From: Ignavibacteriota bacterium
GTDB lineage: Bacteria > Bacteroidota > Ignavibacteria > UBA10030
NCBI GenBank assembly: GCA_963727825.1
Contig: CAVSHO010000009.1
Coordinates: 128,001 to 192,000, forward strand
Direction: 5' to 3'
Length of the DNA stretch: 64,000 nt
In this document: piece by piece, positions 1 through 64,000 of the stretch
Layout of the letters: the number at the start of each line of letters is the position of its first letter
Numbering within the stretch: position 1 is the first letter of the stretch
Made by a program: the position numbers and the translations under genes
The notes under the pieces: generated by a model
The model's input: the letters and a program-made list of their open reading frames with translations, nothing else
Told to the model about the DNA's origin: nothing
The model's database searches: none

Positions 1-654
1 GTGACATACGTGAACACAAGTGCAGAAGTCAAGGCAGAGTCGGATATTTGCTGTACTTCAAGCAATGCCGTTGCAGTAGTCCAATCGCTGAAGAGTGAGA
101 CGGTTATTTTCCTGCCGGATGAGTATCTTGCCCGCAATGTTGCGCACGAAACTGGTCGGCACATTATTTTCCCAACTCTCACCGGCAGCGATCCAGCAAA
201 CGAAACGCTTCTCGATAAACCTATCATCGGCTGGAAAGCACGGTGCGAAGTGCATGAAAAGTTCACAGTAGAAGATATTCAGAATGTGCGCAAACAGTTT
301 CCCGATGTGTCTATTCTGTCACATCCCGAATGTAGCCCGGAAGTCGTGGCAGCATCAGACTATTCCGGCAGTACTACGCAAATGATTCGTTATGTCCAAC
401 GCACTAACGCACCGCGTTATCTATTACTAACGGAATGTTCAATGGGCGACAATATTATGGCAGCAAATCCGGAAAAGAATATGCTGCGTCTGTGCAGTGT
501 TCGTTGTCCGCACATGAATGAAATTACTTTGGAAGATACGTTGGAAGCTCTCAGAAAAACTCAGTATGTTGTCGAAGTGCCGGAAGAAATTCGGGCTCGT
601 GCATATCGTGCTGTGGAGCGAATGTTGAGTATCATTCCCAAAGCTTCTGATTAA
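1..654 (+). CDS. nadA: Quinolinate synthase NadA (5'-truncated by window edge)
   Basis: Motifs SDICCTSSNA, CEVHE, HPEC, GSTT and CPHMNEITLE; adjacent to nadB. Confidence 0.95.
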   Translation: MTYVNTSAEVKAESDICCTSSNAVAVVQSLKSETVIFLPDEYLARNVAHETGRHIIFPTLTGSDPANETLLDKPIIGWKARCEVHEKFTVEDIQNVRKQFPDVSILSHPECSPEVVAASDYSGSTTQMIRYVQRTNAPRYLLLTECSMGDNIMAANPEKNMLRLCSVRCPHMNEITLEDTLEALRKTQYVVEVPEEIRARAYRAVERMLSIIPKASD

Positions 655-668
655 TATATATTTAATCT

Positions 669-2237
669 ATGAACGAATGTATTGAAACAGATGTTTTGGT
701 CATTGGCAGCGGGATTGCCGGCAGTATTGCTGCGCTCCAACTTGCAGATGCCGGTATTCATGTTGTTGTTGCAACACGCTCAGTGAATCCGGAAGAATCC
801 AATACGTTTTACGCGCAAGGTGGAATAATCTATAAAGGGAAAGAAGATTCGCCCGAACTCCTCATGGAAGATATTCAACATGCTGGAGCAGGCTATTGCA
901 ATCCACAGGCAGTCGCACTTCTTGCGCAGGAAGGACCAAGATTAGTTAAATCTCTACTGCTGAATAAATTATCAATCCCGTTCGATCGCGAAAACGGCGG
1001 TGATCTTTCGCTAGTGCTTGAAGGCGGCCATAGTATTGCACGTATCATTCATGCGGCAGATGCTACCGGAAGCCTTATTGAGAAATATCTGATACAAGCA
1101 CTAAAGTCTAATTCTAACATAACGTTGCTCACCGGTAAAACAGCAGTAGATCTGCTCACACCCGCTCACCATTCACAAAATCGGCAGTCAGTGTATGATC
1201 CCCTTTCCTGCGTGGGCGCGTTTATTCTTGATCAGGGATCCGGACAAGTGCAGCGTGTTCTCGCCCGTGCAACTATTCTCGCTTCAGGTGGATTAGGGCA
1301 AATATTTCTTCGGACGACAAATCCAGCAGGCGCACGCGGTGACGGATTATCTATCGCATATCGTGCTGGAGCGCGAGTGTTAAATTGTGAGTTCGTGCAG
1401 TTTCATCCTACAGCGTTTTATCATCCTAACGCACCATTCTTTCTTATTTCTGAAGCAGTACGTGGCGCAGGCGCACATTTAATAGACTCGAACGGCAAGC
1501 AATTCATGCAGAAGTACGATCCTGAATGGAAAGATTTAGCTCCGCGCGATGTTGTCGCTCGCGGTATCCACCAAGAGATGTTGACTACCGGCGCGTCGAA
1601 TTTATTTCTTGATATAGCCTCTTACATGCATGCAGAAGATATCCGTAATCACTTCCCGTCCATCCACGCGAACTGTTTGCAATATGGCATTGATATGACG
1701 CATGAACCAATACCAATTGTCCCGGCGGCACATTATTTTTGCGGCGGCGTTTGGGTCGATTTGTGGGGACGAACAACGCTCAATCATTTATATGCCGCAG
1801 GAGAGGTTGCATGCACTGGACTTCATGGCGCCAATCGACTTGCTAGTACTTCATTGCTTGAAGGTGTTGTTTGGGGATATAGAGCCGCAGAAAATATTCT
1901 TGACACTTTGAAGGAACATCCTCAACCACGGGCAGAAGAAATTCCGCCATGGCAGGAAACGGGAACATATATTCCGGACTCCGCTCTTATCAGCCAAGAT
2001 ATGAGCGTCATCAAAAACATCATGTGGAATTATACCGGCCTAATCCGCACAAACGAACGATTGCAGCGCGCAATTCGTGAACTACGACATCTCGAATCCG
2101 AAATCGAACGTTTCTACCGCGCCGTAAAATTGACGGACGACATCATTGGCTTACGCAATGCCGTACGCGCCGCTATCATCGTTACCATATCTGCTTGGGA
2201 AAATAAAACGAGCGTTGGCTGTCATTATAGGCAATGA
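669..2237 (+). CDS. nadB: L-aspartate oxidase
   Basis: FAD motif GSGIAG, plus AQGG, EGGHS, QFHPT, LISEAVRG, DLAPRDVVAR and GLHGANRLASTSLLEG. Confidence 0.95.
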   Translation: MNECIETDVLVIGSGIAGSIAALQLADAGIHVVVATRSVNPEESNTFYAQGGIIYKGKEDSPELLMEDIQHAGAGYCNPQAVALLAQEGPRLVKSLLLNKLSIPFDRENGGDLSLVLEGGHSIARIIHAADATGSLIEKYLIQALKSNSNITLLTGKTAVDLLTPAHHSQNRQSVYDPLSCVGAFILDQGSGQVQRVLARATILASGGLGQIFLRTTNPAGARGDGLSIAYRAGARVLNCEFVQFHPTAFYHPNAPFFLISEAVRGAGAHLIDSNGKQFMQKYDPEWKDLAPRDVVARGIHQEMLTTGASNLFLDIASYMHAEDIRNHFPSIHANCLQYGIDMTHEPIPIVPAAHYFCGGVWVDLWGRTTLNHLYAAGEVACTGLHGANRLASTSLLEGVVWGYRAAENILDTLKEHPQPRAEEIPPWQETGTYIPDSALISQDMSVIKNIMWNYTGLIRTNERLQRAIRELRHLESEIERFYRAVKLTDDIIGLRNAVRAAIIVTISAWENKTSVGCHYRQ

Positions 2238-2377
2238 AGCCGCTAAGTAGTATATACCTCCGATGTATTTCAATTTAAGTTTTTTTGAATATTTCGAGTT
2301 ATTTCCTCCAAAAATGTTCCTTTTTTTATTCAAGAGTTTTAGGTATCATTTAACACATCATTGAAAGGATATGAATT

Positions 2378-3340
2378 ATGTACAGGCCGCAGATCACGGT
2401 TGTGGATTGCACTATCCGCGACGGTGGTTTAATGAATAAATCTAATTTCACGCTGGATTGTGTTCAAGCTGTTTATAAAGCCATCTGCGAATCAGGTGTG
2501 CATGTCGTAGAGTTGGGATATAGAAATAGCCGGAAGATGTTTGATCCAGAAAAATACGGTGTATGGCGTTTCTGCGATGACGAGATGATCAAAAAAGTGG
2601 TAGGTGATCATAAATATCCGGACACTAAGATTGCCGTTATGATGGACGCACACAAAAGCTCCATCGATGATCTACTCCCCAAAGAGAAAAGTCTGGTGGA
2701 TTTGGTGCGCTGTGCCACTTATGTTAAGGATATTGACAAATGCATTATGATTGTAAATGATGCCGTAGCAAAAGGTTATGATACAACCATTAACATAATG
2801 TCCATTTCCACAGCCCCGGAGCGCGAGCTCAATGAAGCGTTGCAACAGATTCACGAAGAAACCAAAATCAAGGCATGTTATATTGTAGACAGTTTCGGAA
2901 ATTTGTATTCTGAAGACATCGATTATTTTGTTTCAAAATACCAAAAACTTTTACCCAGCATCGAAGTTGGTGTTCATATGCACAACAACCAACAGCTTGC
3001 ATTCGCCAATACCATCGAAGGCATCATCCGCGGTGCAAATTATATGGATGGTACTCTCTACGGATTGGGCAGGGGCGCAGGTAACTGCTGTTTGGAGCTT
3101 TTACTCGGGTTCCTGAAGAATCCAAAATTCAATATGCGGCCGATATTAGATGTTATCGGCTCACATATTATGCCTCTCCAGAAAGAAATCAACTGGGGCT
3201 ATTCAGTGCCTTACATGATTACAGGCATTATGAACCGGCATCCGGAGGAAGCCATAAAGCTTATGGCATTACCGGAAAAAGATCCGGCAAAATATAATTA
3301 TCGCGCGTTCTATGAAAGAATGCTGGACCCGGAACCATAG
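2378..3340 (+). CDS. DRE-TIM metallolyase (HMGL-like, 4-hydroxy-2-oxovalerate aldolase-like)
   Basis: DCTIRDGG, HMHNNQQLAFAN and GRGAGN motifs. Confidence 0.8.
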   Translation: MYRPQITVVDCTIRDGGLMNKSNFTLDCVQAVYKAICESGVHVVELGYRNSRKMFDPEKYGVWRFCDDEMIKKVVGDHKYPDTKIAVMMDAHKSSIDDLLPKEKSLVDLVRCATYVKDIDKCIMIVNDAVAKGYDTTINIMSISTAPERELNEALQQIHEETKIKACYIVDSFGNLYSEDIDYFVSKYQKLLPSIEVGVHMHNNQQLAFANTIEGIIRGANYMDGTLYGLGRGAGNCCLELLLGFLKNPKFNMRPILDVIGSHIMPLQKEINWGYSVPYMITGIMNRHPEEAIKLMALPEKDPAKYNYRAFYERMLDPEP

Positions 3341-3460
3341 ACAATCCCGCCCGCCGATAGAAAAAGCTCGGTAATGTTGATAACAATTTAAAATGTTCTC
3401 CAAAATAGTCTAGAGACAATTTACGTTTTCCAAATTAATCACAACTAAACAGGAGGCAAT

Positions 3461-4354
3461 ATGATATTTCTTCTCAGTTTAATCATTGTTATCGGAGCTA
3501 TAGTTGTTTGGATCAATGCGCGCAAAAAAGTGCGCGCTGAGCACAATCCATTATTTAAAACAACTGCATCTGCTGCTGGGATCGCAGCGCTAGTTTTTGC
3601 ATTGATCGCTCTTACTCAATGCTTTACACAAATTCCAGCCGGACACGTCGGCGTAGTCGATTTCTTCGGTGTTGTTTCTGACAAACCATTAACGGCAGGA
3701 ATTCAACCAGTTAATCCATTGGCAAACGTGGTGAAATTCTCAATCCAAACGCAGGAACACAAAGAAACAATGCAGGTACTCTCACGTGAGGGTTTGACTA
3801 TCGGGTTGGAAATTAGCGTGCTCTACCGGCTCAACCCAGATTCCGCAGCACAGGTATATAAAACCATTTTAGGTGGAGATTACGAAGGCATCGTACTGGT
3901 TCCACAGTTCCGTGCTATAAGCCGCGCGGTGACTGCGAGTTTCCAAGCCAGTGCACTGTATTCGACGGAACGCGAACAACTCGCTACTTCGATTCAGAAT
4001 GAACTTGGTGCGCTTATCTCTAAACGAGGAGTTATTGTCGAATCAACACCGCTACGCAATGTTGGCTTGCCACCGCAATTAACAGAAGCAATTGAAACAA
4101 AACAGCGTGCCGATCAGGAAAGTCAGCGAATGCAATTTATACTTACAAAAGAAAAACAAGAAGCCGAGAGGAAAAGAATTGAAGCGCAAGGTATCTCAGA
4201 CTTCCAAATCATCGTTGCACGCGGCATCAGCGAGCAATTGCTGCGTTGGAAAGGAATCGAGACAACTGAGAAGCTCGCCAACTCTCCAAATTCAAAAGTC
4301 ATCATCATTGGTGCTGGTAAAGATGGGTTGCCATTGATTTTAGATACAAAGTAA
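3461..4354 (+). CDS. Prohibitin/SPFH (band 7) family membrane protein
   Basis: N-terminal TM segments, GHVGVV, and an AIETKQRADQ..AERKRIEAQG coiled coil. Confidence 0.9.
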   Translation: MIFLLSLIIVIGAIVVWINARKKVRAEHNPLFKTTASAAGIAALVFALIALTQCFTQIPAGHVGVVDFFGVVSDKPLTAGIQPVNPLANVVKFSIQTQEHKETMQVLSREGLTIGLEISVLYRLNPDSAAQVYKTILGGDYEGIVLVPQFRAISRAVTASFQASALYSTEREQLATSIQNELGALISKRGVIVESTPLRNVGLPPQLTEAIETKQRADQESQRMQFILTKEKQEAERKRIEAQGISDFQIIVARGISEQLLRWKGIETTEKLANSPNSKVIIIGAGKDGLPLILDTK

Positions 4355-4387
4355 CTTGATAATCCGGGTTGAACTTACACCCGGACA

Positions 4388-4999
4388 ATGTTTTTGAATT
4401 CATACCACCACAAAATTATTATGAAGAGGATAAATGTGAGACGAAATCATTTTAACGCAAAGATTTTTTCTTTTTTCATCCTCTTTATAATTCTTTTTAC
4501 TTCTTGTCTACTTGGACAAACCATTAAGCCAGATTCGGCACAAATCATTCTAAAAGCTGCCGTAACTAAAACACAATCATCCAAAACGAATGTTCTCCTC
4601 GTTTTTCATGCCACTTGGTGTGGATGGTGCAGGCAATTAGAAACGGCACTCAATGATACAGTGATTAAACCAATAATTGACAAGAACTATATCGTTGCTA
4701 TGGTAGATGTCAATGAGCATGGAGATAAAATACAAAAATCCGAGAATCCTGGTGCGCGGAATTTATTGTCCGACTTCGGAGGGGACAAAGCCGGACTACC
4801 TTTTCTTGTTTTTCTCAATGGGGAAGGTAAAATGATCGCCAACTCCAATGTTATGTCCCAAAAACAGAATATTGGATATCCGGGTTCAAATGAAGAAATT
4901 TCTGCATTTGTGAAGCTACTTCAAAAGACAGCACCGCATATTAATAACAAACAACTTGATGTAATACAAAATTATTTTGAGCTGCACGCACCAAAATAG
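4388..4999 (+). CDS. Exported thioredoxin-fold protein
   Basis: FHATWCGWC CxxC motif after a hydrophobic leader; true start may be downstream. Confidence 0.8.
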   Translation: MFLNSYHHKIIMKRINVRRNHFNAKIFSFFILFIILFTSCLLGQTIKPDSAQIILKAAVTKTQSSKTNVLLVFHATWCGWCRQLETALNDTVIKPIIDKNYIVAMVDVNEHGDKIQKSENPGARNLLSDFGGDKAGLPFLVFLNGEGKMIANSNVMSQKQNIGYPGSNEEISAFVKLLQKTAPHINNKQLDVIQNYFELHAPK

Positions 5000-5019
5000 C
5001 AATTAACTGTGGGCTGCAT

Positions 5020-5798
5020 ATGTCAGACTGCAAAACGCCCGTTCTGTTCATTGGCCACGGTTCGCCAATGAACATTATCTATAAAAACGAATATACTAAA
5101 TCCCTGCAAAAGTTGGGGACTTCTCTTCCAAGACCGGACGCCATACTTGTCGTGTCTGCACATTGGCTTACAGAAGGAACTTTCATCTGCTCTGTAAATA
5201 AGCCGAAACAAATCTACGATTTCTATGGCTTCCCCGATGAACTCTATGCTGTAAAGTACCATCCTCCCGGCGCGCGCGCAATCGCCGAGTCCATCGCGCA
5301 GGAATTAAAGTCCGACAACATCCAACTAGATGCCGAATGGGGAATCGACCATGCCTCATGGGCAGTACTTATTCATATGTATCCTAAAGCAGATATTCCA
5401 ATTTTTGAAATGAGTTTAGATCTAACGAAGAATGAAAAAGAACATTACAGCTTAGGAAAAAACTATCATATCTTCGCAGAAAGAACATTCTCATTATGGG
5501 CAGCGGGAATATCGTTCACAACCTGCGCCAGATTGATTTTGATGAAAATGCCAAGCCATTCCCGTGGGCAATCGAGTTCGATGAATATATTAAAGATGCG
5601 CTTCTTCAGAAAGACCATGACCGGTTGATTCGCTACAAAGAATTGAGTCCTGTCAGCCGACTTGCCGTACCAACGAACGATCATTACCTGCCGTTCCTCT
5701 ACAGCGTTGCATTGCAAGAAGAAGATGAGCAGATTGGGTTTGTTCACGAAGGCATCCAAAACGGATCGATGTCGATGAGATGTTTCACAATTCAATAA
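5020..5798 (+). CDS. ygiD: 4,5-DOPA extradiol dioxygenase (LigB/YgiD family); one frameshift in the A-run near 5457-5462
   Basis: FIGHGSPMN, VSAHW, IYDFYGFP and GIDHASW in frame 1; GSGNIVHNL, PTNDHYLP and SMSM in the next frame. Confidence 0.85.
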
Positions 5799-5811
5799 TA
5801 AGGAATACATC

Positions 5812-6141
5812 GTGATCATTAAAAATATTCCATTTGAAATAACCGATTGGTCCGAAATTAAATCTGAGCGGCATGAAGGTGAAACCGGATACGCCCTTTG
5901 GAAGGTGCGCCAATGCGGTGATATCCGTGTGCGTGTTGTGGAATACTCGGCTAACTATAAAGCCGATCATTGGTGCACAAAAGGGCACATTTTGTATTGT
6001 CTCAAAGGTAAGATAACCACTCATCTGAAAGACGGCCGAGTAGTCGAATTGCGTAAAGGCATGTCGTATCAAGTCGAAGATGAAAATTATCCGCATAGTT
6101 CTTACACAAAGGACGGTGCAGTATTATTTATTGTGGATTGA
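5812..6141 (+). CDS. DHCW-motif cupin fold protein
   Basis: ADHWCTKGH, GMSYQV and PHSS motifs. Confidence 0.85.
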   Translation: MIIKNIPFEITDWSEIKSERHEGETGYALWKVRQCGDIRVRVVEYSANYKADHWCTKGHILYCLKGKITTHLKDGRVVELRKGMSYQVEDENYPHSSYTKDGAVLFIVD

Positions 6142-6188
6142 ACTCATATAATTATCGTGCCGTTTTGTTTACAATCTAAGGGGGTCAC

Positions 6189-9014
6189 ATGAATAGGCGT
6201 CGTATTTTTTTACCATTCTTGCTTTTCAGTTTGTTACTTATTGTTTCCTTTTACATATCTCAAGCGCAGCAGACTTTCAAACTGGATCAAGTTCTTACTC
6301 ACGATCCGAAAATTATAATAGGCAAATTGGACAACGGATTGACTTACTATATTCGTGAGAACCACAAACCGGAAAAACGTGCAGAACTGCGCTTAGCTGT
6401 CAAAGCCGGTTCAATTCTCGAAGACGACGACCAGCAAGGACTGGCGCATTTTGATGAACATATGGCATTCAACGGCACAAAGAGTTTCCCAAAGCAAGAC
6501 ATTATCAACTTTCTTGAAAAATCCGGAGTGCGTTTTGGTGCAGATTTGAACGCATACACCAGTTTCGATCAAACCGTGTATATGCTGCAAGTGCCAACCG
6601 ACTCTCAGGAAGTGATGGAAAAAGGATTCCAAATTCTTGAAGAATGGAGCCACGATGTTTCTTACGACGACAAAGAAATTGATAGAGAGCGCGGTGTTGT
6701 AATCGAAGAATGGCGATTGGGTCAAGGAGCAAGCAACCGTATTTGGATGAAACATGTTCCATTCGAACTCTACAAATCACAGTATGCCAATCGTATGCCG
6801 ATTGGGAAGAAGGAAATCCTGGAGTCGTGCCCCCATGATGCTCTCCGTAGGTTTTATCATGATTGGTACCGACCGGATCTGATGGCGGTGTTTGCTGTCG
6901 GTGATTTCAACAAAGATGAAATCGAAAAGCTTATCAAGGAACATTTTTCACATCTAAGAAATCCTGAGAAAGAACGTGAACGCCGGCAATATCCTGTACC
7001 GGACAACAAAGAAACACTGGTATCCATTGCTACCGATCCGGAATTAACCAGAGCTTCTGTTGAGGTGATGTTTAAACGCGATACAAGTAGTCAATCCACG
7101 GCTGGAGATTATAGAAATGAAATCATCAGCAATCTCTCCAATGCAATGTTGAATGCACGATATAGTGAACTGGTCCAGACACAGAATCCACCATTCATCT
7201 ATGCCTACAACTATGACGAAAGATTCATCGGCCCAAAACAGGCATATAACTTCGGTGCAGTCGTAAAAGAGAATTCTATTCTTAATGGATTTGAAGCCTT
7301 AATAACAGAAGCATTTCGTGTGAAGCTGCATGGATTCACTGTAACCGAACTTGAAAGGCAAAAGGTTCAATTTTTACGAGAGATGGAAAAGTTTTTTAAG
7401 GAACGGGATAAAACTGAATCGCGACAATTCGTTGATGAATATATCAGAAACTTCCTCAATAATGAACCGATCCCCGGAATCGAAGTTGAGCTTGGTTTAT
7501 ATAGACAATTCCTTCCCGGCATAACCCTTCAGGAAGTCAATAAGCAAACGCAGGAACGGATGACTGAGAACAACCGGGTTATTACTGTCTCTGTTCCTCA
7601 GAAGGACAGCGTAAAAGTTCCGACGGAAGCGGAAGTGCTATTTATCATGAATAAAGTTAGCACAGAACAACTCGATCCTTACATCGATAAAGTGAACACG
7701 GAACCGTTAGTCTCTGACCTTCCCACACCGGGCAAAGTTATGGAAGAAAAAAAGTTTGCGTCGCTCGATGTAGTAGAATGGAAACTCTCCAACGGAGCAC
7801 GGGTTGTCCTTAAATCAACAGATTTTAAGAACGATGAAATTCTTTTTTCTGCCCACAGCTACGGCGGCACATCGTTAGTTGATGATAAGAATTACCTCTC
7901 CGCCGAATTTGCATCCGCCATTGTCGGACAATCCTCAGGAGTTGGTAAGTTCGATCCCATCGCATTGCAAAAGAAACTTTCAGGTAAAATCGTATCCGTT
8001 TATCCTACAATTACACAACTCGCAGAAGGATTCAGTGGTAGTGCATCACCGCAAGATATCGAAACACTTTTCCAGCTCGTGTACCTTTTGGGAACTTCTC
8101 CGCGAAAAGATTCGACTGCATTCTTATCTTTGATGACACGGTATAAGGCATCGCTGCAAAATCGCAGTGTAAGTCCTGAAGCAGCATTTGCCGATACATT
8201 GCAAGTCACATTAACAAATTATCATCCACGAATGCGCCCATTAACAGTTCCGCTGTTGGATGAAATTAATCTCGACGCTGCATTTTCCATTTACAAAGAT
8301 AGGTTTGCAGACTTCAGTGGTTTCGTTTTCTTGTTTGTCGGCAATTTCAAGATTGATTCCATCAAACCGCTTGTTGAGCAATATCTTGCCACACTGCCGT
8401 CGCTCAATCGAAAAGAAATGTGGAAAGATATTGGCGTCGAGCCACCAAAAGGCGTCATCAGCAAACAGGTGAAGAAAGGCATCGAACCGAAAAGCTCTGT
8501 CAATCTTACATTCACCGGACCGTTCGAATGGTCTCAACAAAACAGGTATGATTTCAATTCGATGCTCGAGGTGCTCAATATAAAATTGCGAGAAGTACTT
8601 CGAGAAGATAAAGGCGGAACCTATGGCGTTAATGTATCCGGTAATCCCACGCATTACCCACGGCAGGAATATCATATTTCTTTTCGATGGGGATGTAGCC
8701 CCGATCGCGTTGATGAATTAGTGAATATCGCTTTGCAACAAATAGACAGCGCAAAACTCAAACCGTTTGATTCCGTTTATATCGATAAAGTGCGCGAGAC
8801 TCAACGGCGCGGGTATGAAGTAAATCTGAAACAGAACAGGTTCTGGCTTAACAGTCTCCATTCGTTCTATGAGGACAACGGAAATCCCGAAAAGATGCTG
8901 AATTATCCAAAGTTTGTAAAGAATTTGAATGCCGCCGCAATCCAGAATGCTGTAAAGAAATATTTTAATACAGATAATTATGTGAAGGTGGTGCTGTATC
9001 CAGAGAAGAAGTGA
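6189..9014 (+). CDS. M16 family zinc metallopeptidase (PqqL/insulinase-like), exported
   Basis: Inverted zinc motif GLAHFDEHMAF (HxxEH), NAYTSFD, LREDKGGTY and a signal peptide. Confidence 0.92.
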   Translation: MNRRRIFLPFLLFSLLLIVSFYISQAQQTFKLDQVLTHDPKIIIGKLDNGLTYYIRENHKPEKRAELRLAVKAGSILEDDDQQGLAHFDEHMAFNGTKSFPKQDIINFLEKSGVRFGADLNAYTSFDQTVYMLQVPTDSQEVMEKGFQILEEWSHDVSYDDKEIDRERGVVIEEWRLGQGASNRIWMKHVPFELYKSQYANRMPIGKKEILESCPHDALRRFYHDWYRPDLMAVFAVGDFNKDEIEKLIKEHFSHLRNPEKERERRQYPVPDNKETLVSIATDPELTRASVEVMFKRDTSSQSTAGDYRNEIISNLSNAMLNARYSELVQTQNPPFIYAYNYDERFIGPKQAYNFGAVVKENSILNGFEALITEAFRVKLHGFTVTELERQKVQFLREMEKFFKERDKTESRQFVDEYIRNFLNNEPIPGIEVELGLYRQFLPGITLQEVNKQTQERMTENNRVITVSVPQKDSVKVPTEAEVLFIMNKVSTEQLDPYIDKVNTEPLVSDLPTPGKVMEEKKFASLDVVEWKLSNGARVVLKSTDFKNDEILFSAHSYGGTSLVDDKNYLSAEFASAIVGQSSGVGKFDPIALQKKLSGKIVSVYPTITQLAEGFSGSASPQDIETLFQLVYLLGTSPRKDSTAFLSLMTRYKASLQNRSVSPEAAFADTLQVTLTNYHPRMRPLTVPLLDEINLDAAFSIYKDRFADFSGFVFLFVGNFKIDSIKPLVEQYLATLPSLNRKEMWKDIGVEPPKGVISKQVKKGIEPKSSVNLTFTGPFEWSQQNRYDFNSMLEVLNIKLREVLREDKGGTYGVNVSGNPTHYPRQEYHISFRWGCSPDRVDELVNIALQQIDSAKLKPFDSVYIDKVRETQRRGYEVNLKQNRFWLNSLHSFYEDNGNPEKMLNYPKFVKNLNAAAIQNAVKKYFNTDNYVKVVLYPEKK

Positions 9015-9025
9015 CATTTCCGCCA

Positions 9026-9056
9026 CCAATCCGATCCCTAAAAGGGGTCGGATTGG
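9026..9056. terminator. Hairpin between convergent M16 peptidase and proA genes
   Basis: CCAATCCGATCCCT-AAA-AGGGGTCGGATTGG. Confidence 0.55.
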
Positions 9057-9057
9057 T

Positions 9058-10311
9058 TTATTTTCTCACCTGCCCTTTTCCGTGAACAATAAACTTGGTG
9101 CTCGTTAGTTCCACAAGTCCCATCGGTCCACGTGCGTGGAGTTTTTGCGTACTGATGCCAATTTCAGCGCCAAGTCCGAATTCATAACCATCGGTAAATC
9201 GTGTTGAGGCATTCAAATACACTACGGCTGAATCAACTTCCCGCAGAAATCTTTCGCCGTTTGTTTTATTGCTGGTAACAATCGCATCGGAATGATGTGA
9301 ACCATAATGATTGATGTGCCAAATGGCTTCATCCAAACTCTTCACTACTTTGACCGCGATTATCAGATCTAAATATTCTTTGTACCATTCAGCATCCTGA
9401 GCAAGCTTCGCATCTTTGATGATCATAAGCGTCTTTTTATCGCCGCGAATATCAACTCCCGCCTGCTTTAACCTTCTTGCAATGAGGGGTATGAATTTCT
9501 TTGCAATCTTCTCGTGTACTAAAAGTTTTTCAGCTGCATTGCAAACGGAGGGTCTCTGAACCTTCGCATTAAATACGATCTCTTCTGCCTTCGTAAAATC
9601 GGCTGAGCTATCAACATAAATGTGGCAGTTGCCTTCGCCATGTGCAATAACAGGCACGGCAGAATTCTCTTGAATGAAACTGATTAACTTCTGACTTCCG
9701 CGCGGAATAATGACATCGAGGAATCTATCTTGCTTTAGCATTGACAGCACTGCTTTTCTGTCCGTTGTATCGATAAATTCGACACAGCCAGTCGGCAGGT
9801 TCACATCCTGCAAAGCCATCTTAATAATATCAACAAGTTTCTTGTTCGTGTGTATAGCTTCCGAGCCGCCGCGCAGCAGTACAGCGTTCCCGGATTTCAA
9901 ACACAGGACAGAAGCATCGATTGTCACATTCGGCCGCGCCTCATAAATAATACCTACAGCGCCGAGAGGCACTCTCATCTTCTCAATTAGAAGACCATTT
10001 GGCCTTTTTATTTTCTCAATAACTCTCCCAACGGGATCAGGAAGTTTGACGACATCGTTCACACCATCTATCATTTGCCTGATGCGCTGTTCATTGAGAG
10101 TCAACCTATCAAGTAGTATTTTCTGCAGTCCGGTTTGTTTGGCGTTCCGCAAATCTTTTTTGTTGGCTTCGAGAATTGCCGAAGTTTCATTACAAAGATG
10201 TTTGTTGATTGCCCTAAGTAAAGAATTTTTTTTCGCAGTTGTGCAGTTGTAGAGAATTCCGCTCGCTTCTTTGACAGACCGCGCCTTCTTGATAATGTTA
10301 ATTTCTAACAC
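9058..10311 (-). CDS. proA: Glutamate-5-semialdehyde dehydrogenase
   Basis: IIYEARPNVT, LKSGNAVLLRGG, SVCNAAE, NASTRFTDG and STQKLHARGPMGL. Confidence 0.97.
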   Translation of the reverse strand: MLEINIIKKARSVKEASGILYNCTTAKKNSLLRAINKHLCNETSAILEANKKDLRNAKQTGLQKILLDRLTLNEQRIRQMIDGVNDVVKLPDPVGRVIEKIKRPNGLLIEKMRVPLGAVGIIYEARPNVTIDASVLCLKSGNAVLLRGGSEAIHTNKKLVDIIKMALQDVNLPTGCVEFIDTTDRKAVLSMLKQDRFLDVIIPRGSQKLISFIQENSAVPVIAHGEGNCHIYVDSSADFTKAEEIVFNAKVQRPSVCNAAEKLLVHEKIAKKFIPLIARRLKQAGVDIRGDKKTLMIIKDAKLAQDAEWYKEYLDLIIAVKVVKSLDEAIWHINHYGSHHSDAIVTSNKTNGERFLREVDSAVVYLNASTRFTDGYEFGLGAEIGISTQKLHARGPMGLVELTSTKFIVHGKGQVRK

Positions 10312-11447
10312 GATGTTTCTCCAATTAAAACTAAATTATCTCGATGAATCACTTCGTCGTGCGATTTACGATTGAGAATTTTTTCAATCTCACTAGTTCT
10401 TTTCCCTTTAATTTTACCAAGATCCGTTGAAGAATATCCGGTTACTCCCTTTGCGATCACTTTGCTGTTCAAATCTAATATAGAAATAGTCTCGTTCGCC
10501 TTGAACTCCCCATGCACTTCTACAATTCCGGAGGGCAGCAGGCTCTTTTGTCTTTTCAATAGTGCAAGTTTGGCTCCTTCGTCGACGCGCACGTATCCTT
10601 TTGCTGAGGAAACAAAACCAATCCACTTTTTTCGCATATTCAATTTATTTTCTGCCGGCAGAAAGAGCGTGCCTTTAAAAGTGCCAGAAAATATTTCTTC
10701 TAATACACCTTGATTCTTTCCGTTGGCAATGATCATCGCAATACCTGCAGAGACGCAGCGCTTTGCCGCCTGAATTTTTGTAATCATCCCTCCGGTGCTC
10801 AATTCAGTTTTACTGCTCTTTGCAAGTTTTTCAATTTGAAGCGTAACTTTTTCCACAACTGGGATCAGTTCAGCTTCATGATTCTTCGACGGATCATCCG
10901 AGAAAAGCCCGTCAATATCGCTCAAAATGATAAGCAGGTCTGCCTCAATAAGATTTGCGACCATTGCAGAAAGGTTATCGTTATCACCAAGCTTAATTTC
11001 TTCTACCGCAACTGTATCATTTTCATTGATGATCGGAACAACACCTTGCTCAAACAACACTGGAAAAGTGTTTTTTGCATTGAGATACCGCGCTCGATCC
11101 ACAAAATCATCTTTTGTAAGCAGGATTTGCGCAATCGTGCAATTCTGCTTCTTGAAAGCATTTTCGTATGCTTCCATTAACAGCGGCTGACCAATAGCTG
11201 CTGTCGCTTGTTTTTCTGGGATCGTTTTGGGACGTTCTTTTAATTTGAGTGCGGCAACGCCCGCTCCAATTGCTCCGGAACTGACAATTGCGATATGGTT
11301 TCCGAGAGCGTTCAAGCGGGCAACACTTCGTGCAATCTCATTGATCTGATCTAGATTTATTCCTTTCACCTTATCGGCAAGAAGATTTGTGCCAATCTTG
11401 ATTACGATCTTATTGCGCGTATGAAGTATGGATTTAAGACGATGCAT
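10305..11447 (-). CDS. proB: Glutamate 5-kinase with PUA domain
   Basis: VIKIGT, VSSGAI, PIINENDTV, GDNDNLSA, TGGMITK and a C-terminal IHRDNL. Confidence 0.97.
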   Translation of the reverse strand: MHRLKSILHTRNKIVIKIGTNLLADKVKGINLDQINEIARSVARLNALGNHIAIVSSGAIGAGVAALKLKERPKTIPEKQATAAIGQPLLMEAYENAFKKQNCTIAQILLTKDDFVDRARYLNAKNTFPVLFEQGVVPIINENDTVAVEEIKLGDNDNLSAMVANLIEADLLIILSDIDGLFSDDPSKNHEAELIPVVEKVTLQIEKLAKSSKTELSTGGMITKIQAAKRCVSAGIAMIIANGKNQGVLEEIFSGTFKGTLFLPAENKLNMRKKWIGFVSSAKGYVRVDEGAKLALLKRQKSLLPSGIVEVHGEFKANETISILDLNSKVIAKGVTGYSSTDLGKIKGKRTSEIEKILNRKSHDEVIHRDNLVLIGETSC

Positions 11448-11559
11448 GATGCTTTATTATACTAAATAGTAGGGTAAATTCAAAAAAGAAAGCACTTATC
11501 ATTCCATCTTTTTAGTTTCCATTTGCCTTTGACGTGAGACTCTTTTATTTTGAAAGCAT

Positions 11560-12366
11560 ATGAAAAAATTCACACCGATTACTCTATTCCTCGCGATATT
11601 TTCTTTGCGTACCTTTTTCGGTCTTTACTCAATCGCCCTATCAATGTTCATGGGAAAAGGACAGCTACATCCTCGGCACTGGATGCGTAACCGCAGCAAC
11701 AGGTTTTATTTTTTACAGATCAGTCTCATCACCTTCAATTAGCAGAGATCAATCAACTTTCTAGTGAAACGGTGAATTGGTTTGATAGAAGCGCAACGAA
11801 CCATTATTCGGAAACAGCTGCTAACATGAGCGATATTTTATATGGTGCTGCAGCAGTTGCACCGTTTGCCTTGTTTGCAAATGAGACCATGCGCAATGAA
11901 TGGCGTACCATTACACTGATGTATATCGAAACTTGGTCATTCATTGGAGGAACTTCGATGCTAAGCAAGGGATTGGTAGAGAGATATCGTCCTTATGTAT
12001 ATAATCCGAACGTTCCTTTAGATAAAAAATTGAACAGCGATGCAAAGATGTCTTTTTTTTCTAATCATACAACTGCGGCGTTTGCCTCCGCAGTTTTTCT
12101 CTCCACAGTTTATAGTGATTACAATCCCAACTCAGAATGGAGACCGTACGTTTGGGCTGGTTCTTTATTGATAGCAAGTGTTGTTGGTTACTTGAGATAT
12201 GAAGCCGGCGAACATTTTCCTACCGATATAATAGCTGGTGCCGTTGCAGGAAGTGCAATCGGCTATGCTAATTCCATGGATGCACCGTGTTAACAAAGAG
12301 AATGTGTCTATTACTCCTGGTATACCTCACGCCGACTATGGCTTTTCGATACAGGTAAAGTTTTAA
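11560..12366 (+). CDS. PAP2 family phosphatase, frameshifted near both ends
   Basis: K..VERYRP, SFFSNHT and R..AGEHFPTD motifs in 11772-12293; signal-like MKK start at 11560; a C-terminal continuation in another frame ends at TAA 12366. Confidence 0.75.
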
Positions 12367-12373
12367 TTTATAC

Positions 12374-12517
12374 GTAGAGACGTTCAATTGAACGTCTCTA
12401 CAAAAGATTTGTTTGGCTTCGTTGGTTCACGGAGTTTAGGCAACAGTGTAGAGTCCAGTCACCGACTGGACTCTCTCTTTTGCCTTCATATTTTCCGATC
12501 TGGTGATCGGACTCTAC
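12374..12517. repeat. GTAG-type REP-like palindromes
   Basis: Perfect 28-bp palindrome GTAGAGACGTTCAATTGAACGTCTCTAC (12374-12401); inverted pair GTAGAGTCCAGTC..GACTGGACTCT (12448-12474) and TCCGATC..GATCGGACTCTAC (12494-12517), the latter overlapping the ampG stop codon. Confidence 0.8.
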
Positions 12518-13935
12518 CCCAATTTTTTCCTTCCGAATCCGGGATCGATTTTCACTAATGCAGCGACAATAAATCCCGGAATCGTCGATATCATTACCCA
12601 TAAAAAGAAATGCTGATAGCCGACGAGTTCTTGAATTTTCCCGCTCATCATTCCGGGCAACATCATTCCCAGCGCCATAATGCCGGTGCAAATAGCAAAG
12701 TGCGCTGTCTTATGTTCGCCCTGCGAGATATAAATCATATACATTGCATAAGCTGTGAATCCAAACCCATATCCAAACTGCTCCAGTGCCACTGCGATAT
12801 TGATGAACAATAAATTAGTCGGCTGGAAATGCGAAAGATATACGAACATTAAATCCGGCGTGTGCATAATGATCACCATCGGCCAAAGCCACCATCGAAG
12901 GCCTTTCTTTGAAATTGCATATCCGCCGAGTAATCCACCGGCAGTTAGTGCAATTATGCCGACTGTACCGTATACAATTCCGACTTCACTTGTTGCCAAT
13001 CCAAGTCCGCCTTTATCACGCGGATCGAGTAAAAATGGCGAAACGAGTTTTACTAATTGTGCTTCTGCAAAACGATAGAAGAGCAAGAATAAAAGGATTA
13101 CTAAAATATCTTTACGTTTGAAGAATATAACGAAGGTGTGAATGAATTCTTTGTTTATGTTATTCAACTTTGACCCTGAGTTAAAAAACGATCTCCCCTT
13201 CCGCCCAAAAGCCGGCGGATAAATTTTCCCCTCCTTAGTAAGGAGGGGATATGGGGTGGTAATATTTTTATCATTATCAAGAACAGTGTCGGCAAGAAAT
13301 GAATTTGAAATCTGTAAGGTTGATTTATCTGATGTGGGATATGGAAGAATAAATCGATGATACAAACAAAGCACTGCGAACATAACAGCAATCACTAAAA
13401 AGGTAATCGACCACGCCTGTGGAATCCCAATGCGCGACTCTAACGTTCCTGCCAATACAACTAATGCACCTTGTCCTGCAATCATCGCGATGCGATAAAA
13501 TGTACTGCGAATACCGACAAATGCTGCTTGCTGCGGCTCGTTCAAACCTAACATATAAAATCCATCAGCGGCAATATCATGCGTGGCAGAGCTGAATGCC
13601 ATCAACGCAAAGATAGAAAGTGTCAGAACAAGGAATGAAGGCATCGAAATAGTGAACGCAACGCCGACGAGTGCAATGGAAATCAGCAACTGTGTCGAGA
13701 CGACCCAGAACCGTTTTGTTAAAAACATATCAACGAATGGGCTCCACAACGGTTTAATCGCCCAAGGTAAATAAAGCCAGCTTGTGTAAAGTGCGATATC
13801 AGTGTTTGAGATACCAAGTTTCTTATACATTATCACAGATACCGTCATCACTACGACGTATGGAATTCCTTCAGCAAAGTAAAGCGACGGAACCCAAGCC
13901 CAAGGATTTCGATGTGTTGGTTTTGTTATGTTCAT
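12514..13935 (-). CDS. ampG: AmpG-family muropeptide MFS permease
   Basis: PWAWVPSLYFAEGIP, LPWAIKPLWSPFVD, SATHDIAADGFY and a multi-TM pattern; carries a repeat-derived central-loop insertion. Confidence 0.85.
   Translation of the reverse strand: MNITKPTHRNPWAWVPSLYFAEGIPYVVVMTVSVIMYKKLGISNTDIALYTSWLYLPWAIKPLWSPFVDMFLTKRFWVVSTQLLISIALVGVAFTISMPSFLVLTLSIFALMAFSSATHDIAADGFYMLGLNEPQQAAFVGIRSTFYRIAMIAGQGALVVLAGTLESRIGIPQAWSITFLVIAVMFAVLCLYHRFILPYPTSDKSTLQISNSFLADTVLDNDKNITTPYPLLTKEGKIYPPAFGRKGRSFFNSGSKLNNINKEFIHTFVIFFKRKDILVILLFLLFYRFAEAQLVKLVSPFLLDPRDKGGLGLATSEVGIVYGTVGIIALTAGGLLGGYAISKKGLRWWLWPMVIIMHTPDLMFVYLSHFQPTNLLFINIAVALEQFGYGFGFTAYAMYMIYISQGEHKTAHFAICTGIMALGMMLPGMMSGKIQELVGYQHFFLWVMISTIPGFIVAALVKIDPGFGRKKLG
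13193..13260. repeat. Composite palindromic repeat read in frame within ampG
   Basis: TCCCCTCCTT-AGT-AAGGAGGGGA (13227-13249) plus TCCGCC-CAAAAGCC-GGCGGA (13200-13219); a related CCCCACC..CCTCCCC..GGGGAGG repeat lies at about 14004-14033. Confidence 0.75.
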
Positions 13936-14106
13936 TTTTTACCTCGTAACTACTCAACATATTCATATATTGTGGAAAATTGAGATTGAAAGAAATAGAA
14001 TGACCCCACCTTAGTCCTCCCCTTCAGGGGAGGAATTTTTCAAGAAGGTCGATATATATAAAAGGTTACCAAAAGGACGTTGAGCAATTACATTATATCT
14101 TATTGA

Positions 14107-15441
14107 TCAGTATAGCTTCTTTAATTCTGCACAATGGAAGTAATGTTTCAATATTTCTTCCGCGGTGAATCCTTTCGACGCCATTACTGCCGCACCGATT
14201 TGACAAAGGCCAACACCGTGTCCCCATCCCGCTCCATAAAATACGAACTTCATCGGTACTCCTTTCCCGTCTCGTTCGATTTTCACGATGAATGCGCTCG
14301 AATACAAATGCGACTTCGATAACCAGCGGCGGATTTCCAATTCTTTTCCCACAACCATCGTTCGTTTCGATCCGACAATCTTCAATTTGACAATACGTCC
14401 GGATATACCGCGCTTCAAAGGGACGATATCCATAATTGTCCCAAAGTCGATTTCTGATTTTGCATGCAAAATTTCTTCAAGCTGCTCTCGTGAATACTCG
14501 ATTTTCCACCGAAAGAAGTCCGTTGTTTCCTGATCAAACGATGGCAGCACATGCTGTAATATATTTCTATTGGTCGTATTGCAATAAACATCAGGTGAAG
14601 AAGTGATCCATCGTTCAGCATCAGCTTCATTCAATATTGGTGGATAGTTTACAGAAGAATCAGAAACAGATTGAAGACATGGAATTTGTGTCTCTTCCCA
14701 ACAATTTTCAAACAACTCAGTTCTCCCGCCGCAAGCTTTAGAAAACCGGGCGTCGCAAACCTCATTATCAGCAACGAGAACTATTCCTTGCGTTGCTTCG
14801 ACCGCCTCTTTTACAAAATTTGAAATAATTCTTGTAATTCCTTGATAACGCTGGCAGTGATCATCGGCGCAGACATCAAAGAATGCGTGATCTTCTCTGT
14901 CGTACCAGCGGATAATTTCGTTTTCCGTCTCAAGTGATTGCTGTGATTGTTTGCTGATATTTTTGAATTTCTCTAGACGCTCTAACATTGCCACGAGCCA
15001 ACTTCGTGAAATAATAGCATGTGCTTGCAGCAGCTCGATCGGAGCTTCGGCACTCATTTCTGAGGAGATAACGCTTTGAAGATACAACTCTAAACAAACT
15101 TCATTTATCACTGTAAGTGTACCATCAGCATTCAATAGAATCCTAAGATCACCTTCAAAGGTTTGCTTTTCTTTTCGTTCCCAGTGAAAATTGATCCCGA
15201 TAGTGACGCCGCTCAATGTGAACGTAGCATTATTCAACGAACGGCAGTAAAGTTCTTCTGATCGAAGTACTTCCACTTCTTCATCGTCATACAGTACCAA
15301 GTGTCCATCTTTACTCGCACCTCGAAAAGAACCCTGCAATTTTATAGAGTAGGGCAATTCAAAGTATCCGTTGAAATTACCGCGAACTTCTTTCGAGTTC
15401 TCGATTAGGCCAACGGAGATTATCGGTTCCGAGGAGATCAA
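14107..15441 (-). CDS. SpoIID/LytB domain protein (lytic transglycosylase-like)
   Basis: LELYLQSVISSEM, DVCADDHCQRYQG, FSKACGG and GAGWGHGVGLCQIGA. Confidence 0.92.
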   Translation of the reverse strand: MISSEPIISVGLIENSKEVRGNFNGYFELPYSIKLQGSFRGASKDGHLVLYDDEEVEVLRSEELYCRSLNNATFTLSGVTIGINFHWERKEKQTFEGDLRILLNADGTLTVINEVCLELYLQSVISSEMSAEAPIELLQAHAIISRSWLVAMLERLEKFKNISKQSQQSLETENEIIRWYDREDHAFFDVCADDHCQRYQGITRIISNFVKEAVEATQGIVLVADNEVCDARFSKACGGRTELFENCWEETQIPCLQSVSDSSVNYPPILNEADAERWITSSPDVYCNTTNRNILQHVLPSFDQETTDFFRWKIEYSREQLEEILHAKSEIDFGTIMDIVPLKRGISGRIVKLKIVGSKRTMVVGKELEIRRWLSKSHLYSSAFIVKIERDGKGVPMKFVFYGAGWGHGVGLCQIGAAVMASKGFTAEEILKHYFHCAELKKLY

Positions 15442-16439
15442 ATTATTTTCTCCAATATTTCATCGATAATTTCCTGTTTCTCGCTTACCTCAGAGAAAAT
15501 GTCTTCAATCAATTTTGCATTAACGTTTAAGAAATCCTTTTCCAACGGTGTTACTATAAGTCCACCCATATCCACAGCCGCAGGACTAATCAACACGCGT
15601 TCATTACCATCCTTATAATATACACTCGGTCGATGCTTTTGCCGCGGAAAGATAATGAGCCGCCAAATATTTTCTTGATACGAACAAAGAACATTTGCCA
15701 TAGGCTCTTTGACAAGGCGGAGGTACTTTTTCCACTCAACAAATATTTTATGTATAAAGGCGAGCAGTTGAATTTTGTCAGTTGATTCGACAATCATAAC
15801 TGTTCTGCCATAATTCATCAAGGTAAATCCTGCAACATGATTTTTATAGTAGAACCGTTTACGCCTTTGGACATTCACTGAGTCGCGCTCAACAGGAATA
15901 GCAAGACGAGGGCTTGCCTGAAAATGCAAATGATCCGGTGCTGACGCGCCGCATTCCGGTCCATTATAAAATATTGTGTAGTCGGGACAAAGATCTCTTG
16001 CAAGATCGAGCATCGCATCAATAGAAGATTCAAAATCTTGCCGCGTATGACGCATGCTTGATATGGTAAAATGTCTAAAAAAAATCGGAACAGGATTACA
16101 GAGAATTAGGTAATCGTCACGATATAAAATCCCTTGTTGTTCTTCTGGAAGATTCTCAAGACAGAGGATACATTTACGATTATTAATTACTCCCGGATCG
16201 ACATTAGCTTCAGTACTAACGATGCGTTTCGGATTAAATTGCACTTTTACCGTGAATCCACTACAGGTAATTTCGCGAACTTGAACTGACTTAAACGAGG
16301 CATATCCTGCTGCCATCTGTTGCCAAGCTGATTGCTGCTGTGCGAAAAGTTCTGAACACAAATTCGGTAATGCAGCACTTTGGCTTGCAGAATTAAAACA
16401 GTTGAAAACTTTCGGAGTAATATAATCAGCCTGTGTCAA
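15438..16439 (-). CDS. DUF4922 protein (HxHxQ nucleotidyltransferase-like motif)
   Basis: QFNPKRIVS, CILC, FYNGPECGASAPDHLHFQ and ISPAAVDMGG. Confidence 0.85.
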   Translation of the reverse strand: MTQADYITPKVFNCFNSASQSAALPNLCSELFAQQQSAWQQMAAGYASFKSVQVREITCSGFTVKVQFNPKRIVSTEANVDPGVINNRKCILCLENLPEEQQGILYRDDYLILCNPVPIFFRHFTISSMRHTRQDFESSIDAMLDLARDLCPDYTIFYNGPECGASAPDHLHFQASPRLAIPVERDSVNVQRRKRFYYKNHVAGFTLMNYGRTVMIVESTDKIQLLAFIHKIFVEWKKYLRLVKEPMANVLCSYQENIWRLIIFPRQKHRPSVYYKDGNERVLISPAAVDMGGLIVTPLEKDFLNVNAKLIEDIFSEVSEKQEIIDEILEKII

Positions 16440-16457
16440 GGAATATTTTCCTTTCTG

Positions 16458-16979
16458 TTATTTATCTCCAGCCAGAATTTTCTCTATCTGAATGAACCCG
16501 ATGAAATGATCAACTGAGGTTTTGCCCATCGTAAACGGCATATCCTCTACAATTTCATATCCCATTTTTTTATACCACGCAATCGCCGATTTATTTTTGA
16601 CCATCACGCCAAGCCAGATATTTTCAAGTCCCATTGATTTAGCCCGCTCTGCCGCCGATTTCATTAACTTTCTGCCAAGCCCGAGATTTTGATAAACAGG
16701 AAGAATGTACAATTGCTGCACATAAAGCCTATTTTCTTTTTCGTTGCAGTAAGTCTTTTCATAGCCGGCAATCGCATCATCATACTCAGCAACAAATCCG
16801 GTAACTTTAGCGTCGTTATACTGTTCGGCAAGTTTTTCTAATGTATAATTCTCGTTGAAATACACCTGCAAATCATCAATGGGAATGAAACTCGAATACG
16901 ATTCCTTCCACGTTTCCCATAGTATGTACTGCACAATCTTAAGATCGTCTTGATGCCAAAGACGAATATTGATGCTCAT
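16458..16979 (-). CDS. GNAT N-acetyltransferase
   Basis: LYILPVYQNLGLG acetyl-CoA motif and N..AIAWYKKMGY. Confidence 0.9.
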   Translation of the reverse strand: MSINIRLWHQDDLKIVQYILWETWKESYSSFIPIDDLQVYFNENYTLEKLAEQYNDAKVTGFVAEYDDAIAGYEKTYCNEKENRLYVQQLYILPVYQNLGLGRKLMKSAAERAKSMGLENIWLGVMVKNKSAIAWYKKMGYEIVEDMPFTMGKTSVDHFIGFIQIEKILAGDK

Positions 16980-18466
16980 TTTATCTTTCCGTTGAATTGT
17001 TGGCGAGAAAGAATTTCGATCGTGCGAAGTTTATCTTTGAAATGATCATTCTTATTTGCAATCTCGATCGAAAGCGCTGTATCCGTGTTACCTTCCCAGC
17101 GTCGGCAAAGATAAAGCGGTTCGTAGATTCTTCCGATTTGATATTGATGAGACAACCGTAGGGCAATGGCATAATCTTCGCCATAATTCACATTGGGCAT
17201 TCCACCGATTTCTCGAAGCAATGCCGTATTGAAAGCACGGGGGGCACCAAGTCCGTTGATACGAAGCGCATTATTCCTTCCGTTTCTCGGTGTCCATTCT
17301 TTGTGATCGACTATGCCGGGCGGGAGTTCCTCTAATTTCATGTTCACTAATTTGTACGAACCAATCACCATTGCAAAGTTACTGCGATGGAATTCATTAA
17401 CAATTTTCTGAAGAGTATCCTGTCTTGAATAAATATCATCGGAATCGAGTTGAACGACATACCGGCCGCAGGCTTTGGAATAAATAGCTTCATTCCAACA
17501 TCCACCAATGCCAAGATCTGTCCGAGGTGGAATTTGATGCTTGACCAGTGGATTTTTTTCAGCAATGTGCTGAAGCAGTTGTGTTGTACCGTCGGTGGAA
17601 TAATTATCAATGACAATACAGTTAAATGGAAAATTTGTTTTCTGCTCCAAAACGCTTTTTATGGCTTCAGCAACTGTATTTAGGCGATTTCGAACTGGAA
17701 TTACAACACTTGCCTCCACTGGAAAATGGATATCGTACTTCGGCACCTTTGCAAATTCTGGCTTTAGATATGCGCCGATTCGTTTAAGATGCTTTGTAGC
17801 CACCATCTCCATTTCTTTTTGAGCCTGTTGTTCGGAAGGGTTTACGTAATCAAACTGTCTTTCGCCATTTTTATGTACATTAGATTTTATTTTTGTATAA
17901 AGACATTCCTGTATATGAAAAAGTTGATGATCAATGGAAACCTTCAAGCGAAGATCATAGAATCCCGCTTTATAGACATTTTCAAGCTTTCCATAACATT
18001 TAATTGCTTTCTTCACAGCACAAGTGGAGAAAACGAGAACATACCCGAAATCGAAAGTATCACGAATACTGCCGAGTTGATATTCGTTCAATGGATGTTC
18101 GAAGCGATTTCCGTTCTTCGCATCGTAATGGTCTGAGTAGGTCATTCCTGCACCAGTCTGTTCGGCAATTCCAATCATTCGTTCCAATTCAAATTGACTT
18201 ATTTTAATATCTTGGGCTTGCGAAATAAAAACAAAATATTTCGTTTTTATTCTCGCGAGAATTTGATTGAGTGTTTTACCCGAGAGGAATGAATTCGTTT
18301 TTATTGGAAAGCACTTAAAATGGGTTCTAGTATAGTCGCCACTGTGGATAACTAAAATCTTTTCGATAAACGATGAATCGATTAAACGATTGATCGTCAT
18401 CTCAAATTGTGGACTTAGAAAATATTGAAGGATAATAGTAAGGGTTATTTTTTCTTTTTTCATCAA
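16976..18466 (-). CDS. Glycosyltransferase family 2 with N-terminal extension
   Basis: SVVIPVRN, IDNYSTDGT, QLDSDD and YGEDY. Confidence 0.9.
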   Translation of the reverse strand: MMKKEKITLTIILQYFLSPQFEMTINRLIDSSFIEKILVIHSGDYTRTHFKCFPIKTNSFLSGKTLNQILARIKTKYFVFISQAQDIKISQFELERMIGIAEQTGAGMTYSDHYDAKNGNRFEHPLNEYQLGSIRDTFDFGYVLVFSTCAVKKAIKCYGKLENVYKAGFYDLRLKVSIDHQLFHIQECLYTKIKSNVHKNGERQFDYVNPSEQQAQKEMEMVATKHLKRIGAYLKPEFAKVPKYDIHFPVEASVVIPVRNRLNTVAEAIKSVLEQKTNFPFNCIVIDNYSTDGTTQLLQHIAEKNPLVKHQIPPRTDLGIGGCWNEAIYSKACGRYVVQLDSDDIYSRQDTLQKIVNEFHRSNFAMVIGSYKLVNMKLEELPPGIVDHKEWTPRNGRNNALRINGLGAPRAFNTALLREIGGMPNVNYGEDYAIALRLSHQYQIGRIYEPLYLCRRWEGNTDTALSIEIANKNDHFKDKLRTIEILSRQQFNGKIK

Positions 18467-18581
18467 TTGTTCTCGGAATTGTATTATCGTGGAAAATACA
18501 GAGTAATGCAGATGTCTAATCTCTCATCTTTAACTCTGTAATCCTTTGTTCCATTCGCGGTTGAATATTATCTGCCCCTAG

Positions 18582-19538
18582 CTATTCATTTAACAACCGA
18601 ATCGCCATCAGCGCAGCACCTACAACAGGAGATGATTCGGCATTGCGAATAATAATAAGCGGTACTTCTCGCTTGATAGCCGAACGAATTTTACGTGAGT
18701 AAAAATTATCATTCATCAGCAGATTGCCAACGAATGCCAATGGGCGCCTTGGAACGCCCTTCCTCCCTTTATTCATCTTATTCAGGACTGCATTAATTAC
18801 TTCAACTAAATCAGAACAAGCAAGAACAAGAATTTTCTTTGCAACCGAATCACCTTTCGACGCCGCTTCCATTAATACCGGCACAACAGAAGACAAATCA
18901 TATTTCTCTCCATAAACAGCATCGATAATAGCATCTTGAGTTCCAAGTCCGAATTTCTCATCAAATAATTTAGCCAATTTTGTTTTTTCACCATAGCCAT
19001 CGAGCAATTTTGCCACAGCGCGGAATGCTTCTCTTCCAATGGCATAACCGCTTCCTTCGTCGCCGATTAATCTTCCCCATCCACCCGCACGATAAATTTT
19101 ATCACGTTCATCTTTTCCAAATACAATCGACCCGGTTCCTGAAATAACGACAATCCCTGGCTTACCACTGAATGCACCTTCCAGCGCGATCCGCGCATCG
19201 CTTTCTATCGATACTTTTTCAAGATTAAGATTCTTCATGCGCGCTATTTCCAGCAATCTTTCCATTATGCGCTGCTGATCAAAAACGCGGTCGGCTCCCG
19301 CCAGTCCTGCCACTATTGCACCGATTTGTGAAACACTGCATCCAACAGAATGACAACATGTTTGGATTAGATCAAGAATTGTGCTGGCAGTTTTCTCAAT
19401 GCCAACGATATGGAAGTTTGACGGACCTCCCTGTGCTTCGGAAAGTATAATACCATCCAAAGCACAGAGTACAGCAGTGGTCTTTGTCCCACCACCTTCA
19501 ATGCCAATAACATAAAGAGGTTTATCCATATATGACAA
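18582..19538 (-). CDS. BadF/BadG/BcrA/BcrD-type amino-sugar kinase (GlcNAc/MurNAc kinase-like)
   Basis: GIEGGGTKT, GLAG, ISGTGS and GGWGRLIGDEGSG. Confidence 0.88.
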   Translation of the reverse strand: MSYMDKPLYVIGIEGGGTKTTAVLCALDGIILSEAQGGPSNFHIVGIEKTASTILDLIQTCCHSVGCSVSQIGAIVAGLAGADRVFDQQRIMERLLEIARMKNLNLEKVSIESDARIALEGAFSGKPGIVVISGTGSIVFGKDERDKIYRAGGWGRLIGDEGSGYAIGREAFRAVAKLLDGYGEKTKLAKLFDEKFGLGTQDAIIDAVYGEKYDLSSVVPVLMEAASKGDSVAKKILVLACSDLVEVINAVLNKMNKGRKGVPRRPLAFVGNLLMNDNFYSRKIRSAIKREVPLIIIRNAESSPVVGAALMAIRLLNE

Positions 19539-19765
19539 AAATATTGACGATAATTAGCAGAAAAGCAACTATGAGAAGGCTCAGTGATAAGGAGTCCGTG
19601 TATAATACTCAAGTATTTGCTATTCATCAACGATTCCCGATTATCAATTCAACCAAATTATTCCTATTTTTTAATAATATAATATATGAAATGAAACGAT
19701 TTTCTCCGTTCATTGGTTTAGAAGTAAACAGAGTTCACTATTGGACAACTCAATAAAGGTGTTTT

Positions 19766-20254
19766 ATGAAACGCGGATTCATTCTTTCATTACTTCTCGC
19801 ATCGTTTATATTTGCCATCGGCAACGCACAATCCGTTCAAATCCAGAAAGCTCCAAATTTTTCACTCAAGACTTATGATGGCAAAATTGTCGAACTTGCT
19901 AAATTGAAAGGTACAGTTGTTGTCGTAAATTTCTGGGCTACGTGGTGTCCACCTTGCCGTGCAGAGATTCCAGATTTTATCAAAGTTTATGATACTTATA
20001 AATCAAAGGGATTAGAAATCGTGGGCATTGCACTCGATGAAGATGGCTGGCTAAAAGTAAAACCATTCTTAGAAAAGAATAAAATGCATTACCCCATTGT
20101 GCTGGGTAATGCTGAAGTTGTGCAAAAATATGGCGGCATTGAAGGTATTCCAACAACTTTCATTGTGGATAAGAAAGGAAATATCGTTGACCACCAGGTA
20201 GGCATGCTGACAAAAGGAATGCTGGAACAGAAAATCAAACAATTATTGAAATAG
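19766..20254 (+). CDS. TlpA family thiol:disulfide oxidoreductase
   Basis: Signal peptide, VNFWATWCPPCRAEIP and IPTT. Confidence 0.93.
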   Translation: MKRGFILSLLLASFIFAIGNAQSVQIQKAPNFSLKTYDGKIVELAKLKGTVVVVNFWATWCPPCRAEIPDFIKVYDTYKSKGLEIVGIALDEDGWLKVKPFLEKNKMHYPIVLGNAEVVQKYGGIEGIPTTFIVDKKGNIVDHQVGMLTKGMLEQKIKQLLK

Positions 20255-20275
20255 TATGTTCTTGACGGATACGCA

Positions 20276-22105
20276 TTGTTTCTTGCAATGCAAAACCACC
20301 AATTCCATAATTCCGGATTACAGGTAAAAACAGCTATGAAACATTTTCTTTGCGCGCTTATTTCAATTCTCTTTATTGCCTTGGCACTCATCGCACAACC
20401 AACGTCTGCAGCACAGCAAGTAAATGCAAGAGCAATACTCTCCACAGACAAAATACAAGCCGGCAGTACTATTCAGATTGCTCTACAATTGAAGATCTCT
20501 GATGACTGGCATATCAATTCGCATACACCAACATTTGACTATCTGATTGGCACAACTTTCGAACTTCAATCTAAGGAAGAAATTATACTTGCTGATATAC
20601 AGTATCCAAAAGGCAACCCTGTCTCACTATCTTTTGCAGATCAACCTATCGACGTGTATGAAGGAACAACCACAATCTTTGCCTCTCTGAGAATTTCTGA
20701 TAAACTGAATCCCGGCATTGATACAATTAAAGGAAAGATAACTTTCCAGGCCTGCAATAATCAAATATGCTTGCCTCCTTCGGCCATTAATGTAAATATC
20801 CCCATTCAAATTGTTGGACCAGGTGAAGCTGTCACACCTCTGAATCAAGATCTCTTTGCTAATTATAAACCGATTGATTTCATTCACACTGAAACAAAAA
20901 ATGATATCGCGGCAATGTTCGAATCAAATGGCTTGTTGTTGACTTTCTTTGCCATCTTTCTCATTGGCCTTGCGCTCAATCTTACGCCATGTGTTTATCC
21001 AATGTTGTCCGTAACTGTTTCGCTCTTTGGTTCACAAGCAGAAACAAAATTTATCCGCGTTTTCTTCAAAGCTCTTCTTTATGTTCTTGGCATCGCAACG
21101 ATGTACAGCGTGCTCGGTGTAATTGCAGCACTTGGCGGCGGATTATTTGGAAGCTGGCTCCAAAGTCCTTGGGTGCTTGGCAGTATTGCGGCTTTGTTGT
21201 TCGCTCTCGCGCTTAGCTCGTTCGGTTTGTATCAGATACAAATGCCTTTTTGGCTGACAAGCAGATTGGGTGGAACATCGGGCAGTGGATTCATAACAAT
21301 TTATTTATCAGGACTCGTTGTTGGTGTGTTCGCCGCACCGTGCGTTGGCCCGCCGGTGATTGCATTGTTAACATTTGTTGCAGCAAAAGGAAGTGCTTCA
21401 TTCGGTTTCTGGATATTTTTTACGCTATCACTCGGACTTGGATTTCCATATTTACTTCTCGGTACCTTCGCCGGGCTTCTTAAAAAAATTCCGCGCTCTG
21501 GTTCGTGGTTAGTATGGGTAGAACATATCTTCGGGGTTATTCTCACAGGAGCGGCATTATTCTATTTTTCTCTTGCTATTGCACCAAGGCTCGCCATTTA
21601 TGTCATTCCGATTACGCTTGCCGCCGGTGGAATTTATCTCGGCTTCATTGATAGATCCGGAAAAGATAAACCAGCATTGAAACGAATTCAATGGGTACTG
21701 GGAATAATTGCAATAGCCATAGGACTCATCTTCGCTAACAACCTGCGAAACAAAGGTGTGACATGGGAAACTTATTCCGATGCAAACCTATTAAAAGCTA
21801 AGGAGAGCAAAATACCTATTATAATTGATTTCTATGCAGATTGGTGCATTCCGTGTTTGGAACTCGATCGAAATACATGGACAGATGAAGAAGTTATTCA
21901 GGCAATGAAAGATATCAAAAGAATAAAGGTGGATCTGACACATTTCGATTCACCGGAATCTGAGAACTTACGAAAGAAGTTCAACATCTCCGGAGTTCCT
22001 ACAGTAATATTTATCAAGGCGGACGGAACAGAAGCGAATGAGTCTCGAATTATTGGGTTTGTAAACCCAAAGGAATTTATGATAAAGCTAAAACAAATAT
22101 TTTAG
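20276..22105 (+). CDS. dsbD: DsbD-type thiol:disulfide interchange protein (likely start near 20336)
   Basis: N-domain QACNNQICLPP, TM domain TPCVYPM and APCVGP, C-terminal FYADWCIPC. Confidence 0.9.
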   Translation: MFLAMQNHQFHNSGLQVKTAMKHFLCALISILFIALALIAQPTSAAQQVNARAILSTDKIQAGSTIQIALQLKISDDWHINSHTPTFDYLIGTTFELQSKEEIILADIQYPKGNPVSLSFADQPIDVYEGTTTIFASLRISDKLNPGIDTIKGKITFQACNNQICLPPSAINVNIPIQIVGPGEAVTPLNQDLFANYKPIDFIHTETKNDIAAMFESNGLLLTFFAIFLIGLALNLTPCVYPMLSVTVSLFGSQAETKFIRVFFKALLYVLGIATMYSVLGVIAALGGGLFGSWLQSPWVLGSIAALLFALALSSFGLYQIQMPFWLTSRLGGTSGSGFITIYLSGLVVGVFAAPCVGPPVIALLTFVAAKGSASFGFWIFFTLSLGLGFPYLLLGTFAGLLKKIPRSGSWLVWVEHIFGVILTGAALFYFSLAIAPRLAIYVIPITLAAGGIYLGFIDRSGKDKPALKRIQWVLGIIAIAIGLIFANNLRNKGVTWETYSDANLLKAKESKIPIIIDFYADWCIPCLELDRNTWTDEEVIQAMKDIKRIKVDLTHFDSPESENLRKKFNISGVPTVIFIKADGTEANESRIIGFVNPKEFMIKLKQIF

Positions 22106-22140
22106 AATATTTTAGGCTATTTATAATAGCGGAGAAACAA

Positions 22141-22572
22141 ATGAAGAAATTATCAATAATTGTTTTTATCACAATATTCATAAGTGTTATTCTCTCTTCA
22201 CAAGAAAAAAAGGATATTGAGCAATTACATAATAAATACCACTCGATGGTTGGTTATTTGGTCGACCAAAATTGTGGCAAGAGAATGGTAATGGATGATG
22301 TAAAGAAATCAGATGCCAAAGCTGCAAAGCACACAAAGGATTGTTCACTTGACGAAACATGTGAAGCGGCCGGCTTTGGAATTGTAACAGGCGGTAAGTT
22401 TTATAAGTTTGACGAACCTGGAAACAAAAAAGCAATCGATTATCTTACAGCATCAAAAAAAGAAGACAACATTAAGGTAGAAGTCACCTATACGATGGAT
22501 GGCGATAAAATGAAAGTAGAATCGATCAAAGACTACAAGTCCAGAGGGAAGAACGATAAAAAGAAGAATTGA
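22141..22572 (+). CDS. Secreted hypothetical protein with conserved Cys (GYLVDQNC..HTKDC..C)
   Basis: Signal peptide, GGAG RBS and an open frame. Confidence 0.7.
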   Translation: MKKLSIIVFITIFISVILSSQEKKDIEQLHNKYHSMVGYLVDQNCGKRMVMDDVKKSDAKAAKHTKDCSLDETCEAAGFGIVTGGKFYKFDEPGNKKAIDYLTASKKEDNIKVEVTYTMDGDKMKVESIKDYKSRGKNDKKKN

Positions 22573-22690
22573 CATTCGAAAGATTATTTTGGAACAGCCC
22601 TTGGATTGGGAGTGACGATTTTTTATTTCACTCATACTGCCTTCTCTCTCCTTTGCATTCATAATCTGCTTTTGGTATATTAATTTTATC

Positions 22691-22909
22691 ATGCCAGATA
22701 ATTTACTCCTTATCATCTTCGGGATTCTTTCCACTATTGCATTGTTTGTCGGCTGTCTTGCAATCTATTTTGCGGTAAAGTATGCCAAGAAAAAAGACGG
22801 CGAACTGATGATGGTATTTTGGGCGGTGATTGCTCTGGCCGGTCTCACATTTGCCGGAATGAGCTGGGCATATTTCCTCATTCCAATTGTGGTAAATAGG
22901 TTGTTTTGA
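22691..22909 (+). CDS. Small two-TM membrane protein
   Basis: Two hydrophobic helices separated by a lysine-rich loop. Confidence 0.6.
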   Translation: MPDNLLLIIFGILSTIALFVGCLAIYFAVKYAKKKDGELMMVFWAVIALAGLTFAGMSWAYFLIPIVVNRLF

Positions 22910-22998
22910 CTTTCCCTACTTGCCTTTGATTCAAGTCTGATTTACTTTATTCTGAACAAGAATCATACCAAACAACTAATGGACAAACATCAACTCAC

Positions 22999-23619
22999 AT
23001 GCAAATGAATCTTACAAAAACAGAGTTACGGTTTTTTACAAAACTCAAAGCGCCATTCAAGATTCAGGAGTTTCTCGATTCCATTCCATACAGTGACGAA
23101 GAGCGATACCGGTGTCCGCGAAGCGTTTTGCGAGACCGCAAAGCGCATTGTTATGATGGTGCAGTCTTTGCCGCCGCGGCTTTGCGTATGATTGGTTATC
23201 CGCCATTACTTGTCGATATGCTGCCAAACGGGCGTGATGACGACCATGTTCTTGCTGTGTTCCACCAGAACAATCGCTGGGGTGCTGTTGCAAAATCAAA
23301 TTTTTCAGGACTGCGATTTCGTGAACCAGTGTACCGCGGGCTGCGTGAATTGATTATGTCTTATTTTGAATTCTATTATAACATCGCCGGAGAGAAAACG
23401 CTTATCGGTTACACGATTCCGTTAAATTTAAATCGATTTGATAGACTTAGCTGGCTTGTGAACGACAGCGCAATGGATGCAATAGCTATAGAATTGGATA
23501 GCAATCGCAAGTATAATATTATTACTAAAGCAATGGCAAGGCAACTTTCTGTCATTGATAAGCGTTCATATAATGCAGGGTTGCTTGGCGCAAATCATAA
23601 AGGACTCTTTCAACCATAA
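22999..23619 (+). CDS. Transglutaminase/papain-like fold hypothetical protein
   Basis: AHCYDGA and DDHVLA suggest a Cys-His dyad; also WGAVAKSN. Confidence 0.65.
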   Translation: MQMNLTKTELRFFTKLKAPFKIQEFLDSIPYSDEERYRCPRSVLRDRKAHCYDGAVFAAAALRMIGYPPLLVDMLPNGRDDDHVLAVFHQNNRWGAVAKSNFSGLRFREPVYRGLRELIMSYFEFYYNIAGEKTLIGYTIPLNLNRFDRLSWLVNDSAMDAIAIELDSNRKYNIITKAMARQLSVIDKRSYNAGLLGANHKGLFQP

Positions 23620-24111
23620 TTGAGGAACATCATGCTAACAACATCTGAACGAAATGAATGGATTCAGAAGATTCAACAGCTTCCACTGAAATTAGAAGCC
23701 GCTGTTAAAGGATTGAATGACATACAATTGGATACACCGACCGGCGAAGGTAAATGGACAAGCCGGCAAATAGCGCATCATATTGCAGATGCAAACATCA
23801 ATGCTTATTCGCGGATGAAACTCATTGTCACCGAAGAAAAACCAATCTTGAAACCTTACAATCAAGACCAATGGGCATCGCTTGCGGATTGTAAGAACGG
23901 ACGGATAGATTCAACGCTCACACTTATCAAAGGATTGCACGAGCGATGGTTCTTGTTTTTGCAATCGCTGCCGGAAACAAGCTGGGTACGCGAAGGTATT
24001 CATCTTGAAAACGGCAAAGTGACGCTTGAAGATGTTCTAAGAATCTATTCCAAGCATGGCGAAACGCATTTGCAGCAAATAATTTCATTTCGTGAAAAGA
24101 TGAAATGGTAA
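23620..24111 (+). CDS. YfiT/DinB-family metal-dependent thiol S-transferase
   Basis: WTSRQIAHHIAD, LKPYNQDQWA, LHERW and HGETHL. Confidence 0.85.
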   Translation: MRNIMLTTSERNEWIQKIQQLPLKLEAAVKGLNDIQLDTPTGEGKWTSRQIAHHIADANINAYSRMKLIVTEEKPILKPYNQDQWASLADCKNGRIDSTLTLIKGLHERWFLFLQSLPETSWVREGIHLENGKVTLEDVLRIYSKHGETHLQQIISFREKMKW

Positions 24112-24122
24112 AAGATATAAAT

Positions 24123-24474
24123 ATGAATCATGCATGGATCAAATCATTCCCTGCCGCTATAACCGTATGCGATGTCAATGGAATCATTCTCGAAATGAAC
24201 GACAAGGCGATTGACTCGTTTAAAGATGATGGCGGCGAGAAGTTAATCGGAACGAACCTATTGAATTGCCATCCGGAGCCGGCGCGTTCACAACTGGAAG
24301 AGATGCTCAGAACACAAAGACAAAATTCCTATACGATTGAAAAGTGCGGCGTTAAAAAGACTTATTTATCAAACACCATGGTACGACAACGGACGGTATT
24401 CTGGATTTGTAGAAATCAGCCTGCCTATTCCATTTGTCATGCCTCATTTTATTCGAACCGAAAAGAAAGAGTAA
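24123..24474 (+). CDS. Standalone PAS-fold protein (frameshift near 24358)
   Basis: AITVCD..GIILEMN..LIGTNLLNCHPEP, then LIYQTPWYDNG..GFVEIS..MPHFIR* in the shifted frame. Confidence 0.75.
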
Positions 24475-24479
24475 CAAAT

Positions 24480-24887
24480 ATGCCGTTTCTTGAATGGAAA
24501 GATTCATATAACATCGGCGTAAAAGAAATAGATAATCAGCACCGCGGACTATTTGATCTCATCGATAAGTTATTCAATTCGCGCTTGTATGAACCATATG
24601 GAAAATATTTCCTTTTATCGCTGGATAAATTTGTAGAATACGCACAGGTACACTTTGCAACAGAAGAAAGATATATGCAAGAAACACAATACCCGAAATT
24701 TGCAGAGCATAAGCGTGAGCATAAACTCTTTATTGAACAAATATCTAAGTTGGCACAGGGTGTCGAGAACAAGGAACCTGATATCGAGAACAAGACACTT
24801 GATTTCTTAAAGGATTGGTACCTCGCTCACATTTTAGGAACAGATCGCGATTTAGAAAAGTGGTTCCAAGCTAAAGGACTCAAATAG
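24480..24887 (+). CDS. Bacteriohemerythrin
   Basis: W...Y.IG..IDNQH, HFATEE, H...H and HILGTD give a full di-iron ligand set; separate ATG at 24480. Confidence 0.9.
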   Translation: MPFLEWKDSYNIGVKEIDNQHRGLFDLIDKLFNSRLYEPYGKYFLLSLDKFVEYAQVHFATEERYMQETQYPKFAEHKREHKLFIEQISKLAQGVENKEPDIENKTLDFLKDWYLAHILGTDRDLEKWFQAKGLK

Positions 24888-24904
24888 GAATACATAAACA
24901 GGCT

Positions 24905-25315
24905 ATGAATACACCTATAGAATGGCAAGACAATTACAGTGTTGGAGTGAAAGAGCTCGATGATCAACACAAAATTTTATTAGATATCATAAACACCTTA
25001 CTCAAAGAACAAGGAGATGAATATAATGCCGCTCAGTTATCGGAATCGATTTTATCTCTGATTCATTACGCCTATGTTCATTTCGCAACTGAAGAGCGAT
25101 ACCTTGCACAGATACCTTTCCCCGATCTTAAGCAGCATATACTTGAGCATGTTGATTTCATCATGAAAACAATGGAGCTTTCACTTAAAGTAAAAGAAGA
25201 TATACAGGATAATCGGCGTGAGCTTCTTGAATATTTAAAAGGATGGTATTCTTCACACGTCCTCGGCATCGACCGGCTCTACATTCCTTTTTTCAAAGCA
25301 AATGGAATTATATAA
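24905..25315 (+). CDS. Bacteriohemerythrin (paralog)
   Basis: LDDQH, HFATEE, HILEH and HVLGID. Confidence 0.9.
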   Translation: MNTPIEWQDNYSVGVKELDDQHKILLDIINTLLKEQGDEYNAAQLSESILSLIHYAYVHFATEERYLAQIPFPDLKQHILEHVDFIMKTMELSLKVKEDIQDNRRELLEYLKGWYSSHVLGIDRLYIPFFKANGII

Positions 25316-25356
25316 TACGCCATTAGTGATATTATCTATTTCACAAAGGATACATT

Positions 25357-25719
25357 ATGGCAACAAAACTAAACGACTTCCGAACATACCGCGCAAAGAT
25401 GAACCAGCGTATTGCTGAAATTGATCACCTTGGAATTAAAAGATTTTTTAATCTGGATGACTCCGCCTACAAAGCCGGTGCGTTAGACTCAAAAACGAAA
25501 GAACTGCTTGGTTTGGTTGCCTCCGCTGTTCTTCGGTGCAATGATTGTATTGATTACCATCTCATTCAATGCATAAATGCCGGGTGGAAAGACGAAGAAT
25601 TGTACGATGCGTTGAATGTTGCGCTTGTTGTCTGTGGAAGTATTTTCATTCCACACTTGCGCCATGCAATTGAAACTATTGATACTTTGCGTGCAGAACG
25701 CGAACCGATAGAAGTGTAA
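25357..25719 (+). CDS. Carboxymuconolactone decarboxylase/AhpD family protein
   Basis: ALDSKTKELLGLVAS..RCNDCIDYH. Confidence 0.9.
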   Translation: MATKLNDFRTYRAKMNQRIAEIDHLGIKRFFNLDDSAYKAGALDSKTKELLGLVASAVLRCNDCIDYHLIQCINAGWKDEELYDALNVALVVCGSIFIPHLRHAIETIDTLRAEREPIEV

Positions 25720-25877
25720 TCGATAGCAATATTCAATTAAATCATCGCAGAAACGTTCCCCACCAAACAAACGGTGGGTAAAAATTGAACGTTTTAACAT
25801 TGTTCAATAAAGGATAAATGCCTTCAATAGCCACATTCACTGTCATTCTAAATTAATTATAGAAACGAGGAATCTCA

Positions 25878-27971
25878 ATGTCTACATTTGAACATCTTCC
25901 AATGCTGTTTGCGTGTGTATTCGTTCTTTCACTTTTCGTTAACACACAAGTAAGCGCTCAAGCAGCACAGCTTGTGTGGATAAAAGATTCCCAAGTTAAA
26001 CTTGAAAAAGAACTCGTTGCCAAATACGGCGAGGCACAACGCCCTCGGCTTCAGCAAGGGCTCAGGCAAGTTGACAATTTCTGGCGCGCAGAAGATGGAA
26101 ACGCAGCTGTATTTGAGGATTTCGTCCGAACAAACTTCGCCGGTGATCAAACAACACTCGATGTGATGTTTAACCGGTTCGAGTATTTACTGGAACAACT
26201 CAACGGTCATTTAACTGAAATCGGCCGTGAGTTCCGCCAGCAATCTGATCTTGATCTCGGCACTATTTATCCGTTTGATGAAATATTTGCAGGTTATTCT
26301 GCCGGCGCGCATGTAACAGATGATTTCTTCCAAAATAAACTTGCATTTACAGTGTTGCTCAATTTCCCTTTAACTACACTTGACGAACGTTTAACGAAAG
26401 GCGAGCAATGGTCGCGCCGCCAATGGGCGGAAGTACGATTGGCTCAGCAATTTGCTAAACGCATTCCAGCGGATGTAAATCTCTATGTCTCGCAAATTTC
26501 TTCCGAGGCGGAGCAATATATTTCCGAATACAACATCTATATGCACCATCTTGTTGATGCGAATGGCGTGCGTCTTTTCCCGCCGAAGCTTCGATTGCTT
26601 TCTCATTGGAATTTACGCGATGAACTGAAAGCGGATTATAACGAGAAAGAAACTGGACTTGCCAAACAGAAAATGATTCAGCAGGTAATGGAACGAATTG
26701 TGACGCAAACAATTCCGGAAATTGTTATCAACAATCCAAACGTGGACTGGAATCCATTCACAAACGAAGTTAAACCTGCCGCAGTCAAAGATGTTGACGC
26801 TGCGGCGAAAGCAACAGAAAAAGTCTCCGATGCACCGGAGCCGGACACGCGCTATGCGACATTACTGAAGACATTCATCGCTTCAACAAAAGTAGATCCT
26901 TATTCACCGACTGCGCCCACACTAATCGCCCGCCGGTTTGATGAAGACCGCCAAATTCCGGAGGCGCGTGTGAAAGAGCTTCTTGAATCTGTAGTTAGTT
27001 CACCGCTTGTTCCGAAAATTGCAGCTATTATCGAATCACGATTAGGACGCCCTTTAGAGCCATTTGATATTTGGTACAATGGATTCCGATCCCGTGGACA
27101 ATATACAGAAGCCCAGCTTGATGAAATTGTCGCCAAGAGATATCCAACAGCCGATGCATACAAAGCCGACATTCCGAATATGTTAATAAAGCTTGGCTTT
27201 ACAAAAGATCGAGCCGAGTATATCGCCAATAATATTGTTGTTGATCCGGCTCGAGGTTCTGGTCATGCTATGGGTGCAGGAATGAAGTCCGCACATGCTC
27301 ATTTGCGGACACGCGTAGAAAAGAACGGTATGAATTACAAGGGTTACAATATAGCTGTGCATGAGATGGGACACAATGTCGAACAAACATTGTCAATGAA
27401 TAACATCGACCATTATTTTTTAAACGGAGTGCCAAACACAGCTTTCACTGAAGCGATCGCGTTTGTATTCCAGGCACACGATCTTGATTTACTCGGAATC
27501 CCAACCTCCGATCCTCAAGGTGATGCATTGAAAATACTGAACGATTTCTGGGGAGTATATGAAATTGCCGGTGTCGCATTAGTAGATATGGAAGTATGGC
27601 ACTGGATGTACGATCATCCAACAACTACACCTGCTCAATTGAAAGCGGCCACGTTGGATATTGCAAAGAATATTTGGAACAAATACTATGCGCCGGTTTT
27701 CAAGAAGAAAGATGTTCTTCTTCTTGCAATTTATTCGCATATGATCGATAGTTATATGTATTTGCCGGATTATCCAATTGGATATTTGATCGCAAACCAA
27801 ATTGAAGAGCAGGTTAAGAAAAGTGGAAGCGTCGGCAAAGAGGTAGAGAGGATGGTAAAGGCTGGTTGTATCGCTCCGGATTTATGGATGAAGAATGCAA
27901 CCGGATCCCCTGTTAACGCCGATGCTATGCTTGAAGCAACAGAGCGAGCTTTAAAGGAATACAAAAAATAG
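25878..27971 (+). CDS. Secreted gluzincin-like (HExxH) metallopeptidase, uncharacterised family
   Basis: Signal peptide; AVHEMGH followed by FTEAIA as a candidate third zinc ligand. Confidence 0.65.
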   Translation: MSTFEHLPMLFACVFVLSLFVNTQVSAQAAQLVWIKDSQVKLEKELVAKYGEAQRPRLQQGLRQVDNFWRAEDGNAAVFEDFVRTNFAGDQTTLDVMFNRFEYLLEQLNGHLTEIGREFRQQSDLDLGTIYPFDEIFAGYSAGAHVTDDFFQNKLAFTVLLNFPLTTLDERLTKGEQWSRRQWAEVRLAQQFAKRIPADVNLYVSQISSEAEQYISEYNIYMHHLVDANGVRLFPPKLRLLSHWNLRDELKADYNEKETGLAKQKMIQQVMERIVTQTIPEIVINNPNVDWNPFTNEVKPAAVKDVDAAAKATEKVSDAPEPDTRYATLLKTFIASTKVDPYSPTAPTLIARRFDEDRQIPEARVKELLESVVSSPLVPKIAAIIESRLGRPLEPFDIWYNGFRSRGQYTEAQLDEIVAKRYPTADAYKADIPNMLIKLGFTKDRAEYIANNIVVDPARGSGHAMGAGMKSAHAHLRTRVEKNGMNYKGYNIAVHEMGHNVEQTLSMNNIDHYFLNGVPNTAFTEAIAFVFQAHDLDLLGIPTSDPQGDALKILNDFWGVYEIAGVALVDMEVWHWMYDHPTTTPAQLKAATLDIAKNIWNKYYAPVFKKKDVLLLAIYSHMIDSYMYLPDYPIGYLIANQIEEQVKKSGSVGKEVERMVKAGCIAPDLWMKNATGSPVNADAMLEATERALKEYKK

Positions 27972-28034
27972 CAATTAAAGAATCTCCCGAAGAACGAAGG
28001 TCAAAACAGATCTGGCAAAACATTCGGCAGGGAA

Positions 28035-30701
28035 CTACAACCCGCCAATCCAATATGTCAATTTTAACATGAAAATATTGTCAGGCTTCGAACTAACGAG
28101 ACGGTTGAACGAGCCATTTAATGCAAATGTTCCATCTACAACATCATCGGAACGGCTCTGTGTCCACACTAAGAAGAGTGTGGAACCGGGCATATATTCC
28201 CATCTCAATACAGCATTGCCGCGAAGAGATACATAATTAAAGTTCGGATTTGAAATATTCATAACCGGAGCTGGCCCGCTGCCATCCGGATCAAGATCAT
28301 AGCTGCCGATCGAACCATCTGAATTATCATTTCTCGTTATTGTAGAACCATCCTTGCCAAATTCTAGAAAATCAAACGATCGCGCACGTGAAAGTTCTTT
28401 GAAGTTGGTAAAATTCCCTGATGAAAGGAATGGTTGAGCAAAGAGTTGGAAGCTCAGTGTCGGTGTGAACGTCCAATCAACACGTATTTGAGCGGAGAGT
28501 TCTTTATAGACCAAATCTGCAAAAATATATCTCTTTCCATAAGTTGTCGAAGCAAGTTGGTCATCAAAACTTTCAATCCAATGTCCACGATCTAAGTTGA
28601 ATGTATAGGCGGGACCGAATGATATTGAAATACTTGAGATAGGACGCATTGTAAAGGATAAGCTTGCATTGTGATAAAATCCATCAGCTCCTTCATACGC
28701 ATACCAATAAGCTCCAAAAACATACTTGTTGCGGCTGTCGGAAGAATAACTAAAATTCCACTCGTAGCAATCGGGATTAAGCATTTTCGGACCACCGCGT
28801 GTTCGACAATCATTGATGGATTCAAATCCATAATCGTAATACAAACTGAAATAATCATAGCTCGGCAATTGATAATCAATGCCCCCCCAAACGCCTTTCC
28901 ATGTCGCATCCCCGCCAAAATCATAAGTTCCGAAAACTGAACCATAGATGTTCACATAACGATAATATTGCGTCGGATCATTCCACTTATATCCGGTACC
29001 TATATGACAATTGATTATATCGGTGCGTGATAGATATCCGAGATCTCCTGATTCAAATCCCGGGCTAATGAATCCAAACGCGGCATTGAGAATCATATTG
29101 CCCTTTTGTTTGTTCAAGGTAAACCGACCGGCATAACCGCTCAACGATGTTGCAGAACTATCTAAAGAAATATAGTGCGCATCGGGCCGCTGAAAATAAT
29201 GCGCAGAACTTTGCTGCAAATTTATCATCCGTTCACGAGTGCCTTGAACGTTTGAGACCGCAGCCCAACCCGAAATCATATATACTTTTCCCGTATCGAA
29301 TGCCGTCCAACCATCAAGAGCAGCGACATAGGAATTTTCATTGACATCTGTCTTGATACTAACGTCATCAAAAAATCTGTTTACAGACGTGACAAGAAGC
29401 CCTGCACCCTGACGGCCATCATTAAAATCCCGTTGAACGCGTGCGACCATGTATGATGTCATTGGTTCTGCTTCTAACGACCACTTTGTTCCATCAGTAT
29501 CCAATTGATCATACTCGCGCTTCGTTACAGCTTCTATCACTCCGACATTCCAGCCATCAATAACTTTACCAGTGATTTTTGCGGCACCGAGTATATGCGT
29601 ACCGAGCGGAACATCGGCATAATCGTAATCATAATTCGATAGATCGCGCTGAGGCGTGCGACCGATGCGACGGCTGTAAAATAAACTTGGCGATGACCAA
29701 TTAAAATTCCAATAGTTATTCACACCTCCCTGACCAAAGGAAAATATATTCATTCCTTCAAGAAAGAAAGGGCGTTTCTCCTGGAAATACGTTTCTACAT
29801 CGCTTAAATTTACAACAGCCGGATCAACTTCCACTTGGCCAAAATCCGGATTGATCGTTCCTTCGAGCACTAAGTTTGTGCTTAAACCCCATTTTAAATC
29901 CGCCCCAATACCCGGAGTATATTTTGATCCTGTATTAAACGGATCACCGGCATCGTGGGGTGCATATTCAGCTCGTCCGGTTATGTATGGAGTAATCTCA
30001 AATCTAGTTGGAGGCGTAATATTTTCGATGCCAAGAAGATCAGGATAACGAGAAACTGATCCGCTTTCGTTGCGCGGAGTATAAACGAGATAGTCCTGTT
30101 CTTTTTTCCTTGCTATAACGCGCTCAAAATCAATTCCCCAAATATATTGATCATGTTGTTCAAAGCGTAATTGGGAAAATGGAATCTTTATCTCAACACA
30201 CCATCCATCAGAAATGATCTTGGATTTTGCTTCCCATACTCCATCCCAGCTTCCATCGCTCCAATCGTCGTTGTAAAGAATCCCATCCCGCAATGCGCCT
30301 GCTGCCGATACGATAAAGTAAAAGCCATTTCGCTTATCATGATATGAATCGATGCCCACAGCAAATTCATCGGAACTGGCATCGTTATCACGCCGTGCAA
30401 GTCTAGTGATAATGGAATCAGGGTGTGCATCATGCATATGTGCAGCTATATATAATGCTTCATCATCATACGCGACCCACACTTCCGTCAATTCAGTTGC
30501 CGGTTTTCCTTGATCTGGGTTTTGCTGGAAAAAAGCCGTCGTGCCTGCACGCTGCCAGACTGACTCGGAGAGCACGCCATCAATCTTAATGGGTTCCTTT
30601 GTACGAACAGCGGAGATTTGTTTTACAAAGTCAGGCGGGTTGCTATAGCCAGACACAAATCCTACAAGAAGCGTCAGAAAAAACCATCCTAAAAGGCGCA
30701 T
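28035..30701 (-). CDS. CBM9-like plus DUF5916 outer-membrane protein
   Basis: IKIDGVLSE..W, EIKIPFSQLRF, TINPDFGQVEVD, EKRPFFLEG, LFYSRRIG and C-terminal KLTYW. Confidence 0.85.
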   Translation of the reverse strand: MRLLGWFFLTLLVGFVSGYSNPPDFVKQISAVRTKEPIKIDGVLSESVWQRAGTTAFFQQNPDQGKPATELTEVWVAYDDEALYIAAHMHDAHPDSIITRLARRDNDASSDEFAVGIDSYHDKRNGFYFIVSAAGALRDGILYNDDWSDGSWDGVWEAKSKIISDGWCVEIKIPFSQLRFEQHDQYIWGIDFERVIARKKEQDYLVYTPRNESGSVSRYPDLLGIENITPPTRFEITPYITGRAEYAPHDAGDPFNTGSKYTPGIGADLKWGLSTNLVLEGTINPDFGQVEVDPAVVNLSDVETYFQEKRPFFLEGMNIFSFGQGGVNNYWNFNWSSPSLFYSRRIGRTPQRDLSNYDYDYADVPLGTHILGAAKITGKVIDGWNVGVIEAVTKREYDQLDTDGTKWSLEAEPMTSYMVARVQRDFNDGRQGAGLLVTSVNRFFDDVSIKTDVNENSYVAALDGWTAFDTGKVYMISGWAAVSNVQGTRERMINLQQSSAHYFQRPDAHYISLDSSATSLSGYAGRFTLNKQKGNMILNAAFGFISPGFESGDLGYLSRTDIINCHIGTGYKWNDPTQYYRYVNIYGSVFGTYDFGGDATWKGVWGGIDYQLPSYDYFSLYYDYGFESINDCRTRGGPKMLNPDCYEWNFSYSSDSRNKYVFGAYWYAYEGADGFYHNASLSFTMRPISSISISFGPAYTFNLDRGHWIESFDDQLASTTYGKRYIFADLVYKELSAQIRVDWTFTPTLSFQLFAQPFLSSGNFTNFKELSRARSFDFLEFGKDGSTITRNDNSDGSIGSYDLDPDGSGPAPVMNISNPNFNYVSLRGNAVLRWEYMPGSTLFLVWTQSRSDDVVDGTFALNGSFNRLVSSKPDNIFMLKLTYWIGGL

Positions 30702-30732
30702 CTGATTCCTATAAATTATCTATGATAATGTA

Positions 30733-30765
30733 TCAGACTCGACTTTAATCGAAAAGGTTGGGGGG
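30733..30765 (-). promoter_or_regulatory. Putative ECF-sigma promoter of the DUF5916 gene
   Basis: Minus strand CCCCAACC-TTTT..(17 nt)-GTCTGA matches the motif upstream of the ECF sigma at 58381-58410. Confidence 0.5.
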
Positions 30766-30924
30766 ATAATAATCGCTCATCCCTTCTCTCATTAATAAAT
30801 GGCATACGAAATATGAAGCAAACTTGTTGCAATAATAGTTTCTCCCTGTAAATCTTCCTCACTGAAAAAGAAACAATCACCTCGTTGGTTAGATTTCCAT
30901 ATATCCGATAGAAATGCGGCTGGA

Positions 30925-32163
30925 TTACATCGCAGGTAGTGGTTGATCGCCTTGTGCCTCAGGAAGATATACATGAAATGTTGTTCCCTTGCCCACAACA
31001 CTTTCGACGGTTATGAATCCCTTGTGTCCTTTTACAATTCCAGCAACGATCGACAATCCCAATCCCGTTCCCTTGCTGATTTCTTTGGTAGTATAAAATG
31101 GTTCGAATATTTTTTCGATTCGTTCTGGAGGAATGCCAATGCCTGTATCGGAAATTGTCAAAACTAAAAATGAACCTTCGTTAGCATTTGGAATCATTTC
31201 AGCCATTGTTTTACTCACTTGTTCACAAGCAAGCGATATCGTAAGACGACCACCCTCTGGCATTGCATCTTTTGCATTAGTGATCAAATTAACTAATACT
31301 TGTCGAAGCTGAGTTTCATCGCCAAGCACAATGGTAGAGTTATCTGGAAGATTGCTTTCAACCTCGATATTAGGCGGCAAAGTTTCCTGAATCGCAGATA
31401 GAGCACTACGCAAGATATCAGAAACTTGCAGCGGCACATGTTGTCCTTCTACACCGCGAACAAAAGCAAGCACCTGCTGAATAAGATTGATGCTATACTC
31501 AGCGCTAAGCCCGATAGATGTCAACATGGATTTGCTGTTTTTATCTTCAACTTTCCGTTGCAGTAATTCTGCCGCCATCTTCACAGGCACCAAAAGGTTC
31601 TTCAAATCATGCGCCATGCCGCTTGCTAAAACGCCAATACTTTCTATCCGTTGCGCTCGCAGTTGTTTCGCTTCCAAACGCTTTCGCTCCGTCACATCAA
31701 TCAGAACACCCTCGATATATCCTTTATCAGAGAATAAAGTGCCGGAAAAAGAAATACACGCTTCCGTTTTATCGAAACGCTGAACCGTAATTTCAAGGTT
31801 TTTTATTGTTCCTTGTTTTTGAAGCGTAGTAATTATTTGGTCTCGATCTGCCGTTGGGATTGTCTCAAATATTTGTTTTACTTCTTCTGGAGTCTTTACA
31901 CCTAACATTTCTAACAATGCACGATTTGCTTCCAACACATCCCACGAATTTGTAGAAAGGCGCACCATGCCGGCAAGCGAGTTCTCAAAGAGATTACGGT
32001 ACTTTAGCTCGCTTTTAGCAAGTTCTTCAAGCTCGCGCTGTTTGGCAATCATTTCCCTGCGCTTGCTCTGGACAATTGCCATGATAAATCCCACGGCAAG
32101 CAGGAGAAGCACAAATGTGCCCACGCCTATTGTCCATAATATATTTATTGCGGTATCTGGCAT
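30925..32163 (-). CDS. Single-TM PAS sensor histidine kinase
   Basis: One N-terminal TM, a PAS segment, H-box MAHDLKN, NLITNAKDAM, DTGIGI, FEPFYTTK and GTGLGL; the 26-aa extension to 32241 is repeat-derived. Confidence 0.92.
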   Translation of the reverse strand: MPDTAINILWTIGVGTFVLLLLAVGFIMAIVQSKRREMIAKQRELEELAKSELKYRNLFENSLAGMVRLSTNSWDVLEANRALLEMLGVKTPEEVKQIFETIPTADRDQIITTLQKQGTIKNLEITVQRFDKTEACISFSGTLFSDKGYIEGVLIDVTERKRLEAKQLRAQRIESIGVLASGMAHDLKNLLVPVKMAAELLQRKVEDKNSKSMLTSIGLSAEYSINLIQQVLAFVRGVEGQHVPLQVSDILRSALSAIQETLPPNIEVESNLPDNSTIVLGDETQLRQVLVNLITNAKDAMPEGGRLTISLACEQVSKTMAEMIPNANEGSFLVLTISDTGIGIPPERIEKIFEPFYTTKEISKGTGLGLSIVAGIVKGHKGFITVESVVGKGTTFHVYLPEAQGDQPLPAM

Positions 32164-32180
32164 AAAAATTTCTAAAATGA

Positions 32181-32353
32181 AACCTTCCGAAGGGCTGGAA
32201 GCCTGATAATGTTGCCCCGCAATGCGGGGCATCTTTTCCATTTACTTCGGAAGGTTAACTTAAACCTACCCGCAGCAGGCGGGGATTCTACGGTAACCTT
32301 GTCAAGGTTTAACCTGCCTGCCGTCTTTCTGGCGGGAACCTTGACAAGGTTAC
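32181..32353. repeat. Cluster of REP-like palindromes with nested GC-hairpin inserts
   Basis: AACCTTCCGAAGG..CTTCGGAAGGTT; TGCCCCGC-AAT-GCGGGGCA; CCTA-CCCGC..GGCGGG; GTAACCTTGTCAAGGTT-TAA-[24-bp insert]-AACCTTGACAAGGTTAC. Confidence 0.85.
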
Positions 32354-32364
32354 ACGTTTTTGTT

Positions 32365-32801
32365 TTACTTTGCCAATGCTAATGTCTCCATTGTAAATGG
32401 AGATGTTTCATCGCAAAATGGTGGACAGATTTCCACTTTTCTCCATAATACTACCTGTTATCATATCTTTTCCCGCGCCATCAACTCCGACAAGCACAAC
32501 TGTGAATTTATCATTCTCTTGTGCCCAATACATTTTAATTTTCTCACATCCAGGTTGTGCAAGTATTTTATCAAATGCGCCACGGTCAAATGAAGCACCT
32601 TGAGTTTGGGGCGCTTGAGGATTCTTGCGGAAGTTACTGACAAGTTGTAATCCTTCGCATCCAAAGCTGATCTCGTGTTTTTCGGCTCCAATAAATGTTT
32701 TATCTTTTGAATCAGTTGCACTTACTTTCGTTCCGATAAAAAATGAAAGCGTACAAATAACGAGGGCAATTACCCCCCCCCCACAATAATAGTTTTTTCA
32801 T
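32365..32801 (-). CDS. Signal-peptide-bearing CPPxC small protein, paralog of 33547-33879 (two +1 frameshifts; absent from the ORF track)
   Basis: AAGGAG RBS; manual translation MKKLLLWGG/VIALVICTLSFFIGTKVSA..GAEKHEIS..SFDRGAFDKILAQPGC..VLVGVDGAGKDM..SIMEK/ICPPFCDETS..LAK*; shifts at G10 (32773-32782) and near 32431. Confidence 0.8.
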
Positions 32802-32845
32802 TTTGCTGCTCCTTTTGTATTGTTTGTTTTTGGTTGATTAAGATT

Positions 32846-32889
32846 ACCTTCCGAAGGTCTCGGCGGATCTGTATTGACCTTCGGAAGGT
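32846..32889. repeat. REP-like inverted pair
   Basis: ACCTTCCGAAGGTC ... GACCTTCGGAAGGT, same family as 32181. Confidence 0.75.
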
Positions 32890-32893
32890 CAAT

Positions 32894-33545
32894 TTATACC
32901 GGCATTAACCGTTTTGCATAAAAAAGCACGAAGGAAAAAATATACTGCATTACAATAAATACATCATTTAACGGCCAGATTGCTCTGAGCAGTTTTCGGT
33001 TTGATATCAACATTGGGGTAAATAATCCGAAAAAGAAGAATGTGACTACTGCATATAAAACTATTCCTGACAGAACCCAGAAACGAATATCTTTTTTCAA
33101 AACAATATTTGTCTCTTTTATAGATTCTCAGCAATATCCACCCTCCAAAACCGATTTGGATGAGTTGAGCAATTGGCTCAGTATAATTATCCCATCCAGT
33201 AAATGACTCAAAGGTAAATTTTCCGATTATCCAAATTAGCAAATAAACTGCAAATCCAGCCCAAATTAAAAATCCATTTCGCTTGCTTGTTCGCCATAAA
33301 TAAAAAATACATGAGAACAATAATAATTCAATCACTGCAAAACTTTGGCCCATTAAATAAGTATGAATTTTTTTATGAACCATAACATCTATTACTATAT
33401 CGACGATTAATGAGCAAATGATATACCATTCAAGAATCCTAAGAGGTAATGTTAGTTGTTTATATCTTCTTAACCCAATAAATCCTACGACACAAACAAA
33501 AACTTGAGCAGTATATATTGCCACATACACATAATCTAGAGACAT
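32894..33545 (-). CDS. Multi-pass (about 7 TM) membrane protein, frameshift near 33117
   Basis: Consecutive hydrophobic helices; joining the two ORFs gives about 216 aa including RFWVLSGIVLY; start abuts the upstream gene's stop. Confidence 0.75.
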
Positions 33546-33546
33546 A

Positions 33547-33879
33547 CTATGCCTTCAAGAGTTCACTTGTTTCATCGCAAATTGGTGGACAAAACGAACC
33601 TCTCTCCATAATACTTGCAGTCATATCTTTACCAGCTTTATCAACACCAACAAGAACTAAATTAGGTTTGCCATCCTCATCGCGTCCATGATAATATCGC
33701 AAACCTTTACAATCCGGATGGGCAAGAATTTTATCAATTGCTCCACGGTCAAATGAGCCGCCGTGAAGTTTGGGATGGATCGGGTTTTTCTTGTGGCGTT
33801 GTATGTGCTGCTTTGCCTCGTCCAAAGAAATCTCGTGTTTTTCCGCACCCGGAAATTTTGCATCTACTTTTGCAGCCAT
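33547..33879 (-). CDS. Small cytoplasmic protein with C-terminal CPPxC motif
   Basis: Strong AAGGAGG RBS; HEISLDEA, SFDRGAIDKIL..C.GLRYY, LVLVGVD and CPPIC. Confidence 0.85.
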   Translation of the reverse strand: MAAKVDAKFPGAEKHEISLDEAKQHIQRHKKNPIHPKLHGGSFDRGAIDKILAHPDCKGLRYYHGRDEDGKPNLVLVGVDKAGKDMTASIMERGSFCPPICDETSELLKA

Positions 33880-33913
33880 GACTAATCCTCCTTATATGAT
33901 TAATAATTCAAGA

Positions 33914-34077
33914 CTTCTGAAATATTCGGGATTGTCATTTCGAAGAATCCAGAACGACAACTTGTCCGCCATTGTTTTGGCGGAAGTCAATCGGGAGACT
34001 GAGAAATCTTAATAAAAAGAAAGATTTCTCTCCCGATTGACATCGGGATCGAAATGACAAACAATATTTTTCAGAGG
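33914..34077. repeat. MITE-like composite palindrome (GTCATTTCGA...TCGAAATGAC) with nested insert
   Basis: TTGTCATTTCGA (33932) pairs with TCGAAATGACAA (34060); inner GTCAATCGGGAGA..GAGAAATCTT pairs with AAGATTTCTCTCCCGATTGAC; insert CTTG-TCCGCC..GGCGGA at 33961-33984. Confidence 0.8.
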
Positions 34078-34264
34078 CCTCAATTTAATACTGTTGTTTA
34101 GTAAAGCACATAAAAGTATATGTAAACAAACTTTTACAAGTCGCTCATAACATTACCAAGAAGGAGATTTACTGTTTTAAAGACTGCCAACAAGTTAAGC
34201 AAAATTTGGAATTATGCAACGAAAAGATACAATACTTTACCAAGACAATGAGACTTCGAAGTGT

Positions 34265-34324
34265 ATCTCTCCGACCGCTTAAACTTGCCCGCCGAAGGAA
34301 CGCAGGCGGGGCGATCGGAGAGAT
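34265..34324. repeat. Hairpin with nested GC-hairpin insert
   Basis: ATCTCTCCGACCGC-TTAAA-[CTTGCCCGCCGAAGGAACGCAGGCGGG]-GCGATCGGAGAGAT. Confidence 0.8.
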
Positions 34325-34417
34325 CGCTGCACCCAGATATGTATCATTGTGAAACACAATCTAAATAAAGAGCTATCGAAAACTTGCATCCGATAAAAAC
34401 GTAATCCTTCGACAAAC

Positions 34418-34492
34418 CCTCAACGTGAGGCCTCAACGTGAGACCTCGGCGTGAGACCTCGGCGTGAGCTCGGTCGGACGCTCGGTCGAACG
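34418..34492 (+). repeat. Tandem 12-13-bp repeats
   Basis: CCTCAACGTGAG(G/A) x2, CCTCGGCGTGAG(A) x2 and CTCGGTCG(G/A)ACG x2. Confidence 0.8.
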
Positions 34493-34581
34493 TTCAATGT
34501 GACTTCAAGTAATTTTTTTAAGATAAGTTCTAAAAGAAAAGTGGTCTTACCATGGCAATTCATTTCAAAGGGAAAAAACCC

Positions 34582-34623
34582 TTGACACAAGTGTCAATAA
34601 GTCATAATATGCAAACGTTTGCA
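34582..34623 (+). promoter_or_regulatory. Sigma70-type promoter with LacI-family operator
   Basis: TTGACA-17 nt-TAATAT followed by the perfect palindrome TGCAAACGTTTGCA (34610-34623); a second inverted repeat TTGACAC-AA-GTGTCAA overlaps the -35. Confidence 0.7.
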
Positions 34624-34624
34624 A

Positions 34625-34714
34625 ATGAAGCATCCGACTATTATTGATATCGCCCATAAACTGAAGATTTCTCTTTCAAGTGCCCTCAATGATCATCCGA
34701 ATATGGACATATAA
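34625..34714 (+). pseudogene. LacI-family regulator N-terminal remnant
   Basis: MKHPTIIDIAHKLKISLSSALNDHPNM resembles the LacI HTH start (TIxDIA..L.IS.STVSRALN) with the TVSR segment deleted. Confidence 0.7.
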
Positions 34715-34820
34715 TATCTATAAATCTGTCCTGAACAAAAAAGCTTCTGATGCAAATCTTCTCTGGGTAGGATGCATGTCAACTATTGTCGGTATTATGA
34801 TTTCCTTAGTAACTGCGTAA
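34701..34820 (+). pseudogene. Internal fragment of a sodium:solute (galactose-type) symporter
   Basis: IWTYNIYKSVLNKKASDANLLWVGCMSTIVGIMISLVTA resembles the SSS segment WTYDIY..ASD..L..GR..TVVG. Confidence 0.55.
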
Positions 34821-34912
34821 TGAGAAAGAAGTTCCTTTATATTTTACGTGGAGGTTTTATGATTGTCTTCGGGGGTGGAATGTATTTGAAAATGAGAAAG
34901 CAGATAAGGTGA

Positions 34913-36094
34913 ATGTATATGAGTTTTATTCAGTCGGTTACAACTATATTTAGGGAAAAATTCAAAGAACAACCCTTATTATTTCGTTCACCCGGAAGAG
35001 TGAATCTTATTGGCGAGCACACGGATTACAATATGGGGTATGTCCTTCCGGCAGCAATCGATAAAGCAATTATTTTTGCAATTACTCCGCGAAGCGATCG
35101 ACAGTGCATTGTGTATGCAATGGACATGAACGATGAGCATGAATTTTCGTTAGATAATCTTCAATTCTCAAAAAAGGGATGGCCGAATTATTTAATGGGG
35201 GTGGTGGATCAGTTAGTCAAAGCGAAGTATAATATAAGAGGATTTAATTGTGTTTTTGGAGGAGACATTCCAATCGGTGCAGGGATGTCGTCCTCTGCAG
35301 CACTCGAAGCAGGTTTGGCTTTTGCGCTTAACTCTATGTTCGATTTACAGATCGATGCACTTTCACTTGTTAAGCTTGCTCAAAAGGCAGAGAATGAATT
35401 TGTCGGTGTTCGGTGCGGCATTATGGATCAATATATAAACATTTTTGGAACACGAGATAACGTCCTTCGTATTGATTGCCGCTCATTGGAATACAAATAC
35501 TATCCGTTTGCTTTCGGCAATATATCTCTCGTTCTCTTTGACACATGCGTCTCGCATTCATTGGCATCGTCAGAATATAACCGAAGAAGAGAAGAATGCG
35601 GCGAGGGAGTAGAAATAATAAAAAATATTTATCCAGATGTGTGCCATTTACGAGATGTATCTATTGAGATGCTGCAAAAATGCAAGAACAAGATGGATCC
35701 GGTAATATATCGAAGGTGTAAATATGTCGTAGAGGAAAACGGTCGAGTGCTTAGTGCGTGCATCGAACTAGAACAAGGAAACTTGAAAGCTTTTGGTGCC
35801 CTTATGAACAAAACACACGATGGATTGAGCCGCGACTATGAGGTAAGCTGCGCAGAACTTGATTATCTAGTAGAGTTGGTCAAGGACAATCCATACGTCT
35901 ACGGTGCGCGGATGATGGGTGGCGGGTTTGGAGGGTGCACGATCAATCTCATTGAACGTCAAGCGGTCGAAGAAGTCAACCAGCGGGTAGCAGAGAAATA
36001 TAAAAAAGAATTTCACATCGACTTAAAGACCTACATTACGTCCATCGATTCAGGAACACATATTATCACAGCGAACGAATATGCAGCAGACTAA
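34913..36094 (+). CDS. galK: Galactokinase
   Basis: PGRVNLIGEHTDYN, PIGAGMSSSAA, CGIMDQ and GARMMGGGFGG. Confidence 0.97.
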   Translation: MYMSFIQSVTTIFREKFKEQPLLFRSPGRVNLIGEHTDYNMGYVLPAAIDKAIIFAITPRSDRQCIVYAMDMNDEHEFSLDNLQFSKKGWPNYLMGVVDQLVKAKYNIRGFNCVFGGDIPIGAGMSSSAALEAGLAFALNSMFDLQIDALSLVKLAQKAENEFVGVRCGIMDQYINIFGTRDNVLRIDCRSLEYKYYPFAFGNISLVLFDTCVSHSLASSEYNRRREECGEGVEIIKNIYPDVCHLRDVSIEMLQKCKNKMDPVIYRRCKYVVEENGRVLSACIELEQGNLKAFGALMNKTHDGLSRDYEVSCAELDYLVELVKDNPYVYGARMMGGGFGGCTINLIERQAVEEVNQRVAEKYKKEFHIDLKTYITSIDSGTHIITANEYAAD

Positions 36095-37127
36095 ATTGTT
36101 ACGATTTCCTCATCGAAGAAAAAATATACTAACAGGAGAATGGATTCTTGTTTCTCCACAGAGAACTCAGCGACCTTGGCAAGGAGAGATCTCTACTACT
36201 CCGAATGTACAGAACCTTGAATATGAATCAGGATGTTATTTGTGCCCGGGGAATAAGCGCGCAAACGGCGAAATTAATCCTCAGTATACCGGAACCTATG
36301 TCTTTACAAATGATTTCTCTGCACTAATTCCGGATATTCCGGCCGAACGGATCCAGGAGAATGATTTGCTTGTCTCGAAAGCAGAACGAGGAATATGCCG
36401 GGTCGTTAATTATTCGCCGAAACATAACTTAACTCTTGCTGAAATGACCGAAAATGAAATTGAACAAGTTATTGCCACCTGGCAGGAAGAGTTCAGAATG
36501 TTAGGAGAGAAACCTTACATCAACCACGTGCAAATATTTGAGAATAAAGGATCGATTATGGGAAATAGCAATCCGCACCCTCATTGCCAGATATGGGCGC
36601 AGGAAGGCATTCCCATGGAAACTAAAAAAGAGTTGAAACAATTCAAGGCATATTCTTCCAGGAAGAAACGAGGATTACTAACGGATTACCTGAAACTAGA
36701 GTTGCGTTTAAAGGACCGTTTAGTTTTTGAGAATGCATCGTTCGTTGTTGTGGTTCCATACTGGGCAATATGGCCGTATGAAACTATGATCATTCCAAAA
36801 AGAAGAATCTCCAATATTCTTCAATTGAAACCCGATGAACGAAAAGGTTATGCTGGTGCGATAAAAGCTGTAACCGTTAAGTACGATAACTTGTTTAATA
36901 TCTCATTCCCATATTCTGCTGGTTTGCATCAGGCGCCAACTGATAATCGCCGGCATAGCGAATGGCATTTTCATATGCACTTTTATCCACCGCTTCTTCG
37001 ATCGGCACAGATTAAAAAGTTTATGGTCGGATATGAAATGCTCGCTGAGCCTCAACGAGATATCACACCCGAAGAAAGCGCAAGAACTCTCCGGGAGTTA
37101 TCCATAGTACACTTTAAAATAGTTTAG
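36081..37127 (+). CDS. galT: Galactose-1-phosphate uridylyltransferase
   Basis: RPWQG, CYLCPGN, FENKG..GNSNPHPHCQ and YPPLLRSA. Confidence 0.97.
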   Translation: MQQTKLLRFPHRRKNILTGEWILVSPQRTQRPWQGEISTTPNVQNLEYESGCYLCPGNKRANGEINPQYTGTYVFTNDFSALIPDIPAERIQENDLLVSKAERGICRVVNYSPKHNLTLAEMTENEIEQVIATWQEEFRMLGEKPYINHVQIFENKGSIMGNSNPHPHCQIWAQEGIPMETKKELKQFKAYSSRKKRGLLTDYLKLELRLKDRLVFENASFVVVVPYWAIWPYETMIIPKRRISNILQLKPDERKGYAGAIKAVTVKYDNLFNISFPYSAGLHQAPTDNRRHSEWHFHMHFYPPLLRSAQIKKFMVGYEMLAEPQRDITPEESARTLRELSIVHFKIV

Positions 37128-37219
37128 CGCTGCCAAATCCAAATATGCAATCTTCTCAATCATTTATCCATCACACTTACATCGAGTGAAGTCTGAATAG
37201 AGAGGAATATCCAACAACA

Positions 37220-38224
37220 ATGTATTCGCCCAATCTTGATAGATATAGTTCCATGAGATACAATCGGTGCGGTCATAGCGGAATCAAACTATCCGCAATT
37301 TCACTGGGGTTGTGGCATAACTTCGGAAGCGTTGACAGCTTCGCGAATGCAAGAGCAATGCTACACCGGGCTTTTGATTTGGGAATTACTCACTTTGATC
37401 TTGCGAATAATTATGGTCCGGCTCCCGGATCTGCCGAAGAGAATTTTGGGAAGATTTTGAAAAAGGATTTTTTAAAGTATCGCGATGAGTTGATAATTTC
37501 TTCTAAGGCCGGTTATCCCATGTGGCCGGGGCCATATGGGGACTGGGGTTCAAGAAAATATTTGATTGCGAGTTTAGATCAGAGTTTGAAAAGAATGGGA
37601 TTGGAGTATTTAGATATATTCTACCACCACCGCCCAGATCCGGAAACACCACTTGAAGAAACCATGCAGGCGCTTGATCAGATTGTCCGAAGTGGGAAGG
37701 CATTTTATATTGGAATTTCAAATTATCCTGCCGACCTGACATTACGAGCGTCAACAATATTAAAAGAGCTGGGAACGCCTTGTCTTATTCATCAAGCAAA
37801 ATACAATATGTTCAACCGTTGGATTGAAGAAGATCTTCTAACTGTTTTGAAGAAAGAAAGGATCGGATGTATCGCATTCTCTCCTTTAGCACAAGGCCTG
37901 CTCACTGATAGGTATTTGAATGGAATTCCATCGGATTCGCGCGCTGCAAAACCTCATGGCTTTTTAAAAGTGGAAGAAGTGACAGATGAGAAAAGAAATT
38001 TATCTCGGCAATTAAATAAACTTGCTCAACAGCGAAATCAAACCATGGCGCAAATGGCATTAGCATGGGTGCTACGTCACAAAGAAATGACATCAGTCTT
38101 GGTCGGTACCAGCCGCGTTGCTCAAATTGAAGATGCTGTAGGCGCGTTAGCGAATCCCCATTTTTCCTCTGAGGAATTGAATGCAATAGATTTGATTCTT
38201 GCAGGAAAGAAGGAAAAGATATGA
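37220..38224 (+). CDS. mgrA: Aldo/keto reductase (L-glyceraldehyde-3-phosphate reductase, YghZ/MgrA type)
   Basis: SLGLWHNFG, HFDLANNYGP and SSKAGY.MWPGPYGDWGSRKYL. Confidence 0.9.
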   Translation: MYSPNLDRYSSMRYNRCGHSGIKLSAISLGLWHNFGSVDSFANARAMLHRAFDLGITHFDLANNYGPAPGSAEENFGKILKKDFLKYRDELIISSKAGYPMWPGPYGDWGSRKYLIASLDQSLKRMGLEYLDIFYHHRPDPETPLEETMQALDQIVRSGKAFYIGISNYPADLTLRASTILKELGTPCLIHQAKYNMFNRWIEEDLLTVLKKERIGCIAFSPLAQGLLTDRYLNGIPSDSRAAKPHGFLKVEEVTDEKRNLSRQLNKLAQQRNQTMAQMALAWVLRHKEMTSVLVGTSRVAQIEDAVGALANPHFSSEELNAIDLILAGKKEKI

Positions 38225-38609
38225 CAAAAGAATTGGTCACTTGATAGTGATCTTACTTGGAGTGGCAATACTTTGCTCTCAATCCAGAAGTCAATCTGAT
38301 GCAAAGAGATTAGAACGGTTCAAACCACTTTCTTTTGAAAAGGCCGATGTTAAGGCGAGTTCAATTTCCCTCCATTAAAAGACAATCTTCGACTGTAAAT
38401 GGATTATGAATCTATTTGAAAAAGCTTTAATAATAGACAAAGGAAAGGACAGTTGAACCTCTAAATAAAAAACTCTACATTATAATAATATTAACAGGTG
38501 ATAATCTATAATAGCCTATACTAAACCTCACAAAATCATAACATAAAAGCTCTGATTTAGTTCTTTGACGAGTTAGTATAGAAGAAAAAAGTATTGATTT
38601 AGATTCGAT

Positions 38610-38661
38610 GCCCGGATGGCGAAATTGGCAGACCTGCCTGCCGGCAGGCAGGCGCGCTAGC
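38610..38661 (+). pseudogene. tRNA-Leu 5' fragment with 20-bp palindromic insert (copy 1)
   Basis: GCCCGGATGGCGAAATTGGCAGA[CCTGCCTGCCGGCAGGCAGG]CGCGCTAGC is identical to the first 32 nt of the tRNA apart from the insert. Confidence 0.9.
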
Positions 38662-38674
38662 AAGAAACGTAATT

Positions 38675-38926
38675 ATGAATTGGTTTGTCTATGCGATTCA
38701 AAGCATACAACGTAATTATATATATGTCGGATTAACTTCGGACTTAGAGAAAAGAATATCTCAACATAATAACGGTAAAGAACGAACAACGCGACCATAC
38801 AGACCATTTATATTAATACATCATGAAATGTTTGGGACTCGTTTAGAAGCAAGAAAAAGAGAAATCTATTTGAAATCTGGATGTGGAAAAGATTTTTTAA
38901 AAAATCTCTCTTCCTTAGCGAAGTGA
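38675..38926 (+). CDS. Small GIY-YIG nuclease (SLX1-like/UPF0213 size class), copy 1
   Basis: FVY..YVG motifs, conserved Arg in KRISQHN and Glu in REIYLKSG. Confidence 0.92.
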   Translation: MNWFVYAIQSIQRNYIYVGLTSDLEKRISQHNNGKERTTRPYRPFILIHHEMFGTRLEARKREIYLKSGCGKDFLKNLSSLAK

Positions 38927-38955
38927 AACCGATACCAATGTGGATATAGTAAATT

Positions 38956-39007
38956 GCCCGGATGGCGAAATTGGCAGACCTGCCTGCCGGCAGGCAGGCG
39001 CGCTAGC
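38956..39007 (+). pseudogene. tRNA-Leu 5' fragment with 20-bp palindromic insert (copy 2)
   Basis: Same sequence as copy 1. Confidence 0.9.
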
Positions 39008-39020
39008 AAGAAACGTAATT

Positions 39021-39272
39021 ATGAATTGGTTTGTCTATGCGATTCAAAGCATACAACGTAATTATATATATGTCGGATTAACTTCGGACTTAGAGAAGAG
39101 AATATCTCAACATAATAACGGTAAAGAACGAACAACGCGACCATACAGACCATTTATATTAATACATCATGAAATGTTTGGGACTCGTTTAGAAGCAAGA
39201 AAAAGAGAAATCTATTTGAAATCTGGATGTGGAAAAGATTTTTTAAAAAATCTCTCTTCCTTAGCGAAGTGA
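39021..39272 (+). CDS. Small GIY-YIG nuclease, copy 2 (identical protein)
   Basis: Same 83-aa sequence; the ORF-track extension to 38940 reads through the tRNA fragment and is spurious. Confidence 0.92.
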   Translation: MNWFVYAIQSIQRNYIYVGLTSDLEKRISQHNNGKERTTRPYRPFILIHHEMFGTRLEARKREIYLKSGCGKDFLKNLSSLAK

Positions 39273-39301
39273 AACCGATACCAATGTGGATATAGTAAAT
39301 T

Positions 39302-39385
39302 GCCCGGATGGCGAAATTGGCAGACGCGCTAGCTTCAGGAGCTAGTGATCGCAAGGTCATGGGGGTTCAAGTCCCCCTTCGGGCA
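39302..39385 (+). tRNA. tRNA-Leu (anticodon CAG), CCA not encoded
   Basis: Acceptor GCCCGGA/TTCGGGC, anticodon arm CTAGC-TTCAGGA-GCTAG, long variable arm, T-arm GGGGG-TTCAAGT-CCCCC. Confidence 0.97.
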
Positions 39386-39387
39386 CT

Positions 39388-39426
39388 AAAATGAAAAGCC
39401 ACCCTTTGTGGGTGGTTTTTCATTTT
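39388..39426 (+). terminator. Rho-independent terminator after tRNA
   Basis: AAAAGCCACCC-TTTGT-GGGTGGTTTTT. Confidence 0.85.
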
Positions 39427-39460
39427 TATACTTCATAAACGGATTTGTATTTCAAGTTGA

Positions 39461-39512
39461 TCCCGACACACGAAAGTGTGACGGGAGAAATCCCGCTGCT
39501 TTTCAGCGGGAT
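39461..39512. repeat. Pair of TCCCG..CGGGA hairpins
   Basis: TCCCGACACAC-GAAA-GTGTGACGGGA and ATCCCGCTG-CTTTT-CAGCGGGAT. Confidence 0.7.
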
Positions 39513-39624
39513 CCCATTTGGGGGCACAAAGACTCGCTTTGCAATATCTTTCTTTTTATCTTAATCTTAATTGAAAACTGTAAATAGCATCATCCATCAA
39601 CAATCACAACTCACCGCATAGAAA

Positions 39625-40587
39625 ATGGACGTTTACTTTTACGAAGCGTTTGAAGAAGAAGCCGATGCACTTAAATCTCTTCTCGGCAATCAATTATCCT
39701 ACGATTTAACTAATAAAACGATTCAGGAAGCCGGGCATATCACTCCGCCGGCACGTTTGATCAGTATCCGAACACAATCTATCGTTCCGGTAGATTGGGC
39801 AAACAGACTCGATGGCATTTTGAGCAGAAGCACAGGTTACGATCATCTAAAGAAATATTTAGAAAAAGTTCACACACAAATTCCATGCGGCTATCTGGAG
39901 GAATATGCCACACGCGCTGTTGCCGAACATGCCATTCTATTGATGATGGCTTTAATACGACGGCTACCACAGCAGATGATGCAATTCCAGCATTTCGATC
40001 GCGATTGCTTAACGGGCGGGGAATGTGCTGACAGGAATCTACTAGTTGTAGGCGTGGGTAGGATCGGAAGTGAAATTGTGAGGATCGGTTCAGCACTCGG
40101 TATGAATGTCCAAGGTGTCGACATAGTGCAGCGTCACAAAGAATTACGGTATGTCAACAAAGAAGAAGGAGTCGCTTGGGCTGATATTATCATCTGCGCG
40201 ATGAATTTGACAAATGAAAATCACGGCTACTTTTCCTACAATCTTTTGAAGAAAGCAAAGCGAGGTATTCTCTTCATCAACATTGCACGCGGTGAACACG
40301 CTCCACTTTCCGATCTATTGAAGTTAGTGCAGGAACACCATCTCTATGGACTTGGGCTTGATGTCTTTGAAGATGAACCGAATGTTGCCGTAGCTCTTCG
40401 AAGTGGACACACAAATACTTCTGCCGAAGTTCAAACATTAGCGGCGTTACTTCAGCATCCGAATGTTCTCTTTACACCGCACAATGCATTTAATACAATC
40501 GAAGCAGTCCGACGAAAATCTCAATTTAGTGTTGATGAGGTTATTTACTTTCTAAAGAATAAGAATTTTCGGACTCGTGTGCGATAG
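39625..40587 (+). CDS. D-isomer-specific 2-hydroxyacid dehydrogenase family protein
   Basis: RSTGYDH, AVAEHA, GVGRIG, INIARG, LDVFEDEP and TPHNAF. Confidence 0.9.
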   Translation: MDVYFYEAFEEEADALKSLLGNQLSYDLTNKTIQEAGHITPPARLISIRTQSIVPVDWANRLDGILSRSTGYDHLKKYLEKVHTQIPCGYLEEYATRAVAEHAILLMMALIRRLPQQMMQFQHFDRDCLTGGECADRNLLVVGVGRIGSEIVRIGSALGMNVQGVDIVQRHKELRYVNKEEGVAWADIIICAMNLTNENHGYFSYNLLKKAKRGILFINIARGEHAPLSDLLKLVQEHHLYGLGLDVFEDEPNVAVALRSGHTNTSAEVQTLAALLQHPNVLFTPHNAFNTIEAVRRKSQFSVDEVIYFLKNKNFRTRVR

Positions 40588-40621
40588 AATTCATCTAAGT
40601 GCTCCGTCTCTAAATGCATTA

Positions 40622-40731
40622 CTAGTGCCGTTTCTAAAAAATGATATTGTATTCTCTACGACACAGTGCCGCGGAAATAATGAAATAATCCTCACCGAAA
40701 ACACAATATTACTTAGTTGAAGCGGCACTAG
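40622..40731. mobile_element. 110-bp MITE-like element
   Basis: Imperfect terminal inverted repeats of about 29 bp, CTAGTGCCG(T/C)TTC...ATATTGT, bounded by CTAG at both ends. Confidence 0.6.
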
Positions 40732-40841
40732 CTTTTATCTCATTTATTTAGTTTTTAAATACCATCACTACCAAATTTGGCTTTAGATTCAAACAATATG
40801 GTTTTCAGCTCACGCACTTTTTATCTATATTGATAGAAAAT

Positions 40842-42786
40842 ATGCTATCACTTGAACATATTACTATTCAATTTGGAGAACGTTCGCTGTTCCAGGATGT
40901 TACAGCGACTGTTGGTCCGCGAGACTGTATTGGGCTGGTTGGTTCGAACGGCAGCGGTAAGTCTACACTTCTGAAAGCTATTGTTGGTCTTCAGCAAACC
41001 GATGCTGGAACTATCAGCAAAGCGCAATATGTAACGGTCGGCTACTTGCCACAAGACGGTGTTACCGCTTTCGGTCGTACCTTATATCAGGAATCAGAGA
41101 CTGCTTTTGAGGATGTCCTCCAAGTCCAGCATGAACTGGATGATGCACACCAACAACTTGCGAATCTTGATCCTTCCAGCGACGACTTTGCTGATACGCT
41201 TGAAGTTTTGGGTGAACTCCAGCATAAATTAGAAGACCTCGATGCCTACCGGATGAAATCCAAGATCGAACGCATTCTTATGGGACTCGGATTTTCTACA
41301 AAGGATTTTGAACGCCTGACGGACGAGTTTAGCGGCGGCTGGCAGATGCGCATTGCCCTTGCGAAATTGCTTTTAAAGGAACCCAATGTCCTCCTCCTCG
41401 ATGAGCCGACAAATCATCTCGATATTGAAACACTTCAATGGTTGGAAGAATATCTTTGTCAGTATAACGGCGCTATCATTCTTGTCTCGCACGACCGTAC
41501 ATTTCTTGATAATCTTACGAACGAAAACATTTGCTCTCAGCCGCGGTAAATTCGAAAGTTATGCCGGCAATTATTCTTTCTATGAAACCGAGCGCGAAGT
41601 ACGCAAAGAACTCCTTTTAAGCCAACTCAAGAATCAACAGCAGCATATCAAACAAACACAAGTATTCATCGAACGATTTCGGTATAAAGCTACTAAAGCA
41701 CGTCAAGTACAAAGCCGGATTAAACAGTTGGAAAAAATTGGGGTAGTAGAAGTGGAAAGCGAAGAAGAGGAAATCCATTTTCATTTTCCACCACCGCAAC
41801 AAAGCGGTCGTGTAGTGATGGAATTAAATAATCTCGGTAAACACTATGGTGCTTTAGAGGTTTTCAATAATCTTGATTACAAAGTTGAACGCGGCGATCG
41901 TATTGCAATCGTTGGAGTCAATGGTGCTGGTAAATCTACATTATCAAGGATCCTTGCCGGTGCAGAATCCTACGACTCAGGCGAGCGCATCATCGGCTAC
42001 AATGTTGTAACATCTTACTTCGCACAGGATCAAGCGGACGAACTCGATCCCACAAAGGACGTTCTGCAAACAGCAGAGGAATCTGCTGGAACAGAAACTC
42101 GCACTCAGCTTCGCACACTTCTTGGTTCATTTCTTTTTCATGGTGACGATGTTTTTAAGAGCGTATCCGTTCTCTCTGGCGGTGAAAAAAGTCGGCTTGC
42201 GTTAGCAAAAATGTTACTACAGCCGGCAAACTTTCTTATAATGGATGAACCGACGAATCATCTTGACATGAAATCAAAACGTGTACTGCAGGAAGCGCTA
42301 TTAAAGTATGAAGGCACTTTCGCCATAGTCTCGCACGACCGTGCTTTTCTCGATCCCATCGTCAACAAAGTTTTAGAAGTGAAACCCGGTTCACTCCGAA
42401 CGTTCCTCGGTAATCTCTCCGATTATATTATAAAGAAAAAAGAGGAACGCGAACAGACAGAACAGCGCATAGAAAAGTCAGCCACACCTCTTTCTAACGA
42501 GGCGCAAGCGACATGGCAAGAACAACAAAAACGACGCAAGAGCATCGCTCGCGATATCCGTATTGTGAAGAAGAAAGTTGAAGAAGCCGAGATTAGAATC
42601 CATCAACTGGAAACACGGAAAAAAGAGATCGAAGCATTACTCGCGAATCCCGAGCACTATAAAAACGGTGAAGAGGCAAAATTGATCGCAGCAGAATATA
42701 AGGAGTTACAAATCCAAATCGAAAAGGCATATACTAATTGGTCTGATTTAACTCATCAACTTGAGCAAGTGGAGAACGCTATTTAA
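40842..42786 (+). CDS. ABC-F family ATPase (frameshift near 41520)
   Basis: Two ABC cassettes (GSNGSGKST/FSGGW/LDEPTNHLD and GVNGAGKST/LSGGE/DEPTNHLD) and a C-terminal coiled coil. Confidence 0.9.
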
Positions 42787-42906
42787 CACTTTTCTCACGA
42801 ATGACATAGAATAAGTATTGTATGTAGCCGTACATTCAAGTTGATACTTGATAAGGGAATTGCTAAACTGTACAAGGTTTCATTAAATTATAGTCAGAAG
42901 GCGTTT

Positions 42907-44353
42907 ATGCAAACTACGATTTCCTTTATTCTCGATGGCAAAATCGTTACGCTCGACTTCAATTCCGCTTCGCGACTAACACCGACAACAACGGTTCTAA
43001 ATTATCTTCGGAGTCTGCCTAATCACAAAGGCGTAAAGGAAGGCTGTGCCGAAGGTGACTGCGGTGCTTGCACAATTGTACTTGGTGAATTGTCCATTGA
43101 CAATAGAATCCATTATCGAAACATCGATTCATGTCTTGTATTCCTGCCAATGCTGCATGGCAAACAACTTATAACAGTCGAGAACCTGCAAAACAGAAAC
43201 GGGCAATTGCACGCCGTTCAATCTGCAATGGTGGAAACCGGAGGAAGTCAGTGCGGATTCTGCACGCCGGGAATTGTAATGTCAATATTCTCGCTCTATA
43301 AAAATCACAACTTCCCAACACGAGAACAAATTGATGATGCGATTACCGGCAATTTATGCCGATGTACCGGTTACAAACCAATTGTGGAAGCGACGGCACG
43401 CGCATGCGTTTATAACGGAATCGATCATTTCACAGATGATGAACCGGCAATTCTCAAACTTCTCAAATCGATTCCACGCGAATCTATTTATATTAAAACC
43501 AAAGAACAAGAATATTTCCGCCCGAACACTCTAAAGGAAGCTCTTTCATTGAAGAGCAAATATCCCAATGCTTTCATCATCTCTGGTTCGACCGATGTTG
43601 CTTTACGAGTAACAAAGGGGTATGAAATCTTACCGCAACTCATTGATCTCTCTGGCGTCAAAGAATTACAATCTATACAAGAGACTGCCGACACACTCAC
43701 ACTCGGCGCTGGAATAATTCTTAACGATTTGCATGTAGTTGTAAAGGACAATTTCCCAGCACTTCACGATATTTTATCAGTCTTTGGTTCACAACAAATC
43801 AGGAACATCGCTACGCTTGGCGGTAATCTCGGAACAGCATCTCCTATCAGCGATACGTTGCCGGTGTTGATGGCATATAACGCGACTATCATTCTCCAAA
43901 GCATCAACACAAAACGCGAAATTAGTTTGGATGATTTTATACTTGGTTATCGAAAAACCGCCCGTAAACCAGATGAACTGATTACCGCAGTTTGTCTACC
44001 TAAATCGCAAAATGGCGCAATTGTCAAATCATATAAAATCTCCAAACGTAAAGATCTCGACATTTCTACAGTTAGCGCAGGATTTAGATTAGAATTCAAA
44101 GACGACAAAACGGTGAAAGACATCAAACTCATTTATGGTGGTATGGCAGATTGCGCAAAACGCGCGACAAATACAGAACAATTCCTTATTGGCAAACCAT
44201 GGAATCGAAAAATAGTGGAAGAAGCAATGCAGGTTGTCGAAGCGCGACTTCTTGCCAATTTCCGACGCACGAGGATCAGCAGAATTCAGAACAATAGCTG
44301 CAAAAAACTTGCTCCTTAAATTCTGGGTAGATATAGTGAACAATGAGCAGTGA
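42907..44353 (+). CDS. xdhA: Xanthine dehydrogenase small subunit (2Fe-2S plus FAD); frameshift near 44243
   Basis: KEGCAEGDCGAC, QCGFCTPG, GNLCRCTGY and QIRNIATLGGN; tail PISDARGSAEFR..NLLLKFW lies in the shifted frame. Confidence 0.92.
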
Positions 44354-44747
44354 TGAGTGATCAATGGCAAAAGAAAGTATAGTTCGAGAAAAGGCATTTG
44401 CATTTGCAATCAGGATTGTAAAGCTGTATAAATTTCTATCAACAGAAAAAAATGAATTTGTTCTTTCGAAACAGATATTACGCAGTGGCACTTCTATCGG
44501 TGCAAATATTGAAGAGGCAGATGGTGCAATTTCTAAAAAAGAATTTTCAAATAAAATATCCATTGCCTATAAAGAGGCAAGAGAAACTTCATATTGGTTA
44601 CGTTTATTGGAAGCCACTGATTTCATTGAAAAACGCCTATTCGAATCATTGGTAACCGACTGCGAAGAATTGTGTAAACTTCTTTTCGCAATTATAAGAA
44701 CCACGAGAATCAAAAATTGATCACTAATCATTCATCACTGATCACTA
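44334..44747. repeat. Inverted heptamer arrays flanking the four-helix-bundle gene
   Basis: Left TAGTGAA CAATGAG CAGTGAT GAGTGAT CAATGGC; right ATCACTA ATCATTC ATCACTG ATCACTA. Confidence 0.8.
44364..44720 (+). CDS. Four-helix bundle protein (23S rRNA IVS / TIGR02436-like)
   Basis: KAFAFAIRIVKLY, LSKQILRSGTSIGANIEEA and KEARETSYWL. Confidence 0.92.
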   Translation: MAKESIVREKAFAFAIRIVKLYKFLSTEKNEFVLSKQILRSGTSIGANIEEADGAISKKEFSNKISIAYKEARETSYWLRLLEATDFIEKRLFESLVTDCEELCKLLFAIIRTTRIKN

Positions 44748-47047
44748 TGAACATTCCTCACGAATCTGCATCAAAGCACGTATCCGGCGAAGCGGTTTAT
44801 ATTGATGACATACCTGTAAGTGACCAGTTATTGGTTGGTCGTGTTGTCTATAGTCCTCACGCGCATGCCAAGATTAAGTCGTTTGATTTAAGTGAAGCGA
44901 AGAAATCAGAGGGCATTCATGCTGTGCTTTGTTACAAGGATATTCCCGGACACAATCAGATGGGACCGGTTGTGGATGACGAACTTTGCCTCGCCATTGA
45001 CGAAGTGACATTCGTCGGTCAGGCAATGTTCCTTATCGCCGCCGAGACCGAAGCGCAGGCGCGCGCTGCAGAGAAACTAATAAAAGTTGAATATGAATTG
45101 CTTGAACCAATTCTTACAATCGAGCAAGCAATCGAGAAAAATAGTTTGCTCGGTCCACCGCGGGCTATGCAACGCGGCGATGCAAACAGCGCACTCGTTT
45201 CCGCATCGCATGTATTAAAAGGAGAAATTCATACTGGTGCGCAGGAACATTGGTATCTTGAAACACAGATCAGCTTGTGTATTCCAGGTGAACACGACGA
45301 AATGAATGTCTTCAGCGGAACTCAGAATCCGACAGAAACGCAAATTCTCGTTGCAGAAGTGCTTGGCATTCCATTTAACGAAGTTGCAGTAGAAATACGA
45401 CGAATGGGCGGCGCTTTCGGCGGAAAAGAAACACAGGCAAATCACGTTGCCTGCTGGTCTGCGCTTCTTGCGCAAGCAACAAAACGGCCGGTTAAAATTC
45501 GGCTTTTCCGCGATGACGATATGATTATGACCGGCAAGCGCCATCGTTTCCTGACCAAATATGAAGTTGGATTTGATGATAATGGAAAACTGCTCGCGTT
45601 GAAATTAGAATTGAACAGCGACGGCGGCGCCGCAACCGACTTATCGTTCGCTATTATGGAACGCGCCATGCTTCACGCAGATAATGCTTACTTCGTTCCC
45701 AACATGACAGTGCTAGCACGCGTTTGGAAAACTAATCTTCCATCTAATACTGCGTTCCGAGGATTTGGCGGACCACAGGGAATGGCAGCAATTGAGACTA
45801 TCATCGACCGCATTGCACGATATCTAAAAAAAGATGCACTTGATATTCGATATATAAATTTCTATGGCATAGAAACAAACAACATTACACATTATGGCCA
45901 GAAGATCGAGAACAATCGGTTCTTCGTCATCTATGATCAATTGATGAAATCGTCAGAGTATCATAAGCGACGGAACGAAGTGAATGAATTCAACACTACG
46001 CATGAATTCACAAAAAAAGGTCTTGCCTGCACTCCGGTAAAATTTGGCATCTCATTCACGACAACATATCTTAATCAAGCAGGAGCACTCGTCAATGTTT
46101 ATACAGATGGTACGATTCTCGTGAATCATGGCGGCACAGAAATGGGTCAAGGATTACATACAAAGATTCGGCAGATAGCAGCGGCAGAATTTGGCGTCAG
46201 CTTGGACCGCGTTAAAGTGAACGCTACTAATACATCTAATGTCCCTAATACTTCTGCTACGGCGGCGTCTTCCGGCGCGGATTTAAATGGTGCCGCCGTT
46301 AAGAATGCCATCGACATACTCAAGTCTCGTATTGCCGGGGAAATGGCAAAAGTGTTTTCGGAAAAAAATCCAAATAAGCCAACAATACAAAATTCCATTC
46401 TATTCCAAGAAGATAAGGTGTTTGATTCGGCTAATCCCGAAAGGATTATGAAATTTGATGAAGCAATGAACTTGATGAGACTTCGTCAAATAAGCCTTAG
46501 CTCCACCGGTTATTACCGAACACCTGAGATCGGTTGGGACAAAGAGAAAGGTTGGGGCAAACCATTCTATTATTATTCATTTGGAATGTGCGTCTCCGAA
46601 ATTTTATTAGACATTCTTACCGGGCGGCATACACTTTTACGCGTCGACATTTTACACGATGCCGGGGAATCACTCAATCCGCTAATCGACCGTGGACAGA
46701 TTGAAGGCGGTTTCATCCAAGGTGTTGGTTGGTGTACAACTGAAGAAATAAAATGGGACGATAAAGGCAGATTGATGACGCACTCGCCGGACACATATAA
46801 AATTCCGACAGTGCAGGACATCCCAAAGGATTTTCGTGTAGAATTTTTACAAGGTTATCCTAATCCTGTTGCTATTCGACAGAGCAAGACAGTAGCAGAA
46901 CCGCCATTTATGTACGGACTTTCAACGTGGCTCGCTATTAAAGATGCTGTGTCGGCAATTATGGATCATAAAAAAGAACCGGAATTTTCTCTGCCAGCGA
47001 CGAATGAAGTGATCCTGCTATCAATTGATAAGCTCAAAAGAAAATAA
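44747..47047 (+). CDS. xdhB: Xanthine dehydrogenase molybdopterin-binding subunit
   Basis: HESASKHVSGEA, RRMGGAFGGKETQ, TAFRGFGGPQG, GGTEMGQG and SKTVAEPP. Confidence 0.95.
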   Translation: MNIPHESASKHVSGEAVYIDDIPVSDQLLVGRVVYSPHAHAKIKSFDLSEAKKSEGIHAVLCYKDIPGHNQMGPVVDDELCLAIDEVTFVGQAMFLIAAETEAQARAAEKLIKVEYELLEPILTIEQAIEKNSLLGPPRAMQRGDANSALVSASHVLKGEIHTGAQEHWYLETQISLCIPGEHDEMNVFSGTQNPTETQILVAEVLGIPFNEVAVEIRRMGGAFGGKETQANHVACWSALLAQATKRPVKIRLFRDDDMIMTGKRHRFLTKYEVGFDDNGKLLALKLELNSDGGAATDLSFAIMERAMLHADNAYFVPNMTVLARVWKTNLPSNTAFRGFGGPQGMAAIETIIDRIARYLKKDALDIRYINFYGIETNNITHYGQKIENNRFFVIYDQLMKSSEYHKRRNEVNEFNTTHEFTKKGLACTPVKFGISFTTTYLNQAGALVNVYTDGTILVNHGGTEMGQGLHTKIRQIAAAEFGVSLDRVKVNATNTSNVPNTSATAASSGADLNGAAVKNAIDILKSRIAGEMAKVFSEKNPNKPTIQNSILFQEDKVFDSANPERIMKFDEAMNLMRLRQISLSSTGYYRTPEIGWDKEKGWGKPFYYYSFGMCVSEILLDILTGRHTLLRVDILHDAGESLNPLIDRGQIEGGFIQGVGWCTTEEIKWDDKGRLMTHSPDTYKIPTVQDIPKDFRVEFLQGYPNPVAIRQSKTVAEPPFMYGLSTWLAIKDAVSAIMDHKKEPEFSLPATNEVILLSIDKLKRK

Positions 47048-47080
47048 TCATTGCCAGAAAAGAAAGCGTATACATAACAA

Positions 47081-48217
47081 ATGGATATTTACCAGGAACT
47101 CCTCGATTCACTTGAAACAGAAGAGCAAATTATTATGGCGACTATTGTCTCCACGAAGGGTTCGACACCATCGGCCACGCTTTCAAAAATGATTATCAAG
47201 AATAAAGGCAAAACATCTATTGGAACTATTGGCGGCGGATGTGTGGAGGCAGATGTTTTAGGGCGCGCACAACAGAAACTTCAAACGGGGACGATAGAGA
47301 CATTATGCTTTGAATTACGCGAAGACGAGTATATTCAAGGATTAATCTGCGGTGGCACAATCAATGTTTTGCTGGAGCCAATCGGCAGAGATCTTATTCC
47401 ATTTTTCCGTGAGCTCAAATCTATACGTGATAATGGAAATGATTCTGTTATTGGCACGTCTCTTAACTCTGATGGCCGCGTTATTCGCAAAACAATTCTT
47501 GCAGAAAATCAAAGCACCGGACTTTTCTTAAACAAAGAGCAAGAATCATACTGGCAAATGCTTCTGCAAAAAGCTGCGCCGCCATTGCAAAATACGTTCG
47601 CCGAAATTATTGGATCGTCTTTGAAGCATCAGAGTGTCACTCGCATTCCATTGAATGAAGGCGAGCTCATTTTTGAACCTGTTCCCGGTTTGCCCAATCT
47701 TATTCTTTTCGGAGGCGGTCATGTCTCCAGGGCAATTTGCAAATCAGCGGCTTCATGCGGATTTCAGGTAACCGTCACCGATGATCGAGAAGCATTTTGC
47801 AATCCTGCCCGATTTCCAGAAGCATCTGAAACCGTTGTTTCCGATTTTTCTGAAGTTTTTAACCATATTACCATCAAACCGACAACTTATCTTGTCATAG
47901 TAACACGCGGACATCGATATGATGAAGAAGTTCTCGAAAAAGCTCTGAAAACCCCGGCACACTACATCGGAATGATGGGAAGTCAACGAAAAATCTTAAC
48001 AACATATAAACGGCTTCTACAATACGGTTTTAAGACCGAAGACCTGAAGCGCGTTCAATCTCCGATCGGAATTGAGATAGGAGCGATCACTCCAGAAGAA
48101 ATTGCAATAAGTGTAGTTGCACAGCTTATTCGCATTCGTCGTGGCTATTCAAAACCAGCCATTGATAAATCGGAATTGATGTATTCCTTTTTTCATAAAA
48201 ACGACGTACTATCTTAA
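47081..48217 (+). CDS. xdhC: XdhC/CoxI molybdenum-cofactor chaperone
   Basis: GSTP, GTIGGGCVE, CGG, FGGGHV, TRGH, YIGMMGS and TPEEIAIS. Confidence 0.9.
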   Translation: MDIYQELLDSLETEEQIIMATIVSTKGSTPSATLSKMIIKNKGKTSIGTIGGGCVEADVLGRAQQKLQTGTIETLCFELREDEYIQGLICGGTINVLLEPIGRDLIPFFRELKSIRDNGNDSVIGTSLNSDGRVIRKTILAENQSTGLFLNKEQESYWQMLLQKAAPPLQNTFAEIIGSSLKHQSVTRIPLNEGELIFEPVPGLPNLILFGGGHVSRAICKSAASCGFQVTVTDDREAFCNPARFPEASETVVSDFSEVFNHITIKPTTYLVIVTRGHRYDEEVLEKALKTPAHYIGMMGSQRKILTTYKRLLQYGFKTEDLKRVQSPIGIEIGAITPEEIAISVVAQLIRIRRGYSKPAIDKSELMYSFFHKNDVLS

Positions 48218-48261
48218 TAGCATATTAGAATTCAAATCAAAGAAGAGCAGAAAATTAATTC

Positions 48262-48660
48262 ATGGATACAACTGCACAAAAACCAAAAGTATTAATCATT
48301 GATGACGATCCTTCACTTCGACGTCTTGTGCAAGTTGTTTTCGAGCGTAACGGGTTTGATGCATCTCTTGCCAGTGATGGCAGTGAAGGAGTCCATCTGG
48401 CATTGATGAATCCTCCTAATGTCATCATTCTCGATATTATGATGGAAGGACTTCACGGATTTGAAGTTTGTAAGATGCTTCGCGCTAATTCAAGTATGCG
48501 ACATACTGTTATTATTATTACATCGGGGAAATCGTACAAACCGGACATAGATAAGGCAATGGAGCTCGGTGCTGATTCATATGTTGTAAAACCTTTTTCA
48601 CCCAAAGAGCTTCTTAAAATAGCCATCGAACATATGAATGAACGAGCGAGTCAATTATGA
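48262..48660 (+). CDS. Single-domain response regulator
   Basis: IIDDD, ILDIMM and YVVKPF. Confidence 0.92.
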   Translation: MDTTAQKPKVLIIDDDPSLRRLVQVVFERNGFDASLASDGSEGVHLALMNPPNVIILDIMMEGLHGFEVCKMLRANSSMRHTVIIITSGKSYKPDIDKAMELGADSYVVKPFSPKELLKIAIEHMNERASQL

Positions 48661-49541
48661 TGAACATTAGATTTTGGGGAACACGAGGATCTATTCCTTC
48701 ACCTGGAAAATCGACAGTTAAATATGGCGGAAACACATCCTGCGTGGAAGTGCGTGCAGGGAAACAAATACTCATTTTTGATGCTGGCACTGGCATTCGA
48801 GATCTTGGCAATCAACTTCTCAATGAATTTAAAACGCAGCCGGTCAAACTACATCTCTTCATTAGCCATACGCATTGGGATCACATACAGGGATTTCCTT
48901 TTTTCATGCCAGCATATAATAAGAACTTTCAGATCATCGTGTACGGCCCACCAGCACGTGATAAAAGTCTCAAAGATCTATTTAAATTTCAGATGGATTC
49001 AGAATATTTTCCAGTACCATTAGGCGATTTGAACGCCCAGATCGTCATCCAGGAAGTCCGCGAGCCATTCCGTATTGACGATTTGCAGATATCATCATTC
49101 TATATGAATCATCCAACAATGACACTCGCCTATAAAATTTCCGATAGGGAAAAAACATTCGTTTACGCTACAGATAACGAGCCCTATCGGTACACGCTTC
49201 ATGCCGCCCGCAAAGATCCGCTTGCTTCAAAGTACGGTGCAGAGCTGGATCAAAAGTTTATCGAATTTATTAGTGGAGCTGATTTCGTCGTGAGTGATGC
49301 GCAGTACACCCTAGAAGAATATCGATCAAAGGTCGGTTGGGGGCACTCCCCTATCGAATCAATTGTGGAGTTTGCGATAAAAGCAAATGTGAAACAGTTG
49401 GCGTTGTACCACCACGACCCATCACACAACGATGTAACAGTTGACGCTATAGTGCAACACGCACAGAAATTACTTTCGACACAAAAATCTTCTGTGCAAT
49501 GTTTCGGTGCTGTTGAAGGGATGGAAATAAAACTGGCATAA
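48657..49541 (+). CDS. MBL-fold metallohydrolase (RNase Z/cyclic-nucleotide phosphodiesterase-like)
   Basis: FWGTRGS, YGGNTSC, DAGTG, SHTHWDHIQG, WGHS and HHDP. Confidence 0.9.
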   Translation: MMNIRFWGTRGSIPSPGKSTVKYGGNTSCVEVRAGKQILIFDAGTGIRDLGNQLLNEFKTQPVKLHLFISHTHWDHIQGFPFFMPAYNKNFQIIVYGPPARDKSLKDLFKFQMDSEYFPVPLGDLNAQIVIQEVREPFRIDDLQISSFYMNHPTMTLAYKISDREKTFVYATDNEPYRYTLHAARKDPLASKYGAELDQKFIEFISGADFVVSDAQYTLEEYRSKVGWGHSPIESIVEFAIKANVKQLALYHHDPSHNDVTVDAIVQHAQKLLSTQKSSVQCFGAVEGMEIKLA

Positions 49542-49559
49542 TATGCAGAATCACTTTAT

Positions 49560-50687
49560 TTATTCTTTTAGCCGTCGTCCGACGTAATCAATCATCTGCT
49601 GTTTAAATATCTTTCGGTCAAACTTCTCCGCGTGTCGGCGAATGGCATACGGATCGAACTTCATTTTTGAAAGTGATCTAATAGCAGTATTGAGGGCTTC
49701 AAAGGTTGACTCGTAGAAAAATATACCGGTTGGTGAAACACCATCCGCAACAACCGTTTCCATAGCACCCCCTTCTCCAAATGCTACAACTGGCTTTCCG
49801 CTTGCCATTGCTTCAAGCGGAACGATACCAAAATCTTCAACTCCCGGAAATATTAGTGCTCGGCATCCGGAATAAAGTTTTGCAAGACTCTCGCCGCTCT
49901 GCCAGCCAAGAAATTCGATATTCTTGTTTACTTTTTTCTCCAATTTTTCTCGTTCAGGACCAGAACCTACAACGAGAAGTTTCTCACCACTTTTGTTGAA
50001 CGTTTCGATTGCAAGATCAACCCGTTTATATGGAACTAAGGCGCTGACAATTATATAATAGCCATCATCTTTTTCAGAGACTGTGAATTGATCGGTGCTA
50101 ACCGGTGGATAGATAATATCAGAGGTACGATGATAAATGCGCGAGATGCGTTCAGCAACATTATGGGAGTTTGCAATAAAATAGTGAACGCGGTTACATG
50201 TCCGGACATCCCATCGACGAAGATATGGCGCCATTAAAGCCATTATTGATCTAGTAACAAATCCAGCATTTCTTTTTCCAAAATATTCCTCATACTGATC
50301 CCAGACATATCGCATGGGAGAATGGCAATAGCAAATATGTTTTATGCCATCCTTCGGTATTGCTCCCTTTGCGACAGCGGAGCTTGTTGAAATGACGAGA
50401 TCGTACCCTGATAAATCAAGAGAACCGATTGCGAGCGGCATCAGCGGTAAATAATTTCTATATTTTGTTGCTTTCATAGGTAGGTGTTGAATGAAAGACG
50501 TTTTTATTTTCATATGCTCGATAGTTGGTGACATTGCTCCTTCATTATGAAGCAGAGTGAAAACTGTTGCATCTGGGAATAATTCACATAGAACTTCAAG
50601 AACCTTTTCACCGCCGCGCATGCCGGTCAGCCAATCATGAACAATCGCAATGCGTTGAGAAGGCAAATGTATTGTTGATAGACTCAT
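49560..50687 (-). CDS. Glycosyltransferase family 4
   Basis: VHDWLTGMRGGEKVL and EDFGIVPLEAMASG. Confidence 0.92.
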   Translation of the reverse strand: MSLSTIHLPSQRIAIVHDWLTGMRGGEKVLEVLCELFPDATVFTLLHNEGAMSPTIEHMKIKTSFIQHLPMKATKYRNYLPLMPLAIGSLDLSGYDLVISTSSAVAKGAIPKDGIKHICYCHSPMRYVWDQYEEYFGKRNAGFVTRSIMALMAPYLRRWDVRTCNRVHYFIANSHNVAERISRIYHRTSDIIYPPVSTDQFTVSEKDDGYYIIVSALVPYKRVDLAIETFNKSGEKLLVVGSGPEREKLEKKVNKNIEFLGWQSGESLAKLYSGCRALIFPGVEDFGIVPLEAMASGKPVVAFGEGGAMETVVADGVSPTGIFFYESTFEALNTAIRSLSKMKFDPYAIRRHAEKFDRKIFKQQMIDYVGRRLKE

Positions 50688-50752
50688 AATTGACTTTTCA
50701 TTTCATCGCTAATTCGACTCAATTGTTCTTTACAAGGTTATTTAATAGAATT

Positions 50753-51781
50753 CTATTCTAAATAGAATCCAGCAGATAGATATCCAACCCAATGCTTGAG
50801 TGAAAATGGCGCGGTTATTCCCATACCAGTCTGCTTTAATGGAATAACTCCTTCCGTGTAAGAATCTGAATACCGGAGGATTGTTCCACAAAGTTTTTTC
50901 CCGTACGCCTTGACCATCGTCTTTTGTATTGTTAGCAAACCAAATGGAATTGAAAATTTTCCGCACCATACTTTATTTTTCATTTCTTCTGTGAAGTCCC
51001 GGATTTTCATTGTATCAACTCTTCCGGATAGATCTCGATTAGCAACTTGTTGATCTTTTTCAATACCTTTTGCGTGAGCTCTAGTATCTTCTCCCCAAAT
51101 AATATTATCAAAATCTTTACCGTAATGATTAGCATCTGATGAGCAAAGGAAAAATAAATCACGCCCAGGAACAAGTTGGTTTTTCTTTATGTAATCAGAA
51201 ATGACAACACTCAGTTTTTCAGCCAACTCATCCATTCGCTCGAATGGCATTGCAGTCACCATTATCGGTGTGATGCGAATATCGGGATTGAAATACTGAA
51301 GCCAAGGGATCATCGCTTCTATAGAATGTTCAAGCCGATGTGCTTTGTTGTTCACTTTGAAGTATTGCGTATCAATCCTGTTCCTTATGAATTCTCTAAG
51401 AGGAGATATTGCAACGTCTTTTCCGCAGCCCGCCCAAGATTTATACTCATCGAGCAGTAGAATTCCCTTTGGATCCCCAATTTCTTTCCTTACCGTCCCA
51501 TGCGTTACACCAAAGATAACTACTTCCTTAGGTTTGATTAATCGGAAGAGAGGATAATAGACATGTCCGGCATAAAGATAGTCATCATGGGGAGAAATGC
51601 CAGCAACAAAATCCATACAAGGCATGGAATCCTGTTCAGTCGATGCCAGATAACCAATAAGCCGCGTCATTTGTTGAGAATTCCAGCAATAACCGACGCT
51701 ATCTCGAATGGGACGAATATCCTGGGCAGCCAGATGCGATAACGAGAACCACACTGCCAAAATAATAGATGAAGTTTTCAT
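50753..51781 (-). CDS. MEMO1/AmmeMemoRadiSam protein B-like, with signal peptide
   Basis: ISPHDDYLYAG, EHSIE, SSDANHYG, WCG and WVGY. Confidence 0.8.
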   Translation of the reverse strand: MKTSSIILAVWFSLSHLAAQDIRPIRDSVGYCWNSQQMTRLIGYLASTEQDSMPCMDFVAGISPHDDYLYAGHVYYPLFRLIKPKEVVIFGVTHGTVRKEIGDPKGILLLDEYKSWAGCGKDVAISPLREFIRNRIDTQYFKVNNKAHRLEHSIEAMIPWLQYFNPDIRITPIMVTAMPFERMDELAEKLSVVISDYIKKNQLVPGRDLFFLCSSDANHYGKDFDNIIWGEDTRAHAKGIEKDQQVANRDLSGRVDTMKIRDFTEEMKNKVWCGKFSIPFGLLTIQKTMVKAYGKKLCGTILRYSDSYTEGVIPLKQTGMGITAPFSLKHWVGYLSAGFYLE

Positions 51782-51830
51782 CGCGGATTCCCTTTGAGCT
51801 ATGAAGAATTGAATCTTAGTAATAATAACG

Positions 51831-51859
51831 AAAAAAAAGCCGTCATCAAAGATGACGGC
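51831..51859 (-). terminator. Rho-independent terminator ('empty' allele)
   Basis: Minus strand GCCGTCATC-TTT-GATGACGGC-T8. Confidence 0.85.
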
Positions 51860-51937
51860 GTCAAAAGTGAAGATTAGCCATTAAAGCGTTCTCTCATAGC
51901 ACGAATATCCTACTATGGTATTTCAATTATTTCCCAA

Positions 51938-52918
51938 TTATTTTTTTCTAATTTGTGGTAGCATCAAGAGTGCAACAATTAAAATCAAAGCTATTCCGGT
52001 TGTATATGTCGCCCAAGGATTAGCAATACGGGATTCGACAGTCATCGTATAATCTGTAAAGCAGAAATAGTTTTCATCAAGTTTCCATGAAACTTTATTA
52101 CCTTCAACTGTGCTTGCATTAGTGTTCAAGATTATTCCAGGCATCACTACTTCGTTTATATATTTACCATCAGCCTCACTCATAAATTCGTATTTGGAAG
52201 TAAGTGATTTTTTTATACCATCTATTTGCCGCTCCAATTTATCCCTAAATTTTAGACCAAGTATTTTATCCTGATCTTCTATATTATCTTTTTTGTCTTT
52301 GAAGAAATCAACACGTTTATTGATAAATTCATCTTTTTTGGAAAGAAAGATACTCACTGGAAGGGATGGATCGTTAAGACTTTTCACGGAATCTATGAGC
52401 TGTCCATAGAATTCTTCAAAACTGTTTTTCATTATAAACTCATCCAGCCTCTCTTTTAGCGCTTGGCTAGTATCTCTTTTTTCATATTGAGCATATTCCT
52501 CATTGGTCAAAAAAGAGTCAAGCGCAATGTTCTTAAATGGAAAATAAGATTTGTATGTTTCTTGATAATTGAAGTATGTGTAAAACCATCTGAACTTCTT
52601 TTCAAACTTGATATCAACGCCAACCTTGCCTGCTCTTCTATATTCATTATTCATCTGATTGACATCGTCAAACCTCTTATTTGCAATATAGACCTTTTCT
52701 TTCGATGAATCTTTCTCTATACGACTCTCCCAGCTTTTATCAGTTGGAACTGGAAAAGACGAAGATGTATCGCTGTCACTCTTAACAAAGATTGTTCTCT
52801 TGCAAGATCCATCGCTATTAATTTTTGTTGTTGTCCTTTGCTCATGGTTGCAGCTATACCCTGTGAACAAAAAAATGGCAATGATTGCTGTAATCGGAAA
52901 TGTTGAGTTTGTATTCAT
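51938..52918 (-). CDS. Hypothetical lipoprotein with C-terminal TM anchor
   Basis: Lipobox-like FTGYSC and a C-terminal hydrophobic helix followed by RKK. Confidence 0.65.
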   Translation of the reverse strand: MNTNSTFPITAIIAIFLFTGYSCNHEQRTTTKINSDGSCKRTIFVKSDSDTSSSFPVPTDKSWESRIEKDSSKEKVYIANKRFDDVNQMNNEYRRAGKVGVDIKFEKKFRWFYTYFNYQETYKSYFPFKNIALDSFLTNEEYAQYEKRDTSQALKERLDEFIMKNSFEEFYGQLIDSVKSLNDPSLPVSIFLSKKDEFINKRVDFFKDKKDNIEDQDKILGLKFRDKLERQIDGIKKSLTSKYEFMSEADGKYINEVVMPGIILNTNASTVEGNKVSWKLDENYFCFTDYTMTVESRIANPWATYTTGIALILIVALLMLPQIRKK

Positions 52919-53661
52919 TATCGTTTTTCCTTATGGTTGCTTCGTTCTAATTCTTTCTTTAACCGTTCGATTTCGTTTCGAAGCATTTCAAGTTCCTTAT
53001 CTTTCTCTGCAGAATTAAATTTTGGGTATCTATCTTTATAAAATTGATCCTGCATCTCATCCAACCTTTTGCGTGATGCTTCATCTAATGTTTTGTAATT
53101 ATTCAACAACAACTGGAGATCCTCTTTCTTCATAAGAATAAGTTTGTTAGTCAGTTCTATATAAGAACTGCTCCCATCAGACAGTTCGTAAAAATCATAC
53201 AGAAAATCTGGAACATTAACTCCGGGTAGAATAATGCTTGCCCGGCTGAAATTATGTTGCACACCTAATCGTCGTTCCAGATTAACTATTTTTAGCATGT
53301 CGCTGTATTCCATAAATAGATAGGTCATTCCACACATGAGGATTACGATACTACAAGCAAATCGGACAATTTGTATACTGAATACGTCACTCAGGCGATC
53401 AAGAAATGTATTAGTCTTCTCCACTTGTCTTTCGTTGACAATAGCTGCAAGAATTGAATCTGTCAAAGCTTGCTCGTTTCGGATGCGGGGTATTGCCTTC
53501 TTGATTTTATCAAGTATTAGGTTGGCTTTCGATACTTCCTGAAAGATCGTTTTACAAGTTTCGCAATCAGTAATATGCTCCTTTAAGAATTCTCTTTCAG
53601 CCGGATCGAGGTCTTCGATTCTTGTCGAGTAAAGAAGTTGTTGCAGTTCTTCGCATGTCAT
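52918..53661 (-). CDS. Zinc-binding anti-sigma factor (zf-HC2 plus TM)
   Basis: MTC..HITDCETC and a single TM; overlaps the sigma stop. Confidence 0.75.
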   Translation of the reverse strand: MTCEELQQLLYSTRIEDLDPAEREFLKEHITDCETCKTIFQEVSKANLILDKIKKAIPRIRNEQALTDSILAAIVNERQVEKTNTFLDRLSDVFSIQIVRFACSIVILMCGMTYLFMEYSDMLKIVNLERRLGVQHNFSRASIILPGVNVPDFLYDFYELSDGSSSYIELTNKLILMKKEDLQLLLNNYKTLDEASRKRLDEMQDQFYKDRYPKFNSAEKDKELEMLRNEIERLKKELERSNHKEKR

Positions 53662-54236
53662 AAGCTTGCCTCTAACGCCATCAATTTCTTTCTGATGTTT
53701 TGTCTTGCATAGAACAAGTTTGTTTTTATCGCTGATTCAGACATGCCAGTAATGTCAGTAACTTCTTCAATGGTCAGGTCCTGTAAATCTCTCAATAGAA
53801 AAATCATTTTCTGCTTTTCAGATAATCCATCAGCAATATGTTTGATCAACGCCAACGTTTCTTTATTGGTTAAATCCCGTTCTATATCGATATTTTCGAT
53901 GCAGTCATCTTTAGAGGAATTGTCACTCAGTCTTACGAATACTCTCGTTCTTCTTTTATTGGACTTAGCTCTGTCATAGCATAGATTGACAACGATCTTG
54001 TACATCCATGTTGTGAATTTCATTTTTGAATCGAAATCTCGTAGGTGATTCCAAATCCTGATAAAACTTTCCTGAACAACATCTTCGGCGTCATCTTCAT
54101 CGCAAAAAAACCTGAATGCAATAGAGTATGCGTATGATTGATGATACTTGACGATTTCCTTAAAAGCTGTTACATCGCCTTTTTTGGCATCTTCAATGAG
54201 TTTTATAATTGCATCAGCCGGTTTATTATTTTGCAT
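53658..54236 (-). CDS. ECF RNA polymerase sigma factor
   Basis: DAEDVVQESF, FTTWMYKI and a region 4 HTH. Confidence 0.92.
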   Translation of the reverse strand: MQNNKPADAIIKLIEDAKKGDVTAFKEIVKYHQSYAYSIAFRFFCDEDDAEDVVQESFIRIWNHLRDFDSKMKFTTWMYKIVVNLCYDRAKSNKRRTRVFVRLSDNSSKDDCIENIDIERDLTNKETLALIKHIADGLSEKQKMIFLLRDLQDLTIEEVTDITGMSESAIKTNLFYARQNIRKKLMALEASL

Positions 54237-54261
54237 TCGAAGGTGTCTTTGTTCTTGAAAT

Positions 54262-54287
54262 GATACGACACAAGAAGATAAAGGTTA
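54262..54287 (-). promoter_or_regulatory. Putative autoregulatory ECF promoter
   Basis: Minus strand TAACC-TTTATCTTCTTGTGT-CGTATC just upstream of the sigma gene. Confidence 0.4.
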
Positions 54288-54385
54288 AAGGTGAAGGAAG
54301 CTATTCAACAGATCAAGACAAATATCAAACATGCCCTAGATGATTATTATTTAAATTAATTCTTTAAAAAGGACATGTTGATAAT

Positions 54386-54434
54386 AAAAAAGCCGTCATC
54401 AAATGCCGAAGGCATGCCTTTGGCAGATGACGGC
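54386..54434 (-). terminator. Rho-independent terminator ('filled' allele with 22-bp palindromic insert)
   Basis: GCCGTCATC-AAA-[TGCCGAAGGCATGCCTTTGGCA]-GATGACGGC has the same stem as 51839-51859. Confidence 0.85.
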
Positions 54435-54464
54435 TAAGTTAAACCCTCGCAGGTATTCTTACGA

Positions 54465-55565
54465 TTATTTTGCAGACATCTTAAGAATTCTAATGTCGCT
54501 ATTTGAAGTCTCTAGAGTGATAGTTGGACCACCACCATTCAATGTATACACTGCGTAAACTTGATCATCTTCTTCTTTGTTTTCGTATTTATCTGCTTTG
54601 AAATCTGAACGAATAGTGAATTTCTTATGATGCCGTCCCCATCCATGATTTAGGTTGATAGTGGCTTCAACATTAGCTTTTGCGTTTTCAGGTAAGGAGA
54701 GTTCAATTTCTCCTCCTCCGGTCCTGATCGAACTATTTCCTGTACCGCCCGGAGTCAATTCACATTTAATGCTTCCTCCACCTGTTGCAACATCAACAAC
54801 CCCTGTTATATCTTCCATTTCCACACTGCCGCCGCCGGTTTTGACTTTCGCTCCATACTTCGCTCCTTGAACAGACACACTACCACCGCCAGTTGAAAGG
54901 TCAACCCAAGCGCTTGCATCTTCAACTTTTATGCTTCCCCCGCCAGTTGATGCACTTACTTTCCCGCCGGTTTCTCGCAATGAAATACTACCGCCCCCAG
55001 TCCTTGCATCCAGTGTCCCAGTGATAGTTCTGGTCTCAATACTTCCTCCGCCGGTTTGCATTGCGGCATTACCTTCAACCTTCTCCGCTTTAATACTGCC
55101 ACCACCCGTTTCAACATCAACCTTGCCGATAATGTGCTCAATCTTGATACTGCCACCTTTTGTTTCTGCTGTGAAGTCACCTGAAAGCACATCACTTTGT
55201 TTTACACTTCCACCAGATGTTTGAATATTCACATTGTATTTAGAAGGAACATGTATGGTGAATTCCAAATGATCAACATTATGGCGTGAATCTCTGTAGC
55301 TCACCGTAACATCGTTCCCAGACTGCTTCATAACAAGACGATCGGGATGGCGTTCATTGATACCTTCTGCTTCAACGAAGACCTCATCCTTCGACCATGG
55401 TTCAATGCGAACGGCACCCGGTTCCACATCGACTTCGAGTAACCCACCTTTTTGAACAATAAAAGATTTGGATTGATAATCGGACGCCTCATCTGATTTC
55501 CTCTGAGCAATTGAGAGCGATGGTATCATCAAGCCCATCAAAAGGAACACAAATATCTTTTTCAT
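54465..55565 (-). CDS. DUF4097 beta-solenoid repeat protein, secreted
   Basis: Signal peptide, repeated TGGGSI units and LNGGG..I.L.TSN C-terminus. Confidence 0.88.
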   Translation of the reverse strand: MKKIFVFLLMGLMIPSLSIAQRKSDEASDYQSKSFIVQKGGLLEVDVEPGAVRIEPWSKDEVFVEAEGINERHPDRLVMKQSGNDVTVSYRDSRHNVDHLEFTIHVPSKYNVNIQTSGGSVKQSDVLSGDFTAETKGGSIKIEHIIGKVDVETGGGSIKAEKVEGNAAMQTGGGSIETRTITGTLDARTGGGSISLRETGGKVSASTGGGSIKVEDASAWVDLSTGGGSVSVQGAKYGAKVKTGGGSVEMEDITGVVDVATGGGSIKCELTPGGTGNSSIRTGGGEIELSLPENAKANVEATINLNHGWGRHHKKFTIRSDFKADKYENKEEDDQVYAVYTLNGGGPTITLETSNSDIRILKMSAK

Positions 55566-55621
55566 TTATATCCTCCACAAAAATTGTTCGTACATAGTTA
55601 TTTTCATTATTTTATTGCATG

Positions 55622-56771
55622 TTAATGCCGCAGCTTATGAATTTCGATATTCGAATTTGAAGTGCTCAGTTCAACCACTTCACCACCGCCATTGAGTTTA
55701 TAGACCGCATGGATTTCTCCGGCTCTTCACTTGTTTCGTACGATTCTTTTGGGAATTCTGATTTCACGACATAATCGGCTTAAAAATATTTCCAGCCCTT
55801 CAATCGAGATTAGTTGCTTCAATAGTCACTTTCGAATTTTCATCAATATAGAACCGAATATCTCCGCCTGCTGAAGATAACCTGCTTCTTCCTTTACCGC
55901 TGGGAATGAGTTCTGCTTCAACCTCACCGCCTGCTGTTTTTGCATCAATTGAACCCGTGATATTCTGCAATTTCACATCGCCGCCGGATGTTCTCGCATT
56001 GACTTTACCACTGGCGCCTTTTAATTCGATGTCGCCACCTGCTGTGTTAGCGTTGCTCTTCCTGAAACTTTACCAACATCAACATTGCCACCAGAAGTAG
56101 AGACACGCGCTTCTCCGCCAACATCACCAATGATAATATCGCCGCCGGCTGTTTTTGCTTCAAGAGTTTTTGATCACTGCCTCGACCCGAATATTGCCGC
56201 CCGATGTATTGACATAAAGTGAGCCATTTACGCTTCCAACATGTATATCGCCACCTGAAGTTTTAAGATGCCCTTCCCCTTCAAGTTTATCGGTAGTAAT
56301 ATTTCCCCCAGATGTCGACACATTAACAGGACCGCCAAATACGTTACCTAATTTGATATCACCACCCGAGGTCGATCCATCTATCTTTCCAGTAAGTCCG
56401 CCCTTTAGCTCTAAATTGCCTCCTGATGTATTAAGATCAAGATTGAATTGCGATGGTACATTCACATTGAAGCGTGCATGCCCGGACCCATCGCCCCATC
56501 GTGTTCGATACGACACACGCACGACATTTCCATTTTGGGACATCTTTACTTGATCAATGTCTTCATCATCAAGACCTTCAATATTCACATATACTTCATT
56601 CTTTTCCCAAGTTGAAATTCTAATATCTCCAACACTCGTCGTGATTTCGACTGTGCCTCCTTTGCTGACATTAAAGGATTTAGACCTAGATCCTTCTTCG
56701 CTTGCTAAGACGAATGTTAGTGTAAACAATGCCGCGATGGCAGCAATAAGCATTCGATTAAGAGTTTTCAT
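55622..56771 (-). CDS. DUF4097 beta-solenoid repeat protein (several frameshifts)
   Basis: TSGGDI repeats continue past 56160 in other frames to LNGGGEVVELSTSNSNIEIHKLRH*. Confidence 0.8.
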
Positions 56772-57745
56772 TGTTGTACCTCCTGCAAAGCTAACTTTGC
56801 CCTGATTCTGATATAATTATTATCGTCTGATTGAGCCTTGTTCTTGAACATATCAAGAATCTCACGGTTCATCGGTTGGTTTTCATATTTCGATAAGTCT
56901 AACGAATTAATCGCTGTAATCTTCAAACCTGTATTTGATTCATTCGCTAAAACATTAAGGAATGCATGTACGATGACAGGATCCGGTAAATAATTCTTAA
57001 GCACTTTGATAGCCTCTTTTCGCACACCGAGATTCCGATCATGCAGCAGTGCAGTGATGAGAGCGGTTTTCACTTCAGAATCAAGCGCTGGAACACCGGC
57101 TTGTTTTTGCTCAGCCTGTGTACCAATCATATTCACAGCACGAAGTCGGATACCCGCGTTCTGATCGCTTACGAGCGCTCGAGCCAGAACTTTCTGTACA
57201 TTCTCATCATTGACGTTGCCGCGAATACGCACAGGCGTGATAGTTTCAAATGTGAATTCCACATCTCCATTTTGCGAGTTACGATCCAGAAAATGGATAT
57301 TCGTTATTTGAGATTCTCCCGCTTCCATCGTAGACGATCCAAATGCCGTCTGTCGCAGTGGTGAGTATTTTTCAGATGGTGATTTAAAAACGAAATAACC
57401 AACAAGGATTCCAATTACGAGAGTTGCAGCTCCGCCCAACGCGACTTGAAGCGGCGGAGCAAGAAATTCATTGAGCATGCTCTTTAATTTCGTCCACAAG
57501 GATTTTTGCTCAGAATCGGCTTGGATTCGTAAGCGCAGATTTCTTCGCGCATCCTGCAATAACGGCTCCTGTATAACAATTGGTCGATGATGTGCCAAGG
57601 TCGCATGGATTTTTTTTAATTCATTTAATTCAATACGACAGTGTTCACATGTCACAAGATGATCATCAAGAAGTGTTCGTTCTTGTTCACTCAATTCATC
57701 ATAAAGGGAAAGCTGGAGCCATCCCTCAAATTGTTTGTGTTTCAT
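56768..57745 (-). CDS. Anti-sigma factor (zf-HC2, TM, HEAT-repeat domain)
   Basis: HLVTCEHC, one TM, and D.N.GVR..A HEAT-like repeats. Confidence 0.8.
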   Translation of the reverse strand: MKHKQFEGWLQLSLYDELSEQERTLLDDHLVTCEHCRIELNELKKIHATLAHHRPIVIQEPLLQDARRNLRLRIQADSEQKSLWTKLKSMLNEFLAPPLQVALGGAATLVIGILVGYFVFKSPSEKYSPLRQTAFGSSTMEAGESQITNIHFLDRNSQNGDVEFTFETITPVRIRGNVNDENVQKVLARALVSDQNAGIRLRAVNMIGTQAEQKQAGVPALDSEVKTALITALLHDRNLGVRKEAIKVLKNYLPDPVIVHAFLNVLANESNTGLKITAINSLDLSKYENQPMNREILDMFKNKAQSDDNNYIRIRAKLALQEVQQ

Positions 57746-57767
57746 ATACCGTTCCTCGTTTTCTATT

Positions 57768-58346
57768 TCAACTTGCAATATCTTTTAATTGCTTTCTTAA
57801 ACGCGCGGTCGCTTCAAATAAATACTTTTTAACAGTTCCTTCGTTGCATTTCAATATTCCGGCAATCTCTTTCAATTTATAACCATCATAGTGCTTAAGT
57901 GAAAAGACCATCCTCTGGCGCGGTGATAGAGTCTTCAGCGCTTGTTCCACTCTCATTGAAATCTCTGCGTCACGCGTCTGTTGATCGGTCGTCGTATTAT
58001 CGGACAATGTGTCTTTCAATGCATGCGGTTGACCGTCTTCATCGTTCACATTTTGATCGAGCGACGTATGAGAATGTCTTCGTCCGCGCATCCGATGACT
58101 TAAGCAAACATTAGTCGTAATCCGAAAGAGCCAAGTTGAAAATTCACTCTTATATCGGAATTTTGGCAAACCTTTATAGACTCTAAGGAATACCTCTTGA
58201 TAGATATCCTTTGCATCGTCGGAGCAACTTACATAACCTGCCGCAATGGTCAGAACTCGCTTATCATATCGCTGGACAAGCTGCTCGAACGCTTCCATAC
58301 TCCCGCGCTGGGTTTGTATAATTAATTCAGTGTCGTTGGATGCCAT
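57768..58346 (-). CDS. ECF RNA polymerase sigma factor
   Basis: AFEQLV, DAKDIYQEVF, FSTWLFRI and EIAGIL..EGTVK; start placed downstream of the putative promoter. Confidence 0.92.
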   Translation of the reverse strand: MASNDTELIIQTQRGSMEAFEQLVQRYDKRVLTIAAGYVSCSDDAKDIYQEVFLRVYKGLPKFRYKSEFSTWLFRITTNVCLSHRMRGRRHSHTSLDQNVNDEDGQPHALKDTLSDNTTTDQQTRDAEISMRVEQALKTLSPRQRMVFSLKHYDGYKLKEIAGILKCNEGTVKKYLFEATARLRKQLKDIAS

Positions 58347-58380
58347 ACGCTCGGAATTCCTTTGTTTGTCAGACATAGAA

Positions 58381-58410
58381 TTAGACCTTTGATCTGTGAA
58401 AAGGTTGGGG
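58381..58410 (-). promoter_or_regulatory. Putative autoregulatory ECF promoter
   Basis: Minus strand CCCCAACC-TTTT..(16 nt)-GTCTAA. Confidence 0.55.
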
Positions 58411-58555
58411 CTTAAATGCAAGATAGTGAGTGATAGGACTCCATTCAAGCCCGTATACTGTTATGCAATGGCTTGCTTCCATCCTTACGCCTTGATATAT
58501 TCTAAAAGAGACAATCTTTAAGCTGATATTAAAGACATATCAATATAGAATTTCG

Positions 58556-59464
58556 ATGGAAATCATCTATAATCTGTTTATTCTGTCCATTCTCTTTCTT
58601 ATTCAGGCGACTTTTGTTCTTCTTGTCGCTGGACCGCTCATTCTCTTAAAACCCATCCGGCGTAAAAAGGATTGGTATGCGCGGTTCACAAATCTTTTAG
58701 AACCGAAAGATGCAGGACTTCCTCAGGAAAATGTAACCGTAGAGACATTTGATGGACTGAAATTAAGCTGTTGGTTCGTGCATCAAAAGAAAAAAGCACG
58801 CGGCACTATCATATATCTGCACGGAGTTGGTGATTGTAAAATCGCCGGTGTGCCCTTTGTGCGTTCTCTTTATGGCAATGGATTTAATATATTTCTTTAT
58901 GATTCACGTCAACATGGCGAAAGCGAAGGATATTATTGCACCTACGGCTTTTATGAAAAGCACGATGTCTCGGCAGTGATTTCGTACTTGCAATCAAGAA
59001 AAGATATTAAGGTTGGTAAAATTGGCATCTTCGGAACATCAATGGGTGGAGCAGTGGCAATTCAAGCCGCCGCTATTGATCCCCGGATTGCTTGCGTTGT
59101 TTCAGAAGGAAGCTATACTGCATTGCGGATTGTTTTCGTTGATTACCAAAAACGGATTATTAAACTTCCCTGGCATTTCCTAAGGAACATTGCATTGGTG
59201 CAATCCCAAAAAATGGCAAACTTCAAAGCAAGACTTGTCGCACCAATTGAAGATATTAAACGCGTGCATGTACCGGTCTTAATCGTTCATGGGAAAAACG
59301 ATTCTTTCATTAAATCTAATTACTCCAAGCTTCTGTACGATGCCGCCAACGAACCAAAGCAACTTCTTCTAATCGATGGCGCCGAACATACAAATGTTTG
59401 GGAAATTGGCGGCCAGATATATGAAAATTCCATCACCACGTTTTTTAGGGAACATTTGAAATAG
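58556..59464 (+). CDS. Membrane-anchored alpha/beta hydrolase
   Basis: YLHG, nucleophile GTSMGG, HGKND and GAEH. Confidence 0.9.
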   Translation: MEIIYNLFILSILFLIQATFVLLVAGPLILLKPIRRKKDWYARFTNLLEPKDAGLPQENVTVETFDGLKLSCWFVHQKKKARGTIIYLHGVGDCKIAGVPFVRSLYGNGFNIFLYDSRQHGESEGYYCTYGFYEKHDVSAVISYLQSRKDIKVGKIGIFGTSMGGAVAIQAAAIDPRIACVVSEGSYTALRIVFVDYQKRIIKLPWHFLRNIALVQSQKMANFKARLVAPIEDIKRVHVPVLIVHGKNDSFIKSNYSKLLYDAANEPKQLLLIDGAEHTNVWEIGGQIYENSITTFFREHLK

Positions 59465-59531
59465 GATAGTTTCTTCGGAATGTAGTTTAGTTATGCTCGC
59501 TGCCAACTAATCATATATTATTCTTTTCAAT

Positions 59532-61031
59532 CTACCTTCTGTGTAATAGCGCTACATTCTCAATATGGAATGTATGCGGAAACATATCTACTGGTTGAAG
59601 TTTGATCAACTGATATTTTTCAGCGCAGAGTAATTTCACATCGCGTGCCTGCGTTGCCGGATTGCAGCTGACATAGACAATGCGGTCCGGCGCCAATACA
59701 AGAATTTCTTCTACAACTTTGGGGTGCATGCCGTTGCGGGGCGGGTCGATGACGAGCACATCCGGTTTCGAGTGAGACGCCATCCAAGATGTATCTTTGG
59801 TTAGTTTGTCTTTTAAATCTCCAAGAAGGAAATGGCAATTCGTAATGTTGTTTGACTGGGCGTTCTTTTCTGCATCGCGGATGGCACTTTCTACAGATTC
59901 TATTCCAACTACTTCCTTCACCGTATCCGAAATAAATATAGCAATAGAACCCGTTCCGGAGTAAAGATCGAATACAACATCTGTCGATTTGAGTTCTCCG
60001 AATTCTTTCACCACACCGTATAGTTTTTCCGCTTGCGCTACGTTCGTTTGGAAGAATGAGCTTGCCGAGATAGAGAAATCATGATTGCCCAATCTCTCAT
60101 GAATCCATCCATTGCTGAGATAGACATTCTCTGTTTCCCCATACGCAATTTGTGCTTTCTTGTTATTAATTGTGTTCACAACTGTAGTCACTTGTTCAAT
60201 ACTCGCTTTTAATTCCGCTGCATATTGTTTCATTACATCCGGACGATTTTCGAATGTCACGAGATTTGCCATCACTTCTTTTGTCTTTTTGTCCCGTTGA
60301 ACGGGATTCCCAAAAGCAGAACTTTCGCGAATAACGAGGAAGCGGAGATAACCACTGTTGCGATCCGAATCATACACGTTAAGGTGATTCCGCCGGGCAA
60401 AGTCACGAGTAAAATTTAAAATCTGATTGGAAACAACAGACTGTAAATGACATTCATCAATATCTAAAACCTTATCATAGCGCTGCGGAACATGCAAGCC
60501 AAGAAAGATTGGAGACCCGCCTTCGGCGGGCAAGTTGAAAATGATTGACTCATCGTTGGGAGGGAGTTCTACTCCCGACCTTATGGGTAATGTTAACCAT
60601 TCTTTCTCGGCAAACGAATATTCCATTTTGCCGCGGTAGAAATAAATTTTATCCGCTCCAATAATAGGAAGAACATTGAGATTGGAAAATCCACCTATAC
60701 GTTCGAATGAATCAACCACCTGTTGCTGCTTAAATCGAAGCTGTGCTTGATAATCCACATGCTGCCACTTGCATCCTCCGCAAACACCAAAGTATTTACA
60801 TCGTGGATCTACTCGCAACGGCGATGGTCGTTCAATGCGAACAACTTTCGCCTCTGCAAAACTTTTCTTGATTTTCAAAAGCTTAGCAATTACTACATCG
60901 CCGGGAACAGCATTTTCAACAAAGACGACCAATCCTTCATGGCGAGCAACGGCTTTTCCTTCGAACGCAGCATCCGTGATCTCAAGTTGAAGTTCATCGC
61001 CACGATGTAACTCAATCATAGAATCCTTCAT
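59532..61031 (-). CDS. rlmD: 23S rRNA (uracil-C5)-methyltransferase RlmD/RumA
   Basis: TRAM domain, CKYFGVCGGC, SFFQTN, DLYSGTG, IDPPR, YVSCNP and VDMFPHTFHIE. Confidence 0.93.
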   Translation of the reverse strand: MKDSMIELHRGDELQLEITDAAFEGKAVARHEGLVVFVENAVPGDVVIAKLLKIKKSFAEAKVVRIERPSPLRVDPRCKYFGVCGGCKWQHVDYQAQLRFKQQQVVDSFERIGGFSNLNVLPIIGADKIYFYRGKMEYSFAEKEWLTLPIRSGVELPPNDESIIFNLPAEGGSPIFLGLHVPQRYDKVLDIDECHLQSVVSNQILNFTRDFARRNHLNVYDSDRNSGYLRFLVIRESSAFGNPVQRDKKTKEVMANLVTFENRPDVMKQYAAELKASIEQVTTVVNTINNKKAQIAYGETENVYLSNGWIHERLGNHDFSISASSFFQTNVAQAEKLYGVVKEFGELKSTDVVFDLYSGTGSIAIFISDTVKEVVGIESVESAIRDAEKNAQSNNITNCHFLLGDLKDKLTKDTSWMASHSKPDVLVIDPPRNGMHPKVVEEILVLAPDRIVYVSCNPATQARDVKLLCAEKYQLIKLQPVDMFPHTFHIENVALLHRR

Positions 61032-61050
61032 CCTATTCCAATACGAATAA

Positions 61051-61080
61051 AAAACCTCCGATAATTCTATCAGAGGTTTT
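61051..61080 (-). terminator. Probable terminator after the phosphohexomutase gene
   Basis: AAAACCTCCGATA-ATTC-TATCAGAGGTTTT. Confidence 0.6.
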
Positions 61081-61118
61081 ACTCAACTGCTCAAAGACTT
61101 ATTACTTACAGACTTTCT

Positions 61119-62518
61119 TTATACTCCCCGTGCTGCCTTCAATAATGCTTCTACTTTTTCCGGTGTCTCTGCTTCTGCATAGAAACGAATCAGTGGTTCC
61201 GTTCCAGATGCACGCACTAGCACCCAGCCGTTTTTTACGAAGAGTTTGAAACCATCCTTCGTTTCGATTCGCTGGATTGGAAATCCTGCAATTTGTTTCG
61301 GCCCTTTTTTATAGAACGCCATTACTCGATTCTTTTCCTTTTCAGTAAGATGGGCATCATTCCTATTGAAGTAATACCAGCCAAATTCCTCCATTAACTC
61401 GGTGACCAGCTCGCTTAGCTTCTTTTTCCGTGTAGCCATGATCTCTGCAAGCAGAAGACCGATATAAGTGCCATCGCGTTCCGGGAGATGGCCTTTGACA
61501 GCAAGTCCGCCGCTTTCTTCTGCCGCAATAAGTATATCGCGTTCAACCATTAATCGGCAGAGATACTTGAAACCAACTGGTGTTTCATGCAGAACTAGAC
61601 CGTATTTCTTGCACATCTTATCGATGATCTGACTGACTGAGAATGATTTTGCAACTTCACCTGTCATCTTCTTCTCTTCAATAAAATATTTAAGGAGAAG
61701 TGCGAAGATACGATGTGAGTCAACAAAGTTTCCTTTCTCATCGAACGCACCAATGCGATCTGCATCGCCGTCGGTTGCAATACCGATGTCGCATCCGTTC
61801 TTCACAATTGCCTCAATCAATCCAGGTGCATTTTGCGGTAATGGCTCAGGATTACTTCCACCAAACGATGGATTGAAGTCACCGCGAATGGAGACCTTCA
61901 ACGGAAGAATTTGATCCATCACACCTTGACCCGCGCCGTGCATGGCGTCATAAGCAATTTTAATTCCGGAAGATTTGATGAGATCAAGATTGATTTTGCT
62001 TTTAATATCTTCAATGTAAATTGCGGTGAAGTCAATTTTCTTTATTGTTCCTTTTTCCACTAACTCAATAAACGACTTCTTACTTTCTACTTTTGACTTT
62101 ATGACTTTTTTCAGTTCCTTCTCTACTTTTTCAATAATCTCTGGGAAAGCAGGACCGCCAAAATCACCTTTGATCTTGAAACCGTTATACCTTGCCGGGT
62201 TATGACTTGCTGTTATAACTACTCCGCCCGCAGCATTCAATTTTTTAGTTAGTAACGAGACCATCGGTGTAGAAGAAATTTTATCGGAAATAATGACTTT
62301 GGTACCCCGGTTAGCGATCACTTCGGCGGTCTTCTCTGCAAATTCTCTCGACAGGAAGCGTAGAATCATAGCCAATTACAATTCCATTTTTAATTTTCTT
62401 GTGACGCTTATAGATAATTCGCCGTTGCCAGCGCAACCTTCGCTATGTTCGCAAATGTAAAATCGTCGGCAATGACGCCGCGCCAACCATCTGTTCCGAA
62501 TTTAATTTGTGGTATCAT
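61119..62518 (-). CDS. Phosphoglucomutase/phosphomannomutase family (frameshifts near 62365 and 62418)
   Basis: [14 protein letters not shown] start at 62518; ITASHNP, DGDADR, AEESGG and RASGTEP. Confidence 0.9.
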
Positions 62519-62534
62519 GATTTTTTCTCCAGAC

Positions 62535-62572
62535 AAAAAAGCTGGTCAGGAGTAAAAACTCCTTCCCAGCTT
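62535..62572 (-). terminator. Probable terminator after eno
   Basis: Minus strand AAGCTGG..AGGAGT-TTTT-ACTCCT..CCAGC-T6. Confidence 0.6.
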
Positions 62573-62619
62573 ATTTATTATGCTCTTCATACTTACATTA
62601 CGCAAATATGGATATTCTT

Positions 62620-63987
<1,368 letters not shown>

Positions 63988-64000
63988 TCATCGCAGATTC

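Follow-up and report, generated by a model that had tools for sequence, protein, structure and literature searches.

A conserved 20-nt palindrome in tRNA fragments beside single-domain GIY-YIG nuclease genes of bacteria

Organization of the locus

The window, by which is meant the whole stretch of 64,000 nucleotides analysed here, comes from a draft assembly of an Ignavibacteriota bacterium (14 contigs; genome of 3.12 Mb; hereafter G000). ARAGORN finds a single tRNA gene in this 64-kb window, that of tRNA-Leu(CAG), which is also its only tRNA-Leu(CAG) gene in the whole assembly. Directly 5' of it lie two tandem units of 346 bp (38610-38955 and 38956-39301), each containing a 5' fragment of the same tRNA interrupted by a 20-nt palindrome (PAL) and followed by an ORF for a small GIY-YIG nuclease. 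The features are as follows.

38610-38632, + strand: nt 1-23 of tRNA-Leu(CAG), fragment of unit 1, identical to 39302-39324 of the intact gene
38633-38652, no strand: PAL copy 1, the 20-nt palindrome CCTGCCTGCCGGCAGGCAGG (exact pattern match)
38653-38661, + strand: tRNA nt 24-32, unit 1 (sequence read and repeat family D3)
38662-38674, + strand: 13-nt leader from the tRNA fragment to the start codon, unalignable with orthologous cassettes
38675-38926, + strand: GIY-YIG nuclease ORF, copy 1, 83 aa (Pfam PF01541, E=1.2e-17)
38927-38955, + strand: 29-nt spacer closing tandem unit 1 (sequence read and repeat analysis)
38956-38978, + strand: nt 1-23 of the tRNA-Leu fragment, unit 2 (sequence read and repeat analysis)
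38979-38998, no strand: PAL copy 2 (exact pattern match)
38999-39007, + strand: tRNA nt 24-32, unit 2 (sequence read and repeat analysis)
39021-39272, + strand: GIY-YIG ORF, copy 2, protein identical to copy 1 (one synonymous difference, at 39098)
39302-39386, + strand: intact tRNA-Leu(CAG) without PAL, the empty site (ARAGORN; Rfam RF00005, 53.3 bits)
39388-39426, + strand: terminator-like hairpin 3' of the tRNA (inverted repeat I3, 17-nt arms, then a T-run)

Nucleotides 1-23 span the 5' strand of the acceptor stem, the 5' strand of the D-stem and the D-loop, and nucleotides 24-32 run from the 3' strand of the D-stem to the end of the 5' strand of the anticodon stem, so that each fragment, read linearly, terminates exactly at the anticodon stem/loop junction. 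A preliminary description of this stretch had placed a perfect 20-bp palindrome in the D-arm of both 5' fragments and had regarded the intact tRNA as the exact empty site, and both observations are confirmed: PAL follows nt 23 in either unit (38633-38652 and 38979-38998), and the intact gene, the first 32 nt of which are identical to the fragment apart from PAL, reads TTGGCAGA joined directly to CGCGCTAGC, with nothing between and no target duplication. The insertion point is ambiguous by 1 nt, a cut between GCAGAC and GCGC being equally possible. PAL is present only upstream of the ORF, not on both sides, and its 3' end lies 22 nt from the start codon in both copies. Allowing up to 3 mismatches, the window contains just these two matches, and its shuffles contain none (0/100). 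As single-stranded DNA, PAL is predicted to form a hairpin with an 8-bp stem and the loop CCGG (-8.0 kcal/mol); the 65-nt leader as a whole folds no better than its shuffles (z=-0.74). When the cassette locus and two further PAL loci were scanned against Rfam (E up to 1), no family lay over PAL, and the only matches were the tRNA and, elsewhere, one sub-threshold sRNA. The hairpin at 39388-39426 presumably serves as a terminator.

Insertion and tandem duplication

The only difference between the two units is A38752/G39098, at a synonymous third codon position, and the two proteins are identical. PAL in both fragments therefore reflects one insertion that was later copied in tandem, and its presence in the two fragments, although correctly reported in the preliminary description, does not amount to two independent observations. 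When a 2.4-kb query over the locus was compared with the 16 genomes of the genus, flank and tRNA were matched in 15/15 congeners, whereas the cassette part was matched only in G000 and in one congener (G007), in the latter at two loci. At the nine congener loci read, tRNA-Leu(CAG) directly follows its upstream region, with the D-arm uninterrupted and no cassette. The cassette is an insertion, absent from the congener loci read. That the working tRNA lacks PAL is unremarkable, because ARAGORN finds no other tRNA-Leu(CAG) in the assembly and an insert of 20 nt in its D-arm would presumably abolish its function.

Among public contigs from four read runs, none bridges both tandem units. A 168-nt public contig, which may originate from the source sample, equals 38504-38671 without difference and spans the upstream flank, the fragment and PAL. 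From an RNA library comes a 258-nt contig that aligns with 38539-38787 at 13 differences and shows the common variant CCTGCCTACC...; it stems from a relative and is no demonstration of transcription at this locus. The matching read sets share at most 0.32 of the words, too little for a claim on habitat.

The nuclease

The ORF product is the GIY-YIG catalytic domain alone (83 aa, with PF01541 over residues 2-68), and its closest solved structures are the UPF0213 proteins 1ywl (E=3.9e-7) and 1zg2 (E=1.3e-4). The Y..Y-x-G, R, H/N and E positions, which we take to have the roles of the corresponding residues in GIY-YIG enzymes, are kept in the alignment across the close clade described below, and comparison of the ORF with its ortholog in G007 gives an omega of about 0.05. 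NCBIfam provides only a sub-threshold match, to a group I intron endonuclease model (20 bits versus a cut-off of 56). SsnA has been described as a single-domain GIY-YIG enzyme of 94 aa that belongs to CDD family cd10448 (Chenal et al., 2025; PMC11893778). Identity between the window nuclease and the SsnA-like product of a gene on contig C7 of the same genome is 35% over 66 aa, and the tree separates the two SsnA-like proteins of G000, along with that of locus L050, from all tRNA-nested proteins at a support of 100/100. Judged from such sequence comparison, membership of the window nuclease in cd10448 is doubtful.

Conservation of PAL in the close protein clade

Cassettes of relatives were sought by protein, not by PAL, in 61 genomes of the same order including G000; 56 genomes had matches, and the best 30 loci plus one further locus of G007 were read. 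PAL or a decayed form of it is found in every cassette read whose protein is at least 59% identical to the window nuclease. These cassettes, with one more that was found through PAL, are as follows.

G007, contig 30: protein identity 80%, PAL 20/20 at the same position
G007, contig 3: protein identity 72%, PAL split by a nested 16-nt hairpin
G026: protein identity 64%, PAL 19/20
G039: protein identity 59%, PAL with one substitution and a 1-nt deletion
L161 (Chitinophagales MAG, found through PAL): protein identity 64%, PAL 20/20

In the tree, this close clade has a support of 98/88 and all of its six distinct proteins are linked to PAL, in contrast to 0/35 proteins outside the PAL groups with PAL within reach. 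PAL or its decayed form precedes the start codon by 22-29 nt in the six. The cassettes occupy tRNA-Leu(CAG) and tRNA-Leu(CAA), and PAL, which stands at the equivalent place in the orthologous cassettes of three other genomes, occupies a different D-loop position in L161 (GGCGAA-PAL-ACTGG). Comparison of G000 with its orthologs gives a dS of 2.5-3.0, where it can be computed at all, and an omega of 0.05-0.10, and the leaders are unalignable, yet 18-20 of the 20 positions of PAL are kept; with synonymous sites saturated, neutral DNA would be randomised, which argues that PAL is not evolving neutrally. Re-insertion, or gene conversion with other PAL copies as donors, could alternatively account for the conservation. 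The one interrupted PAL of the clade belongs to its one frameshifted ORF, that of G007 contig 3 (n=1). Since L161 and two more distant cassettes, L077 and L148, were found through PAL, they provide no test of the link between PAL and protein, and the cassettes in relatives found by protein independently of PAL number only four.

When hairpins are counted across homologous cassettes, as the preliminary description had proposed, the outcome depends on the kind of hairpin. PAL or a variant occurs in 4 of the 31 cassette rows from relatives (5 if G007 contig 3 is included) and is lacking in 27/31, whereas some hairpin stands at the equivalent place of the tRNA piece in 29/31 as judged by eye, and PAL is always present in the close clade. 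The two rows left over, L174 and L183, lie outside a tRNA context. G000 itself has other tRNA-linked mini GIY-YIG cassettes, at Leu-CAA, Ser-GGA, Ser-GCT, Gln-TTG, Pro-CGG, Pro-GGG and Asp, each with one intact tRNA and one partial copy, of which the D-, anticodon- or T-loop is split by a hairpin beginning 10-30 nt from the ORF. These hairpins are unlike PAL (e.g., GTCCCGACAAAGTCGGGAC and TCCCGAAGGGACTCCTTCGGAGGA), and in the tRNA-Leu(CAA) cassette of contig C12 the hairpin is GTCCCGACTTTGTCGGGA (GTCCCGAC...), not PAL. Hairpin and tRNA type are dissociated in both directions: one tRNA type occupied by another protein clade comes with another hairpin, and the same clade at a different tRNA or position comes with PAL. 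In the opposite layout (tRNA, ORF, 3' fragment), the first hairpin follows the stop codon by about 10-20 nt. The decoy tRNA pieces of G000 collect several unrelated hairpin families. Among the nuclease matches listed, evenly spaced ones (about 300 bp apart) number 11 in G002 and 5 in G019.

Distribution of PAL in bacterial genomes

PAL is a nearly invariant small DNA hairpin of many bacterial phyla, often found beside mini nuclease genes lodged at tRNAs. G000 has nine PAL sites at up to 2 mismatches, five of them exact, and seven of the nine are far from any tRNA or GIY-YIG gene. Among the 61 same-order genomes, PAL occurs in 37, with top counts of 53, 37 and 16 copies, and a reversed control pattern gives 0-2 matches. 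With one genome per prokaryote species, PAL is present at at least 123 loci, and it occurs in 40 stretches of viral contigs; by our own estimate, about 0.5 occurrences of a single 20-mer palindrome would be expected by chance in 596 Gb. The hosts among the listed loci include Patescibacteria of many classes, Omnitrophota, Bacteroidota (cultured isolates included), Planctomycetota, Pseudomonadota, Bdellovibrionota, Thermodesulfovibrionales, Chloroflexota and others, and the exact 20-mer is found in genomes of cultured isolates and in complete MAG chromosomes from many studies.

The flanks (n=246) share nothing beyond position +1, where T accounts for 41% and A for 9%, so that the conserved unit is the 20-mer itself, which is perfectly symmetric and lacks a conserved oriented flank. 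The arms are extended by extra CCTGCC units at L028, L030, L058 and L082. The apparently solo copy of G000 at C9:246864 forms the opening 20 nt of a composite insertion of 81 nt, which four congeners lack. A PAL-like hairpin also follows GTAGAGTC in a 203-bp MITE.

At the 123 listed cross-phylum loci, an intact tRNA lies within 300-400 nt in 13 and a GIY-YIG gene in 6, the latter being absent within this distance at the other 117; in the relatives, 37 of 38 PAL loci are without a GIY-YIG gene within about 1.5 kb. After in silico removal of the 20-mer, the flanks are tRNA-like at 11/125 sites, at 7 of them straight across the junction, compared with 10/366 control positions taken from these loci, and the base rate of a tRNA-like position is estimated by us at about 0.2-0.3%, with 45 tRNA genes per 3 Mb. 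The arrangement of a tRNA 5' fragment, PAL, 16-29 nt and the start of a GIY-YIG gene recurs in viral contig L248, in the MAGs L148 (Gammaproteobacteria) and L161 (Chitinophagales), and in L077 of WWE3, L140 of Giovannonibacteria and L124 of Saccharibacteria; in all ten 5'-fragment cassettes read, PAL ends 16-29 nt before the start codon. Within tRNAs, PAL is found at various D-loop positions, at the anticodon stem/loop junction (L148) and at the place of the variable arm (L240), and at L041 and L044 it is linked to a tRNA without any ORF. L077 and L148 represent a second, distant GIY-YIG pair with PAL, and at L050 PAL lies in the loop of a hairpin adjoining the SsnA-like gene; hence PAL is not specific to one clade. 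In G035 and G032, which have 53 and 37 copies of PAL, respectively, the best nuclease matches are about 40% identical and lie in cassettes with other hairpins. The number of PAL copies correlates with that of mini-GIY-YIG genes (rho 0.42), with that of Y1 transposases (0.43) and with genome size (0.28); co-occurrence of PAL and mini-GIY-YIG genes at the genome level was rejected as evidence, because the Y1 counts correlate equally and the genomes are kin.

PAL tends to lie within other stem-loops. An outer stem of at least 6 bp encloses it at 20/123 listed sites, compared with 57/920 control positions in the same loci (odds ratio 2.9, p=3e-4), and it is found in the loops of other repeat hairpins at L031, L033, L035, L050, L059 and L132. 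On contig 3 of G007, PAL itself is invaded by the nested hairpin. Direct repeats of 7 bp abut PAL at 4/123 listed sites, at least two of which are within heptamer tandem repeats, and target-site duplication was rejected as a footprint of PAL, there being no consistent footprint of transposition. Genes for Y1 transposases are present in 53/61 genomes. G000 has nine PF01797 matches, and none of the six with coordinates listed is beside a PAL site. The only adjacency of such a gene to PAL, seen in G038 and G046, concerns an apparently truncated or disrupted gene, with PAL inside or just after it, and the Y1 transposase was accordingly rejected as a partner of PAL.

Possible roles of PAL

The reading tentatively preferred here, with a confidence that falls somewhat short of even, is that PAL is a conserved, non-neutral signature hairpin of this clade of nuclease cassettes and probably its recognition element. 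A cassette of this kind would consist of a hairpin, 10-30 nt of tRNA-derived sequence and a gene for a single-domain GIY-YIG protein of about 80 aa, and would live in tRNA transcription units, where one tRNA copy is left whole and a truncated copy is plugged by the hairpin. In the window, it would have entered tRNA-Leu(CAG), with nt 1-32 of the tRNA duplicated and PAL in the D-loop of the duplicate, and the 346-bp unit would later have been duplicated in tandem, so that both fragments came to carry PAL. By analogy with the Ssn system, PAL would be the hairpin recognised by this clade of nucleases, and the solo copies in G000 and other genomes would be its dispersed sites; from the same analogy we infer that the nuclease binds PAL, that it does so on single-stranded DNA, that it cuts, and how PAL spreads. 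Besides the retention of PAL across the clade, this reading draws on the hairpin going with protein clade rather than with tRNA type, on the frameshifted ORF with its interrupted PAL, on the distance of 16-29 nt to the start codon, on the recurrence of the arrangement in further phyla and on the precedent of SsnA. Against it count the many PAL copies remote from nuclease genes (7/9 in G000, 117/123 listed cross-phylum loci and 37/38 loci in relatives), the lack of a close nuclease homolog in G035 and G032, the use of PAL at L077, L148 and L050, the equally good correlation of PAL with Y1 transposase counts, and the symmetry of PAL, which lacks an oriented flank like the one that NTS requires for cutting. 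The preliminary description had offered three roles for the insert. A cis-element or recognition site is the best supported of them, through comparison: PAL accompanies 6/6 members of the clade, in two tRNA-Leu isoacceptors and at two D-loop positions, over a distance at which synonymous sites are saturated. A passenger present before the duplication is half right, in that a single event did precede the tandem copying and PAL is a dispersed element, but the neutral evolution expected of a passenger is not what is seen. A mark protecting used target sites is not supported as a full explanation, since an intact, unmarked tRNA always stands next to the nuclease gene.

It is possible, though somewhat improbable, that PAL is instead an independent, tiny mobile or copy-prone hairpin that invades the loops of single-stranded stem-loops, persists wherever the host tolerates it and is moved by an enzyme encoded outside the cassette, the truncated tRNA copies by GIY-YIG genes being neutral structured landing pads for it. 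This would account for the discreteness of the unit, with flanks unconserved beyond +1 and a clean 20-bp empty site in the tRNA, for the enrichment within outer stems (20/123 versus 57/920), for copies in the loops of other repeat hairpins together with the invaded copy of G007 contig 3, and for the use of several tRNA loop positions. The tRNA-linked copies without an ORF (L041 and L044), the preponderance of solo copies, the lack of a close nuclease homolog in the PAL-richest genomes G035 and G032, and the several unrelated hairpin families gathered by the decoy tRNA pieces of G000 point in the same direction. It is harder to reconcile with the fact that on the same tRNA type the hairpin follows the protein clade, while one clade keeps PAL at different sites; moreover, no candidate mobilising gene was found (Y1 genes are common, but none adjoins PAL among the listed matches of G000), there is no consistent transposition footprint, and the copy at C9:246864 is the start of a composite insertion of 81 nt rather than a bare 20-mer.

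A role in RNA is decidedly unlikely. In this case, the nuclease mRNA would have its 5' end shielded or set by a stable GC-rich hairpin some 20 nt ahead of the start codon, or the hairpin would block mispairing of the fragment with the tRNA, and the hairpins after the ORF in opposite-layout cassettes would act as 3' stabilisers. The spacing of 16-29 nt in the ten cassettes read, the post-stop hairpins about 10-20 nt away and the clean 8-bp stem are in keeping with it, as is the location of the ORF between a tRNA promoter and the tRNA, where a separate promoter would presumably be unneeded; however, it explains neither an exact 20-mer across phyla nor hundreds of copies outside genes, and the 65-nt leader is no better folded than shuffles. 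An immunity mark, by which PAL would split the target of the nuclease in the used copy and prevent recutting, is very improbable. A site spanning the D-arm and the anticodon arm would indeed be destroyed, as only 9 nt of native tRNA remain between PAL and the ORF junction, and a hairpin occupies the equivalent place in every cassette clade. But intact tRNA-Leu(CAG) stands unmarked 29 nt after the ORF, as an intact unmarked tRNA does in every cassette read, which means that the genome still holds the full presumed target, and solo copies of PAL are left unexplained. Chance or an assembly artefact is scarcely credible as the origin of the palindrome: the assembly is a draft of 14 contigs, assemblers struggle with palindromes and tandem repeats, and the two units are not bridged by any public contig, but no shuffle produces a match, the same 20-mer occurs in cultured isolates and complete MAG chromosomes of many studies and at the equivalent place in orthologous cassettes of three other genomes, and the 168-nt public contig is identical over 38504-38671.

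If the preferred link between PAL and the nuclease is true, a 20-base hairpin and an 80-residue nuclease would be among the smallest selfish or regulatory DNA modules known, spanning ultra-small Patescibacteria to Bacteroidota and Proteobacteria and reshaping tRNA loci through split copies and tandem arrays. The principle of the Ssn system, in which a tiny GIY-YIG protein reads one single-stranded DNA hairpin, would then hold for a second group of proteins that goes with another hairpin, and another sequence-specific single-stranded DNA nuclease would become available for tool building. For annotation, PAL accounts for recurrent loci of a broken tRNA plus a hypothetical protein, and for a 20-mer shared by unrelated assemblies. 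A bolder and rather unlikely proposal is that PAL and its sister hairpins are a new class of minimal mobile DNA of about 20 bp, written into the single-stranded loops of stem-loops by single-domain GIY-YIG nucleases; hairpin and gene would then form the smallest known self-propagating cassette, with tRNA genes, universal and conserved, as safe harbours for its spread across phyla, possibly via phages, given the presence of PAL in viral contigs.

Comparison with known systems

REP/RAYT and IS200/IS605-type elements are short, dispersed, GC-rich palindromes that cluster and nest, cause no target duplication and follow a single-strand hairpin logic. PAL resembles both in these respects, and some PAL copies (L003, L019 and L021) are preceded by a GTAG(A/G)(A/G)TC head as in REP/RAYT. 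On the other hand, no GTAG head is found at the tRNA copies of PAL or in the profile of 246 flanks, no PAL-flanked Y1 transposase gene was found in G000 (6/9 PF01797 matches placed), and the gene linked to PAL encodes a GIY-YIG nuclease, not an HUH enzyme.

The UPF0213/YhbQ proteins (1ywl and 1zg2), deposited as hypothetical proteins, have the same size and a single domain and are the best sequence matches among solved structures. To our knowledge, they have no link to a hairpin or to tRNA, and a literature search for UPF0213/YhbQ together with GIY-YIG found no paper.

Seg proteins, which are free-standing homing endonucleases, have DNA-binding domains beyond the catalytic domain, unlike the window protein, which at 83 aa is by Pfam the catalytic domain alone; we know of no hairpin signature or split tRNA copy for their genes. 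The PAL cassette shares with the Seg type a presence/absence polymorphism at a conserved site (G000 and G007 versus the nine bare congener loci), but no removal or alteration of the presumed target in the carrier is seen, the intact tRNA-Leu(CAG) lying 29 nt after the ORF. A further likeness is a GIY-YIG gene wedged among tRNA genes: SegB of T4/T6, a GIY-YIG enzyme of phage tRNA gene clusters, is reported to promote segmental amplification (PMC13096335), which is echoed by the tandem arrays of cassettes (two units here, and the arrays of G002 and G019).

The closest parallel in layout is the Ssn system. SsnA binds a hairpin, NTS, and cuts beside it, on single-stranded DNA only; NTS-type motifs occur in the flanks of 71% of SsnA homologs, NTS/SRM motifs amount to hundreds of copies, and cutting at NTS requires an oriented flank of the motif (Chenal et al., 2025; PMC11893778). 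In common with it, the PAL cassette has a single-domain GIY-YIG protein of about 80-95 aa (83 aa in the window) and a specific GC-rich hairpin near the gene that is dispersed in many genomic copies, and both are spread across phyla. The gene is likewise flanked by its hairpin, on the upstream side only and in 6/6 members of the clade. Unlike Ssn, however, the nuclease falls outside the SsnA-like group of G000 (a 100/100 split) with UPF0213 proteins as its nearest structures, PAL is unrelated to ATTCCC-N8-GGGAAT, being a perfect palindrome without an oriented flank and thus no NTS/SRM motif, and the cassette lies within tRNA genes, alongside a duplicated tRNA piece that the hairpin splits. A term search of the main text of that paper found no 'tRNA', 'CCTGCC' or 'GGCAGG'. 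In the literature searched, exclusive of subscription journals and supplements, no description of a tRNA-nested mini GIY-YIG gene with a hairpin was found, nor did the 20-mer or two 15-mers of PAL occur in the paper texts, and the pairing of PAL with a tRNA-nested nuclease seems to be undescribed there. G000 holds both systems, with NTS-like repeats and an SsnA-like gene that has ATTCCCGCGTACGCGGGAAT 25 nt upstream. By these sequence features, the PAL cassette is filed here as Ssn-like in layout, not as a member of the Ssn system.

Related loci in the same genome and in relatives

Outside the window, mini GIY-YIG ORFs (single-domain nucleases of about 80 amino acids) were found at seven further tRNA loci of the source genome, whose contigs are numbered C1–C14:

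C12:40089-40388; C8:159673-159991; C7:93996-95100; C10:74914-75500; C13:67499-67818; C1:4162-4540; C11:153720-154230, tRNA loci with mini GIY-YIG ORFs

The ORF starts 0–140 nt past the intact tRNA or lies downstream of a tRNA fragment, and several of these ORFs are truncated or contain stop codons. A partial tRNA copy is present at all seven loci, its D-, anticodon- or T-loop being interrupted by a hairpin of a family other than PAL, the 20-nt palindrome that splits two truncated tRNA-Leu(CAG) copies in the window.

Among relatives, long tandem arrays of mini GIY-YIG cassettes were found in genomes G002 (G002:C2:365045-368233; 11 listed matches, spacing about 298 bp) and G019 (G019:C9:1492199-1493957; 5 listed matches, about 305 bp apart except for one gap of twice that length), and thus tandem amplification like that in the window is common in the group. 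In L208, a locus of relative G012, a decayed piece, GGCAGATGCGCTAGCTT, lies about 60–100 nt upstream of tRNA-Leu(CAG), with a PAL-like hairpin (CCCGCCTG...CGGCAGG) ahead of it; the two are likely a relic of a cassette lost from this same tRNA gene.

Other settings of the hairpin and of the nuclease gene

PAL also occurs within tRNA-like genes of full length. In a viral contig (L240, 356-447) it occupies the variable-arm position of a tRNA-Met, which ARAGORN still calls as a 92-nt tRNA. The second case, at a contig end of Agriterribacter humi (L126), is a tRNA-Arg(TCT) that looks intact apart from PAL in its D-loop. Longer repeats of the source genome carry PAL or similar hairpins as well:

C9:311186-311389; C9:928817; C9:36532; C7:89221; C11:58562; C1:394261; C1:256407, 203-bp MITE-like element
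C11:80400-80700; 81450-81760; 97080-97400; 100120-100440, repeat of about 200 nt centred on PAL

The seven copies of the MITE-like element (95–99% identity) end in inverted repeats, TTATCCCAAA...TTTGGGATTA; inside them, GTAGAGTC, a PAL-like hairpin (CCCGCCTGCGTCGGGCAGG) and CGATCACCAGATCGG together make up a module. In the four C11 copies, PAL (0–2 mismatches) is flanked by CACG and CTC(A/G)TT, followed by another hairpin (GTCCGAGGGACTCCTTC...); the two copies at locus L004 matched no Rfam family.

Two mini GIY-YIG genes, in L174 (genome G023) and L183 (G060), are set away from tRNA loci; an inverted repeat, CCCCGTGAGAT...ATCTCACGGGG, encloses each of them, and gene and repeat lie within what appears to be another gene.

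Comparison with REP elements and the Ssn system

Perfect palindromes of 28–30 nt, GTAG(A/G)GACG...CGTC(T/C)CTAC, form a family at many sites of the source genome:

C7:32727; C8:183939; C9:140374 (window position 12374-12401), examples

As REP elements typically do, they carry a GTAG head. Nine Y1 transposase (PF01797) matches were counted in the genome.

NTS/SRM-like repeats, including ACTCCCGCGTACGCGGGAGT, were found in multi-hairpin clusters:

C7:171149-171390; C8:109420; C9:74404; C9:858520; C12:61819; C14:46560-46605, NTS/SRM-like repeats and SsnA-like gene

A second such repeat, cgtcattcccgcgaaagcgggaatccag, matches the published NTS consensus (PMC11893778), and ATTCCCGCGTACGCGGGAAT lies 25 nt upstream of an SsnA-like GIY-YIG gene. 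This genome thus holds the Ssn system alongside its tRNA-nested cassettes.
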